Below, one piece after another: positions 1-64,000 of a DNA stretch of 64,000 nucleotides. The first letter of the stretch is position 1, and each line of letters starts with the position of its first letter. The position numbers and the translations under genes are program-made. Below the pieces are notes generated by a model. The model searched no databases, was not told where the DNA came from, and saw only the letters and a program-made list of their open reading frames with translations. This stretch comes from a virus, in IMG/VR virus record IMGVR_UViG_3300024255_001088, one strand, 5' to 3'.

Positions 1-158
1 AAGAATTCCAGCAAAATTGTGAAGAAAAATGTCCTGAGGTATATAATAATACAAAACGTTATGCTTGTCTATACATAAAACAACATGAGCCTAAAAGTTT
101 TGGATTTAAAACATCAATAGAAAATAATCAATTTACAGAACAGAAATTCATAAAATGA
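1..158 (+). CDS. 3' end of a hypothetical protein (partial, truncated by window)
   Basis: Open frame from nt 3 (EFQQNCEEKCPEVY...QKFIK) ending in TGA 156-158, overlapping the next ATG (ATGA coupling). Confidence 0.6.
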   Translation, partial: EFQQNCEEKCPEVYNNTKRYACLYIKQHEPKSFGFKTSIENNQFTEQKFIK

Positions 159-787
159 ATAAATGGGAATTTAATAAAGAATTAGCACCAAATTTTGTAG
201 ATCATGCAAAGAAGCATATCCCTGACTATGACAAAGTCATAGATATATCTGTTGAATTATGTGAAGACCTGTATAATAAGCAGTCATCAATAATAGATGT
301 GGGTTGTGCATCAGGGGAAACATTAAAACGTTTACATGCTAAAGGGTTTACGAACATATATGGTGTAGACAATAGCCAGGCAATGTTAGATGTATGTCCA
401 GATAATATTGCAACATACAAATTATCTGAGGATTATCCTATAGGGTTTCCTACTATGGATGTTATTATATGCAATTGGACCTTACATTTTATAAAGGACA
501 AGATATCATACTTAAACTCAATTAAAAATAATTTAAAGGATGGCGGTACATTTGTATTATCTGAAAAAACAACATTAGACCCTCTAATGATAGGTAAGTA
601 TCACGAATTTAAAATTAATAACGGTGTGCCAGAAGAAGAGATAAAGATAAAAGAAAAACAATTACTTGATGTAATGTTTATAGATGATACTGAATGGTAT
701 CTTAGTACTCTAAAAGAGATAGGGTTCAGTAAAGTAAATGTTATCAATGCACACTACTGTTTCAATACCTTTATTTGCAGAGTTTAG
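155..787 (+). CDS. Class I SAM-dependent methyltransferase, CmoA-like
   Basis: IIDVGCASG motif I, GVDNS, NWTLHF, GGTFVLSEK and N-terminal W-F-x-HIPDY pattern resemble the CmoA family. Confidence 0.8.
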   Translation: MNKWEFNKELAPNFVDHAKKHIPDYDKVIDISVELCEDLYNKQSSIIDVGCASGETLKRLHAKGFTNIYGVDNSQAMLDVCPDNIATYKLSEDYPIGFPTMDVIICNWTLHFIKDKISYLNSIKNNLKDGGTFVLSEKTTLDPLMIGKYHEFKINNGVPEEEIKIKEKQLLDVMFIDDTEWYLSTLKEIGFSKVNVINAHYCFNTFICRV

Positions 788-833
788 CAATACATATACA
801 TAAATATACTTTTTAAAATATAAAAGGAAATAT

Positions 834-1256
834 ATGAATATAATTAAACACTTCATGGATAACTTGAAGACGGTGTTGGTCACAAGAGCAACAGATTTTG
901 ACGGAAGGTCAGACAGGCCTGAATTTTGGTTCTTCTCATTATACATAAGTATAATTGCAGTACTACTGGGATTAGTAGATAACTATGTAATAGGATTTAC
1001 ATTTTGGAGTATACTGGAACCATTCGGTGAGATGGAAGAATGTGGAGTATTAGTAGCATTGTTTATGTTAGCAACTCTTGTTCAAAGTATATCACTAACA
1101 GCAAGAAGATTACACGACAGAGGTCGTAGTGGTTGGTGGCAGTTAATGTTTGTAGTACCAGGATTAAACTTTATACCATTATATTGGTGTGTAAGAGATG
1201 CAAAGGATACAACTGAAGCATTAACATACGAGAACCCATATGGGTTCCGTTATTAA
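834..1256 (+). CDS. DUF805 (YhaH/YhaI-like) membrane protein
   Basis: FDGRSDRPEFWFF and RRLHDRGRSGWW signatures; hydrophobic segments. Confidence 0.9.
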   Translation: MNIIKHFMDNLKTVLVTRATDFDGRSDRPEFWFFSLYISIIAVLLGLVDNYVIGFTFWSILEPFGEMEECGVLVALFMLATLVQSISLTARRLHDRGRSGWWQLMFVVPGLNFIPLYWCVRDAKDTTEALTYENPYGFRY

Positions 1257-1266
1257 GGAGAAGAGG

Positions 1267-1563
1267 ATGAAAAAAGGTGATTTAATAAGTGTAGTAACCA
1301 TGAGTGGTGAATACATTGGAAAGTTTGCAGGCGATGATAATGGTCTCAGACTGGAGAACCCACGAATGATAGTACAGGCGCCTAACGGTGGCATGGGGTT
1401 CGCAAAAGGAGTTGCAGTGACAGGTAAAGTGGATCCTGAATTCATGGTCATTGCAAACTATGTATTTCTTTGTGAAACAAATGAAGATGTACAAGAAGCT
1501 TATAGAACTGCATTTTCGGGTATAGAAGTACCTAAGAAGAAAAAGATTATAGTGAATAAGTAA
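1267..1563 (+). CDS. Conserved hypothetical phage protein (possible Sm-like beta fold)
   Basis: ORF 1240-1563; start at 1267 preferred because TAAGGAG precedes it; GDLISVVTMSGEYIGK...LENP pattern. Confidence 0.6.
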   Translation: MKKGDLISVVTMSGEYIGKFAGDDNGLRLENPRMIVQAPNGGMGFAKGVAVTGKVDPEFMVIANYVFLCETNEDVQEAYRTAFSGIEVPKKKKIIVNK

Positions 1564-2159
1564 TGTCGAGTCGTGAGGGATTTGATAGTTATCAGTTATA
1601 CTTAGGAATTAAATTACATTTTAATTCAGCATCGTATGACTTCATCAAATACAATGGTAAGGTCAAGGCAGACTTACCATCCTTCATGAAACGAAAAGAC
1701 AAGTATCACTTTGCCAAACTGGCGAGAACATATAAGAGTGAACTACTTGATTTCTATGTTGCCAACCTATCGTTGAAAGATGCATGGGTTGGTGATTTAC
1801 TAGAAAATGAATCTAAGAAACTCTACTTAGATTGGAAGAAAAGACAACAGAGATTATCTTATCAGTTTGAACAAGACATGATGTATCTATTAAAGAAGAA
1901 ATCTATACAGGAGATATTGACTGTCACAAACGGACAACACCCCTATCTACTCAAACAATTCCTTGGTAAGAACATATCACTAGAGACAATGTGTATACTA
2001 GATGATGTGACTGAATACAGTAAGAAATGGAATACTCTTATATCAGAAACACTGATATATCCAGACACAATAAACAAGATTGATAAGTATAAGTCATTTA
2101 TGAATTATAACATCAACAACTATAAACAAAAACTTATAAAACTATGCAAGACAACCTAG
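1563..2159 (+). CDS. gp59: Helicase loader (T4 gp59-like)
   Basis: YLGIKLHF...YDFIKYNGK...KRKDKYHF motifs; located just upstream of gp32. Confidence 0.9.
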   Translation: MSSREGFDSYQLYLGIKLHFNSASYDFIKYNGKVKADLPSFMKRKDKYHFAKLARTYKSELLDFYVANLSLKDAWVGDLLENESKKLYLDWKKRQQRLSYQFEQDMMYLLKKKSIQEILTVTNGQHPYLLKQFLGKNISLETMCILDDVTEYSKKWNTLISETLIYPDTINKIDKYKSFMNYNINNYKQKLIKLCKTT

Positions 2160-2896
2160 ACATGTTATACTTGGTTGGTAATGGACCATCGAGAGAGAAA
2201 GTAAACCTTAACACCTTATCAGAGTGGTGGGGAATGAATTACATCTATAGAACACATTCTCCAGACATGTGTTTTGTACATGATGTTCATCCTCAGAAAG
2301 TAATGATTGAAGAAGAATACTATAAGAAAGGAAAAGTTTGTGTCGCCGAGTGGAACGAACTACCCATAGAAATGTGGGATATGATAAAGTTAGGATTACC
2401 TGGTGAGACACACGAAGTCAGAAAAGAAGATGATGATGCATTTGTGATGCAAGGGGAGAATTATTACGGAGATGATGCAAGGTCATATATGATTGGATAT
2501 AATCGGGCCTATGCGAATAACATAGTTATATATGAAAATCAATTGCTCAAGAACTTGTATTGTGGAATGTATGCATTAGGTTATGCAGTACATCATGGTT
2601 ACAAGAACATATGTTTATTAGGGTTTGATGCATTACAATTCGATAGTGGAGAGAATGTATACAATAAACAAGGTATTTATACTTACAGTGAACATAATGA
2701 ATATGGTGTAAGAATAATACAACAATCTCAATTTGTGAGCCTTATGGAACACATAAATATAGAACATCCTGAAGTGAAGGTTTTTTTTAAAAACCCCATT
2801 GAAGGATTCGACCAAATCGTGTATAATGAATTATTATCTCGATTTAAAGTCGAAGATAAATGGATTCTAGGTCAAGGCCTAGAGTCTTTGATATAA
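2144..2896 (+). CDS. Hypothetical protein with Maf/DUF115 or sialyltransferase-like nucleotide-binding motifs
   Basis: LVGNGPS near N-terminus, GMNYIY, and ICLLGFD. Confidence 0.55.
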   Translation: MQDNLDMLYLVGNGPSREKVNLNTLSEWWGMNYIYRTHSPDMCFVHDVHPQKVMIEEEYYKKGKVCVAEWNELPIEMWDMIKLGLPGETHEVRKEDDDAFVMQGENYYGDDARSYMIGYNRAYANNIVIYENQLLKNLYCGMYALGYAVHHGYKNICLLGFDALQFDSGENVYNKQGIYTYSEHNEYGVRIIQQSQFVSLMEHINIEHPEVKVFFKNPIEGFDQIVYNELLSRFKVEDKWILGQGLESLI

Positions 2897-2924
2897 TGCG
2901 ATATGAATACAATAGGAGAATACA

Positions 2925-3824
2925 ATGTCAACATCGTTAGATAAGCTCAGACAGGCTATGGAGTCTGCATCACCAGCTCAAGGTGATAAAAAAACCTACG
3001 GAGATGATACTTTCTGGAAACCAGAACTTGATAAATCAGGTAATGGTTATGCAGTAGTTCGTTTCTTGCCAACACCAGAAGGAGATGAGATGCCATGGGT
3101 ATCTTACTTCGACCATGGTTTCCAAGGTCTAGGTGGTTGGTATATCGAAAAGTCTTTAACTACCATTGGTAAAAAAGACCCTGTAAGTGAATACAACACA
3201 TCGTTGTGGAACACAGGAATTGAGGCTAACAAAGAACAAGCTAGAAAACAGAAGCGTAGACTTCATTATGTTTCTAACATCTTTGTTGTTTCAGACCCCA
3301 AGAATCCTGATAATGAAGGGAAGGTATTTCAATACCGATATGGTAAGAAGATTTTTGAAATGTTGAAAGAGGCTATCTCTCCAGCATTTGAAGATGAGTC
3401 TGCTATTAATCCTTTTGACTTAAGAGGCGAGGGTGCGAACTTTAAGATTAAAATTAGAAAAGTAGACGGCTACTGGAACTATGACAAATCAGAGTTTGAT
3501 TCACCTGCGAATCTATTTGAAGATGAGGCGAGATTAGAAAATATCGCTATGTCTACAAAGAGTCTATCAGAGATTATATCACCTAGTAAGTTTAAGTCTT
3601 ATGAAGAACTTAAAGAGAAACTCGATAGAGTTCTTGGTCTTGCAGGTGCTGTAGCAAATTCTACTGCTGAATCAATTGCAGACGACATGGAAGAAGTGCC
3701 ATGGTCTGGAGTTAATAAAGAAACAGTAGCAGAAGAACCTGTAATCTCATCAGTAGAATCTACTTCAGAAGTTGAAGAAGAAGATGATGCGATGGATTAC
3801 TTTAAGAAGTTAGCTGACAGCTAA
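2925..3824 (+). CDS. gp32: Single-stranded DNA-binding protein
   Basis: DKSGNGYAVVRFLP, GGWYIEKSLTT, YRYGKKIF, GANFKIKI, NYDKSEF; acidic C-terminus; AGGAG RBS. Confidence 0.97.
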   Translation: MSTSLDKLRQAMESASPAQGDKKTYGDDTFWKPELDKSGNGYAVVRFLPTPEGDEMPWVSYFDHGFQGLGGWYIEKSLTTIGKKDPVSEYNTSLWNTGIEANKEQARKQKRRLHYVSNIFVVSDPKNPDNEGKVFQYRYGKKIFEMLKEAISPAFEDESAINPFDLRGEGANFKIKIRKVDGYWNYDKSEFDSPANLFEDEARLENIAMSTKSLSEIISPSKFKSYEELKEKLDRVLGLAGAVANSTAESIADDMEEVPWSGVNKETVAEEPVISSVESTSEVEEEDDAMDYFKKLADS

Positions 3825-3837
3825 TTTCTTTATAGGG

Positions 3838-3995
3838 TGTAGTTGTATTATATAATGCATGAAGTGATTGCAACTACAGACTTCGGCCGTGGATATGGGG
3901 GTATCGAAGTAGGGGAAAGGTTATCAGCAAAACACAAGCGGGATAATCGGTGAAGAGCGGGTTGCTGTAAGCGTTGGGGCGACTTCACACTTTTT
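3838..3995 (+). ncRNA. Putative structured RNA or leader upstream of rpsU
   Basis: GC-rich intergenic island with four consecutive hairpins: 3838-3847/3869-3878, 3880-3886/3904-3910, 3919-3925/3942-3948, 3950-3955/3983-3988, followed by a T run. Confidence 0.5.
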
Positions 3996-4008
3996 AAGAG
4001 AATATTAT

Positions 4009-4245
4009 ATGCCAAAAGTTAGTCCAAAATTAAATCCTAAAACCAGACAGTCGGAGGGATTCGATAGCATGTTGAGAAGATTTAAAAGAGCATGTGATAA
4101 GGCAGAGATAGTACAAGAAGTTAGACAACGACAGTACCACGAGAAACCTAACGACACTAAGAATCAAAAGAATCAAGACCTTAAGCGTAGAAAGAAATTA
4201 GACGCTAAGAGAAAGGCACAAAGTAATTATAGAAAAATAAGATGA
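4009..4245 (+). CDS. rpsU: Phage-encoded 30S ribosomal protein bS21
   Basis: FDSMLRRFKRACDKAEIVQEVRQRQYHEKP matches the bS21 core; basic, 78 aa. Confidence 0.92.
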   Translation: MPKVSPKLNPKTRQSEGFDSMLRRFKRACDKAEIVQEVRQRQYHEKPNDTKNQKNQDLKRRKKLDAKRKAQSNYRKIR

Positions 4246-4439
4246 GTAATTGGCATGGGGGCAAGGGTTCTAAGAGAAGGAACTCAAACGAAGAAGCCTA
4301 TGCTGATAATTGGGAGAAAATCTTTGGTAAGAAAAAACCAGAGGTAAAAGTTAGAAAAGAAACACCTAGTCAAGGTGCTACACAAGTCCATTCGGACAAA
4401 ACATTATACAGTAGAAAAAAAAGATTTATACCTGAATAG
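4242..4439 (+). CDS. Small basic hypothetical protein
   Basis: ATGA-coupled to rpsU; GGKGSKRR...YADNWEKIFGKK. Confidence 0.7.
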   Translation: MSNWHGGKGSKRRNSNEEAYADNWEKIFGKKKPEVKVRKETPSQGATQVHSDKTLYSRKKRFIPE

Positions 4440-4440
4440 G

Positions 4441-6402
4441 TTAAGTTGTAGAATAACTCATTTGATTGTCGTTGACAGATTCCATGTTTACTTGCATTGA
4501 TTCTTGGTTACTCACATTGGTGTTGTTTGCAATATTATTAACTACAGTATCACCCCCACCTGCCATTTTAGATGAATCTATGTCTGCTTTTAAGTTCGCC
4601 AGTTGGTCTCCAGAGAGATTTGTTTCTATGTTTGAGGTCAATGCATCAATCATTCCTTGAGGGTCTTCGACACCCAACATATCTCCTGCAATACTAGTAG
4701 CTACTTCGTCTCCCTTTCTGCCTCCCCATATACCACCAATAAGACCACCAACAACTCCACCTACTAGAGTACCAACTCCAGGAATAATAGAACCAATAGC
4801 AGCACCAGCAGCTGCACCACCAAGGGCGCCTGCACCTCTACCAACTGAACCAGCAGCATTCGCCTTGTTCGCCTTAATCGCACCTTCGAATTCTTCTTTA
4901 GTCAATGGTCTTAGTCCGCCATTGCCGTCATCTATAACTGGTGTCTTGTTTTCATATGCGGCTGTTATGAGGTCTAGTTTCTTCGCATTAGAATTTGCAT
5001 CCATAACTGTTTCTGCAACTGCACCAGCGATTGGTATCTTCTTAAGAACTTGAGAACCTGCTTTCTTAGCAATTTCTTTGGCGCCACTCTTAGCTACATC
5101 ATCAGTTGAACTAGCAACTGTATTTTTTACAAACTTACCTGTTTTCTCATCAATAAGTTTTCCAGCTTTATTTAACTTTGTGCCTTTTGGTGTTGTGGGG
5201 GCTGGTGGCACCAGTTTAGGGAACATCTTAGAGAGACTTGCTCTTAATCCTTTAAAGATATCCGTAATCTTAGTTTTTACTAATTGCAGTGCTGTGGCAA
5301 TACCTGTAGCAAAAGTCTCACCAGTTGTTTTCATTTCGGAGATGACCCAAGTGACACCTGCTGCTAAGGCAAGGTATGGAGCCATTCGCAATAAAAATAA
5401 GAGACCTTCTTGAAGCTTTCTTCCGGTCTGAAACTTAGTTTCGTCCTTTTCTCTTTTTTTACTAAATAATTCTTGTTGTTTGTTCTTTTTATCAGCGAGT
5501 GTTTTTTCTAACTTCATCTTCGCTTCATATTCTCTCATCTCAAAACGGTCATTACTTTGACCTTCATTAGCTACAGAGTTACCTATATCTTGTATAGATT
5601 GACCAGAGATGTTTACAGTATTGTCTGCTACTTGGTTACCAAATGCTCTTTCCTTTTGATTGTCCTTGTCGTTGAAGTCGGCTATATCTTTTTCAGCATT
5701 ATCTACATCTCTTTGAGCGCTGTCCTTTGCAAGAGGATTTATTTTACTACCAAAACCTGTAGCCTTTTCGCCAACAAATTTGGCGCCGCCTACAATTTTG
5801 TCTTTTAATGTCCCAAGAAGTTCTACTCCTTTCGAAACTCCAGGTATCATCATTAAGAGTTTTCCTAGTAATATTCCGAACGGACTAAGAATACCCAAGA
5901 GCATTGTAAATGTACCACGAAGTATATTGAACACAGCAACAGTTTTAAATATTGCTGTCTTTAGTGTATTGAAGAAAGGACCAAGGGCACCAATACCATT
6001 TGTTAATTCTTTTACACCTGTATGAAATCTTTCACCACCTGTTTGTATAAGAGCAGCTGATTGACCAACTCGTTCTTTCAGGTCATTAAACATCTTATTA
6101 AAGTTTACACCCCTAAGAGATTGGAACATTCTCTCAAACGGACCAGCAAGAGCGCTTAGCGCTCTTGTTAAACCAGTTGCTTCTTCGCCATCTTGTTGTA
6201 TGTGTTCTTTTTTTAGTTTATTGCCGATTGCAATTTTACCTTTTAATTCACTAAATCCATGTTTGGTTTCGATGTTACCACGGAATGTATTGACATCGGT
6301 ATTCTTAGACCACTTGTTGGTCTCTTCATGATGCCTAAGGGAATCTCCTAGTAATCTAGAATGAATTTCTTGATGATTAGCGCTGGGATTTGGTAATGGC
6401 AT
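4441..6402 (-). CDS. Probable tape-measure / baseplate hub protein (gp29-like)
   Basis: 653 aa, helical and coiled-coil, hydrophobic segments and glycine zipper; lies downstream of gp26/gp51. Confidence 0.6.
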   Translation of the reverse strand: MPLPNPSANHQEIHSRLLGDSLRHHEETNKWSKNTDVNTFRGNIETKHGFSELKGKIAIGNKLKKEHIQQDGEEATGLTRALSALAGPFERMFQSLRGVNFNKMFNDLKERVGQSAALIQTGGERFHTGVKELTNGIGALGPFFNTLKTAIFKTVAVFNILRGTFTMLLGILSPFGILLGKLLMMIPGVSKGVELLGTLKDKIVGGAKFVGEKATGFGSKINPLAKDSAQRDVDNAEKDIADFNDKDNQKERAFGNQVADNTVNISGQSIQDIGNSVANEGQSNDRFEMREYEAKMKLEKTLADKKNKQQELFSKKREKDETKFQTGRKLQEGLLFLLRMAPYLALAAGVTWVISEMKTTGETFATGIATALQLVKTKITDIFKGLRASLSKMFPKLVPPAPTTPKGTKLNKAGKLIDEKTGKFVKNTVASSTDDVAKSGAKEIAKKAGSQVLKKIPIAGAVAETVMDANSNAKKLDLITAAYENKTPVIDDGNGGLRPLTKEEFEGAIKANKANAAGSVGRGAGALGGAAAGAAIGSIIPGVGTLVGGVVGGLIGGIWGGRKGDEVATSIAGDMLGVEDPQGMIDALTSNIETNLSGDQLANLKADIDSSKMAGGGDTVVNNIANNTNVSNQESMQVNMESVNDNQMSYSTT

Positions 6403-6422
6403 ATAATCTATTTATCCTTTCT

Positions 6423-6794
6423 TTACTTTCCGAACGCTTTTCCAGCTTCTGATATTCCAAATGCACCCAATGTCACAACTACAAATGATGTGTAGATTGT
6501 TTCAGATACTTTTAGGTCCATATCCCAAACTAGAGCAGTCACTAAATCTGTAATGCCAAATACGACCATTAAGAAGAATGATATAAAACCGATAATTGAT
6601 TTTTCATTCACATCATTGTCATCTAAGAATAAGTCTCCAAATGTTCTCTTCCTTGGTTCAAGTTGATTTCTGGCTGCGATTGCATCCTCTTTCATCTCCT
6701 TGATTTGGTCTTCTTGTTCATCGAGTTTTTCGATGAGGGCCATATACTTATCCAGGTCAATTTCGACTTCATTACTATCGTTATCTTTAGCCAT
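6423..6794 (-). CDS. Hypothetical membrane protein (coiled coil plus two TM segments)
   Basis: Acidic coiled-coil N-half; two hydrophobic helices in C-half; AGGAG RBS. Confidence 0.65.
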   Translation of the reverse strand: MAKDNDSNEVEIDLDKYMALIEKLDEQEDQIKEMKEDAIAARNQLEPRKRTFGDLFLDDNDVNEKSIIGFISFFLMVVFGITDLVTALVWDMDLKVSETIYTSFVVVTLGAFGISEAGKAFGK

Positions 6795-6796
6795 AA

Positions 6797-6985
6797 TTAT
6801 CTCCTATTTTGTTGCGCCTTCTGGCGTTCCTTTTCTTCTTCAAGGTGATTTAACAGCATCTTGATATATATTTCCCTTTCCCATGGTATCATTGTTTCTA
6901 ACTCCGACAATGAATACTTATGGTGTTGCATCATCTGAAAGTTAGTTGTATAATAATTAACTATACTCTCATGCGAAAGGGACAT
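6797..6985 (-). CDS. gp51: Baseplate hub assembly catalyst (gp51-like)
   Basis: NYYTTNFQMMQHHKYSLSELETMIPWEREIY; directly after gp26. Confidence 0.85.
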   Translation of the reverse strand: MSLSHESIVNYYTTNFQMMQHHKYSLSELETMIPWEREIYIKMLLNHLEEEKERQKAQQNRR

Positions 6986-7692
6986 TAAAAAAAATTGTTA
7001 AGCCCTTGTAATTCTACTGAAGTTTCTTCTTTGCATTTTGGGCAAGTCCATTCCACTTTATGTTTAAGTGATGGTACTGCATCAAAATACTCAGATATCT
7101 TTTCAAATTGTGTCACTGTTAAACTTTCGATAAATTCATTAATTTCTGAATCTCTATACTCAGATAACTCAAATACATTCTCATCATCGAAGAGTCTAAC
7201 CATACACTCTCTTAAAACTGGTAAGATTGTTTCTGCTTCATCTAAACCTTCTAACTTCATTACTAGTTTAGTTAGAGGTGGTTGAAGTTCAACGATTAAG
7301 TTCTCGTTCAGTTTTACTTTATTATCTTGCATACCAGTTGTGTCGACTTTGATATCACCCAAGTTTATTTCTTGATTAGATATGCCATCACAATCTGGAG
7401 ATGCTTGACAGATTAAAGGAAGAGTCACACTTTCTCCAATCGATTTAGACCTTATCTGTAAAAACAAATATTCTAAATCAGCGATTGGTATCTTGTTCGC
7501 ATCAACCTTTCCGTCCGTCACTGATTTAATTAAGTCTAATATGCCACTGAAAATATCAGAAGCTTCGGCACTTTCTTTTGCCTGTAAAAGAAAACTTTGT
7601 TCTTTAACAAGGAAAGGTCTGTACTTGACCTTTGTTTTGCTGACTGGTAATTCGCAATTATACGAGGGTGCAGTCTGTATCGGTAAACCCAT
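6985..7692 (-). CDS. gp26: Baseplate hub subunit / assembly chaperone
   Basis: YRPFLVKE, DLEYLFLQIRSKSIGE, CxxC motifs, terminal GLNNFF. Confidence 0.92.
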   Translation of the reverse strand: MGLPIQTAPSYNCELPVSKTKVKYRPFLVKEQSFLLQAKESAEASDIFSGILDLIKSVTDGKVDANKIPIADLEYLFLQIRSKSIGESVTLPLICQASPDCDGISNQEINLGDIKVDTTGMQDNKVKLNENLIVELQPPLTKLVMKLEGLDEAETILPVLRECMVRLFDDENVFELSEYRDSEINEFIESLTVTQFEKISEYFDAVPSLKHKVEWTCPKCKEETSVELQGLNNFF

Positions 7693-7720
7693 AATGTAGT
7701 TTCTCCTAATTTATTATATA

Positions 7721-8410
7721 CTATCCAAAAAGACCGTCTAGTCTAGCAAGTCTATCTTGAAATCTTTGTCCGGCATCACTACTAGAGTTGCCGCCATTTC
7801 TTAAATTTCTTAAATCATTAAGTACATCTAAGAATCTTCTTCCTTTATTTATGCCACTTACAGAGTTAGGTTTTTTATAATCTGTTGTAAATGTTCTAAA
7901 TGCAAAGGTACATTCAAATCTCATTATATCTCCACTCTCAGAATTCAATTCTTGTTGTGCAAAAGATACTGGATATGCTTCGTAAAGTTTATAGACCAAT
8001 GAGTCTTTATCTGAATTTGTTATTTGTGATATTTCAATCTCACCAATGTAATCGTTATAGTATGAGAATTGTGGATTGATTGAAGTTCCGGAATCTTTTC
8101 CTCTAAACACTGCGGCCTGCCATGCCTCTATTACATATCTATCAGCAAATGTTGAGTCACATAAGAAAGTAAATGATACTTCACCTCCGTCATGTGTTAA
8201 GTTGTAAGGCAACTTTCTAGTTGGTCCATATTCAGACCAATCAGCAGTTTCTAATTGTCTGCCTGGTAATGATGCGGTGATACATCTTAGTCCCTCAAAA
8301 GACTTTGCACCAAATAGAGTATCGCAAAAGAAATTTACTTGAAATCTATTTGCTCTGGCACCTTGGTCAAAGTTGTGTCTTAGTTTATCTATGTTTAATC
8401 TATCAGCCAT
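7721..8410 (-). CDS. gp54: Baseplate tail-tube initiator (gp54-like, tail-tube fold)
   Basis: ARANRFQV, ASLPG, YEAYP motifs homologous to gp19; syntenic position. Confidence 0.75.
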   Translation of the reverse strand: MADRLNIDKLRHNFDQGARANRFQVNFFCDTLFGAKSFEGLRCITASLPGRQLETADWSEYGPTRKLPYNLTHDGGEVSFTFLCDSTFADRYVIEAWQAAVFRGKDSGTSINPQFSYYNDYIGEIEISQITNSDKDSLVYKLYEAYPVSFAQQELNSESGDIMRFECTFAFRTFTTDYKKPNSVSGINKGRRFLDVLNDLRNLRNGGNSSSDAGQRFQDRLARLDGLFG

Positions 8411-9035
8411 TTATTTTCTCCAGACTTTCTTTCCATATTTCTTTTTGTTCTTTCTTTTGCCATTGGGCAAGTGGTAACATTGCAATTGAGTCCCAATAAT
8501 CAGGAGTCACCTCAAGTGGTCTGTTTATAATTTGTGTTGTTAGATATTTTCTATAACACGCCTTAAAGTATCTTAGTTTTCTGATACCTGATATCATCTC
8601 ATATGTCATTCTAATTTTTGAACGCATAAGTTCAGCATGATACCTATCCAACTTGTCTCCTTGACCTAGTATCTCTTCGTCTGGTTCTTGTATCTCATAC
8701 TTGTACAACTCATACAAAAATCTAACACGAAGTCTAGGCGGAAGATAATGCAAATTAAGTCCTGTAAATCCGTCCTGTGTAATCTCTAATATAAAGATTA
8801 AAGGAAATCTATCCCAATAAGGAAGTTTATCTTTAGTCTTTGCATCATAAAAGAAAAGATACATTCTACCTTCTAAATATCTTTTCGCTTTTCTTAATTC
8901 TGATTGTCTATAAAAACCTTCACTAGATAACTTCATGGTCTGAACTCTTTGTCTAAACCAAGTCAATGCTTGTAAAGACCTTTGTTCTAGTTCGACAGGT
9001 TTTTCAGTTCTTAAAATATCTAATAGACTTTCCAT
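8403..9035 (-). CDS. gp2: DNA end protector protein
   Basis: YDAKTKDKLPYWDRFPL, GLNLHYLPP. Confidence 0.93.
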   Translation of the reverse strand: MESLLDILRTEKPVELEQRSLQALTWFRQRVQTMKLSSEGFYRQSELRKAKRYLEGRMYLFFYDAKTKDKLPYWDRFPLIFILEITQDGFTGLNLHYLPPRLRVRFLYELYKYEIQEPDEEILGQGDKLDRYHAELMRSKIRMTYEMISGIRKLRYFKACYRKYLTTQIINRPLEVTPDYWDSIAMLPLAQWQKKEQKEIWKESLEKING

Positions 9036-9049
9036 GCCTATTATTTATG

Positions 9050-9925
9050 TTAAATTTTATAGATATTGAAGTTTTCTTTTTCGATTCTTTCGCAAGACTC
9101 AGGATAAAGTCCTAAAATCTCCGTGAGGTCAGCTAGCTTTAGAGTATAATCATTTTTGGTTTCAATCGCTACACCTGTCGAACCTTCTGTTCGTACATAC
9201 TGTTTTACATCATCATCCGGATTGCCAATGAGTACGGGTAATTTTCTATCGAACATTGTACGAATCAATTCTACCGAACCTGCAATACTTGGTCTATCTT
9301 CTTGCATGTGACATTCCATTATCTTACCATCCATATTACTGTAAAAATTAGTTTTGCCGTCTACAGTGAAGATATTCGCCCATTCTTCGAAGCGGAGAGG
9401 CGCTTTGTTTTCAAAATGCCCTACATTATCCCACAAAACTATCTTCTCCTCTCTTGCTTTTAGATACCATAATGCATGAATACGAGACATGCCTGGATGA
9501 ACAAAGATATACTTGCTTTCTGTTAGTGCTTGTATAGTAGAATCTAGTCCAACAGTTCTATATTGGTCTACAAGATACATTATTTTAGATGTATGATATG
9601 AGTAATTGTCAATTTCACTTTCACCTGTAATCTTTGTTAGAGTTTTTTGTTCTACTGGTGTACCGTCTATGTTGTCAAGTAGTCTTGTTGCCCATTGATT
9701 TAAGACTGCATCGGTATATCTTCCACTTTTTTCACCTATGAGTTCTTTTTCCTCGCAGTCTCTTAGGGTAACTAGATAAGGCTTGTGTGAGTTTTTACTA
9801 ATCCAGTCGAAGTGTTCTTTTGCTTTTGCAGTTTCTTCTGATATCTCTTCCTCAGTCTTTTCATGAAAGTGAAACCATGTGGATTTTTTATACTTTATCT
9901 CTTCTGTAGATTCTTCTTCAAACAT
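9050..9925 (-). CDS. Hypothetical protein with ParB/Srx-like motif, paralogous to the N-terminal domain of 49034..50581
   Basis: YHTSKIMYLVDQYRTVGL...IQ...VHPGMSR aligns by eye with YHGAKAHWLVDSIRKEGL...IQ...IHPGSVR. Confidence 0.55.
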   Translation of the reverse strand: MFEEESTEEIKYKKSTWFHFHEKTEEEISEETAKAKEHFDWISKNSHKPYLVTLRDCEEKELIGEKSGRYTDAVLNQWATRLLDNIDGTPVEQKTLTKITGESEIDNYSYHTSKIMYLVDQYRTVGLDSTIQALTESKYIFVHPGMSRIHALWYLKAREEKIVLWDNVGHFENKAPLRFEEWANIFTVDGKTNFYSNMDGKIMECHMQEDRPSIAGSVELIRTMFDRKLPVLIGNPDDDVKQYVRTEGSTGVAIETKNDYTLKLADLTEILGLYPESCERIEKENFNIYKI

Positions 9926-10649
9926 TCTTTATATACTCCTCGACTCTTCTCAGGTCTTCTATTGTGTCTACTGAAAGACCTTCATCTTTCACTTTAGTCA
10001 TTCTAACTTTTAATCCGTTTTCTACATATCTTAACATTTCTACTGATTCAGATTTCTCATTCTCACCCACAGGTAAATTAGGAAACATTTCTAACATATC
10101 TCTATCAAATGCGTACAAACCTAGTTGTTGTTTATTTGATATTGGTAATCTTGAATAGTGCAATGCATAAGTCTTAAGAAGTTGTGGTGTTCCTATTGCA
10201 ACCTTTACCACATTCTTATCATGTAGTTTGTAGTCATCGTCTATATCGACATATGCATTTGATACACCGCCAGTATGATTCTCTATAAGTGAATCAATTG
10301 CATCTGGATTGATAAGAGGTTCGTCTCCTTGAATATTGACAAATACATTTCCGTCTAGCAGTTCTAGTGCTTTCGCACATCTGTCTGTACCAGAACGCAC
10401 ATCTTCTACTATCATGACACAACGCATCTCATTCTTAGAACAGTAATCATTGATTCGTTCATCGTCTGTAAGAACAACTATGGTATCAAGTTGTTTACAC
10501 TTTGCAACTTGGTCATAGGTTCTTTTAATCATAGGCACACCATCTATTAATGCTAGAGGTTTACCATCAAATCTACTTGATGTCCATCTTGCAGGTATTA
10601 ACCCTACAGTGTGATTATCTGTTCTATTCGGTCTAGAGAGATTTCGCAT
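9918..10649 (-). CDS. kdsB: CMP-KDO synthetase-like cytidylyltransferase
   Basis: IPARWTSSRFDGKPL, SGTDR, VNIQGDEP, VKV, ESVEMLR, SVDT. Confidence 0.92.
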   Translation of the reverse strand: MRNLSRPNRTDNHTVGLIPARWTSSRFDGKPLALIDGVPMIKRTYDQVAKCKQLDTIVVLTDDERINDYCSKNEMRCVMIVEDVRSGTDRCAKALELLDGNVFVNIQGDEPLINPDAIDSLIENHTGGVSNAYVDIDDDYKLHDKNVVKVAIGTPQLLKTYALHYSRLPISNKQQLGLYAFDRDMLEMFPNLPVGENEKSESVEMLRYVENGLKVRMTKVKDEGLSVDTIEDLRRVEEYIKNV

Positions 10650-11200
10650 TTCACTTGTCCATATCCATATTTCACATGAATGAATTTTATACCTGCTCTT
10701 TCAGCAGCCCATTTATCAGTTTGCATATCACCGACATAATAAGTATCTAGTGGGTCTACATTACACATCGCCGTTGCAAATAGTAATTGGTCAGGCGCAG
10801 GTTTGCCTCTTAGACCAGATTTAGGACTAACAACACAATCAAACTCAGGTAAGTCTTTTATCATTACCTTTGTTCGGTCTATATCTTTTGAGGTGGCAAT
10901 GGCAATCTTATGGCCATCTTCTTTCAACTTGTTTAGTGTTTCTACTACACCAGGATATATAGACACTAACTCACAAGACATTAATGATGCTTCATCATAA
11001 GTCTTTTTGATTGCACATTGATTTTCGGTTATACCTATTTCTGTTAATATAGTTTTGAATGGTTTGCCTACATGTTTGAAGTAGTCTTCAAAAGTGGGTT
11101 CTACTTTGTGTTCTAGTTTTACAATGTCCCAAGACATGTTCATGTTTTTCTTCGAGTCGATGAGAACGCCATCGAGGTCGAACATATAAAGTTTCTTCAT
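10604..11200 (-). CDS. HAD-superfamily phosphatase
   Basis: FDLDGVLIDS motif I, ATSK, KPAP, YVGD motif IV. Confidence 0.92.
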   Translation of the reverse strand: MKKLYMFDLDGVLIDSKKNMNMSWDIVKLEHKVEPTFEDYFKHVGKPFKTILTEIGITENQCAIKKTYDEASLMSCELVSIYPGVVETLNKLKEDGHKIAIATSKDIDRTKVMIKDLPEFDCVVSPKSGLRGKPAPDQLLFATAMCNVDPLDTYYVGDMQTDKWAAERAGIKFIHVKYGYGQVKCEISLDRIEQIITL

Positions 11201-11637
11201 TTTTTTGGTACTAAATGGTCCTCTGTTAATATTCTAAATGCAAGTTTTCTTTCAGCACAAAACTCTTCGGCAGCTTTGAACTTTGATTGATTTACTGCAT
11301 AGTTAGATACTTCTGTTAAGTATCTTTTGGTTTTTCTTTTGGGTTCTTTAGGTGGTGAAAGATATTTTTTAGGTTTCACCTCTATGATTTCACGAATAAT
11401 TTTACCTTGCTTATTCTTATACTTAATATAGAAGTCTGGAAAGTATCTATGGATTCTATTATCGAGAGGTGACCTGTAAGGTATGATTACTTCTTCGCTA
11501 CCCCATTCTAATATAGAAGCACTTCCATCGCAATAAACCATAAATCTTCTCTCCCAAAGAGAACGATAAAAGATTTTTGTTGGGTCTCCTTTATATTTTT
11601 TGTAGTTCTTTGGTTTGAACCTTCCACTGTATGACAT
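11197..11637 (-). CDS. gp4: Head completion protein (TnsA-like nuclease fold)
   Basis: YSGRFKPKN...YRSLWE...WGSEE...HRYFPDF...IEVKP. Confidence 0.95.
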   Translation of the reverse strand: MSYSGRFKPKNYKKYKGDPTKIFYRSLWERRFMVYCDGSASILEWGSEEVIIPYRSPLDNRIHRYFPDFYIKYKNKQGKIIREIIEVKPKKYLSPPKEPKRKTKRYLTEVSNYAVNQSKFKAAEEFCAERKLAFRILTEDHLVPKK

Positions 11638-11675
11638 AAATAACTATATTAAAGATTAATCTAAGAGTATTTATA
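11635..11675. promoter_or_regulatory. Divergent late promoters for gp48 (+, CATAAATA 11635-11642) and gp4 (-, TATAAATA 11668-11675)
   Basis: Match to the T4 late consensus on each strand. Confidence 0.7.
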
Positions 11676-12847
11676 TGGCATATATCGACAAACTCCTGAA
11701 CAAATTCAACAAAGTAAAAAATGCAGTCAACAGCATTAAAGGTATTCAGAGTAAAATTCAGTCTATCAACTACACAACAGCTATCGATGCTTTGGGTCTT
11801 GAGAAAGGAGCTGCAGAAGATTTAATCAACAGTAGAAGAAGTTCACTAGAAAAACAATTAAGTTCTTCTGGTATGGCCAGAGGTCATTCTGCTAAACCAC
11901 CTTCTGTTAGGGGAACTAATATAGTTTATCCCTTTCATGACAGATTAGAGAATTACTTAGTCTTTGATATCAGACCAAGAAAGGCAAGAGGAGAATTTGT
12001 ATCTCATCCTGTGCATAAAAACAGAACAATTGCATTGTATGTTCCAGATGCAGTTATATCACAGGCTGCCGTGACATATAGAAACGAGGGTGTTAATACA
12101 TTTCAGAGAACTATAGATGATATGATAACTAATTTCGAAGGATTCGATGGTAGTATTACTGAAGGCGCTAAGAAAATGGGAACAAAGTTCTTACAAAATG
12201 CAGTCAACACCTTGCAAGGTGGTTTAACAAATCTAAAAACTGGTCGTGCAAGTAATCCATTACAAGAACAATTCTTAGATGGTGTTCCTTTTAGGTCATG
12301 GGATTTTACATTTGACTTTTGGGCCAAATCAGCAGACGAAGCTGCAATGGTAAACGAAATTATCTACACATTCAGAAGTTCTATGTTACCAGATGCATAC
12401 TCAGAAAGTTTTGATATAACAAAAGATGGTGAAGGTATGTTTGGTAAAGATTTTGACCCTAAGATGAAACAGGTAGTAAAAGATGCTGACCTAAACGCAA
12501 GTTATTTTAATTATCCGAATGTATTTGAAATATCATTTGAAGGTCCAATGGGAAGTAAAGTAGATGGTTTCTTACCTGCTGTTTGTACAAACGCACAGGT
12601 AGACTATACTGGTGGTCAGAAGTTCTCAACATTTGCTGATGGTAATCCTGTTCATATACAGTTGACACTTAACTTCTTAGAGATTAAGACTATGACTCTT
12701 GGTAATTATGAATCCATTAGTCCTACTGCTGTTTATGATGGTAGTAGACCAATGACCACCGATACAACATTTAACGCATTGTCAAGTTCAAACGAAGAAT
12801 ATAATGATTCGATAGATAGACCTAATCCAGAAGACCCAGGAACATAA
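11675..12847 (+). CDS. gp48: Baseplate tail-tube cap
   Basis: IALYVP, NPLQEQF...FRSWDFTF, YPNVFEI, VDYT, LNFLEI. Confidence 0.85.
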   Translation: MAYIDKLLNKFNKVKNAVNSIKGIQSKIQSINYTTAIDALGLEKGAAEDLINSRRSSLEKQLSSSGMARGHSAKPPSVRGTNIVYPFHDRLENYLVFDIRPRKARGEFVSHPVHKNRTIALYVPDAVISQAAVTYRNEGVNTFQRTIDDMITNFEGFDGSITEGAKKMGTKFLQNAVNTLQGGLTNLKTGRASNPLQEQFLDGVPFRSWDFTFDFWAKSADEAAMVNEIIYTFRSSMLPDAYSESFDITKDGEGMFGKDFDPKMKQVVKDADLNASYFNYPNVFEISFEGPMGSKVDGFLPAVCTNAQVDYTGGQKFSTFADGNPVHIQLTLNFLEIKTMTLGNYESISPTAVYDGSRPMTTDTTFNALSSSNEEYNDSIDRPNPEDPGT

Positions 12848-12848
12848 T

Positions 12849-13586
12849 ATGGCAGATAAATTTTTTAGTAATTTTCCAGAAATTCAATATCAACTTGCCG
12901 ATGGTAGGATTGTATACATCAAAGACTTCTTTAGAAAGTCTAAGATAGAACAAGAATCAGTAAACTCATTAGTAGAGTATGAACTATACTCATTGACCGA
13001 TGGTGAAAGACCAGACACACTTGCAACGAAGATGTATGGTAATGGTAATCTACATTGGACATTCTTTCTTGTCAATGACATAGAAAACTATTATGATTGG
13101 CATAAAGATGTTGGTACATTTGAACGATACATTGATAAAAAATATCCAGGTCAGTATGCTATAGGAACTACAACTGCTGAGATTGTATCTGCCAAATCAT
13201 TTACAGGTGATGTTGCTAATAAGTTTTTACTAGGCGAAAAGGTCACAAGTGTATCAGCAGAAGGAAGAATTATAACTGTTGAACCTGAAAAATACAGAAT
13301 CGCAATTGAGACTGTATCAGGAAGTTTTGTCTCAGGCGAAACAATAACAGGTAAAGTTTCAACAAGAACATTTACACCAAGTTCAATAATCAATCATAGA
13401 GATGGCGTAAAGTATTATGAGAACGCAGACGGTCTTAGAAAGAATCAATCCGCTGTAGGCTACACTTCAAAAACAATCTATGATTGCGAATACGATTTAA
13501 ACGAATCTAAGAGACATATAAAAGTCATCTCACCCAATATCATAAACAACATAGTGAGAAGATTTGAAAAAGTAATGACATCATGA
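12849..13586 (+). CDS. gp53: Baseplate wedge subunit
   Basis: FFSNFP, DGERPDTLATKMYG...HW, NESKRHIKVI. Confidence 0.9.
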   Translation: MADKFFSNFPEIQYQLADGRIVYIKDFFRKSKIEQESVNSLVEYELYSLTDGERPDTLATKMYGNGNLHWTFFLVNDIENYYDWHKDVGTFERYIDKKYPGQYAIGTTTAEIVSAKSFTGDVANKFLLGEKVTSVSAEGRIITVEPEKYRIAIETVSGSFVSGETITGKVSTRTFTPSSIINHRDGVKYYENADGLRKNQSAVGYTSKTIYDCEYDLNESKRHIKVISPNIINNIVRRFEKVMTS

Positions 13587-15067
13587 GTAATAATTATCAA
13601 CAAGGCGAACTTGTTGTTGATTCAGTATCTATAGTAAATCCAGAAAAGGAATCAGTAGATATACTTGGATTAACATCTAACATAACCATATACGAATCAA
13701 TAGATAAACCATTCTTGTCTGGTCGTATAACTGTTGTTGATGGTTTAGATATTATCAAAAACTATAAACTAGTTGGTCAAGAATCACTCACAATTAAAGT
13801 GAGACAAAGAGAAGGTTCAAATGATGAGATGTCATCACCAGAATTTTCTATTGATAAAGTATTCAGAATTTACAGTGTCACTAACATTAAAACAATTGAC
13901 CAAATTACTAAATCATATGTACTACATTTTGTAGACCCCAAATTCTTTATATGTCATAAGACTAAAATTAATCAAACTCTTCGTGGTTCATATTCTAATA
14001 TGTTGCTACAAGTCTTAGAAGAGAACGGAGGTTTCAAAACACTTCCTAAAGTTGGTTATGATAAATGGGACGAAACAGAACCAGGACATAATCAAGTAGT
14101 TGTACCAAATTGGAACATTAATAAGTTCATAAGTTTTATATGTGAAAATGCAGAGTTGAAATCAAACAAATCTTGGAAGAATAGTATGTTCTTTTATCAA
14201 ACTCTTAGTGGTGAATTTAGATTTGATGGTTTTCAGAGTATGGTCGCAAGAGAATTTCCTATAGGGTTTGACTACTATCCAAGAAACAATGTTTCTACTG
14301 AAGACCATGACTTAAATGAAGAATTTATTGGATTGAATACTCAAATAATAAATTACGAAATGCCTCAAAGATTCAATACAATGAAAGGTGTATCTCATGG
14401 TTCATATGCATCGATGTTAAAAACTTATGATCCAGTTAGAAAACTAGAAGAAGAAAATGTATACTCTATAACAAAAGTCTTTGAAAGAGGAAACGATGAC
14501 GGACATGTATCTAAGTTTCCTATGATAAGAACTTCTTCACCCGAAACAATTTACAAAGCAGATGATATGATTTCTTCTGCTGATAGTCCAGAGTTCAGTG
14601 AAGAAACTATAGACTATGCACCCGATGTATCATACGATTCTTATGTCATGCACAAAGTAAATATGACAAATGCATTTTCAGATGAAGCAAAATTAGTAGA
14701 CGCTAGTGGCAATAAATCTATAACACAACAAAAGGGACAAGAATACAGAGATTCTGGACCACTTGAAAGAAGAGCATTATTATCTATGTTTGAACAAAAT
14801 GTAGTTAAAGTTGTTATACCATTTAGAAGTGATATCTCAGTTGGCACTGTAGTCAAATTGACTCTACCAACACATGAGAAAAAGAATGATGACCAACCTG
14901 GAGATGAAATGATGGATAATAGATATTTAATAGGTAAGATGACTGTAAGTATAAACCCATTAGCGAATACAGGAAAGTTGACATTACAAACAATCAAAGA
15001 AAGTTATGGTGTAGATATAACAACATATAAACCATTAGACAAAGTATCTAAACCAGAGGCATCATAA
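13583..15067 (+). CDS. Baseplate hub protein (gp27-like)
   Basis: IYESIDKPFLSGRITVVD, FFYQTL, G-x-YLI pattern; lies between gp53 and gp5. Confidence 0.65.
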   Translation: MSNNYQQGELVVDSVSIVNPEKESVDILGLTSNITIYESIDKPFLSGRITVVDGLDIIKNYKLVGQESLTIKVRQREGSNDEMSSPEFSIDKVFRIYSVTNIKTIDQITKSYVLHFVDPKFFICHKTKINQTLRGSYSNMLLQVLEENGGFKTLPKVGYDKWDETEPGHNQVVVPNWNINKFISFICENAELKSNKSWKNSMFFYQTLSGEFRFDGFQSMVAREFPIGFDYYPRNNVSTEDHDLNEEFIGLNTQIINYEMPQRFNTMKGVSHGSYASMLKTYDPVRKLEEENVYSITKVFERGNDDGHVSKFPMIRTSSPETIYKADDMISSADSPEFSEETIDYAPDVSYDSYVMHKVNMTNAFSDEAKLVDASGNKSITQQKGQEYRDSGPLERRALLSMFEQNVVKVVIPFRSDISVGTVVKLTLPTHEKKNDDQPGDEMMDNRYLIGKMTVSINPLANTGKLTLQTIKESYGVDITTYKPLDKVSKPEAS

Positions 15068-16077
15068 TGGATTGGTATTACGGCATAGTAGAAGATAGAA
15101 ACGACCCACTGAAGATTGGTCGTGTTAGAGTTCGTGTTCATGGTTGTCATACGGATGATAAGAATAAAATATCCTCACCAGACTTACCTTGGTCACATGT
15201 TATCATGCCCACAACAAATGCTGGTCTTGGTGGTTTTGGTATTCAACATTCTCTCGTAGAGGGAACTACTGTATTTGGTTTCTGGAGAGATGAAGACATG
15301 CAAGACTTTGTTGTCATGGGTGTTCAACAAGGTATCTCACAACAAGGATATAAAGAAACTATAACCGATGAATTAATTCTTCGTAGTGTAGATAAAGGTT
15401 TCAATGACCCTAGAAGAAAGACTGAGGCAGATTACAGTGGAACGAATGATGGTTTAAATCCACCTAGTGCTCCACAAAGACCAAACTCATTATCTCTTTC
15501 ACTAGAAAAATCTCCACAATTACTTAAAGATGCAGGCATAACATATGGTGGGGCAGGTTCAAAGAGAGTAGAATTTACAGAGGCAGATAAAGAGTTGCCT
15601 TATTATCCTTTAGTCAAAGATGCAACAGATGTAAATGTATTTACAACAGGTGATGCGAAGTATGACTCAAGGGATATGTCCGAGTATATCACAAATGCTA
15701 AGTCAAATGCAACCCCTATGTATCCTTTCAACAAAGCATTGTACACTGAATCTGGTCACATAGTAGAACTAGATGATACAAGAGGCAATGAGAGAATCTC
15801 AGTAGAACATAGAACAGGTACTTTCTATGAAATAGATGCAGATGGTAATGAGATTCATAGAGTAGTCAATGATAACTATACAGTTATATGTAAAGATAAC
15901 GAACTCTATGTTGGTGGTAAAGTAAACATAAAAGTTTTAGGCGATGCAACAGTAAATGTTGATGGCGAAACAAAAGTACATTCTAAAAAGAAGATGACCT
16001 TAAGTTCAGGTAATGAAGTTGAAGTTGTCGCACCAATAGTATCAATCAATGGTGCAGAAGTGAAACTGAATTCATAA
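15067..16077 (+). CDS. gp5: Baseplate central spike, no lysozyme domain
   Basis: GIVEDRNDPLKIGRVRVRVHG OB-fold; YPFN...TESGH...DDT...ERI...HRTGT; short beta-helix. Confidence 0.93.
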   Translation: MDWYYGIVEDRNDPLKIGRVRVRVHGCHTDDKNKISSPDLPWSHVIMPTTNAGLGGFGIQHSLVEGTTVFGFWRDEDMQDFVVMGVQQGISQQGYKETITDELILRSVDKGFNDPRRKTEADYSGTNDGLNPPSAPQRPNSLSLSLEKSPQLLKDAGITYGGAGSKRVEFTEADKELPYYPLVKDATDVNVFTTGDAKYDSRDMSEYITNAKSNATPMYPFNKALYTESGHIVELDDTRGNERISVEHRTGTFYEIDADGNEIHRVVNDNYTVICKDNELYVGGKVNIKVLGDATVNVDGETKVHSKKKMTLSSGNEVEVVAPIVSINGAEVKLNS

Positions 16078-17594
16078 TGGCTATAACACTACAAGTTCCA
16101 AGTTCGTTTGCTTGTCCGAATGATGACATATTCTCTTTACCAACTAGAGAAGATTTAGTCAATGCAATAAACGATATCGCAAAAATCCCTAGTGAGTTAA
16201 AAGCAGAGGCAGTAAAACTAGGTGATGAACTTTCTGTAGAAGCACAAGAAGAAATAGACAAGATTGTTGAAGACATAGAAAAGTTTATGGACACGATTGC
16301 TGAAATATTGAGTCCTTATTGGAAGAAAGGTCAAACTCGTAATTGGCAGAAAGAAGCGAAAGATGCGATTACAGAATTCATACAAGAGTTTCATATCTAT
16401 GTACCAACTAAAGTTGCAGAACTAATATCAAAAATTATACCTGTCTCTTTAAAACTAAGTCTCTTCGGATTGACTATCGATTGTCTTAGATTGTTTGACC
16501 CAGCATATCAAAAAGAATTACAAGACCAGATATCAGGAATAACAAAAGAACATCTTGCAGAACTCGAAAAGATTAAAGAAGACTTGAAAAAGGATGTTAT
16601 AACCCAAGAAGAGTTTGAGAAAAAACTAAAAGAGTTAAACGAGAAGAAGAGTAAGATTGTAGATAAGTTCTTTGCATTTATTCCAGAAAAGATTAGAGGG
16701 TTTAATGCAGAGTTTGGTGTCAAGTGTGATGAGTGGAAAGCAAAGATGACTTGGCAATACATTAAAACTAAGATACAAGAATTCTTAACTAATGGTTTAC
16801 ATGCAGTCTTTGGTAAGTTGATTGATAAGTTTGATAAGATATGGGATGCATTAGGTTTGCCCAATCTCATATCTCTATTCACTATGGACATTCCTACTCT
16901 AATTGATGAGGCAATAAAATCATTTAAAGAGAAGAGAGATAAGTTAGTAGAAGACCTAAAAGACCCAGATTTAGAACAAAAGGCAAGAGACAAAATATTA
17001 GAAAAGATTGATGGTGTCAACAAACAGATAACAGATGCATTGAATGAATTTAGTATTTTTGGTTTTGATATCGCAAAGATTATAGGTGGCAAAATAGATG
17101 AAACTGTAACCTCTATTGAAGATAAGATTGTAGAAATTAAAATTGCATTTGAGGATTTCAAACAAAACTGGCAGAAGAAGTTGATGTTTGATTGGGTTAA
17201 GTTAGTTAAGAAGTTTTTTAGTGCGATAGGTTTAGGTTCAATATTCAAACCAATCTTTTTTACTTTATGTGACTTACTTAAACTTATTGGTTTTCCTCCA
17301 TCGATACCGAGTATTGGTGCGATTGCAGGTTTAACAAGTATAGTTCAGACAGAACCAAAAGTAAACACATATGTTCCTGATAGAGGAGACGATAGTGGTG
17401 TTAATTTTAAGAACGGAGATAGTGAGACAACAACATTTGATATTCCTGTCGCATCAGGAAATACAAAAGTATTTAAAGACGGTGTAGAATTAGAAATAGG
17501 AACAGATTATACAGTATCAGGTGGGTTGAATCCTAAAGTCATTTTTAATACGGCACCTTTATTAACCGAAAGTGTATCAATACTGAAAATATAA
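16077..17594 (+). CDS. Hypothetical helical virion-module protein
   Basis: 505 aa, coupled to gp5; coiled-coil body with a C-terminal beta domain (VFKDGVEL...DYTV). Confidence 0.6.
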   Translation: MAITLQVPSSFACPNDDIFSLPTREDLVNAINDIAKIPSELKAEAVKLGDELSVEAQEEIDKIVEDIEKFMDTIAEILSPYWKKGQTRNWQKEAKDAITEFIQEFHIYVPTKVAELISKIIPVSLKLSLFGLTIDCLRLFDPAYQKELQDQISGITKEHLAELEKIKEDLKKDVITQEEFEKKLKELNEKKSKIVDKFFAFIPEKIRGFNAEFGVKCDEWKAKMTWQYIKTKIQEFLTNGLHAVFGKLIDKFDKIWDALGLPNLISLFTMDIPTLIDEAIKSFKEKRDKLVEDLKDPDLEQKARDKILEKIDGVNKQITDALNEFSIFGFDIAKIIGGKIDETVTSIEDKIVEIKIAFEDFKQNWQKKLMFDWVKLVKKFFSAIGLGSIFKPIFFTLCDLLKLIGFPPSIPSIGAIAGLTSIVQTEPKVNTYVPDRGDDSGVNFKNGDSETTTFDIPVASGNTKVFKDGVELEIGTDYTVSGGLNPKVIFNTAPLLTESVSILKI

Positions 17595-17605
17595 TAACGG
17601 AGATG

Positions 17606-17613
17606 TATAAATA
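17606..17613 (+). promoter_or_regulatory. T4-type late promoter
   Basis: TATAAATA just upstream of gp25. Confidence 0.8.
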
Positions 17614-17618
17614 GATAT

Positions 17619-18047
17619 ATGGCAAATCTCAATGACTACTCAAAACCGAATTCTAAAGTAAATGCTCAGAAGAATGAGTATACAGACTTGGATATACTAT
17701 TTAGTGCGAATCCTATATCAGGCGATATCACAACTAAGAAGGATTCAGATGCAGTTAAGAGGTCAGTAAGAAATATTTTGTTAACCAATCACTATGAAAG
17801 ACCATTTAAACCAAATTTTGGTGCAAATTTGAGGTCTCAATTATTCGAATTAGATGGTATTGGTGCAAAAAAGAGAATAACAAAAGACATAATAGAATCA
17901 TTATCAATATTAGAACCTAGAATTGGCAATATAAGAGTAGATATAAGTGATTCAGAGGCAAACAACATAGATGTAAGAGTCAGTTATGTCATTAGAAACG
18001 GATTAAAACAATCAAGTGTAGATTTTACAGTAAGTAGGGTACGATAA
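17619..18047 (+). CDS. gp25: Baseplate wedge subunit
   Basis: YTDLD, AVKRSVRNILLT, ERPFKPNFG, EPRI. Confidence 0.95.
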   Translation: MANLNDYSKPNSKVNAQKNEYTDLDILFSANPISGDITTKKDSDAVKRSVRNILLTNHYERPFKPNFGANLRSQLFELDGIGAKKRITKDIIESLSILEPRIGNIRVDISDSEANNIDVRVSYVIRNGLKQSSVDFTVSRVR

Positions 18048-19918
18048 TGACAATAAAAAGTTCACAAATAAACGCAACAGACCTAGATTTCGAAGAAATT
18101 GGCGATAATATCAAGACCTACCTTAAAGGTCAAGAAAAATTTAAAGATTATGACTTCGAAGGTTCTAATATGTCGGTACTTATTGACATGTTGGCATATG
18201 CAGGACACATTGGTGGTCTAAACACAAACCTGGCTGCATCAGAAATGTTTCTAGACTCAGCACAATTAAGAAAGAATGTTGTATCTCGTGCAAAAGACTT
18301 AGGGTTCACACCTGCATCTGAAAGAGCTACGGCTGCTCAGATTGAAGTTAAACTTACAAATATCTCTAACGCAAACGGAACTATACCAACAGCGAATGAC
18401 ATGACTCTAAACAGAGGTCACAACTTCTCTACAACATTTGATGGCATATCATATAACTTTGTTAATGCATCTTCAGTAGTACCTATTAGAGATAATCAAG
18501 TATTCACCTATTCATTGGTAGATATCATTCAAGGTCAGTATGTGACAGATTCATTTGTATTTGATAATCAGATTAAAAATGCAAAGTTTGTATTGTCTAA
18601 TGGAAGAGTTGATAAATCCAGATTAGAAATATCTGTAAACTCAAACGGTTCAGTATCAAAGTATTCACTCTCAACAGAAGTGTCAACAATTACAAGTTCA
18701 TCTCGTGTATTCTATGCACAAGAAAACGAAGAGGGTTTTATTGAGATATACTTTGGTGATGGTGTATTGGGCAATGGTTTGAATGATGGCGATGTTATAA
18801 GTGCCACTTATATTGCAGTTGATGATATTCATGCTGATGGTGCAAAAATATTCACATCTACAGATACAATCAATGGATTCTCAAACGCTACTATCACGAC
18901 TTTGACGATTGCTGGTGGCGGTGCAGAGAAAGAATCTATCGAATCAATTAAGTTCAAAGCAACAAAGTTCTATACATCACAAAATAGATTAGTCACATTG
19001 AATGACTATAAAGCAAAGGTACAAGAATACTATCCCAACGCTGATGCAGTTGCAGTATGGGGTGGCGAAGACAACGATCCACCTGAGTATGGTAAAGTAT
19101 TCATAACACTTAAACCACAAAATTCAGATTACTTATCAACTGTAGAAAAAAATCAAGTACAGAATAAACTAAATCAACTTAACATGTTGACTGTTAGACC
19201 TGTAATTGTAGATGCAGAGATAGTTAAAATTCTATTGACTACTGTATTCAAATACAACCAAGCAGATACTACATTATCAAAAGGAGAGTTAGAGACCATA
19301 GTAAGAAATGGCATAGTCTCTTTTGATAATACAAATTTAAACAACTTCGATAGTATATTCAGACATTCAAATCTCGCCAAGGCGATTGATGAAACGAATG
19401 TTGCAATACTATCCAATGTGACCAATGTTAGATTGCAAAAACGAAAACATCTTAAGATAAGCCTTACAGAAGGTTTTAATGTTATCTTTGGAAATGGTTT
19501 TTATCATCCTCATGACGGCCATAACAAGGCTGCTGGGGGCATTTTAACATCAACAGGTTTTAAGGTCGAAGGCGATATAGTCAATACTTACTTCTTTGAT
19601 GATGACGGTTCTGGTAATGTCAGACGATATTCATTAGATAGTGGTACAAGAGTGTTCGCAGACCAAAGTGCTGGTACTATAGATTATGCCAGTGGAAAGA
19701 TTTCGATTGATGCCATCAAATTTACTTCAACAGTAAATAGTGACACATCGATAGACTTCACCGTTATACCTTCAAGTGGCGATGTTGTTGCAATTAGGGG
19801 TTCCCTAGTTGACATCAGCATTGACGACATTAGGGTTAGTGGCGAAGTTGACACCATTAGTAGTGGTGAGAGTAGTGCTGGGGTAGGTTTTACATCTACA
19901 TCTAGTACAAATTATTAA
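18047..19918 (+). CDS. gp6: Baseplate wedge subunit
   Basis: LDFEEI, FKDYDFEGS, EMFLDSAQLR, QNRLVTLNDY, WGGEDN. Confidence 0.96.
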   Translation: MTIKSSQINATDLDFEEIGDNIKTYLKGQEKFKDYDFEGSNMSVLIDMLAYAGHIGGLNTNLAASEMFLDSAQLRKNVVSRAKDLGFTPASERATAAQIEVKLTNISNANGTIPTANDMTLNRGHNFSTTFDGISYNFVNASSVVPIRDNQVFTYSLVDIIQGQYVTDSFVFDNQIKNAKFVLSNGRVDKSRLEISVNSNGSVSKYSLSTEVSTITSSSRVFYAQENEEGFIEIYFGDGVLGNGLNDGDVISATYIAVDDIHADGAKIFTSTDTINGFSNATITTLTIAGGGAEKESIESIKFKATKFYTSQNRLVTLNDYKAKVQEYYPNADAVAVWGGEDNDPPEYGKVFITLKPQNSDYLSTVEKNQVQNKLNQLNMLTVRPVIVDAEIVKILLTTVFKYNQADTTLSKGELETIVRNGIVSFDNTNLNNFDSIFRHSNLAKAIDETNVAILSNVTNVRLQKRKHLKISLTEGFNVIFGNGFYHPHDGHNKAAGGILTSTGFKVEGDIVNTYFFDDDGSGNVRRYSLDSGTRVFADQSAGTIDYASGKISIDAIKFTSTVNSDTSIDFTVIPSSGDVVAIRGSLVDISIDDIRVSGEVDTISSGESSAGVGFTSTSSTNY

Positions 19919-19992
19919 TAATATGAAAAAAGTGGTCATGGTTTATGCCATGAGTAGTTTCCCATTCAATTGGATTATAGGAGGAAAATAGA

Positions 19993-20484
19993 ATGGCAGA
20001 TAAGAAAATAACAGCATTAACAGAGATTGCGGCAGGTGATGTCAACAGTGTAGATTTACTACATGTGGTTGATAACCCAGGCGGAACTCCAGTTAATAAA
20101 AAAATGAGTTTGGCAAGAATGTTTAACAATCTTCCAACTTACATTGCATTTGATGATGTTGAAGCATTAACAGATGCAGGTGCAATCAGTAATACTAAAG
20201 CAGTGACAACACTAGACATGACCAGCGAAGGCGGTGATGTTCAGTTTACACTTGCTAGAGGTGTTTCAGTTGGACAAATCAAAATCATCGTAAGAAATGA
20301 TGATGGTGTTTCACATAATGCAGATATTACCGTTACAGGTTATAAAGATGCAACTTCAGGTGCTCCTCAGGTTCTTTTAGAAACTGGTGGTGCTTGTGTC
20401 TTAATTGCATTGGGTTCAGAGGGGTCATTAGTTTGGCATCCACTCTCAATCGTTGGAACAAATTCAACAGTAGCTGGTATATAA
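19993..20484 (+). CDS. Virion structural protein, hypothetical
   Basis: [12 protein letters not shown]-terminus common in phage fibre proteins; AGGAGG RBS. Confidence 0.65.
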
Positions 20485-20503
20485 TACCAAATAGGATTCA
20501 TAA

Positions 20504-23500
20504 ATGGCACATGAAAAACACATTGTAGATAGATTATCTACTCGACTACCAAGTCTTCTTCCTGAGTATATCAGAGATGAGGCACCAGTATTTGAGTTGT
20601 TTCTACAATCATATTTTGAGTACCTAGAATCCGAAATCATAGTCCTGACATCGAAAGGTGAATTAACAGGAATACGATACGAGGACGGTACCTCTGAGAC
20701 AGCCTCTTCAGTGCTGATTGAAGAAGGTACCGAAACCTCTGCTCCTGATACATTAACATCTAAGTTAATACAAGAGGGAGAAATAGAACCATTCTCAGTG
20801 GGTGAATACATCTACGGAAACAAAAGTGGTTCAGTTGCAAAGATTAAAGTTATTAATGGTCTAACATTAATAGTAGACACTATATCAGGTACAGGTTTCT
20901 CAGAGACAGAAACAATCACAGGAAGAGATGGTAATCAGACTGGTGTAGTTAAGACATATAAAGAAAACCAAGTAGTCGCAAACAACAGACTATTAGATTA
21001 TTCAGATATAGACAAAACATTGGAAACATTTTTACAGTATTTCCAAAAAGATTTCGTACCATCTCTAGATTTAAAAGAGACACAAAACGCAAGATTAACT
21101 ATTAAGAATATCGGAACACTGTACAAACAAAAGGGTACTGCTGATTCTGTTAAGTTCTTGATGAGATTATTATATGGTGAAGATGCCGAGATATCTTACC
21201 CCATAGACGAAACTGTATTCGCATCCGAATCAGGATATGGTGAAGATAGAAGACTTGCAATTTCAATGAATCTATCACAAGCTGTACCGTCAGCAACTGA
21301 TAGAATAAGACAATATGACATTAACGATGCTAGTATTGTGACAGCAGAGGCAGTCGTAGAACAAGTATCACCAATAGATTTAGCAAACAATGAGTATTCA
21401 CTCTCTATATCGAAAGACCACAGAGGAACATTTGAGTTCAACAAAGAGGCAAAAGTATTAGATAGAGATGGTGTCACCGAGTATATCGGAACAGTTAAGG
21501 GTATTGTATCTACAGTAGACCCAACAAACGGTTCAATCTATTTCTCATTAGAAGACTCAACTGGTTCTATATTAGACGAAGATGGAAATGGATTACTACA
21601 TGAAGAAACTTCAATTGGTTCTATGTATAGTCCTCAAGACTTCATCAACTTCACTGGTTCAAAAACAGATACAGATGCAAATAGGGCATTAGGTAATGTG
21701 ACAGGACTAACTAGAGGTCCTGTAGAAAAGATTTATATAGAAACTACTGGTCAAACTTACAGTGGTGGAGATATTGTAGTATTCGATGACGAAGGTACAG
21801 GCGGAGGTGGTGCAGAGGGTATCATTGGTGCAGTCGGTGATGAGATAATCTTAGAAGATGCTCATGCAGATGAACAGTATGAAATAACCGCAGTTGCAAA
21901 CCAAACTGTATTTGGTGGTGTAATACAAAATGGAAATAGATTCGATAATGTATTAGATGACCATGGCAAACCAATTTCAATTAACAGATTTCACGGTGCA
22001 TTAGAAGTTCACATCGATGGCATAGTTCAATCACAATCAACATATAGTATAGAACCACAAAAGATAACATTCACAACAAATCCAAATTTAAGTGGCGGAG
22101 AAAGAGTAGAGATATTTACCGATAAGAGTAGATTACTGTACGAAGATGGTACAGAGATGTTAATCAATGCATATCAAAATACTGATGGTGGTTCAATTGT
22201 ATCAACAGACCAAAGAGTAAGACGAGTCGAAATAACAAGTGGTGGTGCAGGATATGAAACACTGCCTCAAGCATTCCCAGGTGGTTATCTATACTTTAAA
22301 GATACGACAGGATTCCAAAAGGGTGAAACTATTACAGGTTCTACTTCAAACGCTACAGGTACAATTTTAAGACTAGAACCGAAAAAGAACAGAATCGTAA
22401 TTAAAAGATTCAGTACTGATACTGGTGTTTTCCAAGATGGCGAAAACATAGTAGGGGGAAATTCTTCTACAACTAAAGTTTGTAGTAGTGCCAAGGTATC
22501 AGATGGTACAGGTGCTAAGTTCTTCGCATGGTCATCTAGGATTGGTGGTATTGAGAAGGTAACTTTACTAGACCAAGGTAGTAAGTTTGATTCAGATGCA
22601 GTATTAGACGAAGCAACATCTTTCCATAATATGTTGATAACTACACCATCAGGTAATCTAAACAAAGGCATAACAATTACTGGTGTAATTTCTGGTGCTA
22701 CTGCAACAGTTCAAAATTACGATACAATCAGACAAATACTCAAGTATAAAAACTTAAAGGGTATGTTCATCAATGATGAAAAGGTAACTTATGAGAGTTC
22801 AGATAGTTTCTTAATTCTTAAGAATGACCCATATACTGCAAGAGGTAAAGTTGCTGGTGAAGGTTTAATAAACGATGGTTTCTTAAGTGACAAAGGTTAT
22901 CTATCTTCTAAAGTTGCAAACATACAAGATAGTAAATTCTATCAGTCTCACTCTTATGTTATTAAAGTTGGTGAGTCAATCAATAAGTATCGTTCTATAG
23001 TTAAAGACTTAGTTCATCCATCAGGTCACTTATTCTTTGGTGAGGTTGCACTCAAGTCTCAACTTCTAGGTTCATCATTAGATGGTGTTAAAGAAATACC
23101 ATTTGATGTTAATGAACAGAACAAAATGGGAATTATTTCTACAGAGTTTGTTCCCACAATTGTCATTCAGGCATACCCAACAGACAATATGTTGTTCGAA
23201 GAATCTACTAGAGATAAATCAGTTAGAGTTTTAACTGAAGACGGTCATCTGTTAGAAAATGAAGACTCCAGAGACAATGTAGCACATCTAAGTAAAGAAA
23301 CTCTCATGTTGTTCCATACAACTTCTGCTGAAGTAGAAAATCAAGACATGATACTTCAATATCGTGAGGCATCAGGTACAAACATATCAACAGATAAACA
23401 CAAGGGTGCAGGTCATTTAAACATTCTAAACAGAAAAGAGTTTATAACAAGTGCATTAGATACTAAAATAGATAATGACCCAAGTACTGTATCATCAATT

Positions 23501-24310
23501 AGAAGACCAACAATAACAGAATTCAATACATTCATACAAAAATCTCCAAGAAGAGATGGCGCTGTGACTGTATTAAATCTCGACACTGCCGACCACGATT
23601 ACTATGTGAATAATTCAAATGTTCCATTGACAAGTGAATACGGTAATGTTGCGATAAGACCTGCTGACTCTGGTAAAGTATTTCAGTTCTGGCATCCGTC
23701 AGAAGAAGTATTGATACATGAAGACGGCACAAAGATTTTAAACGAAGAACCTTTAAACTATGTAAGATTCGATCCATTCGATAGAGACTTATATGGTGAA
23801 AAGATTTTAATGGAAGATGGTTCAGGTAGTTTCTTACTAGAAGACGAAACTGTACCTGAGACTAGAGAGTATTTTGTGACTGAAAGGTCAATTGAACTAG
23901 ACAATTCTTACATGTATATGGAAGACAATTCTAGAATAGTATTTGAAGATGGTGTTCCTATAGTAGATGAAGAGTCAGGCGAAGAGGTACATACATTCAT
24001 TCCAATTGGTCCGACTTTAAAAACCCTAAATAAGATTGCATTCCAAAATTGTTATAAGATATCTCATTATATCTTAGATGAGACTTCTAGTGCAAATGAA
24101 GAAGACAAAATCTTATTAGAAGATGGCATAAGTGGTCTACTTTCAGAAGATTCTGAAAAAGACGGACTAACAATTAAACAGATGAGTGACCTGACAGGTC
24201 TTTTATATGTCGAAGAGATAGATAAAAAACAGAGAAGAAGAACTAATATTGCATTTAGTTCCTATGTTAATTCATCAAATATTACAAATAGTGCCTTGGC
24301 ATTGTTATAA
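20504..24310 (+). CDS. gp7: Baseplate wedge initiator
   Basis: LPEYI...FLQSYFEYLE, LYKQKGT, IQDSKFYQSHSYVIK...VHPSG; lies between gp6 and gp8. Confidence 0.85.
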   Translation: MAHEKHIVDRLSTRLPSLLPEYIRDEAPVFELFLQSYFEYLESEIIVLTSKGELTGIRYEDGTSETASSVLIEEGTETSAPDTLTSKLIQEGEIEPFSVGEYIYGNKSGSVAKIKVINGLTLIVDTISGTGFSETETITGRDGNQTGVVKTYKENQVVANNRLLDYSDIDKTLETFLQYFQKDFVPSLDLKETQNARLTIKNIGTLYKQKGTADSVKFLMRLLYGEDAEISYPIDETVFASESGYGEDRRLAISMNLSQAVPSATDRIRQYDINDASIVTAEAVVEQVSPIDLANNEYSLSISKDHRGTFEFNKEAKVLDRDGVTEYIGTVKGIVSTVDPTNGSIYFSLEDSTGSILDEDGNGLLHEETSIGSMYSPQDFINFTGSKTDTDANRALGNVTGLTRGPVEKIYIETTGQTYSGGDIVVFDDEGTGGGGAEGIIGAVGDEIILEDAHADEQYEITAVANQTVFGGVIQNGNRFDNVLDDHGKPISINRFHGALEVHIDGIVQSQSTYSIEPQKITFTTNPNLSGGERVEIFTDKSRLLYEDGTEMLINAYQNTDGGSIVSTDQRVRRVEITSGGAGYETLPQAFPGGYLYFKDTTGFQKGETITGSTSNATGTILRLEPKKNRIVIKRFSTDTGVFQDGENIVGGNSSTTKVCSSAKVSDGTGAKFFAWSSRIGGIEKVTLLDQGSKFDSDAVLDEATSFHNMLITTPSGNLNKGITITGVISGATATVQNYDTIRQILKYKNLKGMFINDEKVTYESSDSFLILKNDPYTARGKVAGEGLINDGFLSDKGYLSSKVANIQDSKFYQSHSYVIKVGESINKYRSIVKDLVHPSGHLFFGEVALKSQLLGSSLDGVKEIPFDVNEQNKMGIISTEFVPTIVIQAYPTDNMLFEESTRDKSVRVLTEDGHLLENEDSRDNVAHLSKETLMLFHTTSAEVENQDMILQYREASGTNISTDKHKGAGHLNILNRKEFITSALDTKIDNDPSTVSSIRRPTITEFNTFIQKSPRRDGAVTVLNLDTADHDYYVNNSNVPLTSEYGNVAIRPADSGKVFQFWHPSEEVLIHEDGTKILNEEPLNYVRFDPFDRDLYGEKILMEDGSGSFLLEDETVPETREYFVTERSIELDNSYMYMEDNSRIVFEDGVPIVDEESGEEVHTFIPIGPTLKTLNKIAFQNCYKISHYILDETSSANEEDKILLEDGISGLLSEDSEKDGLTIKQMSDLTGLLYVEEIDKKQRRRTNIAFSSYVNSSNITNSALALL

Positions 24311-24313
24311 ATA
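24306..24313 (+). promoter_or_regulatory. T4-type late promoter
   Basis: TATAAATA upstream of gp8. Confidence 0.8.
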
Positions 24314-24354
24314 ATAGAACGAATTATAAAAAATAACTTGGAGTTATAAAGAAA

Positions 24355-25857
24355 ATGGCAGCAATAATCACAGAAAAATTTAGAACGCACAATGCAAGGC
24401 AGTTCATTGAAGACTTCTCAGAGAGTGGTCAAAAGAACTATGTCTTTATTGGTCGTTCACATGCATGGGCAGATGACACACAACCACCTCCTCCTGCGAA
24501 CTCAGAATCAGAAGAAATCGGTGTATATGAAGACATGATTGCCCTAAAGGCAGTCGCTTCAACTGATATCTCACATGGATTGGTAAGATATAATTGGACA
24601 GATGGTACTAAGTATGATGAATACAGAGATAACTATTCTGCTTCCAATACAACCAATGTCACAAATGTATCTAACTTCTTCGATGGAAGAGGTTATGTAA
24701 TTACAGACGAATTTAAAGTATACAAATGTTTAAGAACAGGTGTTGATTCAAATGATGCAACTATAAATTCTACAGTTAAACCAACAACTATTTCAACAAC
24801 AGTTCCTGAAGTGACCGCAGATACAAATGCATCTTTAGGATATATGTGGAAATTTATGTACTCAGTTACCGCTTCAGATGTTATTAAGTTTGTCACTAAC
24901 GACTTTATACCAGTAAAATCACTTGGTGCTAAATCTGCTGTAGTAGGTTCTGGTACAAATGGTGGGTTTGGTTCAACTGCTGATGATGATGGTTCTGCTC
25001 AATGGGATGTTGAAAACGCTGCCGTAGACGGCGCAGTTTATCATTATGTCGTAACCGCTGCCGGTTCTGGTTACACAAGTGGTTCATCAAATACATTTAC
25101 AGTTAATGTTCCTGTACAGGGAGATGGTTCTGGTGCAGAAGTCACTTTAAGTTTCGTTTCAGGTAATTTAAAACAAGCATATCATCGTTCTGGTACTAGT
25201 TATTGGGGAACAGGTTATAAAAGAGCATCATTACCTACATTAGACTCCAATGTTTCAGGTATTGCAGGTGGTTCAGGTGCTACAGTTCATATTATAATGT
25301 CGCCAATTAATGGTCATGGTGCTAACCCTATCGAAGAAATGGGTGGTAACTATGCAATCGTAAACTCTAGATTAGAGTTTGGTGAAGGTCTTGATGGTGG
25401 GTTTAGTGATTTCCCAACAGACAATGACTTCAGAAGAATTGGTCTTATTAAGAATCCAGTAAAAGCATCATCTGGTGCTGTTTCTGGAGATGCAACAATG
25501 ACTGCAACAAATATGTTGACAGTTGATAATGCTTCTTCAATTAATGTTGATGACTTACTTACAGATGCTTCATCTGAATCAGCAACCACTGCTAAAGTAA
25601 GAGTTGTATCTAAGACAAGTAATACTCTAAAAACCTTACCTGTTGCTAATTCAGGTGGCGAATATATCGCATTTGCAAATGATGATGAAGTCTATAAAGA
25701 TGGCACAAAAGTTGCTGATGTTACCGCATCTGGTGTCTCTTCTGACCATCCAGAAATGCAAAGATTTACAGGTCAAATTCTCTATGTTGAAAATAGAGGC
25801 GCAGTTTCAAGAGCCGCTGACCAAATTGAAGATATTAAACTAATTATTGAAATGTAA
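24355..25857 (+). CDS. gp8: Baseplate wedge subunit
   Basis: MAAIITEKFR, YVFIGR, VYKCL, GYMWKFMY, DFRRIGL, QIEDIKLIIE. Confidence 0.93.
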   Translation: MAAIITEKFRTHNARQFIEDFSESGQKNYVFIGRSHAWADDTQPPPPANSESEEIGVYEDMIALKAVASTDISHGLVRYNWTDGTKYDEYRDNYSASNTTNVTNVSNFFDGRGYVITDEFKVYKCLRTGVDSNDATINSTVKPTTISTTVPEVTADTNASLGYMWKFMYSVTASDVIKFVTNDFIPVKSLGAKSAVVGSGTNGGFGSTADDDGSAQWDVENAAVDGAVYHYVVTAAGSGYTSGSSNTFTVNVPVQGDGSGAEVTLSFVSGNLKQAYHRSGTSYWGTGYKRASLPTLDSNVSGIAGGSGATVHIIMSPINGHGANPIEEMGGNYAIVNSRLEFGEGLDGGFSDFPTDNDFRRIGLIKNPVKASSGAVSGDATMTATNMLTVDNASSINVDDLLTDASSESATTAKVRVVSKTSNTLKTLPVANSGGEYIAFANDDEVYKDGTKVADVTASGVSSDHPEMQRFTGQILYVENRGAVSRAADQIEDIKLIIEM

Positions 25858-25860
25858 TAT

Positions 25861-25883
25861 AGGGAGTTTAACTCCCCCTTTTT
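25861..25883 (+). terminator. Putative intrinsic terminator
   Basis: GGGAGT-TTA-ACTCCC stem followed by a T tract after gp8. Confidence 0.55.
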
Positions 25884-25912
25884 ACATTCTTAAATTTAAA
25901 GAAGATTAAACT

Positions 25913-28900
25913 ATGTCAGAAAAAACAGACTTAAATATATCACCATACTACGATGACTACAATGAGGATAATAATTATCACAAAGTACTCTTCAGAGCAG
26001 GTAGACCCCTACAGGCAAGAGAACTAACTCAGTCACAATCAATCTTACAAAACCAAATACAAAAATTTGGTAGTCACATGTTCAAAGAGGGTTCGATTGT
26101 CAATGGTGCAGAGACAGACATCGATATGGATGTCGAATATGTTAAAGTCGAGGCAACTAATCCTAACTCTACTGGAACAGCTGATGTCGCTACATATCTA
26201 AGTGGTTTCACAGGTAAACTAATTCAAGGAGAGACAACTGGAGTCGTTGCAGAGATAGTAAAAACAGTTGCATCTACAGGAACAGATTTAGCAACTATTA
26301 TTGTAAGATATTTACAACATGGTACAGACGAAACTGCAACAACAAATCCTTCAGAAAGATTTAGTCCTTCTGAAGAGATAAGTGAAGTTAATGTTAGTGC
26401 CGCTGGTGCAATAACCACTGCATCAAATAACAATGAATTCAAAGTAGCTGCACTTGGTCTTTCACCAGTCGGCCGTTCATCTATTGCAAATATAAATGAG
26501 GGTGTTGTATTCTTAAGAGGATACTTCGTCAAAGTAGATGCACAAACAATTGTATTAGAAAAGTATAATGGTAAACCTTCTTATAGAATTGGTCTAGACA
26601 TTGTAGAAGAACTTGTTGGTTCTGGCACTGATACAACTCTACTAGACAATTCACAAGGAACAACAAATGAAAACGCTGCTGGTGCAGATAGACTTAAGTT
26701 CACATTAACACTTGCTAAGTTCGCACTAACTGCTACAACAGATACAAACTTTGTAGAGTTGGGAAGAGTTAGTAATGGTGTTATAGAATTAGAAGTAAAA
26801 AGACCAGTATACAATCATATAGAAAACACACTTGCACAAAGAACATTTGATGCGAATGGTGATTTTGTAATACGACAATTCACACATTCATTTAGAGAAC
26901 ATTTACTAGACGGATTCAATAGAGGATTCTATGAAGCGTATCAAGGTGGAGATGAGAGTCAATTTGTTATGCAAGTCTCTCCTGGTAAAGCATATGTTAA
27001 AGGTTACTCTATTGATAAAACAGGCACAACGAATTTAACATTAAACAAGGCAAGAACAACAGAGGCGCTTACAAACGCAAACACACCTGCAAGACTAGGA
27101 AACAAATTAAGAATTAAAGATTCACATGGTCAACCAGAGTTTGGTGATTCTACAAATACAGAATCATATAAAGCAATTCAACTATTTGATAAGGCAACTG
27201 CAACACCAGGCACACTTAATGCATATTCAGATGCAGACTATGTTGGTCATATCGGTTTTGCAAGAGTAAGAAACATTGACGAACACTCAACTGCTTTTGA
27301 AAATCTATATCTATTTGATATCAAGATGTTCACAATGCTAAGTTGTACAGTCAACGCAGACAACTTTAAGGCAGGTGATAAAGTCACAGGTTCAGCATCT
27401 GGTGCAACAGGTATTGTTGCATATGCAGATACTACAAACAATCATGTTATGGTACATGATGTTGTCGGTACATTTAAAACAACAGATGCCCTAGCATTAA
27501 AAGGACAAGGTACATACAGTTCGTCTTCTACTATCGCTGCTGTTCGTAGTTTTCAGGTAGAAGATGCAAGAAGTGTTGGTCAAACTAGGTCTTCTGAAAC
27601 AACAGGAACACAACACTTTACTGCCAATATTGCACTAGACCACGACAAAATCATATCGGGTCTAACAACAATCAATAGTAATAAGTCTTTGACTGGTGTC
27701 GGTACTGCCTTCTTGACTGAACTAAGAAAGGGTGATATAATCTTAGATGGTAATGGTGTCGAACAAGTAATCGATTCGGTTACAGACAATTCAAATGCGA
27801 CTACAATTAGTGCGCCAACAAGTGCAGTTCAAGTTGGATTACTTAGACGAAGAGCAAAACTTTACAATCAAGACCAATCTTCTACAGTATTTGCATTCCC
27901 TAGAGACCATGTAAGTAAATCAACACCTACAGAGATTACAGTTAAGTATCAAAAAGAATTTACAGTTGGTTCTTCTGGTGAGATAAACCTCACAAAAGAA
28001 GCAAACGAATCATTTGAACCAAAAAACAACGACAACTATCAGTTCGCAATTGTAAAACAATCAACAGATAGTAATAGAACTAGAGCTGATGGTGTAGTTC
28101 TAGGAGGCGATGATGTCAGTTCCGTCAATGTGTCATCAGGTGAAGTTGTATTGGGTGCAACTGCTGATGCAGGTGCAGTCGTAAGGGCGACATATACAGT
28201 TAGTGTCACTAACCCAACATCGAAATCAAAGAACTTAAGAGAGTTTCGTGCATTAAGATTCACTAAGAACGATGCACATGCAGATAATCCATTCTATGGT
28301 ACTGCATACGACCACAAAGAACTATCTCTTGGTGTCTCAGATGTATACAAAATCAGAGGCATATTTGAGGCAGTTCCAGGAACAGATACAAGTGGTATTG
28401 CAACACCACCAAATGCAGTCATAACTCTAACATCTGGTACAAGTACTACAGGAAATATAATTAAAGGTGCTACAACAGGTGTTCGTGCTAAACTTATGAA
28501 GTTTACTGATACGCAAACATGTTATTTTTACTATTTAGGAACTGAAAAGTTTACCGCAGGCGAAACAGTAGTAGATGAAACAACAGGTGGAATTGCAACC
28601 ATAACATCATTAGGAGTTCAATCTCCTGAAATCACAAGTAGATACTCTTTAGATAATGGTCAAAGAGATGGTTATTACGACCACGCAAAACTTATTTTAA
28701 AACAAGGACAGACAACACCGAATAATCAAATAACAGTATTGTTTGATATGTTTACAGGTGGTTCTGGTGATTTCTATGATGTAAATTCATATTCAAGTGT
28801 TCCATATAAAGACATTCCTAACTTCTCACCAAACAAAGTAGACTTGGGTGGTTTTGAACCAGATGGACAATTTGAACTTGCAGATGCAGTAGACTTTAGA

Positions 28901-31900
28901 CCATCAGTTGGTCAACTATTTGGTAATGCAGATTTAGTTAGTCAGAGTTATGTATTCAATATTGCAAGTATATTAGATGTATCAGACTACAGTAGTGGTA
29001 ATGGTACAGGTCACTTAATATCTCCATTTGCATATGAAGCAAGAAGTTTTGAATCCTCTAGAGATAATCTATTAGGAGTATCTTCTGCTGATATTACGAC
29101 ATCACATTCAACATATTCAAGATGTCCTTTACCCACATCAATGATTAAGTCAGACATAGAGTTCTATGTGCCTAGAATCGATAAAGTATTCTTACATAGA
29201 AGTGGTAAATTCGAAGTTGCACAAGGTAATCCGACCTTAACACCACAAAGACCAAATTCAATTGATGATTCTTTAGAAATGTTCGAATTGTTTATACCTG
29301 CATTTACAAGAAATGTAAAACAAATACAAGTAAAAACAAAAGACTACAGAAGATTTACAATGGGCGACATTGGTAAAATCAATCAGAGAGTCACAAACTT
29401 AGAAAGAATTACTGCATTGTCTTTATTAGAGAAAGACACACAAACAAAACAGATATTAGATGCACAAGGTTTCGATAGATTCAAATCTGGTTTCTTAGTA
29501 GATAACTTCAGAGGTCACAAAATTGGTGATGTATCTCATCCTGATTATCATGTTGGTATAGATACTAAATTGGGACAATTAAGACCAGAATCAGTATCAA
29601 ACTTCTTTGATATGGAATTAAATGCATCTGGTTCAACTGGTTATCAGCAGACTGGTGATTTAATTACATTACCTTACTCACAAGTATCATATGTAAATCA
29701 AGATAAGGCATCTAGACATGTCAATGTTAATCCATATCATGTATTTGCATTTATAGGTAATGTCAAATTAACTCCTGGTTCTGATATATGGAATGATACA
29801 GAACAATTACCAGAAGTTAGAATCAACAGAGAAGGAAACTTTGACGCTGTTCTTGCAGAGAATCAAAACTCACTTGGAACAATATGGAATAACTGGCAGA
29901 CAACATGGGTTGGTGAACCAACCGTAGTTAGTTCTTCAGTAGATGCAGCTGTTCCTGGCAATTGGTCTGGTGACCCTGCTCAAGGTGGTGAATGGGTTCA
30001 AGGTACAATCATAACAACAGAGATTACCGAAACACCAGAAATTCAATCAAGACAAGGTGTTAATACTTCAGTAGTTGAAGACTTTGTAGAAACAAGAAAC
30101 GATAGAGTTGTTAGTGTCAGTGTTATACCTTTCATTAGAAGTAGAGAGATAACCGCAGTAGGAACTAACTTAAAACCAAACACAAAACACTTTGTATACT
30201 TTGATGGTATCAGAGTAGATGGTTATGTCACACCTAGTAGTGCTGACTTCTCACAAGATGGAACAACAAACAAGGGTGTTGGAATAAAAACAAATGGTAA
30301 TGGTAAAGTAGAATGTAAGTTCTTAATACCTAATGACCAATTCCAAAGATTCCCAACAGGACAAAGAGAATTAAAGATAACATCTCAGTCATCGAATCAA
30401 AGTAATCCAGATTCAATGGGCGCAGAGATTTATCAAGCACAAGGTCTCTTAAATAGTTCACAAACAGAAATAGTATCTACTAGAAATGGTAGAGTGGTGA
30501 CAGAAAGATTATCAGGCGAAAGAACAATTACAAGAAGAGGTGAAAGATTAAATGTGACAGGAGATGGTTCATTACCACCCCCACCACCACCTATTGTGCC
30601 GCCTCCTCCAGTACCACCGACACCACCACCTATGCCACCAACTCCGGTATATGTGCCAGTCCCTGTACCAGTTCCGGTACCTGTGCCAGTCCCTGTACCA
30701 GTTCCGGTACCTGTGCCTGTGCCTACACCGCCTACTACTGTTCCTATACCACCTCCTGTACCATTACCTCCAAGGTTCCCACCCGCTGATTTAATGGTTC
30801 TTCCAAGAGAAGAAGGCAGAAGAATATTTGACTTTGATATTCCAGCAGAACCAAGAGGTTGGCAAGACCCATTAGCAGAATCATTCATGGTAGAATCTGA
30901 TGGCGGTATGTTCCTAACATCTATAGATGTATTCTTTAAGAGTAAGGCAACTAGTTTACCTGTATCAGTAGAAATCAGAAATATGATAAATGGATATCCA
31001 GGACAGACAACTATACCATTCTCAATTGTGACAAAGAATCCAGATGAAGTCAATACTTCAGATGATGGTTCATCCGCAACTACATTTACATTTGAGTCAC
31101 CTGTATACCTAGAAGACAAACATGAATATTGTTTTGTTGTGTATACTAACTCAACAGATTACGAGTGTTTCATTTCCAGAATGGGCGAAACAGATTTAAT
31201 TACTGGACAGACAATATCAGGACAACCATACGCTGGTTCGTTGTTCATGTCTCAGAACGCATCTACATGGACAGCAGAACAAACAGATGACTTGAAGTTT
31301 AATATGAGAGTCGCTAAGTTTAATACAACTACAGCTGCAAACATCGTGTTTAACAACGCACATTTACCACCCAAGAAATTGCAGAATAATTCAATAGAAA
31401 CTTTTTCTAATCAATCATTCTTTAGAGTATACTCTTACTCACATGGTATGTACGACAATCAATCGAATGTTGTTATATATGGCGTAGAAGGAGATAAGAA
31501 GAATGGTGTATTAACTGTAGCAGGTTCAACAACAGGAACTCCAACTGCTGGTACATATAACAATAGTGGCGCCAATTGGGATTCCACAGGATATACCTAC
31601 AGTGGTACTGGTACAGGACTTAAGATTGATACAATAACAGTTAATAGTGGAAATCAAATTAGTTCAGTGACAATCAAAGACCCAGGTGTAGGTTATACTG
31701 CAAACGAATCTATCACTATTAATAACTATGATGGTTCAAACAATGCAACTATAACATTATCAAGTGTTGGAGATACATTGGGTGGTTTCCCTGTAGATTC
31801 AATTAATAAAGTATTCAGTAGTATCAATAATTACGGTATCGACTCATTTGCATGTACACCAGACTTAACATCGTATCACTTATCATATACCAATGCAGTT

Positions 31901-32722
31901 GAATCAACTATTGCTGGTGGTGGCCAAGCATATGCAACTACTAACATGTACTATGATGTATTGCATACAATGATACCTTCTTTAACATATAAAGACACAA
32001 CATTATTGTCAAGTGTTAGAAGAACAGGAACTAATTCACCTGAAGATAATAATTTAGATTCAACATTTACATTACGCTCAAAGAATGAATTCATTACATT
32101 AAATGACAATAACTATTTCGAAAGACCTAGTATTATCGCATCGAGTATTAATGAAGCAGAAGAACAGACTGGTGGCACAAATAATAAATCATTTGAATGT
32201 AGATTACAGTTTACTAGTGCTAACCAGAACTTATCTCCAGTAATTGATATTGGTACGATTGGTTGTTTGGGTATCATGAATAGAATCAATGATATTGATT
32301 CTGCTAATGACCTACCTGGTGGTTCAACTGGTTCTATGATTCATGTGCCTTCAACTGATCCAGATGGCGATAATAACGCCATGGTCTATATCACTAGAAA
32401 AGTGAATCTTAAGAATCCTGCAACTACATTGAAAGTTATTGCAGACAACTATAGACCACCTGAATCTGATTTAAAATTCATGTTTAAGATATTAAAGAAT
32501 GACGAGACAACACCTATCGATGACTTAGGGTTTGAATACTTCAATACGAATGGGGATCCAGATGTGGTGACCGAAAAAGATGCAAGAAACTTTAAAGAGT
32601 ACGAATATACTGCTGAAGGTTTACCAGAGTTCACAGGTTTTGTAGTTAAGATTGTTGGTCAATCAAGTAATACTTCGATTGTACCACTAGTGACTGCATT
32701 GAGGTGTATTGCTCTTGCGTAA
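25913..32722 (+). CDS. Giant virion structural protein (VrlC/DUF4815-like)
   Basis: DLNISPYYDDY, VLFR...LQARELTQ, GADRL, RFKSGFLVDNF, DPLAESF, EQTDDLKF; 2269 aa. Confidence 0.85.
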   Translation: MSEKTDLNISPYYDDYNEDNNYHKVLFRAGRPLQARELTQSQSILQNQIQKFGSHMFKEGSIVNGAETDIDMDVEYVKVEATNPNSTGTADVATYLSGFTGKLIQGETTGVVAEIVKTVASTGTDLATIIVRYLQHGTDETATTNPSERFSPSEEISEVNVSAAGAITTASNNNEFKVAALGLSPVGRSSIANINEGVVFLRGYFVKVDAQTIVLEKYNGKPSYRIGLDIVEELVGSGTDTTLLDNSQGTTNENAAGADRLKFTLTLAKFALTATTDTNFVELGRVSNGVIELEVKRPVYNHIENTLAQRTFDANGDFVIRQFTHSFREHLLDGFNRGFYEAYQGGDESQFVMQVSPGKAYVKGYSIDKTGTTNLTLNKARTTEALTNANTPARLGNKLRIKDSHGQPEFGDSTNTESYKAIQLFDKATATPGTLNAYSDADYVGHIGFARVRNIDEHSTAFENLYLFDIKMFTMLSCTVNADNFKAGDKVTGSASGATGIVAYADTTNNHVMVHDVVGTFKTTDALALKGQGTYSSSSTIAAVRSFQVEDARSVGQTRSSETTGTQHFTANIALDHDKIISGLTTINSNKSLTGVGTAFLTELRKGDIILDGNGVEQVIDSVTDNSNATTISAPTSAVQVGLLRRRAKLYNQDQSSTVFAFPRDHVSKSTPTEITVKYQKEFTVGSSGEINLTKEANESFEPKNNDNYQFAIVKQSTDSNRTRADGVVLGGDDVSSVNVSSGEVVLGATADAGAVVRATYTVSVTNPTSKSKNLREFRALRFTKNDAHADNPFYGTAYDHKELSLGVSDVYKIRGIFEAVPGTDTSGIATPPNAVITLTSGTSTTGNIIKGATTGVRAKLMKFTDTQTCYFYYLGTEKFTAGETVVDETTGGIATITSLGVQSPEITSRYSLDNGQRDGYYDHAKLILKQGQTTPNNQITVLFDMFTGGSGDFYDVNSYSSVPYKDIPNFSPNKVDLGGFEPDGQFELADAVDFRPSVGQLFGNADLVSQSYVFNIASILDVSDYSSGNGTGHLISPFAYEARSFESSRDNLLGVSSADITTSHSTYSRCPLPTSMIKSDIEFYVPRIDKVFLHRSGKFEVAQGNPTLTPQRPNSIDDSLEMFELFIPAFTRNVKQIQVKTKDYRRFTMGDIGKINQRVTNLERITALSLLEKDTQTKQILDAQGFDRFKSGFLVDNFRGHKIGDVSHPDYHVGIDTKLGQLRPESVSNFFDMELNASGSTGYQQTGDLITLPYSQVSYVNQDKASRHVNVNPYHVFAFIGNVKLTPGSDIWNDTEQLPEVRINREGNFDAVLAENQNSLGTIWNNWQTTWVGEPTVVSSSVDAAVPGNWSGDPAQGGEWVQGTIITTEITETPEIQSRQGVNTSVVEDFVETRNDRVVSVSVIPFIRSREITAVGTNLKPNTKHFVYFDGIRVDGYVTPSSADFSQDGTTNKGVGIKTNGNGKVECKFLIPNDQFQRFPTGQRELKITSQSSNQSNPDSMGAEIYQAQGLLNSSQTEIVSTRNGRVVTERLSGERTITRRGERLNVTGDGSLPPPPPPIVPPPPVPPTPPPMPPTPVYVPVPVPVPVPVPVPVPVPVPVPVPTPPTTVPIPPPVPLPPRFPPADLMVLPREEGRRIFDFDIPAEPRGWQDPLAESFMVESDGGMFLTSIDVFFKSKATSLPVSVEIRNMINGYPGQTTIPFSIVTKNPDEVNTSDDGSSATTFTFESPVYLEDKHEYCFVVYTNSTDYECFISRMGETDLITGQTISGQPYAGSLFMSQNASTWTAEQTDDLKFNMRVAKFNTTTAANIVFNNAHLPPKKLQNNSIETFSNQSFFRVYSYSHGMYDNQSNVVIYGVEGDKKNGVLTVAGSTTGTPTAGTYNNSGANWDSTGYTYSGTGTGLKIDTITVNSGNQISSVTIKDPGVGYTANESITINNYDGSNNATITLSSVGDTLGGFPVDSINKVFSSINNYGIDSFACTPDLTSYHLSYTNAVESTIAGGGQAYATTNMYYDVLHTMIPSLTYKDTTLLSSVRRTGTNSPEDNNLDSTFTLRSKNEFITLNDNNYFERPSIIASSINEAEEQTGGTNNKSFECRLQFTSANQNLSPVIDIGTIGCLGIMNRINDIDSANDLPGGSTGSMIHVPSTDPDGDNNAMVYITRKVNLKNPATTLKVIADNYRPPESDLKFMFKILKNDETTPIDDLGFEYFNTNGDPDVVTEKDARNFKEYEYTAEGLPEFTGFVVKIVGQSSNTSIVPLVTALRCIALA
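30575..30785 (+). repeat. Proline-rich (PPP / PV dipeptide) coding repeat
   Basis: About 70-aa Pro/Val tract; includes tandem copies of gtgccagtccctgtaccagttccggtacct. Confidence 0.9.
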
Positions 32723-32930
32723 GATAGTACATAAAGTGGAAGGATTTTCAGACCTAATTAGGGATGAATCCTCTCATGCCATTATCAATACTAACGAAGA
32801 ACAGTATAGGTTGACAATGAAAAGAAGAGATTTTTTAAAAACTCAAAAGAATGAAATAAATACTCTTAAGAAAGAGGTAACAGAAATTAAAGACTTATTA
32901 AAAGATATAGTAGAGAAATTACATGGCTAA
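32709..32930 (+). CDS. Small coiled-coil hypothetical protein
   Basis: KVEG...LIRDESSHAIIN...EINTLKKEVTEIKDLL; follows the VrlC-like gene; start uncertain. Confidence 0.7.
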   Translation: MLLRKIVHKVEGFSDLIRDESSHAIINTNEEQYRLTMKRRDFLKTQKNEINTLKKEVTEIKDLLKDIVEKLHG

Positions 32931-35301
32931 AACAGTAGACAACTTCGCAACAATTGAAGACTTTAGAACTACCTATAACGAACTCGCATATGATGTGGGT
33001 GAAGTTTCTGGTCTAAGGGAAGGATTAAAATCTGGAAACAACGGAACACTAGTTGATGCTGTCAATGTTTTAGAAGACAAACAGTTTTTCTTCCAAGAGT
33101 TCATATTCGTTGCATCAACAAACCAAACACTATTTACAGGTAACGATGAGTTTGTAAATAACTTAATTTTTGTAAAAGATAAGATTCAAGTATTTAAAAA
33201 CGAAAGACATTTGATAGAAGATGTAGATTTCATTATTTCTAATCCTACTGGTACAGGTTCGCATGAGGGTATCACACTAACAGGTACTTATGCATCTGGT
33301 CAAGCAAATGCAATGTCTACTAACGATAGACTTCATGTATACTCATACACTGGTGCATTTGTAGGAACAAATATTGCAAACTCAGTTGCATCATTCTTCC
33401 AGAAAACAGTTGAGAACACAATCTATAACACCAATGCAAACGGTGTTATTATAAATGGAGATAGTTCATCACCAACAACTCTACTAGAATCTGGATATAC
33501 AATACAACTTGCAGGCAAGACATTTGCAGAAGATGATATCTTACTCACAACAGGCAAGACACTAACTGCACCTACTATCACTGATTCTACAATGAGTATC
33601 AACAGTGGTTCTATAACAGGCGCAGTCAACGGAACATTCTCAGGATTCTTAGATATCGAAGGTAACATCGATGTAAATGGTACATCTAATTTAGATGTTG
33701 TAGACATTGATGGTACAGTAAATATGGCATCAACACTAACAGTTGATGGCAATACAGACTTAAATGCAAACCTTACAGTAGACGGAAACACAACATTAGG
33801 TAACGCCGCTTCTGATACAATCACATTTACAGGTTATGCAAACTCTCATTTAAGACCAGAAACAACTAATACATATTCATTGGGTTTAACATCAAAGAGA
33901 TGGTCAAATGTATATTCAAACTTATCAAATGTATCAGGAACTGCAACAGTAGGAACTCTAACAGATGGTACATTGAGTATCACTGGTGGCGACATTACAA
34001 GTGTCGATGATATAACAGGTGACACAAACTCAGTATTCAAATCAGGTAGTTCTGTAGTTAATAACATTAAAAACTTTGCTGGTACTCACACAATACTAGA
34101 TACAACATCTGACCACGACAGTAATGCAAACGCAGGTTCTTTGACTGGTACAGTTTCAAGTATTGCAAACCACACAACACAAAACTTAACAGAACATAGT
34201 TCTAATCTATATTATACAGATGCAAGAGCAGACGCTAGAATCGCATTAAAGAATATAGATTATCTTGCAAATGTAACCAATTCAGCGCTTGCAAATGATG
34301 ATGTTTTATTGTATAATGGTAGTGCATGGGTGAATACGCCAATGCAAGAGAGAGTTGAAGATATCGCTGGTGCAATGTTCGCTGGTAATACTGAAACAGG
34401 TCTATCAGTCACATACAACGATACTACAGGCAAAACAAATCTAGTAGTAGACAATTCAACTTTCACATTAACAGGTGGAGTCACAGGTACTGCTACTCAG
34501 ACTGCAAAGGGTAATTTGACAATTGCAACTACTCTTAGAGATTTGACAAAAGGAGATATTACTGATACTCAACTTGCTCTAAATGATTTATACGATGTTT
34601 CAGATGGAAACAATACTGATGACCAAATCTTAGTACAAGACACTAATGGTACATGGTCGAATGTCACACTCACCGAGAAAGTACAAGACATTTCTGGTGG
34701 AATGTTCACAGGCAATACTGAAACAGGTATTACTGCAACATATCAAGATTCAGATGGAACTGTTGACCTTGTAGTAGACAATTCAATTTTCACATTAACA
34801 GGCAAAGTCACTGGTACCCAGACTCAGACTGCAAAGGGTAATGTATCTATTTCCACCTCAGTCAATCTCGCATTATCAGACTTACCATCAATCGACTTAG
34901 AAGATTTAGCAAATGTCAATAGTGGTGCAAATACTGGTCAAGTATTAGTTTGGAGTGGTAGTGCTTGGAACCCTGCTGACCAAGCTGGTAGTACTAGTAA
35001 TTTAACTGAAGACGCTTCTGCTGTATTCTTTACAGACAACAGAGTTGCAGATGTCTTTAAGGTGAGTGATAATGTTGAACTAAATAAAGGTATAAAAATC
35101 ACCTACAATGATAATCCAGAAGGTGGTACTAATACAACTACAGATGGTGAGATAACATTCGAAGCTTCAGTTAGTAATGGTATCGCTCTAGATGGTAACG
35201 ACATAGAGTTAGATTATAGTGTGATAACAGACTCAGATTTATCTAGTGGTCTTCCGAGTGGTAGTGGAAAAGAGATTGGTCATCTTTTCTTTTTAATATA
35301 G
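32923..35301 (+). CDS. Tail-fibre-like structural protein (fibre of cassette 1)
   Basis: T/G/S/D-rich beta repeats; duplicated VxDIxGxMFxGNTETG module; NLYYTDARAD; ends PSGSGKEIGHLFFLI. Confidence 0.75.
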   Translation: MAKTVDNFATIEDFRTTYNELAYDVGEVSGLREGLKSGNNGTLVDAVNVLEDKQFFFQEFIFVASTNQTLFTGNDEFVNNLIFVKDKIQVFKNERHLIEDVDFIISNPTGTGSHEGITLTGTYASGQANAMSTNDRLHVYSYTGAFVGTNIANSVASFFQKTVENTIYNTNANGVIINGDSSSPTTLLESGYTIQLAGKTFAEDDILLTTGKTLTAPTITDSTMSINSGSITGAVNGTFSGFLDIEGNIDVNGTSNLDVVDIDGTVNMASTLTVDGNTDLNANLTVDGNTTLGNAASDTITFTGYANSHLRPETTNTYSLGLTSKRWSNVYSNLSNVSGTATVGTLTDGTLSITGGDITSVDDITGDTNSVFKSGSSVVNNIKNFAGTHTILDTTSDHDSNANAGSLTGTVSSIANHTTQNLTEHSSNLYYTDARADARIALKNIDYLANVTNSALANDDVLLYNGSAWVNTPMQERVEDIAGAMFAGNTETGLSVTYNDTTGKTNLVVDNSTFTLTGGVTGTATQTAKGNLTIATTLRDLTKGDITDTQLALNDLYDVSDGNNTDDQILVQDTNGTWSNVTLTEKVQDISGGMFTGNTETGITATYQDSDGTVDLVVDNSIFTLTGKVTGTQTQTAKGNVSISTSVNLALSDLPSIDLEDLANVNSGANTGQVLVWSGSAWNPADQAGSTSNLTEDASAVFFTDNRVADVFKVSDNVELNKGIKITYNDNPEGGTNTTTDGEITFEASVSNGIALDGNDIELDYSVITDSDLSSGLPSGSGKEIGHLFFLI

Positions 35302-35311
35302 TGAACAAAAT

Positions 35312-36901
35312 ATGTCAGACGATATTTTTATAAAACATGATAAGAATGGTGGAACTTTTCAGCAACCCTTTTTAGCCAGAGTACCTGCAACCGGTCAACA
35401 ACCGAATATCGCACAAAGAATTTATCAGGTTACTACTCAAGGAACACAACCATTTACATATCAAAGTAGAACACCTACAAATGTTCAGACGCCTAGTAAT
35501 GCACAAAATCCAATAATTGCTCAAGGTATCGCACAAACAACTTATCAACATAGGTCGCCTGCTATATACACAAGTAGGGCGCCTTCAATATACAATATTC
35601 AAACACCTTCTACATATCAACATAGAAGTCCTTTGATATATCAACATAGGTCACCGTTTACTTATCAGTTAAATTATCAACATAGAGAACCTTCTACATA
35701 TCAACATAGAAGTCCTTTGATATATCGTACACCGACTCAGACTAGAACGCCTAGCATCTATACAAATAGACAACCTTTAACATATGAACATAGAAGTCCT
35801 TTTACATATGACCACAGAAGTCCTTTAACATATGACCACAGAAGTCCTTCTCGAACACCTTCTACATATCAAAATAGACAACCTTTAATATATGACCATA
35901 GGTCGCCTTATCAAAGTCCGTTTACTTATCAACATAGAAGTCCGTTGATATATGACCATAGGTCGCCTTCTACATACGATAATAGAGAACCTAGTATCTA
36001 TCAACATAGAAGTCCAGACACTTATCAGCATCAATCGCCGAGTACTTATCAGCATAGGTCACCGTCTCAGAGTCCGTTTACATACGACCATAGGTCACCA
36101 TTTACATATGACCATAGGTCACCGTCTCAGAGTCCGTTTACATACGACCATAGGTCACCATTTACATATGACCATAGGTCGCCTTATCAAAGTCCGTTTA
36201 CATACGACCATAGGTCACCATTTACATATGACCATAGGTCACCATTTACAACTCCAGTAATTGTTAATACACAAAGCTCAAGAAATGCACGAACACCGTT
36301 TATCTTTAGTGAATTACAACAGCAAAACATTGGTACTACGACTGCTCCATATGCTGAAGTTCATTGTGAGATGTCACTTATAGATTCTAGCGGTCGAGAA
36401 CCTTGGATTGTATTATATTGTGTTGAATCAAGTAATGATGTTAATGTATATGTTTATGCTTCAGCTGATGCATTTGGACTTCCTGATGCATATCTGAAAG
36501 AAACAAATACCGGCGGTACTCAAAATGGTCAGGATCAAAACATTGAAGAAAATAGTGATGTTCTTCTATACAAAATAGACGATGCTGGAACTAATTATTC
36601 TGTTGCTAGAAGTACCTCTACTCATGGTACCTTCAATGAGGGTACTCTGAGCGGAAACATTTCTGGAGGCACTGCAATAACTAGCACTTCTTGGACTTAT
36701 GGTACAACTAATGGTACTTTTACCAAGTGGAAATGTGATAATGCTAACTCTGGAGATGTTAAGGAGTACGAGACAACTAATACATTTACATTTACAAGTC
36801 CAGATGCTAATATGGGAACTCATACAATAACGCTAAAAGTGAATCTGTATTACGAAAACGAACAACCAGAAGAAGATGAAGAAGAAAATGACCAGGAGTA
36901 A
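35312..36901 (+). CDS. Repeat filament protein A (PxTYxHRS array plus ~200-aa C-terminal domain)
   Basis: 310-aa proline-punctuated array (aa 19-328), then a non-repetitive domain with an acidic tail. Confidence 0.85.
   Translation: MSDDIFIKHDKNGGTFQQPFLARVPATGQQPNIAQRIYQVTTQGTQPFTYQSRTPTNVQTPSNAQNPIIAQGIAQTTYQHRSPAIYTSRAPSIYNIQTPSTYQHRSPLIYQHRSPFTYQLNYQHREPSTYQHRSPLIYRTPTQTRTPSIYTNRQPLTYEHRSPFTYDHRSPLTYDHRSPSRTPSTYQNRQPLIYDHRSPYQSPFTYQHRSPLIYDHRSPSTYDNREPSIYQHRSPDTYQHQSPSTYQHRSPSQSPFTYDHRSPFTYDHRSPSQSPFTYDHRSPFTYDHRSPYQSPFTYDHRSPFTYDHRSPFTTPVIVNTQSSRNARTPFIFSELQQQNIGTTTAPYAEVHCEMSLIDSSGREPWIVLYCVESSNDVNVYVYASADAFGLPDAYLKETNTGGTQNGQDQNIEENSDVLLYKIDDAGTNYSVARSTSTHGTFNEGTLSGNISGGTAITSTSWTYGTTNGTFTKWKCDNANSGDVKEYETTNTFTFTSPDANMGTHTITLKVNLYYENEQPEEDEEENDQE
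35366..36295 (+). repeat. Coding repeat array A
   Basis: Mostly 24-bp units such as ccatttacatatgaccataggtca; all Pro-to-Pro units are of even length. Confidence 0.9.
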
Positions 36902-36907
36902 TGTGAT

Positions 36908-38002
36908 ATGCCAGTAGGACAACAACCATCCATATACCAACATCCTATTGCTACACAGGCGCAACAACCAGCGCAACAACCTAATATTAGAAACAAACAA
37001 CACCCTGTTATTAGAAACAAACAGGAAAGTAATCAAGAACCTAATATTAGAAACAAACAACACCCTGTTATTAGAAACAAACAGGAAAGTAATCAAAATC
37101 CTGTTATTAGAAACAAACAAGAACCTAATATTAGAAGCAAACAGGAAAGTAATCAAAATCCTGTTATTAGAAACAAACAACATCCGTTTATTAGAGACAG
37201 ACAAAATCCGGTTGAAAGAGCTCATCAAACTCCTTATACTGCAAATAAACAAAATCCTGTTATTAGAGACCAACAGGTGCCTAGTATAAGAAACGCCCAA
37301 CAGAATGCTCAAGAACCTAATATTAGAAGCGCTCAAAGTCCTTACATCGCAGATGCACAAGCGAATACGCAGAATCCTTTTATTAGAAATCAACAAGAAC
37401 CTAATATTAGAAGCAAACAGGAATCTGTTATAAGAAACAAACAGTCTGCTTATCAAGCGAGTAAACAAACTCCTTCTATAACAAGAACACCAGCGAGTCA
37501 ACAAGAACCTAATATTAGAAGCGCACAAACACCTTCTATTAGACAAGCGCTTAAAAATAAACAACAACCTAATATTAGAAGTCAACAAGAACCTAATATT
37601 AGAAATAAGAGAACACCTTCAGCACATAACGCACAATATCTTAATACTCACAATAGACAAGACCCTGTTATTAGAAGACAACCATTTACATATCCTTTCT
37701 CATATAGAAGTCCTTCTACTTACAGACATCCTACTATTGGTCAACAACCATATATTGCACAAGGTCAGGCTTCTTATAGTTTTCAACAAAACAGACAACA
37801 ACCATATGGATTCAGGTCTCCGTTTATATTTCAAGCAACAGAGAACTCTAATCGACCAATAACGCCAGTTGCAAAAGTGAAAGGAGTCTTTATAAAAGAT
37901 AGTGATGGTGTTGTAAAAGCTTCAACTAAAGTCTTTGTTAAGAAAGATAGTTCAACAGTTGAGAAAATTCATCAGGTACCTGCTTTGCCGTTTGACGAAT
38001 AG
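36908..38002 (+). CDS. Repeat filament protein B (PNIRxxQE array), mirror partner of A
   Basis: 310-aa array (aa 7-316); C-terminal VKGVFIK...KVFVKK motif. Confidence 0.85.
   Translation: MPVGQQPSIYQHPIATQAQQPAQQPNIRNKQHPVIRNKQESNQEPNIRNKQHPVIRNKQESNQNPVIRNKQEPNIRSKQESNQNPVIRNKQHPFIRDRQNPVERAHQTPYTANKQNPVIRDQQVPSIRNAQQNAQEPNIRSAQSPYIADAQANTQNPFIRNQQEPNIRSKQESVIRNKQSAYQASKQTPSITRTPASQQEPNIRSAQTPSIRQALKNKQQPNIRSQQEPNIRNKRTPSAHNAQYLNTHNRQDPVIRRQPFTYPFSYRSPSTYRHPTIGQQPYIAQGQASYSFQQNRQQPYGFRSPFIFQATENSNRPITPVAKVKGVFIKDSDGVVKASTKVFVKKDSSTVEKIHQVPALPFDE
36926..37855 (+). repeat. Coding repeat array B
   Basis: cctaatattagaaacaaacaa-type units. Confidence 0.9.
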
Positions 38003-38019
38003 GATGACTAAATAGTAAT

Positions 38020-38352
38020 ATGGCTATAATCGCAAATTTATTTATCGACCAGGGAACAGACTTTACAGTTGCTGTAGATGTTTCCGATGCAACAGGAAGC
38101 GTTTTAAATCTCTCTGGTTATTCATCAGCAGGACAAATAAGAAAGACATACGGTTCTTCAACCATATCTGCCACATTTGCTACCAGTAATGAGAACGCTA
38201 CAGGTAAAGTGACATTATCTTTGACTGATACTCAAACATCAGCATTAGAACCTGGAAGATATGTGTATGATATGAACATAACAAGTGCTGGTGGTATAAC
38301 AACAAGAGTTGTAGAAGGTCAAGCAATAGTCACACCAGGAGTAACCAGATAA
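38020..38352 (+). CDS. Virion structural adaptor protein
   Basis: ANLFIDQGTDF...GRYVYD...RVVEG...VTPGVT; CTAAATA upstream. Confidence 0.75.
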   Translation: MAIIANLFIDQGTDFTVAVDVSDATGSVLNLSGYSSAGQIRKTYGSSTISATFATSNENATGKVTLSLTDTQTSALEPGRYVYDMNITSAGGITTRVVEGQAIVTPGVTR

Positions 38353-38591
38353 TGGCAATAAAAGGCGTAGTATCAAGAGTCGCTACTATAGGTGGCGTAT
38401 TATCCAACACAACAAATCTAAGAGCAAAACAAGTGACTGTTGGTTCTCAATCCGGTACTGATATCAGTGCAAAATCTATCAACGAACTTTCAGATGTAAA
38501 TGCATCGGAAACAGATGATGGTCTTCTCTCATATGACCAGTCAACTGATAAGTGGACAACCACCACTACGATAGACGGCGGAACATTCTAA
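38352..38591 (+). CDS. Small fibre-associated protein
   Basis: INELSDVN...LLSYDQSTDKW, ends IDGGTF. Confidence 0.7.
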   Translation: MAIKGVVSRVATIGGVLSNTTNLRAKQVTVGSQSGTDISAKSINELSDVNASETDDGLLSYDQSTDKWTTTTTIDGGTF

Positions 38592-38617
38592 AACACTAAA
38601 TAATAGTACAAATCAAG

Positions 38618-38698
38618 GTTGTCGACCAGTGAGACAACGACCCTCATTGTGAGAGGACAGTTTTATATTATGTATTCACGACTCAGGAGTGCTGAGTC
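38618..38698 (+). promoter_or_regulatory. Structured 5' leader (three hairpins) upstream of a fibre gene
   Basis: GTTGTC/GACAAC, CTCA/TGAG and GACTCAG/CTGAGTC stems, downstream of CTAAATA. Confidence 0.45.
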
Positions 38699-38733
38699 AC
38701 AACAATTAATTTAATTTTTATAGGAAAATAAAA

Positions 38734-40368
38734 ATGGCAACAGTAATTCAAATCAAAAGAAGTACAGGCGCATCTGCTCCGGCGATATCAGATTTATCGG
38801 AAGGTGAATTGGCGTATGTACAAGATAGAAGTAATTCTGGTGCATCTGCTAAACTATTCATCGAATCAGTAGATTCAGATAATTCTACAGCCCTAATCCA
38901 TGCGATTGGTGGTAAGTATTATACTGATATGCTTTCTGGTTCTTCAGCAACACCTGCTAACTTTAAAGTTGGTAATGGTTCTACTGCTGGTGCAACTTTA
39001 CAAATCATGGAAGATTCCGATAACGGAACAAACTTCGTTGGTCTTAAAGCTGCAGATACTCTTGGTTCTTCAGTAACCTTCACGCTGCCTACCGCAGACG
39101 GTTCTGCTAACCAAGTTATAGCAACAGATGGTTCAGGAAATCTTTCTTTCGCTTCAACAACTTCAACCCTTGCTGGTGGTAGTGATGTAAACATCACATC
39201 TGCTGCTGATGGTGCGATGTTATTATATGATACAGGAACATCAAAATGGATTGACAATGTAATGTCTGGTGACGCCACTATGGCCGACACAGGTGTTATG
39301 ACAATCGCAAACAACGCTATCAACGCTGCTAAATTAGCAGATGATGCAGTAGATACTGCAGCTATCTTAGATAGTAATGTGACATTAGATAAGATTAACT
39401 TCTTTGTAGACGAAGACAACATGGCTTCTAACTCAGCAGTTAAAGTTCCTTCTCAACAATCAGTAAAAGCATATGTAGACAGTAGTGTAACCGCTTCAGA
39501 CTTAGATATGGCTGGTGACAGTGGAACAGGTGCAGTAGACTTAGACTCTCAGTCACTAACAATCGCTGGTACAGCAAACGAGATTGAAACATCAATGTCA
39601 GGACAAACTTTAACAGTTGGTCTTCCAAACAATGTGACAGTCGCAAATAACTTAACAGTTTCAGGAAACTTAATATCAGACGATATTACAACTGCAACTT
39701 TAACAACATCTGGTAACTTAACAGTCACAGGAAACTTGGCAGTTAATGGTACTACAACAACAGTAAACTCAACAACAGTAAATATCGCTGACCCTGTATT
39801 CGAAATTGGTTCAGATAGTTCAGACGATAACCTAGACAGAGGTATTAAATTTAAGTACAACTCCGGTGGTGCTAAAATTGGTTTCTTTGGTATGGATGAT
39901 ACAGATGGTTCTTTTGTCGCTCTAACAAGTGCAACAGATAGTTCTTCAGTATTCTCTGGTACTGCAATGGCAGGTAAATTCGGTGACTTAACAGCTGCTG
40001 GTTTAGCAATGAGTGGAAGTATTTCTTCTTATGCAGGTTCAGCTCCTACAGATGGTCAAGTCTTAATTGGTGACACATCTTCAGGTTTAATGGACGCTGC
40101 TACTCTTACTGCTGGTGATGGTATTGATATCACTAATGGTGCAGGTGCAATTACGATTGCTGCTGAAGTATCAACTGCTTCTAACTTAGGTTCTGTAATT
40201 GTCGCTGCTGGCGAAGGTATGGATGTAGCGTACTCAGGTGGTACAGCAACCATTACTGGAGAAGATGCAACGACATCTAATAAAGGTATCGCTAGTTTTG
40301 CTAGTGCTAACTTTACAGTATCAAGTGGTGCAGTTACCATTACTGCTATTGACGGTGGAACATTTTAA
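38734..40368 (+). CDS. Tail fibre protein (Mtd_N-like N-terminus)
   Basis: MATVIQIKRS...GELA; FTLPTADG; QQSVKAYVD; ends IDGGTF. Confidence 0.75.
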   Translation: MATVIQIKRSTGASAPAISDLSEGELAYVQDRSNSGASAKLFIESVDSDNSTALIHAIGGKYYTDMLSGSSATPANFKVGNGSTAGATLQIMEDSDNGTNFVGLKAADTLGSSVTFTLPTADGSANQVIATDGSGNLSFASTTSTLAGGSDVNITSAADGAMLLYDTGTSKWIDNVMSGDATMADTGVMTIANNAINAAKLADDAVDTAAILDSNVTLDKINFFVDEDNMASNSAVKVPSQQSVKAYVDSSVTASDLDMAGDSGTGAVDLDSQSLTIAGTANEIETSMSGQTLTVGLPNNVTVANNLTVSGNLISDDITTATLTTSGNLTVTGNLAVNGTTTTVNSTTVNIADPVFEIGSDSSDDNLDRGIKFKYNSGGAKIGFFGMDDTDGSFVALTSATDSSSVFSGTAMAGKFGDLTAAGLAMSGSISSYAGSAPTDGQVLIGDTSSGLMDAATLTAGDGIDITNGAGAITIAAEVSTASNLGSVIVAAGEGMDVAYSGGTATITGEDATTSNKGIASFASANFTVSSGAVTITAIDGGTF

Positions 40369-40405
40369 TTAATATTCTTTAACACACTTTCAATAGGAGA
40401 TAGAA

Positions 40406-41230
40406 ATGGCAACAGTTATACAGTTTAAAAGAAGTTCGACTCAGAACGCAGTTCCTAGTACTGGTGATTTATCACTAGGGGAACTGGCTGTCAATACTTA
40501 TCACGGTAGATTTTATACCGAGAAAAATGATGGTTCCGCTGCTGTTGTAGAGATTGGGTCTAACCCAAAAACTCTACAAATTAATGACGCTATAACATTT
40601 CCAACCAGTGATGGTTCAAATGGACAAGTTCTTCAGACCAATGGTTCAGGAATAGTTTCATTTGCAACTTTAGGTGGTTCAGGTGTTTCAATTTACAAAT
40701 ACACCGTTTCGGGTAACCAAACTGTATTTACAGGTAATGATGATGACAGTAATGCATTGTCTTACACTGTAGGTTCAGAACAAGTATTCCTTAATGGTGT
40801 TAAGTTAGTTGATGCTGGTGCAGATTATACTGCAACCAACACCACGACAATCACACTGGAAGAAAATGCAATTGCAGGTGATACAGTAGAAGTAGTAGCA
40901 GTTACCGCTGCTAATTTAGTACAAGGATACTATACAAATAGTGTCTTTAGTGCAACTACTGCTAATCAAGTATTATCAAGCAATGCAGTATCTAATAAAG
41001 GTATTAAATATGTTATTACTGCCACTCATGCGAGTGCAGGAACACATTCAGCCGAAGTATTATTAATCAATGATGGATCCAATGCATATTTCGTTCAATA
41101 TGGCGATATATTCAGTACTGCTTCATTATTTTCGTTGACAGCTGATGTTAATTCAGGAAACATGAGACTCTTATGTACACCTGCTAACACCAACACAACG
41201 GTTAATACTTTCCAAATAAGACAATCATAG
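40406..41230 (+). CDS. Tail fibre-associated protein
   Basis: MATVIQFKRS...GELAVN; FPTSDG; VFLNGVKL; C-terminal domain shared with the next two genes. Confidence 0.75.
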   Translation: MATVIQFKRSSTQNAVPSTGDLSLGELAVNTYHGRFYTEKNDGSAAVVEIGSNPKTLQINDAITFPTSDGSNGQVLQTNGSGIVSFATLGGSGVSIYKYTVSGNQTVFTGNDDDSNALSYTVGSEQVFLNGVKLVDAGADYTATNTTTITLEENAIAGDTVEVVAVTAANLVQGYYTNSVFSATTANQVLSSNAVSNKGIKYVITATHASAGTHSAEVLLINDGSNAYFVQYGDIFSTASLFSLTADVNSGNMRLLCTPANTNTTVNTFQIRQS

Positions 41231-41241
41231 GGGGATAGAAA

Positions 41242-41652
41242 ATGGCTATAACAAGAAGTTTTAAACTCGCTGAATTCATCCGTCACATGTCTTATAACTC
41301 TAGTACAGATAGAATAGAAACAGGTAAAGAGATTCAAGACGAGAATACAACAACAGGTGGTATCACTAAAACTGCTACTACTGAATTCTCACTTGATACC
41401 TTTGCTCATGCTACCTATAGAGCTGCGAGATATATCGTGGCGATGTCAGAGGGAAGTAATTTCCACTCAACAGAGATAATGTTAGTACATGACGGTTCTA
41501 CCGTGACATTAACACAATACGGAACGCTTAAAGATACTAACTTAGCGACATTTGATGCAGACATTAATGGAGACAATGTTAGACTACTATGTACACCGGC
41601 GGGTACAAACTCAACGGTTATTAAGTTTAACAGAACTACAGTCGAAGCTTAA
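41242..41652 (+). CDS. Virion structural protein, paralogue of the 40406/41731 C-terminal domain
   Basis: YRAARY...STEIMLVHDG...TQYG...FDADIN...VRLLCTP. Confidence 0.75.
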   Translation: MAITRSFKLAEFIRHMSYNSSTDRIETGKEIQDENTTTGGITKTATTEFSLDTFAHATYRAARYIVAMSEGSNFHSTEIMLVHDGSTVTLTQYGTLKDTNLATFDADINGDNVRLLCTPAGTNSTVIKFNRTTVEA

Positions 41653-41670
41653 ATTCAGTAATATATTATG

Positions 41671-41701
41671 AAAAGGGGGACTTTAGAGTCCCCTTTTTTT
41701 T
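41671..41701 (+). terminator. Intrinsic terminator, possibly bidirectional
   Basis: AAAAGGGGGACT-TTAG-AGTCCCCTTTTTTTT. Confidence 0.85.
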
Positions 41702-41730
41702 GTCGGTAGATAAATTACATAAATAACACC

Positions 41731-42549
41731 ATGGCATCGAAAGTAAAATTTTTCGCAGATTTAGGTGTACAGTCAAAACTAAACACTCAAGTAGATGGCG
41801 ATTTAACAGTTGCAGGTGACTTAACGGTTACAGGGACAACTTTAACAGTCAATTCTACAACGACATCTGTTGGCGACTCAATGTTTGAGTTCGCAAATCA
41901 AAATACTAGTTCAGACCTAATCGATATTGGTTTCTACGGAAACTACAACGATGGTTTATCAGATGGTGGTGCATCTGAGTACACAGGTCTATTCAGAGAT
42001 GCATCGGATTCTACATGGACATTATTTGATGGTTTAGAGGTAGAACCAGGAACTACAGTTAATACTGGTGGTTCGGGTTACGCACTTGCTGATTTAAAAC
42101 TTGGAGATTTAACTTCTTCAACACTAACAGCAGGTGGATTATTATATCCAACTTCAGATGGTTCTAACAACCAAGTCTTAATGACTAATGGTTCTGGTAC
42201 TTTATCTTTCCAAGATGCTGGTTCAGGACTTACTTCTGGTACAGTGACTACAACATCGACTACTATCACAAATTTAGATACAATGGCGATTGCAAGTTAT
42301 AGAGGTGCAAAGTATACTATAACAGTCTCAGACGCTACTGGTGGTGATTATGAGATAACAGAGGTTCATGTAATACACGATGGTACTAACGCAAGTATAA
42401 CGCAGTTTGGTACAGTCCTACAAGGTACATCTAGTGAGTTAGGAAGTTTCTCAGTAGATATCAACTCAGGCAATCTCAGATTGAGAGTCACTTCTGCCAG
42501 TACAAACTCCACAGTTTATAATTTTAAGCGAATAGACCACGCTGTATAA
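41731..42549 (+). CDS. Tail fibre-associated protein
   Basis: GDLTVTGT repeats, YPTSDG, shared C-terminal domain (YRGAKY...HDG...TQFG). Confidence 0.75.
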   Translation: MASKVKFFADLGVQSKLNTQVDGDLTVAGDLTVTGTTLTVNSTTTSVGDSMFEFANQNTSSDLIDIGFYGNYNDGLSDGGASEYTGLFRDASDSTWTLFDGLEVEPGTTVNTGGSGYALADLKLGDLTSSTLTAGGLLYPTSDGSNNQVLMTNGSGTLSFQDAGSGLTSGTVTTTSTTITNLDTMAIASYRGAKYTITVSDATGGDYEITEVHVIHDGTNASITQFGTVLQGTSSELGSFSVDINSGNLRLRVTSASTNSTVYNFKRIDHAV

Positions 42550-42609
42550 AATAGTTATAACTAATTGAATTTTATTAGGGAAAATGAGGTCTTTAGAACG
42601 ACACCAATC

Positions 42610-42617
42610 TATAAATA
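42610..42617 (+). promoter_or_regulatory. T4-type late promoter
   Basis: TATAAATA. Confidence 0.75.
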
Positions 42618-42658
42618 ATAGTATTAATTACTAATACTTTTACAAAAGGACATAAGAA

Positions 42659-42877
42659 ATGGCAACAACACAAACATTTGTAATCGAGTATGGGTTATCA
42701 GTAGGGTCATCTGAAGTCATAAATTCAAGTGGAAAAATCGTACCAGGTGCGTTATCCAATGTGGATTCAGACGACATAACAGAAGGCTCAACTAATCTGT
42801 ATATGACTACTTCAAGATTCAACTCTGCATTTGATACGAGACTATCTAACGCCACTATTGATGGAGGCACTATCTAA
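42659..42877 (+). CDS. Small fibre-associated protein
   Basis: FVIEYGLSVG, DDITEGSTNLY, ends IDGGTI. Confidence 0.7.
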   Translation: MATTQTFVIEYGLSVGSSEVINSSGKIVPGALSNVDSDDITEGSTNLYMTTSRFNSAFDTRLSNATIDGGTI

Positions 42878-45354
42878 TGACAAGTAAAAATTTCATAATC
42901 AAAAATGGTCTAACAGTAGGAACTACTGAGGTCATAACATCTGCTGGTTTAATTACTGGCGCAGCTGTCAACGAGGCAGTTGACGATAGAGTTGATTCTC
43001 TATTAACTGCTGGAACAGGTATCTCATTAACATATGATGACACTGCTGGCACACTAACAATTAACGGACAACAAGGTGACATCACAGGTGTGAACGCTGG
43101 TGCTGGTTTAACTGGTACTGCAAGTTCAGGTGATGCAACACTAAACATTGGTGCTGGTACAGGTATTACTGTAAATGCAGACGATATTGCAGTCAACTTC
43201 AAAGATGAAGATGACATGTCTTCAAACTCAGCAACTCATGCCGCTACTCAACAATCAATTAAAGCATATGTTGACGCTCAAGTTGCAACAGTTCCGACTG
43301 GAGACATAACAAGTGTAGTCTCAGGAACTGGTCTAACAGGTGGCGGAACAAGTGGCGATGTCACTGTAAATGTTGTTGCAGGTAATGGTCTTATCGCAAA
43401 CGCAGACGATGTGACAATCGATACTTCGATAACAGCAGATTTAACTACTGCACAAACTTTAACTAACAAAACATTAACGACTCCAATTCTAAATGGAACA
43501 ATTTCGGGTACTGCTGTCTTAGACCAAGACAACATGTCTTCTAATAGTAATACTCATCTTGCAACACAACAATCAATCAAGGCATATGTAGACTCTTCAG
43601 TTGCAGGTAAAGATAATACAGACGAGATTACAGAAGGTTCAAGTAACCTATACTTCACAAATGAAAGAGTAGACGATAGAGTAGATGCTCTACTAACTTC
43701 TGGTGTCAATGTCGCTATGACATATGACGATGCAAATGGAAGTTTAGAGATTAGAGTACCTTATGAGAATATACAAGATACAGTTGGCGCTCAGATTGCA
43801 ACCAATGGTTCACATACAGGTCTTACTGCAACATATGATGATGCAGGTGACGGCGCTGTAGACCTTGCAGTATCAACATCACATGTTAGGGGTTTAATAT
43901 CTGCTGGTGGTGACTTATCATACAACAGTTCAACAGGTGTAATTAGTTTCACAAACGATGCTGGTGATATCTCTTCAGTAGTTGCTGGAACTGGTATGAC
44001 TGGTGGGGGAACTTCTGGTGATGTGACAGTCAATGTTATTGGGGGAGACGGTATTACTGCAAACGCAAATGATATCGCATTGTCTTCTTCAGTCGCTGGT
44101 GATGGTCTTTCATTCTCAAGTGGTGTTCTTGCAGTAGGGGTTGACGATAGTTCTATAGAAACAAGTTCAGATACATTACAAGTGAAAGCACTTGGTGTCA
44201 CAAATGCCATGTTGGCAGGTTCAATTGCTGAAGGCAAACTTGCAGGTGGTATTTCAAACGCAAAACTTGCTAACTCATCCATAACAATAGACGGAAGTGC
44301 TGTTTCATTGGGTGGTTCAATAACTACTACAAATACACAACTTACACAAGAACAAGTCGAAGACTTTGTTGGTGGTATGTTAGATGGTACCGAAACAGGT
44401 ATCTCTGTATCATACGATGATACAAATGGTAATCTTGACTTTGTTATTGGCGCTGACGACATTACTAACGATATGTTGGCAGGGTCAATTAATCAATCCA
44501 AACTTGCAGGTTCAATTGCAAACGCAAAACTTGCTAATAGTACGATAACAATTGATGGACAATCAGTTGCATTGGGTGGTTCAGTCACAACAACTAACAC
44601 TCAATTATCAACAGAGAATGTACAAGATATCGCTGGGGCGATGTTCTCAAGTAATACTGAAAGTGGTATTACTGCAACATATCAAGATGCAGATGGTACA
44701 ATCGATTTGAATGTTAATGACCCAACAATATCCTTGACAGGCGATGTGACAGGTTCTGCTACAATGACCAATTTAGGTAATGTTAGTATCTCTACTACAG
44801 TCGCTGCTAACTCAGTCGCACTTGGAACAGATACAACAGGTAACTATGTCGCAGGTGTAAGTGCAGGAACTGGTGTCTCAGTAAGTGGTTCTGGAGAAGG
44901 TGCAACATCAACAGTATCTATTGGACAGGCAGTTGGAACATCAAGTAATGTTCAATTTGGAAACTTAGTTCTCACAGGCGACTTAACAGTTAATGGTTCA
45001 ACAGTAACCAACTCTTCAACAAATACAACTATCGAAGACCAACTTATAGAGTTAGGGACAGGTAATAGTGGTTCTGCTTCAGGCGATGCAGGTTTTGTTA
45101 TCGAAAGAGGAAGTGATGCCAATGTATTTATTGGTTGGGATGAAAGTGCTGATGCAGTCACATTCGGAACAGGAACATTTACAGGTGCATCAACAGGTGA
45201 TTTAACGATTACACCAAGTGCAGTAAACACTGGCGCATTGACAATTACAAATGCAACAAACAGTGGTGGCACAGCGAGAAACATACATCAGTCAACATCA
45301 GCTCCAGGCGGAAGTGATGGCGCAGTTGGCGATTTATGGGTTCTTTACTCTTAA
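42877..45354 (+). CDS. Long tail fibre protein (fibre of cassette 2)
   Basis: Repeated GDITSVxAGTGLTGGGTSGDVT, QQSIKAYVD and KLANS modules; ends STSAPGGSDGAVGDLWVLYS. Confidence 0.8.
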   Translation: MTSKNFIIKNGLTVGTTEVITSAGLITGAAVNEAVDDRVDSLLTAGTGISLTYDDTAGTLTINGQQGDITGVNAGAGLTGTASSGDATLNIGAGTGITVNADDIAVNFKDEDDMSSNSATHAATQQSIKAYVDAQVATVPTGDITSVVSGTGLTGGGTSGDVTVNVVAGNGLIANADDVTIDTSITADLTTAQTLTNKTLTTPILNGTISGTAVLDQDNMSSNSNTHLATQQSIKAYVDSSVAGKDNTDEITEGSSNLYFTNERVDDRVDALLTSGVNVAMTYDDANGSLEIRVPYENIQDTVGAQIATNGSHTGLTATYDDAGDGAVDLAVSTSHVRGLISAGGDLSYNSSTGVISFTNDAGDISSVVAGTGMTGGGTSGDVTVNVIGGDGITANANDIALSSSVAGDGLSFSSGVLAVGVDDSSIETSSDTLQVKALGVTNAMLAGSIAEGKLAGGISNAKLANSSITIDGSAVSLGGSITTTNTQLTQEQVEDFVGGMLDGTETGISVSYDDTNGNLDFVIGADDITNDMLAGSINQSKLAGSIANAKLANSTITIDGQSVALGGSVTTTNTQLSTENVQDIAGAMFSSNTESGITATYQDADGTIDLNVNDPTISLTGDVTGSATMTNLGNVSISTTVAANSVALGTDTTGNYVAGVSAGTGVSVSGSGEGATSTVSIGQAVGTSSNVQFGNLVLTGDLTVNGSTVTNSSTNTTIEDQLIELGTGNSGSASGDAGFVIERGSDANVFIGWDESADAVTFGTGTFTGASTGDLTITPSAVNTGALTITNATNSGGTARNIHQSTSAPGGSDGAVGDLWVLYS

Positions 45355-45386
45355 TAAATAGAATAGTATTTTAAGGACTATATAAT

Positions 45387-47489
45387 ATGGCGACAGGCTC
45401 ACAAAAGGTAAAAACACCAACAGGTTGGAATAGTACCCGAGGTGCATGGGTAAAAACAGACTCAGGCACATGGAAAGCTGCTGACCAGATTTATGTAAAA
45501 ACACCTACAGGTTGGAACAATGCTTCTGGACAACAGAGTGTTCAACAACCTTACCCTTATATCGCAAACGCACAAGAACCCAATATAAGAAACAAACAGA
45601 ATCCTTATCCTTATATTGCAAACGCACAAGAACCTAATATAAGAAACAAACAGAATCCTTATCCTTATATTGCTAATGCACAAGAACCTAATATTAGAGA
45701 TAGAAGACAACCTGCGATTTATCAAAATCCAGTAAATGCACAAGAACCTAATATTAGAAATCAACAAGAACCTAATATTAGGTCACAACAAGAACCTAAT
45801 ATTAGAGATGCTAGACAACCTGGTACATATCAACATAGGTCACCTAGTACATATAGAGACCCTCGTTCATATCAGAATCCTTCTACATATAATCATAGAA
45901 GTCCGTTGACATATCAACATAGAAGTCCGTTGACATATCAACATAGGTCACCATTTATATATCAACATAGGTCACCTTCTACATATAGTAATAGACAACC
46001 TAGTACATATCAACATAGGTCGCCTTATAGAAGTCCGTTTATCTATCAACATAGAAGTCCGTTGACATATGACCACAGGTCTCCTTTAATATATCGTAAT
46101 CCGTTTACTTATAATCACAGGTCTCCTTTAACATATGACCATAGGTCACCTTATCAAAGTCCATTTACTTACGACCATAGAAGTCCGTTGACATATCAAC
46201 ATAGGTCACCTTATAGAAGTCCGTTCACTTATCAACATAGAAGTCCGTTGACTTATCAACATCAGTCACCGAGTATTTACCAGAATCCAAGTACCTATCA
46301 GAACAGACAACCTAGTACTTATCAGCATCAGTCGCCAAGTATTTACCAGAATCCTAGTACTTACGACAATAGACAACCTAGTAGTTATCAGCATCAGTCG
46401 CCAAGTATTTACCAGAATCCGAGTACTTACAACAATAGACAACCTGGTACATATGACCATAGGTCACCTTATAGAAGTCCGTTCACTTATCAACATAGGT
46501 CACCATTTACATATGACCATAGGTCGCCGTTTACATATCGTAATCCGTTTACTTATAACCATAGGTCGCCTACTACATATAATCACAGGTCACCATATAC
46601 ATATGACCATAGGTCGCCTAGTACATACAATCACAGGTCACCTAGTACATATCAGGCAAGACAACCTAACGCTGCTAGAAACCCATTTAGTGCAAGACAA
46701 CCGTTCACTTATCAGGCAAGAGAACCTAATACATATAATCATAGGTCGCCTAGTACATACCAAGCAAGACAACCGAATAGTGCTAGACAACCATTTAGTG
46801 CGAGACAACCGTTCACTTATCAGGCAAGACAACCAAACTCTGCTAGAAACCCATTTAGTGGAAGAAATCCTTTCACTTATCAGGCAAGGTCGCCTTCGAT
46901 TGCAAACAATAGGTCTCCTGCAACTTATTCATTCAGAATGCCGTTTACCTTTGGTGGTGGAGGAGGAGGCGGAGGTTGCTTCGCTCCAGGTTCAATGATA
47001 TGGTTAGGCGATGGTTCACATGCACCTATCGAGTCATGTGTTGTTGGTCAATGGGTCATGTCTTGGAACGAAAGTACTAAATTACTTGAACCTAAGAGAA
47101 TACAACAAATTAATCCTCAGCCAATCAGTTCTATATGGGATATAACATTCTCAGATGGTAGAATTCTACAGATGACTGATACTCACCCATTGATGTTACC
47201 AAATGGTGAATGGGGTGCATTTGATATTGAGAAATCAGTAAAAGAACATTGGTGGATGGAAGATATAGAAACACATGAACTTAAAGTTGGAGATAGTATA
47301 TTCAGTATGTTAGATGGCATAATGTTTGATAGACAAGATGAAATGGGACTAGAGATAGTATCAATAGAAGAACACTCAGAAATGGAAGTTTATAACTTAA
47401 CTGGTATTGAAGATAACTCGAACTTCTTTGTTAATGGCATGTTAGCACATAACTTTAACAATCTACCTATTCCTGTAGGACAAAAATAA
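45387..47489 (+). CDS. Repeat filament protein C with C-terminal Hint domain
   Basis: N-terminal VKTPTGW repeats, 464-aa array (aa 55-518), Gly8 linker, Hint domain. Confidence 0.88.
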   Translation: MATGSQKVKTPTGWNSTRGAWVKTDSGTWKAADQIYVKTPTGWNNASGQQSVQQPYPYIANAQEPNIRNKQNPYPYIANAQEPNIRNKQNPYPYIANAQEPNIRDRRQPAIYQNPVNAQEPNIRNQQEPNIRSQQEPNIRDARQPGTYQHRSPSTYRDPRSYQNPSTYNHRSPLTYQHRSPLTYQHRSPFIYQHRSPSTYSNRQPSTYQHRSPYRSPFIYQHRSPLTYDHRSPLIYRNPFTYNHRSPLTYDHRSPYQSPFTYDHRSPLTYQHRSPYRSPFTYQHRSPLTYQHQSPSIYQNPSTYQNRQPSTYQHQSPSIYQNPSTYDNRQPSSYQHQSPSIYQNPSTYNNRQPGTYDHRSPYRSPFTYQHRSPFTYDHRSPFTYRNPFTYNHRSPTTYNHRSPYTYDHRSPSTYNHRSPSTYQARQPNAARNPFSARQPFTYQAREPNTYNHRSPSTYQARQPNSARQPFSARQPFTYQARQPNSARNPFSGRNPFTYQARSPSIANNRSPATYSFRMPFTFGGGGGGGGCFAPGSMIWLGDGSHAPIESCVVGQWVMSWNESTKLLEPKRIQQINPQPISSIWDITFSDGRILQMTDTHPLMLPNGEWGAFDIEKSVKEHWWMEDIETHELKVGDSIFSMLDGIMFDRQDEMGLEIVSIEEHSEMEVYNLTGIEDNSNFFVNGMLAHNFNNLPIPVGQK
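45549..46940 (+). repeat. Coding repeat array C
   Basis: 66 Pro-initiated units of 2, 4, 6 or 8 aa. Confidence 0.9.
46977..47453 (+). other. Hint (intein-like / BIL) auto-processing domain
   Basis: Block A CFAPGSMI, block B TDTHP, block F VYNL, block G FFVNGMLAHN; +1 residue is Phe. Confidence 0.9.
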
Positions 47490-47529
47490 TGAAGATGATA
47501 ATTAAATTAAGAGTAGGGAGTAAAATCTA

Positions 47530-48996
47530 ATGCCACAGCAACCTCTAATTGGACTTGCTCAATCGCCAAGTACTTCTAATGTGCAAACTCCGTATATTGC
47601 TAATGGCCAGCAACCTTATACTGGTCAACAACCATATACATATCAGTCGCCATATATTGCATCTGGTCAGACTCCTTATACTGGTCAGACTCCTTATACT
47701 TACCAGAGTCCTTATATTGCGAATAATCAACAACCCAATATTAGAAGTTATCAAAGTCCGTATATTGCGAATGGTCAGACTCCTTATACTGGTCAACAAC
47801 CTTATACTTTCCAGAGTCCATACATTGCGAATAATCAAGAACCTAATATAAGGAACAATCAGGAACCCAATATTAGAAGCATACAAGAACCTAATATTAG
47901 AAACCAACAAGAACCTAATATTAGAGATGCTCAGTCACCTAGTAATGCTCAGCAACCTACAATTAAGAACAAACAAGAACCTAATATTCGTTCAGCGCAA
48001 CAGTCAGCACAAGAACCAAATATCAGAAACTTTCAGACTCCTTACATTGCTAATGCACAAGGGGCTAGTGCAGCTCAAGAACCTAATATCAGAAATGCAC
48101 AAACACCTTATATTGCAAACAGACAAAACACTGCAAATGCACAAGAACCTAATATTAGAAACAGACAAACACCTTATATTGCAAACAGACAAACCACTTC
48201 AAATGCACAAGAACCAAACATAAGGTCACAACAAGAACCTAATATTCGTTCAGCGCAAGCGTCAGCACAAGAACCAAACATAAGGTCACAACAAGAACCT
48301 AATATTAGAAACAAACAGCAGAGTGCTCAACAACCTACTATTAAGAACCAACAGGAACCTAATATTAGAGATGCTCAGTCACCTAGTAATGCTCAGCAAC
48401 CTAATATTAGAAGTCAACAAGAACCTAATATTCGTTCAGGTCAAACGGTAACGCAAGAACCTAATATTAGAGACAGACAAACACCTTATATTGCTAATGC
48501 ACAAAATCCGTTTATTAGAAATGCTCAAGAACCAAACATAAGGTCACAACAAGAACCTAATATTAGAGCTCAACAAGAACCTAATATTAGAAACAGACAA
48601 ACAACAGCGAGCTATCAGAATCCTGTAAATGCTCAGAATCCGTTTATAAGAAATAATCAGACTCCATTTACATATGACCATAGAAGTCCGTTGACATATG
48701 ACCACAGGTCTCCTTTAACATATGACCATAGAAGTCCGTTTACTTACAGAAATCCTGCAAATAGTCAGACACCTCTTACATATCAACATCAGAGTCCTTC
48801 TACATATGCTAGACAAGGTCAAACACCAACGACTTATCAACATAGAAGTCCTTCTACATATGCTAGACAAGGTCAGACACCAACGACTTATCAACATAGG
48901 TCACCTAGTACATATGCTAGACAAGGTCAAACACCTGTTATCCGTTGGGATGGTTCATTGTCACAAACATGGCCAGGAACACCTGTTAATTCTTAA
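47530..48996 (+). CDS. Repeat filament protein D, mirror partner of C
   Basis: 464-aa array (aa 5-468), C-terminal RWDGSLSQTWP. Confidence 0.88.
   Translation: MPQQPLIGLAQSPSTSNVQTPYIANGQQPYTGQQPYTYQSPYIASGQTPYTGQTPYTYQSPYIANNQQPNIRSYQSPYIANGQTPYTGQQPYTFQSPYIANNQEPNIRNNQEPNIRSIQEPNIRNQQEPNIRDAQSPSNAQQPTIKNKQEPNIRSAQQSAQEPNIRNFQTPYIANAQGASAAQEPNIRNAQTPYIANRQNTANAQEPNIRNRQTPYIANRQTTSNAQEPNIRSQQEPNIRSAQASAQEPNIRSQQEPNIRNKQQSAQQPTIKNQQEPNIRDAQSPSNAQQPNIRSQQEPNIRSGQTVTQEPNIRDRQTPYIANAQNPFIRNAQEPNIRSQQEPNIRAQQEPNIRNRQTTASYQNPVNAQNPFIRNNQTPFTYDHRSPLTYDHRSPLTYDHRSPFTYRNPANSQTPLTYQHQSPSTYARQGQTPTTYQHRSPSTYARQGQTPTTYQHRSPSTYARQGQTPVIRWDGSLSQTWPGTPVNS
47542..48933 (+). repeat. Coding repeat array D
   Basis: 55 Pro-initiated units of 6-14 aa. 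Confidence 0.9.
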
Positions 48997-49033
48997 TCAC
49001 TAAATATTAGTGTAGAAATTAAGGAACTATATT

Positions 49034-50581
49034 ATGAGCGTAAAATCAGACTCACTCGAGCACACAAAGGAACTTCTCAAAGATTGGGATCCAACAGATA
49101 AGAACACACATGTTCAGTTGGGTTCTTTTGATGTATCAAAAGATTATAAAGAAACAGAAGCATATAAATCTTTAAAATGGGTGACAGCGAACAAAACAGG
49201 AAAATTAAAACAGGTCAAATGGGGTGATATGACTAAGTTAATCAAGGAACAAAAGTTTCTTGGTTGGAACAAACTACAATCTCATTCATGGGCATATCAT
49301 TACTTTCTTTCTAAAGGATACACTGCACCACCCGAAAATCCAAAACCAGGAATTGCAGGTATGGATTTTAAAAATTCAAATGATGAATATCAAAAGATAG
49401 AAGAATTCACAGATACTAAGTTAAGCGAACAACAAGATTCTAGTCTTAATGCTGTATATTATCATGGTGCAAAGGCACATTGGTTAGTCGATAGTATCAG
49501 AAAAGAAGGTCTATGGAATGCAATTCAAGGCACTGTATCTACAGCAGGTATGAACTCCAGAGATGAACGAATGTATCAGTTATCTATACATCCAGGTTCT
49601 GTTCGTTCAGGTGTTTTCGAAACTATGAATGACCCAGACTTAGATTTATGGATATGGGATAACCACGATGCTATACCTCTTCCAGAAACACCTATAGATG
49701 AAATGATTGACGAAATGAAGTCGCAACTTGTAGAAAGAAATGCAGACCACTACTCAATGTCGTTTTCATTCACTCGTGGATATTTAGAAATACATAGTGA
49801 CTTATTGAAGATGAACTTCAGAGGAGATGTGACAGACTTCAATAAAAAAGTAAATAAACTTTCTGCTGGCAAACCCTTGACAATCTATGTCGGATATGAT
49901 AGTAGACACAAAGACATTGCAGAACTAAGTGCTAAATGTCTTAAGAGTAGTATATTATTTGGAGCAGGTCATGGTGATGTACATGATATATTAGGAGATT
50001 GGACTCCTGAGATAAAGTTTCTTGACATATCAAAGATTCCAGAGTATAATAGAGAGTATGCAGCTCAATCAACAGAGTTCACATATAGTAGATTCTTAAT
50101 TCCTTACTTAGAAAACTATGAAGGATTTAGTATTTTTATTGATGATGATATACTATTCAATGAAAGTATCTTACCAATGTTCTACTATTTAGATTTAGAT
50201 GATGCAGTTGCATGTGTTCAGTATGATTTTGATACTTATGCTGAAACAAAATTTAACGGTGAAAAGAATGTATCTTATCCTAAAAAACTTTGGTCATCAT
50301 TAATGATATTTAATAATGGTCACGAAGACTGTAAGAAACTTACGCCAGAAGTTATCAATACTGAAAGTGGTAAATATCTACATCAATTTGAATGGACAGA
50401 TAAGATATCAGAAATACCAGAATGGTATGTTATAACTGAGGGGCATGATACGCAAGAAGAAAAGTGGCGTGCTTGTGCTATACATTATACTAGAGGTGGT
50501 CCTTGGATTGAAGGCATGGATACTTCTGAAATAGAACACCTAAATATGTATGAAAGATTTAAAAATAAACATCAAAACTAG
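49034..50581 (+). CDS. Two-domain protein: ParB/Srx-like N-terminal domain plus GT-A glycosyltransferase
   Basis: IYVGYDSR, STEFTYSRFLIPYL, FIDDD (DxD), WSSLMIFN, LHQFEW, HYTRGGPW. Confidence 0.8.
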   Translation: MSVKSDSLEHTKELLKDWDPTDKNTHVQLGSFDVSKDYKETEAYKSLKWVTANKTGKLKQVKWGDMTKLIKEQKFLGWNKLQSHSWAYHYFLSKGYTAPPENPKPGIAGMDFKNSNDEYQKIEEFTDTKLSEQQDSSLNAVYYHGAKAHWLVDSIRKEGLWNAIQGTVSTAGMNSRDERMYQLSIHPGSVRSGVFETMNDPDLDLWIWDNHDAIPLPETPIDEMIDEMKSQLVERNADHYSMSFSFTRGYLEIHSDLLKMNFRGDVTDFNKKVNKLSAGKPLTIYVGYDSRHKDIAELSAKCLKSSILFGAGHGDVHDILGDWTPEIKFLDISKIPEYNREYAAQSTEFTYSRFLIPYLENYEGFSIFIDDDILFNESILPMFYYLDLDDAVACVQYDFDTYAETKFNGEKNVSYPKKLWSSLMIFNNGHEDCKKLTPEVINTESGKYLHQFEWTDKISEIPEWYVITEGHDTQEEKWRACAIHYTRGGPWIEGMDTSEIEHLNMYERFKNKHQN

Positions 50582-50595
50582 ATTATGGAGTTATT

Positions 50596-51147
50596 ATGAA
50601 TATGTTAATTTATTGTGAGAATGGTCATCTTACTATTAGAAAACCAAATGGCCTAGAATGGAGACATGATAATGTCGATAAACCTAATTTAGGGTTTGAG
50701 TATGATGTTCTTATCTATGATGACATCGAAGTCAAGATTATGGAATGGAAAGAAAATGTTCAGTTTGATGAACAAGAAAAAATTTCATTAACAGATGTTG
50801 AGTTAGATGCAATCGAAAACTACATTCAAAATTCTGTTCCACCTTCCGATGTGACATTATCCAATCAATACAGTCAACAAATTAATGATGTTGGTAAAGA
50901 TTACTTAGACCAACAAATTCAAACTTATGGATTTGAAAGTCTGGTAGATGTTATGGCTGCAGGTAGAGATGGTTCAAATCATCCTTTAAGGTCAGATGCA
51001 AGAAGAGTATTAGAATACTATGATGTGATGTGGAACATCTATGTAAATATTATGAATGATGTAAAATCAACTAGAGAAGATTTACTTCCAGATGTAGAAG
51101 AATATATTAATAGATTCCCACCGCCACAAAAAGCATTAATAGAGTAG
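50596..51147 (+). CDS. Hypothetical protein (possible fibre assembly factor)
   Basis: 183-aa ORF with GGAG RBS; no clear motif. Confidence 0.55.
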   Translation: MNMLIYCENGHLTIRKPNGLEWRHDNVDKPNLGFEYDVLIYDDIEVKIMEWKENVQFDEQEKISLTDVELDAIENYIQNSVPPSDVTLSNQYSQQINDVGKDYLDQQIQTYGFESLVDVMAAGRDGSNHPLRSDARRVLEYYDVMWNIYVNIMNDVKSTREDLLPDVEEYINRFPPPQKALIE

Positions 51148-51150
51148 TTT

Positions 51151-51885
51151 ATGTCCCTAGAAATAGTCAAGGTAGATAAACCTTTTACTATTAAAGACTT
51201 TCCTTTAGGAAATAAAGTCTATGTAATAGACAATTACTTAGAAACTTCTATACATCGATGGATTCATCGTAAAACTTCTGAGGGTCCTAGGTGGTCTAAA
51301 CAAAATCAAGTAAACGCACAACATCCCACAGGTTTACCTCATCATCAACTTTGGGGTGCATCATTCTTTAAAACAGATGATTATGGTAATCCAAAAATGG
51401 AATATGGGGAAACAAGCGACACTGTAGAACATGCTAAATGGTTGAACAGAAGAATATGTACAGACTTTGGTTTTAAATGGAAAAGATTTCAGTATATGGG
51501 AACCAATTCTCAAACTCATGGTCAACATGGTACAACTCATTGTGATTGTGATGAACAAGATGAATGGAACCTATCATTTCTATATTACTATAATAAATTC
51601 TGGAATCCTGCATGGGGTGGAGATTTAAGATTTTATGATAAAGGTGTTTATCAAGCCGGTTTAGATGGAAGAGAAGAACACATAGAAAAACATTCTATAG
51701 GAAGTATAGAGTTTAAACCAAACAGATTGTTAATGTTTGATGGAAGAATACCACATGGTGCAGATGCACCAACAGAACGAGCTCGATATGCAGATAGATG
51801 TTCTATCGTACTTAGGGGTGACGAGATAGAACTAGTAGATAAGGAAGAATTATATAATGCCAACGATAGATTTCACTACATTTAA
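51151..51885 (+). CDS. 2OG-Fe(II) oxygenase, prolyl-hydroxylase-like
   Basis: HCD, WNPAWGG, FKPNRLLMFDGRIPH, distal R. Confidence 0.88.
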   Translation: MSLEIVKVDKPFTIKDFPLGNKVYVIDNYLETSIHRWIHRKTSEGPRWSKQNQVNAQHPTGLPHHQLWGASFFKTDDYGNPKMEYGETSDTVEHAKWLNRRICTDFGFKWKRFQYMGTNSQTHGQHGTTHCDCDEQDEWNLSFLYYYNKFWNPAWGGDLRFYDKGVYQAGLDGREEHIEKHSIGSIEFKPNRLLMFDGRIPHGADAPTERARYADRCSIVLRGDEIELVDKEELYNANDRFHYI

Positions 51886-52693
51886 CGAAGAGAGTCTTAG
51901 AGACTGGAAACCAGTTCTTGCTAAATCGTTAAGTCCTGATTGGTGGAAAAAAATGAAAGTCTTTCAACACGATAGAGGACAAAGAATACAGACTATTCGT
52001 GCTTGTCCGGCAATGGACGATTGGTTAAAATCTGGTTGGTACATTCTTGCAAATAGAGATATGGAAGTTGTTTTTGATAACGGCAAAACATATACTCAAG
52101 AATTTGGTAAAAAGGTGGCACAATCTCAAGCATCTCCTTCTCATCCTGCAGCTCAGTTTGCACACTCATTCAGTTATTTAGGAGAAGAAGGTCCAATTAA
52201 AGATGCATTTAAAATGAGAAATGCTTGGAATATAATAACGCCAAAGGGTTATTCTTGTTTCTATTTAGACCCCTTTTTATTTCAAAACAATCATTTTGCA
52301 ACATGGCAAGGTGTTATAGATACAGATGACTTTAATATCAATCAAGACAATTCACAAATTATTTTCTATCCTAAAGTTAGTCATTCGTTTGTTATACCAA
52401 AAGGAACTCCCCTAGTTCAAGTTATACCTTTTAAAAGAGAAGAATGGGTATCGACTTATCAGTTAAAAGACACTGCTGGATGGCACAAAGATAGAACCGA
52501 AGATAGAGTACAAGAACTTCCTAGCATGGACCAAGTAAACAGAGAGAAGTACGATAAACTATTAAAAGAGAAACCCAACAATATGGGTGCATATAGAAGT
52601 GAAGGACATTGGAAACAAAAAGGTAAGAATTTCAAAGAAATGGAACCTCCACCAGAGTGTCCATTTCATAAAGGAGAAATAGATGGCGATTAA
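51857..52693 (+). CDS. Conserved hypothetical phage protein
   Basis: TIRACPAMDDW, TPKGYS, GVIDTD, IPKGTPLVQVIPFKRE; this type often accompanies 2OG oxygenases. Confidence 0.65.
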   Translation: MPTIDFTTFNEESLRDWKPVLAKSLSPDWWKKMKVFQHDRGQRIQTIRACPAMDDWLKSGWYILANRDMEVVFDNGKTYTQEFGKKVAQSQASPSHPAAQFAHSFSYLGEEGPIKDAFKMRNAWNIITPKGYSCFYLDPFLFQNNHFATWQGVIDTDDFNINQDNSQIIFYPKVSHSFVIPKGTPLVQVIPFKREEWVSTYQLKDTAGWHKDRTEDRVQELPSMDQVNREKYDKLLKEKPNNMGAYRSEGHWKQKGKNFKEMEPPPECPFHKGEIDGD

Positions 52694-53393
52694 ATTATTT
52701 AGTCCAGCAGTAATTTGTATTAGAGAATGGTTATATAATCCAGAAGACAAAGTAGAAGGATTGACGCCAGAGTATTTTCAAATGTTGAAGGATGAAATGG
52801 ATGCTATGAGAACTAGAGACCGTGAAGGTAGAAGCAGGTCTAATAAAGGTCTTGGTTGGCAATCAAACGATGGTATCGATAACAATCCCATATTCAATAA
52901 GTTGATGAGACAAATTAAAAGAACAGTGTCGGAAGAGATTATGGGTTATTGTGGATTCGAAAAAGGAACTGCTCAATGTGTTATGCATAACTCATGGGGA
53001 AACATAAACTATCCAGGTGGATATAATGCACCACATTTACATAATGGTTGTACTTATTCTGGTGCATGTTATATTAGGGCAGACGGAGACGAGGGAGATA
53101 TTAAGTTTATAGAAACAACTAAACACTATGTTGGAATGGCTCTATCTTCACCTAGAATGGAAGAATCTTGGGGTTGGCAACCAAAAACTGGAGACATACT
53201 TTTATTTCCTAGTGGCACCATGCATCTGGTTGAACCAAACACGACAGATAAAGATAGATATAGTATATCGTTTAATATAGAGATTTCTCAACCCAATGGA
53301 GAAATTCTTATTGAAGAGAATGGCGAAGAATGGCATAAAGAAAACATGGGTTTAGTATTCAGAACAGATAGATTTGGTAAGTTGATACAGTAG
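52683..53393 (+). CDS. Putative 2OG-Fe(II) oxygenase (TIGR02466-like)
   Basis: GWQS, WGNIN...PHLH...SGACY, LFPS...HLVEPN...RYSISFN. Confidence 0.88.
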   Translation: MAIKLFSPAVICIREWLYNPEDKVEGLTPEYFQMLKDEMDAMRTRDREGRSRSNKGLGWQSNDGIDNNPIFNKLMRQIKRTVSEEIMGYCGFEKGTAQCVMHNSWGNINYPGGYNAPHLHNGCTYSGACYIRADGDEGDIKFIETTKHYVGMALSSPRMEESWGWQPKTGDILLFPSGTMHLVEPNTTDKDRYSISFNIEISQPNGEILIEENGEEWHKENMGLVFRTDRFGKLIQ

Positions 53394-53413
53394 TTAGTTT
53401 CATAAATAACACT

Positions 53414-53674
53414 ATGGATATAGTCATAGACCCACACTTACTTTGGAATATTGTTCTTACTGTTGTAGTAGTTCCTGTCGGATGGATGATTCGAGGAATC
53501 TTTGCTGAACAAAAGAGAATGGATATTCTTATCAATAAAACAAGAGAAGAAATCGCCAAGGATTATGTCACTAGAGAACAGATGGAGAAGTCTTTTCAGA
53601 GAATTATCGACTCTATAGAGCGTATAGATGAGAAGATAGATAGACTACAAACAAAAACTTTTTTCCAAGATTAG
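53414..53674 (+). CDS. Small membrane-anchored coiled-coil protein
   Basis: One TM helix, then TREEIAKDYVT...IDEKIDRL; CATAAATA upstream. Confidence 0.7.
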   Translation: MDIVIDPHLLWNIVLTVVVVPVGWMIRGIFAEQKRMDILINKTREEIAKDYVTREQMEKSFQRIIDSIERIDEKIDRLQTKTFFQD

Positions 53675-53680
53675 AATTCA

Positions 53681-53688
53681 TATAAATA
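53681..53688 (+). promoter_or_regulatory. T4-type late promoter
   Basis: TATAAATA upstream of gp13. Confidence 0.8.
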
Positions 53689-53712
53689 GTAGTATAAACA
53701 GGAAATACTACT

Positions 53713-54528
53713 ATGGCAACTCCAAACAGCAAAGCAACATTTAAAGAGTACATCAAAAGAAAACTTGGTGCACCTGTTCTGGAAATCAACATCGATGAAG
53801 ACCAGTTTGATGATAGAATAGACGAAGCACTTCAATACTTCTACAATTATCATTACGATGGAACGATTAAATGTTATCTAAAACATCAAATGACCGCTAA
53901 CAAAAAAACTCAAATGAAGAGTGATGAATCATTCACTGAGAACGCAGCTGGTACTCACGCATATTCAGACGAACAATTCAAACAACAACAAAATTATATT
54001 GTTCTTCCAGAGTTTGTTATGGCAGTTATGAACATATTTCCATTCAATGATAAGTCAGCACTCAACATGTGGGACATTAGATATCAGTTAAGATTGAATG
54101 ATTTATATAGTATGAACGCTACTAACATGTTGCACTATGAAATGGTTCAACAACAGATTCAAACAATGAATCACATTCTTATTGGTAGAACACCAATTAA
54201 TTACAATCAACATCAAAACAGATTATACTTACACATGGATTCAAACTTTGTACATGAAGGTGAGTATATTGTTATTGAATGTTATAGAAAGATAGACCCA
54301 AATAACTTTACAGATGTGTACAACGACATGTGGTTAAAAAAATATGCAACAGCATTATGTAAATATCAGTGGGGAGAGAACTTATCTAAATTCTCAGGTA
54401 TCGCATTACCAGGTGGTGTGACACTAGATGGACAACAGATGAAACAAGAGGCACAAGAAGAAATAACAAGACTCGAAGAAGAGGCAAGACTAAATCATGA
54501 CATGTTACCCATGGACATGATGGGTTAA
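53713..54528 (+). CDS. gp13: Neck protein
   Basis: LGAPVLEIN, YHYDG, WLKKYATAL, QWGENLSKF...LPGGVTLDG. Confidence 0.95.
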   Translation: MATPNSKATFKEYIKRKLGAPVLEINIDEDQFDDRIDEALQYFYNYHYDGTIKCYLKHQMTANKKTQMKSDESFTENAAGTHAYSDEQFKQQQNYIVLPEFVMAVMNIFPFNDKSALNMWDIRYQLRLNDLYSMNATNMLHYEMVQQQIQTMNHILIGRTPINYNQHQNRLYLHMDSNFVHEGEYIVIECYRKIDPNNFTDVYNDMWLKKYATALCKYQWGENLSKFSGIALPGGVTLDGQQMKQEAQEEITRLEEEARLNHDMLPMDMMG

Positions 54529-54534
54529 TAAATT

Positions 54535-55386
54535 ATGGCAACAAATGTATTTTTTAATCATGCAGTAAATTCTGAACAACATCTCTATGAAGATTTAGTT
54601 GTTGAGTCTTTAAGAATGTATGGTCACGAGACAATGTATCTACCTCGACAAGTTATCGAAGAGGATAGTATACTCAATGAAGATGTGCAATCTAAATTTG
54701 GTGATGCATACTCAGTTGAAATGTACATTGAAAATACAGATGGTTTCGAAGGCGAAGGCGACCTCATGTCTAAGTTTGGTTTACAGATTAGAGACCAGGC
54801 GACCTTTGTTGTATCATTAAGAAGTTGGGAAAGATTCATCTCACTAGACTCAAATCTCGCAACATCATTTAGACCAAACGAAGGAGATTTAATCTACTTC
54901 CCTCTTAGTGGTTCTATGTTTGAAATTAAATTTGTAGAACATGAAGACCCATTCTATCAAGTGGGTAAACTGTTTGTATTCAAACTAAGATGCGAACTAT
55001 TCGAATATAGTCAAGAAGATTTCGATACTGGAATTGGTGACATAGACTTGATAGAAGATGAACAAGCATACTCATTGAATATGACAATGAACAATGGTAA
55101 TGCAACAGACTATATTGCGAATGAAACTCTCGCACTCAATGGTACAGTTGTTGCAGAAGTTGTATCTTGGAATCAACCAACAAGTAAACTTCTCGCAAAA
55201 GATATCACAACAACACTACAAGTTGGCGATGTATTAAATGGTGCCAATGGCGCAACATTTACTATCTCATCTATAGACGATAGAATGACATTCAACAATG
55301 ATGCAGCCGCTCAGAACTTAGACTTTGAGAATAAAGATTCATCATACTTAGACTTATCAGAAACAAACCCATTTGGTGAACCATAA
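54535..55386 (+). CDS. gp14: Neck protein
   Basis: EQHLYEDLVVESL, YLPR, SKFG, RPNEGDLIYFP, NPFGE. Confidence 0.95.
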   Translation: MATNVFFNHAVNSEQHLYEDLVVESLRMYGHETMYLPRQVIEEDSILNEDVQSKFGDAYSVEMYIENTDGFEGEGDLMSKFGLQIRDQATFVVSLRSWERFISLDSNLATSFRPNEGDLIYFPLSGSMFEIKFVEHEDPFYQVGKLFVFKLRCELFEYSQEDFDTGIGDIDLIEDEQAYSLNMTMNNGNATDYIANETLALNGTVVAEVVSWNQPTSKLLAKDITTTLQVGDVLNGANGATFTISSIDDRMTFNNDAAAQNLDFENKDSSYLDLSETNPFGEP

Positions 55387-56423
55387 TGTTCGGTACATAT
55401 TTTTACAATGAAACTATTAAACGATGTGTATCAGTATTTGGCACGATGTTTAATAACATTCAGTTTAAGAAAGTTAAGGCAGACGGAACAGTCTTATCTT
55501 CTCCTATGGTGCCAATATCATATGGTCCTAAACAAAAGTTTTTAGATAGAATTGCTGAAGAGGCGAATCTATCAGATAGAAATAGGAGTGCAATATCGTT
55601 ACCAAGGATGGCATTTGAATTGACAGGTTTTGAATATGATGTTCAAAGACAACAGAACAAACTTATAAGGGCAGTCAAACCTGTAATGGAAACAAATGGC
55701 AAAAAGGGGTTTCAATATGCACCTGCACCTTATAATCTAAACTTTACATTATCTATTCTAACTAAGAATATGAATGATGCATTGCAAATCGTAGAACAGA
55801 TACTACCTTACTTTCAACCAGAATATACAGTCACCATGAAGATGGTTGATGATATGGCAGACCATAGAGATGTACCCATAATATTAAACTCAGTATCATT
55901 TCAAGATGACTATGAGGGTTCAATGGAAGATAGAAGAGTTATAGAATATACTTTAGACTTTACAATGAAGACATACTTCTTTGGTCCTATCTATACAGGC
56001 AATATCATTAAGAATGTTATTGAAAGAACTTATATTGGCGACAACTCTAATACATTCTCATCATCAACAATAGGTGCCTCAGGATTAGTCAAAGAGGTTA
56101 AACACTATGAACCTGCATTCCAAGAGTTATCAAATGCAGTAAGTAACCTAAACATAATCACCTTCCCTAGTGCAATAAATAGTAAGATAAGTGTAGGAGA
56201 TGAAGTATTTGGTACCAACTTAGATACCAATCCCACAATAACCACAATTGCAACTAACAGAGAACAAATAACAGTTTCGGCTGCTGTGAACATGACCGAT
56301 GCTAGTAATAAATTACTCTTTGTTGGTTCAGTCGATGCAGACGATACTTTCGTTGTTGCAGAGAATGTATCTTTCTATGACGATGGTGTCAAAGATGATT
56401 ATAGTGAAGAAGACAATAGTTAA
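55386..56423 (+). CDS. gp15: Tail sheath stabilizer / terminator
   Basis: YFYNETI, VPISYGPKQKF, LPRMAFE, QIVEQILPYFQP. Confidence 0.95.
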   Translation: MFGTYFYNETIKRCVSVFGTMFNNIQFKKVKADGTVLSSPMVPISYGPKQKFLDRIAEEANLSDRNRSAISLPRMAFELTGFEYDVQRQQNKLIRAVKPVMETNGKKGFQYAPAPYNLNFTLSILTKNMNDALQIVEQILPYFQPEYTVTMKMVDDMADHRDVPIILNSVSFQDDYEGSMEDRRVIEYTLDFTMKTYFFGPIYTGNIIKNVIERTYIGDNSNTFSSSTIGASGLVKEVKHYEPAFQELSNAVSNLNIITFPSAINSKISVGDEVFGTNLDTNPTITTIATNREQITVSAAVNMTDASNKLLFVGSVDADDTFVVAENVSFYDDGVKDDYSEEDNS

Positions 56424-56438
56424 TTATGAATGAAATAG

Positions 56439-56939
56439 ATGAAAATAATAGATAATGCATTAGACCAAAACTACTTTAATGAACTAGTAGATAAATTTAC
56501 CCATCCAAATTTTCCATATTTTTTAAATAAAGTCAATAGAGATAGTGATGAGATACAATTTATACATGCATTATACGCTGATAATCAACCTCAAAGTAAT
56601 GCATATGAATGGATTGAACCCATATTAGATGAGTTAAATGTTTGTTCTTTAATACGATGTAAACTTAATATGATGCCAAGAACTGATACAATTAAAGAAA
56701 ATGAATTTCATGTGGATATTCCGACTGCACCAAAAAATTTTAAAACTGCATTGTTATATCTAAATACAAATAATGGATACACTATGCTAAAAGAATCGAA
56801 TGAAATAGAAAATGTTAATAGTGTTGCAAATAGAATATTGATGTTTGATGGACATACACAACACACAGGTACAACCAATACATGTAGTAAAAAATATAGA
56901 CATGTACTGAATATAGACTATTTCGAGGCAATAACATGA
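56439..56939 (+). CDS. 2OG-Fe(II) oxygenase-like protein
   Basis: FHVD, TALLYLNTNNGYT, SVANRILMFDG...H...R. Confidence 0.8.
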   Translation: MKIIDNALDQNYFNELVDKFTHPNFPYFLNKVNRDSDEIQFIHALYADNQPQSNAYEWIEPILDELNVCSLIRCKLNMMPRTDTIKENEFHVDIPTAPKNFKTALLYLNTNNGYTMLKESNEIENVNSVANRILMFDGHTQHTGTTNTCSKKYRHVLNIDYFEAIT

Positions 56940-57331
56940 ATGATATAGATGAAAAATTAGATGACCTTTTAAATATAGAATCGGACATCAAAGAAGAAAC
57001 AAAGATAGTTAAACTTCCTTCTCGACATGAGAACATGGAAACAGATTACAAATACGCTAGAGAAAATCTGTATGGACTCGTAGAAAGAGGACAAGATGCA
57101 ATCGAAGGCATACTACAATTATCAAAAGAAACAGAACACCCTCGTGCATACGAAGTTGCAGGTCAGTTAATTAAAACAGTAGGTGAAACAGCAGAGAAAC
57201 TTATAGATTTACAGAGTAAATTGAAGAAGTTAGAGGGCGAAGAACAACAGAAGATAGGACAACAACACAATCATTTGTATGTTGGGTCAACTTCTGAATT
57301 ACAAAAGTTCCTTAAGAAGAACAAAGACTAA
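56936..57331 (+). CDS. gp16: Terminase small subunit
   Basis: DYKYARENL, HPRAYEVAGQLIK, VGSTSELQK. Confidence 0.95.
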   Translation: MNDIDEKLDDLLNIESDIKEETKIVKLPSRHENMETDYKYARENLYGLVERGQDAIEGILQLSKETEHPRAYEVAGQLIKTVGETAEKLIDLQSKLKKLEGEEQQKIGQQHNHLYVGSTSELQKFLKKNKD

Positions 57332-57334
57332 AAT

Positions 57335-58918
57335 ATGGTTCAAGCGAAGAACGAAGGTTACTTAGGTAACAATTTAATCAAAAGAGCAGGTGTAGAAACA
57401 AAGTATACACCAGAACAGATAGCAGAATATCAAAAATGTTCTGAGGATCCTTGTCACTTTATACAAAATTATTGTCAGATTATATCACTAGATGAAGGTC
57501 TAGTACCGTTTAAACTTCGTGGATATCAAGATAAACTCATAAATCATTTTAATGACAATAGATTTAGTGTCATTCTTGCCGCCAGACAGAGTGGTAAGTC
57601 TATAACATCTTGTGCATATCTTTTATGGTATCTATTGTTCACTCCAGAAGTCACCACAGCGATTCTGGCGAACAAAGGTGCGATTGCCAGAGAGATGGTG
57701 TCTCGTATTGTAACCATGTTGGAGACCGTGCCATTCTTCTTACAACCAGGCGTAAAGATTCTAAACAAAGGAAACATCGAGTTCGGCAATGATAGTAAAC
57801 TGGTCGCAGCTGCTACATCTTCATCGTCTATTCGTGGTATGTCAATTAACATGTTGTACCTTGATGAGTTTGCTTTCGTAGAAGATGCGGAGACATTTTA
57901 TACTGCTACATATCCTGTTGTCACATCTGGTAAAGATTCAAAAGTTATTATCACATCTACTGCAAATGGTGTGGGTAATATGTTTCATAAGATATACGAA
58001 AGTGCTATACATGGCCAATCAGAGTATAAATCATTCACTATTGGTTGGCAAGATGTACCAGGTCGTGATGAAGAGTGGAAGAAACAAACTATTGCAAACA
58101 CCTCAGAGGCACAGTTCGAACAAGAATATGGCAACAGTTTCTTAGGTACTGGTAACACTCTTATCAATGCAGATACATTATTGGGTATGAGAGCATTAGA
58201 TGGCGAATGGAAAAAAGATGGTTTAATAGTATATGATACGCCAAAAAAAGACCATAACTATGTTGTAACCGTTGATGTATCACAAGGCAGAGGGTTTGAC
58301 TATTCTACTTTTAGTATCTTTGATGTATCTCAAAGACCATTCAAACAGGTTTGTACATATAGGGATAACATGATTAGCCCCATGCTGTTTCCGGATTTAA
58401 TAAATAAGTACTGTAGTAGATATAATGAAGCACTTGTAATAATAGAAAACAATGCAGAGGGTTCAATGGTCGCTACACAATTGCACTATGACATAGAATA
58501 TCCAAATGTCTTTGTGCAAGGCATGACACATGCGAAAGATATCGGCATAACAATGTCGAGAAAGATTAAGAGAGTTGGTTGTTCCACTTTAAAGGAACTA
58601 CTAGAAGAAAACAGACTATCTGTAGTAGATAGAGCAACGATTACAGAACTTATGACATTTGTTAATAAAGGTTCTTCTTTCGAGGCAGACAGAGGTTATC
58701 ATGACGACATGGTAATGAATTGTGTACTCTTTGCGTGGTTTGTAACCACAGAGTTCTTCACACACCTAACAGACACCGCTGTTAAAGATTTATTGTATTC
58801 TGAACAACAGAAAATGATAGAAGATGACATGTTACCAGCGGGAGTATTTGGGGACCAAGATGGAGACGAATCATTTGTTGACGCTAGTGGCGACAGATGG
58901 TACTCTAAGGGTTCTTAG
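57335..58918 (+). CDS. gp17: Terminase large subunit
   Basis: Walker A ARQSGKS, Walker B LDEFAF, ITSTANG, nuclease VDVS and HDDMVM. Confidence 0.98.
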   Translation: MVQAKNEGYLGNNLIKRAGVETKYTPEQIAEYQKCSEDPCHFIQNYCQIISLDEGLVPFKLRGYQDKLINHFNDNRFSVILAARQSGKSITSCAYLLWYLLFTPEVTTAILANKGAIAREMVSRIVTMLETVPFFLQPGVKILNKGNIEFGNDSKLVAAATSSSSIRGMSINMLYLDEFAFVEDAETFYTATYPVVTSGKDSKVIITSTANGVGNMFHKIYESAIHGQSEYKSFTIGWQDVPGRDEEWKKQTIANTSEAQFEQEYGNSFLGTGNTLINADTLLGMRALDGEWKKDGLIVYDTPKKDHNYVVTVDVSQGRGFDYSTFSIFDVSQRPFKQVCTYRDNMISPMLFPDLINKYCSRYNEALVIIENNAEGSMVATQLHYDIEYPNVFVQGMTHAKDIGITMSRKIKRVGCSTLKELLEENRLSVVDRATITELMTFVNKGSSFEADRGYHDDMVMNCVLFAWFVTTEFFTHLTDTAVKDLLYSEQQKMIEDDMLPAGVFGDQDGDESFVDASGDRWYSKGS

Positions 58919-58922
58919 ATAT

Positions 58923-58938
58923 TATAAATATATAAATA
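58923..58938 (+). promoter_or_regulatory. Tandem T4-type late promoters
   Basis: TATAAATATATAAATA upstream of gp18. Confidence 0.8.
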
Positions 58939-58988
58939 AAAGTGTAAACAACTTTTACAATGTAAAAATACATTAACAGGAGAAAAGT

Positions 58989-60992
58989 ATGGCATTTCAA
59001 GTTTCACCAGGCGTTCAGGTCAAAGAGATTGACTTATCGAATGTTGTTCCAGCAGTATCCTCAACAAGAGGTGGATTCGCTGGCGTATTCCAATGGGGAC
59101 CTGTTGATGAAGTAAAAACAGTTTCAGATGGACAACAACTAGTTGAAGAATTCTACAAACCAGCAGACACAAACGCCTCTGTTGAAGACTTCTACACTGC
59201 CGAGTCTTTCCTGAGATATGGTTCTTCATTATCAGTAGTTAGAATTTCTAACACTGGTTTATTCAACGCAAACCAAACAGGAAACTCAGCAACATTATTA
59301 AAAAATTCAGACGACTATGTAAACACCTATAAATCAGGTGGGGCAGCAGGTACAGTCGGTAAGTGGGTTGCAAGACACGCTGGGGCTTTAGGTAATTCTA
59401 TTAAAGTTCACATGTGTGCTTCTTCAAACGCATATTTCAATGACGCTGCTACCGCAGTCAACAATGGGTCAGGCTACGCAATTGGTTCAACATCAGTTGT
59501 AGTAGATTCAGGCGCCGCTGTTATAATTGGCGACATCATTAAGTTCGCAAATCACACAACTCATTATCAAGTAGTTGGTATTTCAACAAATACATTGACA
59601 TTTAAGGCATTAAATCAACCCGCTGGGACTGGTCTTACAAGTGCTCTTGTTGATGATGAATCAGTTGATAGATATTGGGAACATTACGCATTATTCGACA
59701 AAGCACCAGGAACATCAGCAGGGGCCACATCAGTTGGCGCAGTAAATGATGAGATTCACCTTGTTGTTGAAGATGAAGATGGTCTATTCACAGGCACTAA
59801 AGGCGCTGTGTTAGAGTCATTCTCATTCGTATCACTAGGGTCAGATGCAAAGAATTCTACAGGTAATTCAAACTACTACAAAGATGTAATCGAAAGAGAA
59901 TCAAAGTATGTTTGGTGGTCAGGTCACTCAACTGCAACAGACTTAACAGTCTCAGAAAACAGAACATTACAGGCTTCAGTCGGTAATGTCTTCACAAGAC
60001 CTGCTCTTCCTGAAATCTCATCACTAACAGGTGGTGCAGATGGTCGTGCAAACCCAACAGTTGGTCAAAAGACCGATGCATGGGACAAACATTTCTCAGA
60101 TGCAGAAACAATAGATATGGCTTTCTTAGTCGTTGGGTCAACATCCAGTGACGCTGGGGGTGGTTCAGAGGGTGCTCAAGATACTCTTGCAGACCACAAT
60201 TCACTAGTAAACAGTGCAATACAAATTGCAGAATCAAGAAAAGACTGTTTAGTAGTTGCATCTCCAAGAAGAACTTCAGTAGTTGGCGTATCAAGTGAGT
60301 CAACACAATCAACAAATGTTAAGGCAGATTACGCATCATGCACATCTAGTTCTTACGCAGTATTCGACAGTGGTTGGACTTATCAATACGAGAAGTACAA
60401 TGACAAATATTGTTGGGTACCTGCATGTGGACACACTGCTGGAATTATGGCAAGAAGTGACTTACTTCAAGACCCATGGTTCTCGCCTGCTGGGTTCTCA
60501 AGAGGACAATACTTAGGTATCACTAAACTTGCTTTCAATCCGAAACAGTCAAGTAGAGATGACCTATATCGTGCAAGAATTAATCCAGTAGTTACCTTCC
60601 CAGGACAGGGAACAGTACTATTTGGAGATAAGACTGCATTAACATCACCTTCCGCATTTGATAGAATAAATGTACGAAGACTATTCATCACTTTAGAAAA
60701 GGCAATATCAACTGCCGCTAAGGCTCAATTGTTTGAATTTAACGATTCATTCACAAGGGCTCAGTTTAGGGCTGCTGTAGAACCTTTCTTAAGAGATGTT
60801 AAAAACAGAAGAGGATTAGTAGATTTCTCAGTCGTTTGTGACGAAACAAACAATACCGACTCAGTGCAAGATAGAAACGAATTTGTATGTTCTATCTTCT
60901 TGAAACCTTCTAAATCAATTAACTACATAACTTTAAACTTTGTTGCTGCTAGAAGTGGTGTTCAGTTTGAAGAAATTTACGGCGCAGTATAA
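58989..60992 (+). CDS. gp18: Tail sheath protein
   Basis: VSPGVQVKEID, PWFSPAG, FDRINVRRLF, FEFND. Confidence 0.98.
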   Translation: MAFQVSPGVQVKEIDLSNVVPAVSSTRGGFAGVFQWGPVDEVKTVSDGQQLVEEFYKPADTNASVEDFYTAESFLRYGSSLSVVRISNTGLFNANQTGNSATLLKNSDDYVNTYKSGGAAGTVGKWVARHAGALGNSIKVHMCASSNAYFNDAATAVNNGSGYAIGSTSVVVDSGAAVIIGDIIKFANHTTHYQVVGISTNTLTFKALNQPAGTGLTSALVDDESVDRYWEHYALFDKAPGTSAGATSVGAVNDEIHLVVEDEDGLFTGTKGAVLESFSFVSLGSDAKNSTGNSNYYKDVIERESKYVWWSGHSTATDLTVSENRTLQASVGNVFTRPALPEISSLTGGADGRANPTVGQKTDAWDKHFSDAETIDMAFLVVGSTSSDAGGGSEGAQDTLADHNSLVNSAIQIAESRKDCLVVASPRRTSVVGVSSESTQSTNVKADYASCTSSSYAVFDSGWTYQYEKYNDKYCWVPACGHTAGIMARSDLLQDPWFSPAGFSRGQYLGITKLAFNPKQSSRDDLYRARINPVVTFPGQGTVLFGDKTALTSPSAFDRINVRRLFITLEKAISTAAKAQLFEFNDSFTRAQFRAAVEPFLRDVKNRRGLVDFSVVCDETNNTDSVQDRNEFVCSIFLKPSKSINYITLNFVAARSGVQFEEIYGAV

Positions 60993-61003
60993 GGAGTAAT
61001 TAG

Positions 61004-61501
61004 ATGGCAAGTATAGACCAATTCAAAGCACAACTTCTAGGTGGTGGCCCAAGAGCTAACCGTTTTAGAGTTTTTATACCTAGAACAGGTAATAAGATTG
61101 AATTCTTATGTCAATCAGCACAGATTCCTGCTGCTACATTAGGTGTTGTTGAACAACAGTTCAGAGGACATGTTTTAAAACTCGCAGGAGATAGAACATT
61201 CGAACCTTGGACCGTGACAATTATTAATGATGTAGAATTCTCAGCAAGAACTGCACTAGAAGGATGGCAAACAGACATTCAAGAACTAGACAGTGGTGAA
61301 GGACAAACAAACCTTGACTACTTAGTAGACAGAGCATTTGTTGAACAATTAAACAAAGATGATTCCGTCCTTGCGAGATACGAATTCTTTAACATGTTTC
61401 CAACTAGTATTGGTGCGATTGACTTATCTTATGAGACAGTTGACACATTGGAGACATTTGATGTTGAATTCCAGTATTCGCATTGGGAAAGAGTCCTTTA
61501 A
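61004..61501 (+). CDS. gp19: Tail tube protein
   Basis: GGPRANRF, KLAGDRTFEPWTVT, FPTSIG. Confidence 0.96.
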   Translation: MASIDQFKAQLLGGGPRANRFRVFIPRTGNKIEFLCQSAQIPAATLGVVEQQFRGHVLKLAGDRTFEPWTVTIINDVEFSARTALEGWQTDIQELDSGEGQTNLDYLVDRAFVEQLNKDDSVLARYEFFNMFPTSIGAIDLSYETVDTLETFDVEFQYSHWERVL

Positions 61502-61533
61502 AAATAAAGTGAAAATAGCACCATTTAGGGTGT

Positions 61534-61541
61534 TATAAATA
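61534..61541 (+). promoter_or_regulatory. T4-type late promoter
   Basis: TATAAATA upstream of gp20. Confidence 0.8.
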
Positions 61542-61546
61542 TAATT

Positions 61547-63079
61547 ATGGATATTTTTGGGTTTGAAATAAATCGTAAGGGGTTGAAAGACGAATTACGA
61601 GATGTAGATATACAGAAGAAGTCAGCGACTTCTTTTGTAGCACCGGCCGAGGATGATGGAACTCCCATTGTTCAACAGTCGCCAGGTGGTTTCATATCAG
61701 GTGGGGCATATGGTTCCTATGTTGATATGGAAGGAGGTATCAAGAATGAGGTCGCACTCATTAGAAGATACAGAGAGACATCTCTTGTGCCAGAATGTGA
61801 TATTGCTATCGAAGATATAGTAAATGAATGTATAGTTTCAGATACCCAAGATAGAGTAGTCTCATTAGATTTAAGAGATGTAGAATTGTCCGACAGCATC
61901 AAACAAAAGATGCACGAAGAATTCAAGGTGATTCTAACCTTGATGAAATTCCATCAAAATTCACATGAACTATTCCGTAAATGGTATGTTGATGGTCGTA
62001 TTTACTTTCATAAGATTGTAGATTCTAAAAGACCACAACAAGGCATGGTTGACATTAGAAATGTTGACCCATTAAAGATTAAGAAAGTTCGTAATGTCGA
62101 AAAAGAAAAAGACGCTAAAACGAAAATAGATATAATCAAAAAAGTTGAAGAATTCTATATGTTTAACGACAAAGGATTCGACAAAGGTGTCGCAAATGAA
62201 GGCGCCACAGTTAAGATTGCACCAGAGGCAGTAAGTTATACTACTTCTGGTATGTTAGATTACACAAAGAATGTTGTAATCGGATATTTGCATAAGGCAT
62301 TGAAGACTGCAAATCAGTTATCAATGATGGAAGATGCACTTGTTATTTACAGAATATCAAGGGCACCAGAAAGAAGAATCTTCTATATTGATGTTGGTAA
62401 TTTACCTAAAGTAAAGGCAGAACAATACCTTGCAGATACAATGAACAAGTATAGAAATAAACTTGTTTACAATGCAGACACAGGCGAAATCAAAGATGAT
62501 AGACGCCACATGTCAATGTTAGAAGACTTTTGGTTACCAAGAAGAGAAGGTGGTAGAGGAACAGAGATTACTACACTACCAGGTGGTCAGAACCTTGCAG
62601 AGATAGAAGATATAGAATACTTTAAAAAGAAACTATATCGTTCTCTCAATGTACCTACATCTAGACTTGAAGCAGATAATGGTTTCAACATGGGTAGGGC
62701 ATCAGAAATTAGTAGAGATGAACTTAAATTTAACAAGTTCACTAAGAGACTACAAACTAAGTTTGCAAGACTTTTTACTGATTTACTTAGAACACAAATG
62801 GTTCTAAAAAATATTGTATCAGGCGCTGAGTTTGATTCAATGAAAGATTTTATACATTATGATTTTGCAACAGACAATCACTTCCAAGAGTTAAAAGAGG
62901 GAGAGATTATCAGAGAAAGATTAGATATTCTTTCACAGGCAGAATCATTTATTGGTAAGTATTTTTCAGACGATTATGTCAGAAAACATATACTTCGTTT
63001 CTCAGAAGACGATATCGCTAGAATACAAGGCGAGATAGATTCAGAGGGACATGGTGAAGAAGAAGGAGAAGACTTTTAA
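61547..63079 (+). CDS. gp20: Portal protein
   Basis: WYVDGR, RAPERRIFYIDVGN, EDFWLPRREGGRGTEITTLPG. Confidence 0.98.
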   Translation: MDIFGFEINRKGLKDELRDVDIQKKSATSFVAPAEDDGTPIVQQSPGGFISGGAYGSYVDMEGGIKNEVALIRRYRETSLVPECDIAIEDIVNECIVSDTQDRVVSLDLRDVELSDSIKQKMHEEFKVILTLMKFHQNSHELFRKWYVDGRIYFHKIVDSKRPQQGMVDIRNVDPLKIKKVRNVEKEKDAKTKIDIIKKVEEFYMFNDKGFDKGVANEGATVKIAPEAVSYTTSGMLDYTKNVVIGYLHKALKTANQLSMMEDALVIYRISRAPERRIFYIDVGNLPKVKAEQYLADTMNKYRNKLVYNADTGEIKDDRRHMSMLEDFWLPRREGGRGTEITTLPGGQNLAEIEDIEYFKKKLYRSLNVPTSRLEADNGFNMGRASEISRDELKFNKFTKRLQTKFARLFTDLLRTQMVLKNIVSGAEFDSMKDFIHYDFATDNHFQELKEGEIIRERLDILSQAESFIGKYFSDDYVRKHILRFSEDDIARIQGEIDSEGHGEEEGEDF

Positions 63080-63261
63080 TGTCAGAAATAGCAAAAAACA
63101 TAGTGGACCAAATAGAGTCCGGTAAATTACAAGATGCTCAGGATTCTATTTTCCAGGGTATCAAACAAAAGGCTGCTGACCAGGTCGACATGAAAAGAGT
63201 CGAAATGTCAGTTGATTGGATGAATGGCGAAAACTTGGGACCAGATAACAACGATTCTTAA
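63079..63261 (+). CDS. Prohead core protein (gp67-like)
   Basis: Small acidic ORF immediately after portal; synteny only. Confidence 0.55.
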   Translation: MSEIAKNIVDQIESGKLQDAQDSIFQGIKQKAADQVDMKRVEMSVDWMNGENLGPDNNDS

Positions 63262-63532
63262 TGAGGCGAAGTTTAAACTTCCGTCAGAACAGAAAGAAGT
63301 TAAGAAGTCTACTGAAAAAGTAGGCAGTAAAACACTGGACATAAGATTCGGCGAAGATAAACGAGGCAAGATTCATGTTTATGTTAATACAGTCTCAATG
63401 GGAGACCCATACAGAAACATGAAAGAAGCTGAAAAAGAGATGAAGAATATTAAAATGGTAATGAAGCAAATGAATGAAGAAGACATCTCATTAGAAGAAA
63501 TTTTAGGAGTTATAAATGAAACTAATATCTGA
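63224..63532 (+). CDS. Prohead core protein (gp68-like) or hypothetical
   Basis: Lies between portal and prohead protease; synteny only. Confidence 0.5.
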   Translation: MAKTWDQITTILNEAKFKLPSEQKEVKKSTEKVGSKTLDIRFGEDKRGKIHVYVNTVSMGDPYRNMKEAEKEMKNIKMVMKQMNEEDISLEEILGVINETNI

Positions 63533-64000
63533 ATTTGTTGATTACGCAATTGAACCAGTAATCGTAGAAGAAAACGAAAAGGGCGAGAAAGATTACTTCA
63601 TTGAAGGTGTATTCATGCAGGCCGACATTAAAAACAGAAACGGCAGAGTTTATCCAAAAGAAGTAATGAAAAAAGAAGTAGACCGCTACTGTAAAGAGTT
63701 CGTTGAAAAAGGACGAGCATTTGGTGAGTTAGGACATCCTGACGGACCAACAATCAATTTAGACAAAGTATCTCACATGATAACAAAATTAGAAGAAGAT
63801 GGTTCTAATTTCATGGGAAGAGCAAAAATTTTAAGCACCCCAAACGGTCAAATCGTAAGAAATTTGATTAATGATGGTGCAAAACTTGGCGTATCATCAA
63901 GAGGTTTGGGTTCGCTCGAACAAAGAGGTGGTGCCCAATATGTTAAAGGCGATTTTCAACTTGCAACCGCAGCTGATATCGTTGCAGACCCCTCCGCACC
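63516..64000 (+). CDS. gp21: Prohead protease (partial, runs off window)
   Basis: ATG at 63516 after AGGAG: MKLISE...FIEGVFMQADIKNRNGRVYP...GELGHP...GVSSRGLGS...DIVADPSA. Confidence 0.95.
   Translation, partial: MKLISEFVDYAIEPVIVEENEKGEKDYFIEGVFMQADIKNRNGRVYPKEVMKKEVDRYCKEFVEKGRAFGELGHPDGPTINLDKVSHMITKLEEDGSNFMGRAKILSTPNGQIVRNLINDGAKLGVSSRGLGSLEQRGGAQYVKGDFQLATAADIVADPSA

What the first reader, a model, noticed from the sequence alone, without database searches (positions are those of the whole stretch)
46941..47545. Hint domain sits exactly at the hairpin tip, next to the partner's N-terminus
Seen: array C ends PFTF-Gly8-C(Hint)...HN-FNNLPIPVGQK. Established: canonical splicing needs C/S/T at +1; with Phe, BIL or Hedgehog-type cleavage or acyl transfer is expected. 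In the mirrored register the Gly8 thioester would lie beside the N-terminus of D (MPQQP). The 11-aa tail (PVGQK) resembles the start of B (MPVGQQ). Inference: the Hint may covalently close the hairpin by ligation to D, attach another molecule to the tip, or act as a cleavable assembly chaperone.
Basis: partly seen in the sequence, partly recalled or inferred. Interest (0 to 1): 0.8.

Follow-up and report, generated by a model that had tools for sequence, protein, structure and literature searches.

The report
Self-processing Hint domain capping phage filament tip
A long repeat protein of an uncultured marine T4-like phage ends in a glycine run followed by a complete intein-like (Hint) self-processing domain. 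This domain sits exactly where the N-terminus of the partner protein ends, so it most likely cuts itself off the filament tip through a thioester; whether that thioester also welds the two chains together remains untested.

Summary
Observation confirmed. Gene C (45387-47489) ends PFTF-Gly8-Cys531...His688-Asn689-Phe690 plus an 11-residue tail. Residues 531-689 model as a HINT fold (pLDDT 86.5), closest to mini-inteins and BIL domains.

- **Conservation:** Gly(-1), Cys1, block-B His and His-Asn are kept in 43 orthologues whose Hints fall to 25% identity. dN/dS is about 0.2.
- **No canonical splicing:** there is no conserved +1 nucleophile.
- **Position at the tip:** the premise holds. Proline spacings of C read backwards equal those of D read forwards (56 of 59; shuffles reach 33 at most). 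In five pairs from different phages the register offset equals the Gly/Pro linker length (4, 6, 8, 11, 13). D residue 2 therefore always faces the last residue before the linker.
- **Against ligation to D:** the Hint-less A/B pair has the same register. His-Asn and a lysine in every tail (37/37) are conserved. The same Gly-Hint-Lys module caps unrelated phage tail proteins. Together these favour a self-contained type-A BIL-like reaction.
- **Tail resemblance:** PVGQK versus MPVGQQ is not conserved in close relatives.

This scan has reported the Gly-Hint-Lys fibre cap before on other DNA. I found no paper describing it. Ligation to D remains possible (about 0.17).

The parts
45387..47489 (+). 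Gene C, 700 aa. It has a conserved N-terminal anchor domain (aa 1-54), an octapeptide-type proline array (aa 55-522), a Gly8 linker, a Hint domain and an 11-aa tail.
   Evidence: 47 orthologues share the N-terminal domain at 62-89% identity to the query.
45549..46952 (+). Proline-spaced repeat array of C (Pro55 to Phe522). It pairs in mirror register with D aa 2-469 (i+j=524).
   Evidence: The rule covaries in other phages.
46953..46976 (+). Gly8 linker (Gly523-Gly530), encoded by mixed GGT/GGA/GGC codons. Gly530 is the -1 residue, the predicted thioester acyl donor.
   Evidence: The linker is 4-13 residues long in relatives, and -1 is always Gly.
46977..47453 (+). Hint (type-A BIL-like) domain, Cys531-Asn689, 159 aa, 18.2 kDa, pI 4.3.
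46977..46979 (+). Cys531, the Hint residue 1 nucleophile (the C-F motif follows Gly).
   Evidence: Conserved in >=95% of 43 orthologues.
47175..47186 (+). Block B, T597-D-T-H600 (TxxH). His600 and Pro601 are conserved.
47448..47453 (+). His688-Asn689, the C-terminal splice-junction pair (site of Asn cyclisation).
   Evidence: Conserved in >=95% of 43 orthologues.
47454..47489 (+). Tail F690-NNLPIPVGQ-K700 plus the stop codon. The +1 residue is Phe, and Lys700 is the last residue.
   Evidence: Among 37 unique tails all contain Lys, and 35 have it in the last three residues.
47490..47529 (+). Spacer between C and D carrying a GGGAG ribosome-binding site. No terminator-like site and no TATAAATA late-promoter motif lies in it. 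D is in the +1 frame relative to C.
47530..48996 (+). Gene D, 488 aa, the partner array. Its N-terminus M-P-Q-Q-P faces the last pre-linker residues of C, and its conserved C-terminal RWDG...W motif lies at the base.

Best explanation
The last 170 residues of C are a self-contained, catalytically competent type-A BIL-like Hint module (Gly run, Hint, short tail bearing a lysine). It is displayed at the variable end of a two-chain antiparallel filament made of C and D, which I infer to be the distal end.

Proposed steps:
1. Cys531 attacks the Gly530 carbonyl (N-S acyl shift, assisted by block-B Thr597/His600). This gives a Gly530 thioester.
2. Asn689 cyclises and frees the tail.
3. The thioester is resolved either by water or by an amine of the freed or still-attached tail. 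That amine would be the Phe690 alpha-NH2, as proposed for type-A BILs, or the Lys700 epsilon-NH2, as in Tetrahymena BIL2.
4. The acidic 18-kDa Hint leaves. Mature C ends in the Gly8 run, with or without the 11-residue cap.

Biological role (inferred): a transient, self-removing cap on the filament tip, present while D's N-terminus docks and the zipper forms from tip to base. C and D lie on one late transcript, and D's N-terminus is made immediately after C's Hint.

Shown here: the fold, the conserved catalytic residues, the position, the register and the purifying selection. Inferred only: every chemical step, the removal of the Hint and the role.
For: - **Fold:** HINT fold at pLDDT 86.5, matching mini-inteins, BIL2 (6y75) and Cth BIL (2lwy).
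- **Catalytic residues:** Cys531, Phe532, His600, Pro601, His688 and Asn689 are >=95% conserved in 43 orthologues. Hint identity among them averages 43% (minimum 25%), while the N-terminal domain stays at 82%.
- **Selection:** dN/dS is 0.19-0.25.
- **Flanks:** -1 is always Gly. +1 is F, G, M, I, L, K, R, S or Y, so there is no conserved nucleophile.
- **Tail:** it is never shorter than 4 residues. All 37 unique tails contain Lys, 35 of them within the last three residues, against 9 of 51 for other genes of the window. Only a spacer plus a lysine seems to be required.
- **Wider clade:** in the nearest Hint clade +1 is mostly Lys, and by my hand count of the list printed, 48 of 52 C-terminal tails contain Lys.
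- **Same module elsewhere:** it ends Prophage_tail (PF06605) and Phage-tail_3 (PF13550) proteins, with tails ADDGKN, ANDKN and VAQEIKP.
- **Literature:** type-A BILs keep His-Asn, lack a +1 nucleophile, mostly cleave, and can splice through the free amine of the C-flank (PMC4031507, PMC7664689). BIL2 transfers a C-terminal Gly to a lysine of its C-extein without ATP (PMC8616854, section 2.4).
- **Variable end:** the tip is modular. Five orthologues carry a beta-rich globular domain in place of the Hint.
Against: - No processing has been observed for this or any related phage protein. Everything chemical rests on analogy.
- The Pfam matches are below the curated cut-offs.
- A cleavable cap has no obvious necessity, because the A/B pair and the Hint-less orthologues presumably assemble without one.
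- The conserved lysine might serve catalysis or docking rather than act as the acceptor.
- The exact juxtaposition with D's free N-terminus is left without a purpose in this reading.
Confidence: 0.55

Rival explanations
1. Trans-ligation closes the hairpin. The Gly530 thioester is attacked by the alpha-amine of D's mature N-terminus (Pro2, after Met removal). This would give one covalent chain of about 118 kDa with a Gly8 loop (…FTF-G8-PQQP…) and release Hint plus tail.
For: - In five distinct pairs the register offset equals the linker length (8, 13, 11, 6, 4). D residue 2 therefore always faces the last pre-linker residue of C, and the flexible linker could reach it.
- Array lengths of C and D covary from about 250 to 470 residues.
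- D starts M-P or M-A in every pair. From general knowledge of methionine aminopeptidase, this should expose a free amine.
- C and D are adjacent with no terminator between them.
- Aminolysis of a BIL thioester by a free alpha-amine is the accepted type-A BIL mechanism (PMC4031507), and BIL2 conjugates in trans (PMC8616854).
Against: - The same exact register exists in the A/B pair, which has no Hint (B residue 2 faces the last array residue of A). B also starts M-P.
- Conservation of His-Asn and of the tail lysine is unnecessary for this reaction.
- The module recurs on unrelated phage tail proteins for which no mirror partner is known.
- An N-terminal proline is a hindered secondary amine (own knowledge).
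- No single-chain C-D fusion was seen among 47 orthologues of 385-1225 aa.
Confidence: 0.17
2. Reactive tip. The Hint stays on the assembled filament as a latent thioester donor. It transfers the Gly530 acyl group to a third-party nucleophile, either a lysine of another virion protein or an amine or hydroxyl on the host surface. This would attach the filament covalently, in the manner of Hedgehog or BUBL.
For: - The Hint occupies the position that globular, presumably binding, tip domains hold in Hint-less orthologues and in protein A.
- It has a Gly-Cys-Phe junction like Hedgehog (Pfam Hint match over residues 529-608).
- BIL2 conjugates its N-extein to several substrates (PMC8616854).
- The module recurs at the ends of phage tail-tip proteins.
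Against: - There is no adduct-recognition region after the Hint, only 4-27 residues.
- His-Asn conservation is not explained.
- A thioester-competent precursor would have to survive in seawater (own reasoning).
- There is no direct evidence.
Confidence: 0.13
3. Non-processing tip domain. The Hint fold is retained uncleaved as the structural or binding knob of the filament, or it is a decaying intein remnant with no role.
For: - It is replaced by globular domains in some orthologues.
- No homing endonuclease is present.
- The Pfam scores are sub-threshold.
Against: - The residues conserved at >=95% are exactly the catalytic ones (Cys1, block-B His, His-Asn), while the surface diverges to 25% identity.
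- dN/dS is about 0.2.
- The Gly at -1 and the tail lysine are invariant.
Confidence: 0.1

Closest known systems
Type-A bacterial intein-like (BIL) domains (Amitai 2003; Dassa 2004; C. thermocellum BIL, PDB 2lwy)
   Same: HINT fold of about 150 aa without an endonuclease, Cys1, block-B TxxH, C-terminal His-Asn and no +1 nucleophile. They sit in variable surface or secreted proteins rather than in conserved enzyme sites. They are expected to give N- and C-cleavage, with possible ligation through a free amine (PMC4031507).
   Different: Here the domain is at the extreme C-terminus of a phage virion protein, behind a glycine run. Its C-extein is reduced to 4-27 residues that always include a lysine. 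It lies at the tip of a two-gene mirror-repeat filament. Membership by sequence profile could not be tested because no BIL-specific model was available.
BIL2 of the Tetrahymena thermophila BUBL1 locus (PDB 6y75, 6tmm)
   Same: Second-best structural match (E 6e-9, TM 0.83 normalised to the target). Its N-extein ends in Gly, and a lysine of the C-extein attacks the thioester to form an isopeptide without ATP (PMC8616854).
   Different: BIL2 is flanked by ubiquitin-like domains in a eukaryote. Here the flanks are a repeat filament and a short peptide. Sequence identity is only about 22%, and the role of the lysine here is untested.
Hedgehog/Hog C-terminal autoprocessing domain (PDB 1at0)
   Same: A C-terminal Hint that removes itself from an N-terminal cargo through a thioester at a Gly-Cys-Phe junction.
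   Different: Hog domains lack the terminal His-Asn and carry a sterol-recognition region after the Hint. Here His-Asn is conserved and only a short tail follows.
Class 1 mini-inteins (NpuDnaB 4o1r, SspDnaB 1mi8)
   Same: Best fold and sequence matches. All four splicing blocks are recognisable.
   Different: There is no +1 Cys/Ser/Thr and no conserved host site, and no intein-free allele with joined exteins is seen. Hint-less orthologues carry a different tip domain instead.
Peptidase_S74 intramolecular chaperone domains of phage tail fibres and endosialidases
   Same: A functional analogy only: a C-terminal domain of a phage fibre that removes itself after assembly.
   Different: The fold and chemistry are unrelated (serine-lysine dyad). 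No sequence similarity to protein C was found.

Membership tests
HINT superfamily | Hedgehog/intein fold | tested here: met
   AF2 model with pLDDT 86.5. Foldseek gives probability 1.00 to inteins, BILs and HhC, with TM 0.7-0.85 normalised to the target.
Type-A BIL domain | N-terminal Cys/Ser nucleophile and block-B TxxH | tested here: met
   Cys531 and T597-D-T-H600. Cys and His are >=95% conserved in 43 orthologues.
Type-A BIL domain | C-terminal His-Asn like inteins (type B lacks it) | tested here: met
   His688-Asn689, >=95% conserved. Definition taken from PMC4031507.
Type-A BIL domain | No nucleophilic +1 residue | tested here: met
   +1 is Phe here. Across 37 unique tails it is F16, G10, M3, I2, L2, K, R, S, Y.
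Type-A BIL domain | Match to the BIL-specific sequence motifs or profile of Amitai et al. | not testable with these tools
   No BIL-specific model appeared among the library matches. The best Pfam match is Intein_splicing at 31.1 bits, below its 35.8 cut-off.
Type-A BIL domain | Autocatalytic N- and C-terminal cleavage | not testable with these tools
   Needs expression and mass spectrometry.
Canonical (class 1-3) intein | +1 Cys/Ser/Thr that forms the branched intermediate | tested here: not met
   Phe690. Only 1 of 37 unique tails starts with Ser.
Canonical (class 1-3) intein | Insertion in a conserved host site, with intein-less alleles that have contiguous exteins | tested here: not met
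   Orthologues without the Hint carry a different 120-220 aa globular tip, not joined flanks.
Hedgehog/Hog autoprocessing domain | Adduct (sterol) recognition region after the Hint, and absence of the terminal His-Asn | tested here: not met
   Only 11 residues follow the Hint, and His-Asn is present and conserved.
BUBL-type BIL (isopeptide-forming) | Gly at -1 and a nucleophilic lysine in the C-extein | tested here: inconclusive
   Gly at -1 is invariant and a tail lysine occurs in 37 of 37 tails. Whether the lysine is the acceptor cannot be computed.
Gly-Hint-Lys caps of phage tail/fibre proteins (unnamed; noted repeatedly in this scan) | Hint at the extreme C-terminus of a phage tail or fibre protein, behind a Gly-rich run, followed by a short lysine-bearing tail | tested here: met
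.

The most novel reading that the evidence does not exclude
The Hint joins two separately encoded proteins. The Gly530 thioester of C is captured by the N-terminal amine of D as D emerges from the next cistron. This would weld the mirror-repeat pair into one covalently closed hairpin of about 118 kDa with a polyglycine loop. It would be a natural, ATP-free ligation of two gene products by a cis-acting Hint, and it would fix the stoichiometry and register of a highly repetitive zipper.
Probability: 0.17. Interest if true: 0.9.

Novelty: new variant of a known kind. Interest (0 to 1): 0.6.

Why it matters
Hint chemistry (inteins, Hedgehog, BILs) is a major tool and a classic case of protein self-processing. 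Its use at the ends of phage fibres is, as far as I could find, not described in any paper.

This locus adds a defined structural context. The module sits at the variable tip of a two-chain filament whose register can be read directly from the sequence. A free partner N-terminus lies exactly where the glycine linker begins. That turns an open question, what accepts the thioester in fibre-capping Hints, into a simple co-expression and mass-spectrometry experiment.

If ligation occurs, it would be a new natural protein-ligation system with biotechnological interest. If only cleavage occurs, it defines a second, thioester-based class of self-removing fibre caps beside the S74 chaperone domains.

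Tried and rejected
- **Complex prediction:** C 420-700 with D 1-104, each with an alignment, gave no verdict (score 0.00). This is evidence neither for nor against binding.
- **Deposited phages:** blastn of C+D and tblastn of D against deposited phage genomes found nothing. tblastn of the Hint found only helicase inteins of Vibrio phages at 25-28% identity. PHROGs has no family for C or D.
- **Literature:** searches for BIL or Hint with phage, tail fibre, isopeptide or autoproteolysis found no description of a fibre-capping Hint. The Dassa 2004 paper is not held, so I cite it through the review PMC4031507.
- **C and D as one gene:** rejected. A reading interrupted by an intein, a frameshift or readthrough does not fit. 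D is in the +1 frame, has its own GGGAG ribosome-binding site and ATG, and this arrangement is conserved in all loci.
- **Fused single-chain C-D forms:** none among 47 orthologues. Only lengths of 385-1225 aa were searched.
- **Tail as a copy of B's N-terminus:** rejected as a conserved feature. Motifs such as VGQQP do recur near array tips, so the tail may derive from array-like sequence.
- **Minus-strand ORFs:** those over the region (46638-46832 and 47545-47910) lie inside the repeat genes and have no support. I did not pursue them.
Full report
**Where this is.**
The window is the minus strand of a 140-kb IMG/VR virus record. Its structural genes are T4-like: baseplate wedge, terminase and tail sheath. 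The nearest cultured relatives are Pelagibacter phages Mosig and HTVC008M, with 52% and 49% tail-sheath identity.

The finding lies in a run of late structural genes behind a TATAAATA motif at 42610. No further such motif occurs before 53681, and no terminator-like site lies between genes C and D. That run comprises a 72-aa ORF, a fibre protein (42877-45354), C (45387-47489), D (47530-48996), a GT8-like protein and 2OG-Fe(II) oxygenase-like proteins. This gene order is conserved in distant relatives.

**The observation.**
C ends exactly as described: Pro519-Phe-Thr-Phe, eight glycines, then Cys531-Phe, block B Thr597-Asp-Thr-His600, His688-Asn689, Phe690 and ten more residues ending in Lys700.
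- Pfam gives Intein_splicing (E 2.5e-7) and Hint (E 2.8e-4), both under the curated cut-offs.
- With a 22-row alignment, AlphaFold2 gives a confident model (pLDDT 86.5).
- Foldseek matches mini-inteins (NpuDnaB, E 7e-10), BIL2 of the Tetrahymena BUBL1 locus (E 6e-9), the C. thermocellum BIL domain and Hedgehog HhC.
- By sequence alone only NpuDnaB is detectable among solved structures (E 0.002).

**Is it maintained?**
Fourteen IMG/VR loci carry the same gene, with Hints 77-94% identical and glycine runs of 5 to 11. dN/dS over the Hint is 0.19-0.25.

A search with C's N-terminal 70 residues found 47 orthologues. Forty-two of them, plus C itself (43 sequences), end in a Gly-rich run, Cys-Phe, a 152-168 aa Hint, His-Asn and a short tail. 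Among these 43 the N-terminal domain averages 82% identity and the Hint only 43% (minimum 25%). Cys531, Phe532, His600, Pro601, His688 and Asn689 are nevertheless conserved at 95% or more. This is the signature of selection on catalysis, not on a surface.

The -1 residue is always Gly. The +1 residue varies (F, G, M, I, L, K, R, S, Y), so canonical splicing is excluded (definition in PMC4031507).

**Is it 'at the hairpin tip'?**
- The claim holds. Read from Pro519 backwards, C has the same unit lengths as D read from Pro5 forwards. The only difference is that C has extra prolines that split 12 into 8+4, 14 into 8+6 and 10 into 8+2.
- In register i+j=524, 56 of D's 59 prolines coincide. The best parallel register gives 32. 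Five hundred shuffles of D's unit order give a mean of 20 and a maximum of 33.
- The rule covaries. In other phages both arrays have different patterns and lengths (about 250 to 470 residues), yet each C still mirrors its own D.
- Most relevant here, the offset between 'distance from Cys1 back to each proline of C' and 'distance from Met1 to each proline of D' equals the length of the Gly/Pro linker. It is 8 (Gly8), 13 (Pro2-Gly11), 11 (Pro2-Gly9), 6 (Pro-Gly5) and 4 (Gly4) in five different pairs.

So D's residue 2 faces the last residue of C before the linker. The linker and the Hint are the only parts of C that project beyond D. From general knowledge of methionine aminopeptidase, residue 2 should become D's N-terminus, because D begins Met-Pro or Met-Ala. 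The thioester carbon would therefore be within reach of D's amine, on a flexible leash.

**Why I do not rank ligation to D first.**
1. The A/B pair of the same window obeys the same rule (i+j=336). B's residue 2 faces the last array residue of A, after which a globular domain of about 195 aa begins, with no Hint and no glycine run. The juxtaposition is therefore how these filaments are built in general.
2. Five orthologues of C carry a beta-rich globular tip instead of the Hint. One of these has a D-type partner.
3. His-Asn is conserved in all 43 Hints. Hedgehog-type domains, which use only the N-terminal thioester, lack it, and so do type-B BILs (PMC4031507).
4. The tail is never shorter than four residues. 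All 37 distinct tails contain a lysine, 35 of them within the last three residues, whereas 9 of 51 other genes of the window end that way. The spacer before the lysine varies from 2 to 25 residues. This pattern suggests that only 'spacer plus lysine' is needed and that whatever follows has been trimmed.
5. The feature is general. In the nearest 150 Hint representatives +1 is usually Lys. By my hand count of the list printed, 48 of 52 C-terminal Hints have a lysine in the tail.
6. Proteins with Prophage_tail or Phage-tail_3 domains end in the same Gly-run, Hint and lysine-tail arrangement. Earlier notes of this scan describe the same cap on fibres of several unrelated phages.

**Mechanism proposed.**
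Type-A BILs form the N-terminal thioester and cleave the C-terminal junction by Asn cyclisation. They mostly yield cleavage products, but they can ligate the flanks when the freed amine attacks the thioester (PMC4031507; PMC7664689). BIL2 of Tetrahymena, a close structural match, transfers a C-terminal glycine to a lysine of its C-extein and to other substrates without ATP (PMC8616854, section 2.4).

By analogy I propose the following steps, all of which are inferred:
- A thioester forms at Gly530.
- Asn689 cyclises.
- The thioester is resolved by water or by the tail (Lys700 or the Phe690 amine).
- The acidic 18.2-kDa Hint is released from a strongly basic filament. The pI values are 4.3 for the Hint against 10.3 for C(1-530) and 9.9 for D.

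As a role I suggest a transient cap at the tip, where zippering would start. C's Hint is the last part of C to be made, and D's N-terminus is the next thing translated from the same message. Ligation to D, transfer to a third party and a non-cleaving tip remain as rivals.

**The tail/B resemblance.**
The literal PVGQ match exists. However, relatives whose Hints are 94% identical have the tails LPIGQK or VPQLGK, and those at 77-80% have NTQAKN or SPQVKN. It is not a conserved signal.

**What failed.**
The complex prediction gave no verdict. Deposited phage genomes contain no relative of C or D. No paper describing a fibre-capping Hint was found.

**Verdict.**
The module is best filed as a type-A BIL-like Hint in a new context. 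Its chemistry is untested.

Noticed in passing
window 45387-48996, and loci L012-L019: C and D are mirror-image proline-spaced arrays. All unit lengths are even, 56 of D's 59 prolines coincide with prolines of C, and pattern and length covary between phages. This is strong comparative evidence for an in-register antiparallel two-chain filament of a kind I could not match to any known fibre fold.
   Followed up: partly
window 35312-38002: The A/B pair follows the same mirror rule (i+j=336). Its tip is a globular domain of about 195 aa followed by an acidic tail, instead of a Hint. B also starts Met-Pro.
   Followed up: partly
window 49034-53393; L016-L020: A GT8-like glycosyltransferase (PF01501, E 2.4e-5), a 183-aa protein and 2OG-Fe(II) oxygenase-like genes follow D in every relative examined. 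They might hydroxylate or glycosylate the Pro/Ser/Thr-rich arrays.
   Followed up: no
P0158, P0165, P0179, P0185, P0187; L020 2717-3001: Five orthologues of C replace the Hint with unrelated beta-rich globular tips. In L020 an extra 94-aa gene sits between this C and its D-type partner and may be a tip-specific helper. In L021 the partner resembles B rather than D.
   Followed up: partly
window 45549-46952: The window's clade has by far the longest array: 476 residues from the first array proline to Cys1, against 162-288 in 42 other orthologues.
   Followed up: no
L012 and L013 versus L014; window 46953-46976: The length of the glycine run differs between near-identical phages (Gly11, Gly9, Gly5, Gly8) with no change in D. 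The run is encoded by mixed Gly codons, so the linker length appears to be free to vary.
   Followed up: partly
L018 5068-5961: An intact D-type ORF (298 aa, starting MPQGQ) was not called as a gene in the source annotation. A 108-aa ORF in another frame was called instead.
   Followed up: partly
window 45387-45548 and 48934-48993: C's N-terminal domain (twice K-T-P-T-G-W-N) and D's C-terminal R-W-D-G...W-P motif are the most conserved parts of both proteins. They lie together at the base of the filament and are presumably the virion attachment end.
   Followed up: no
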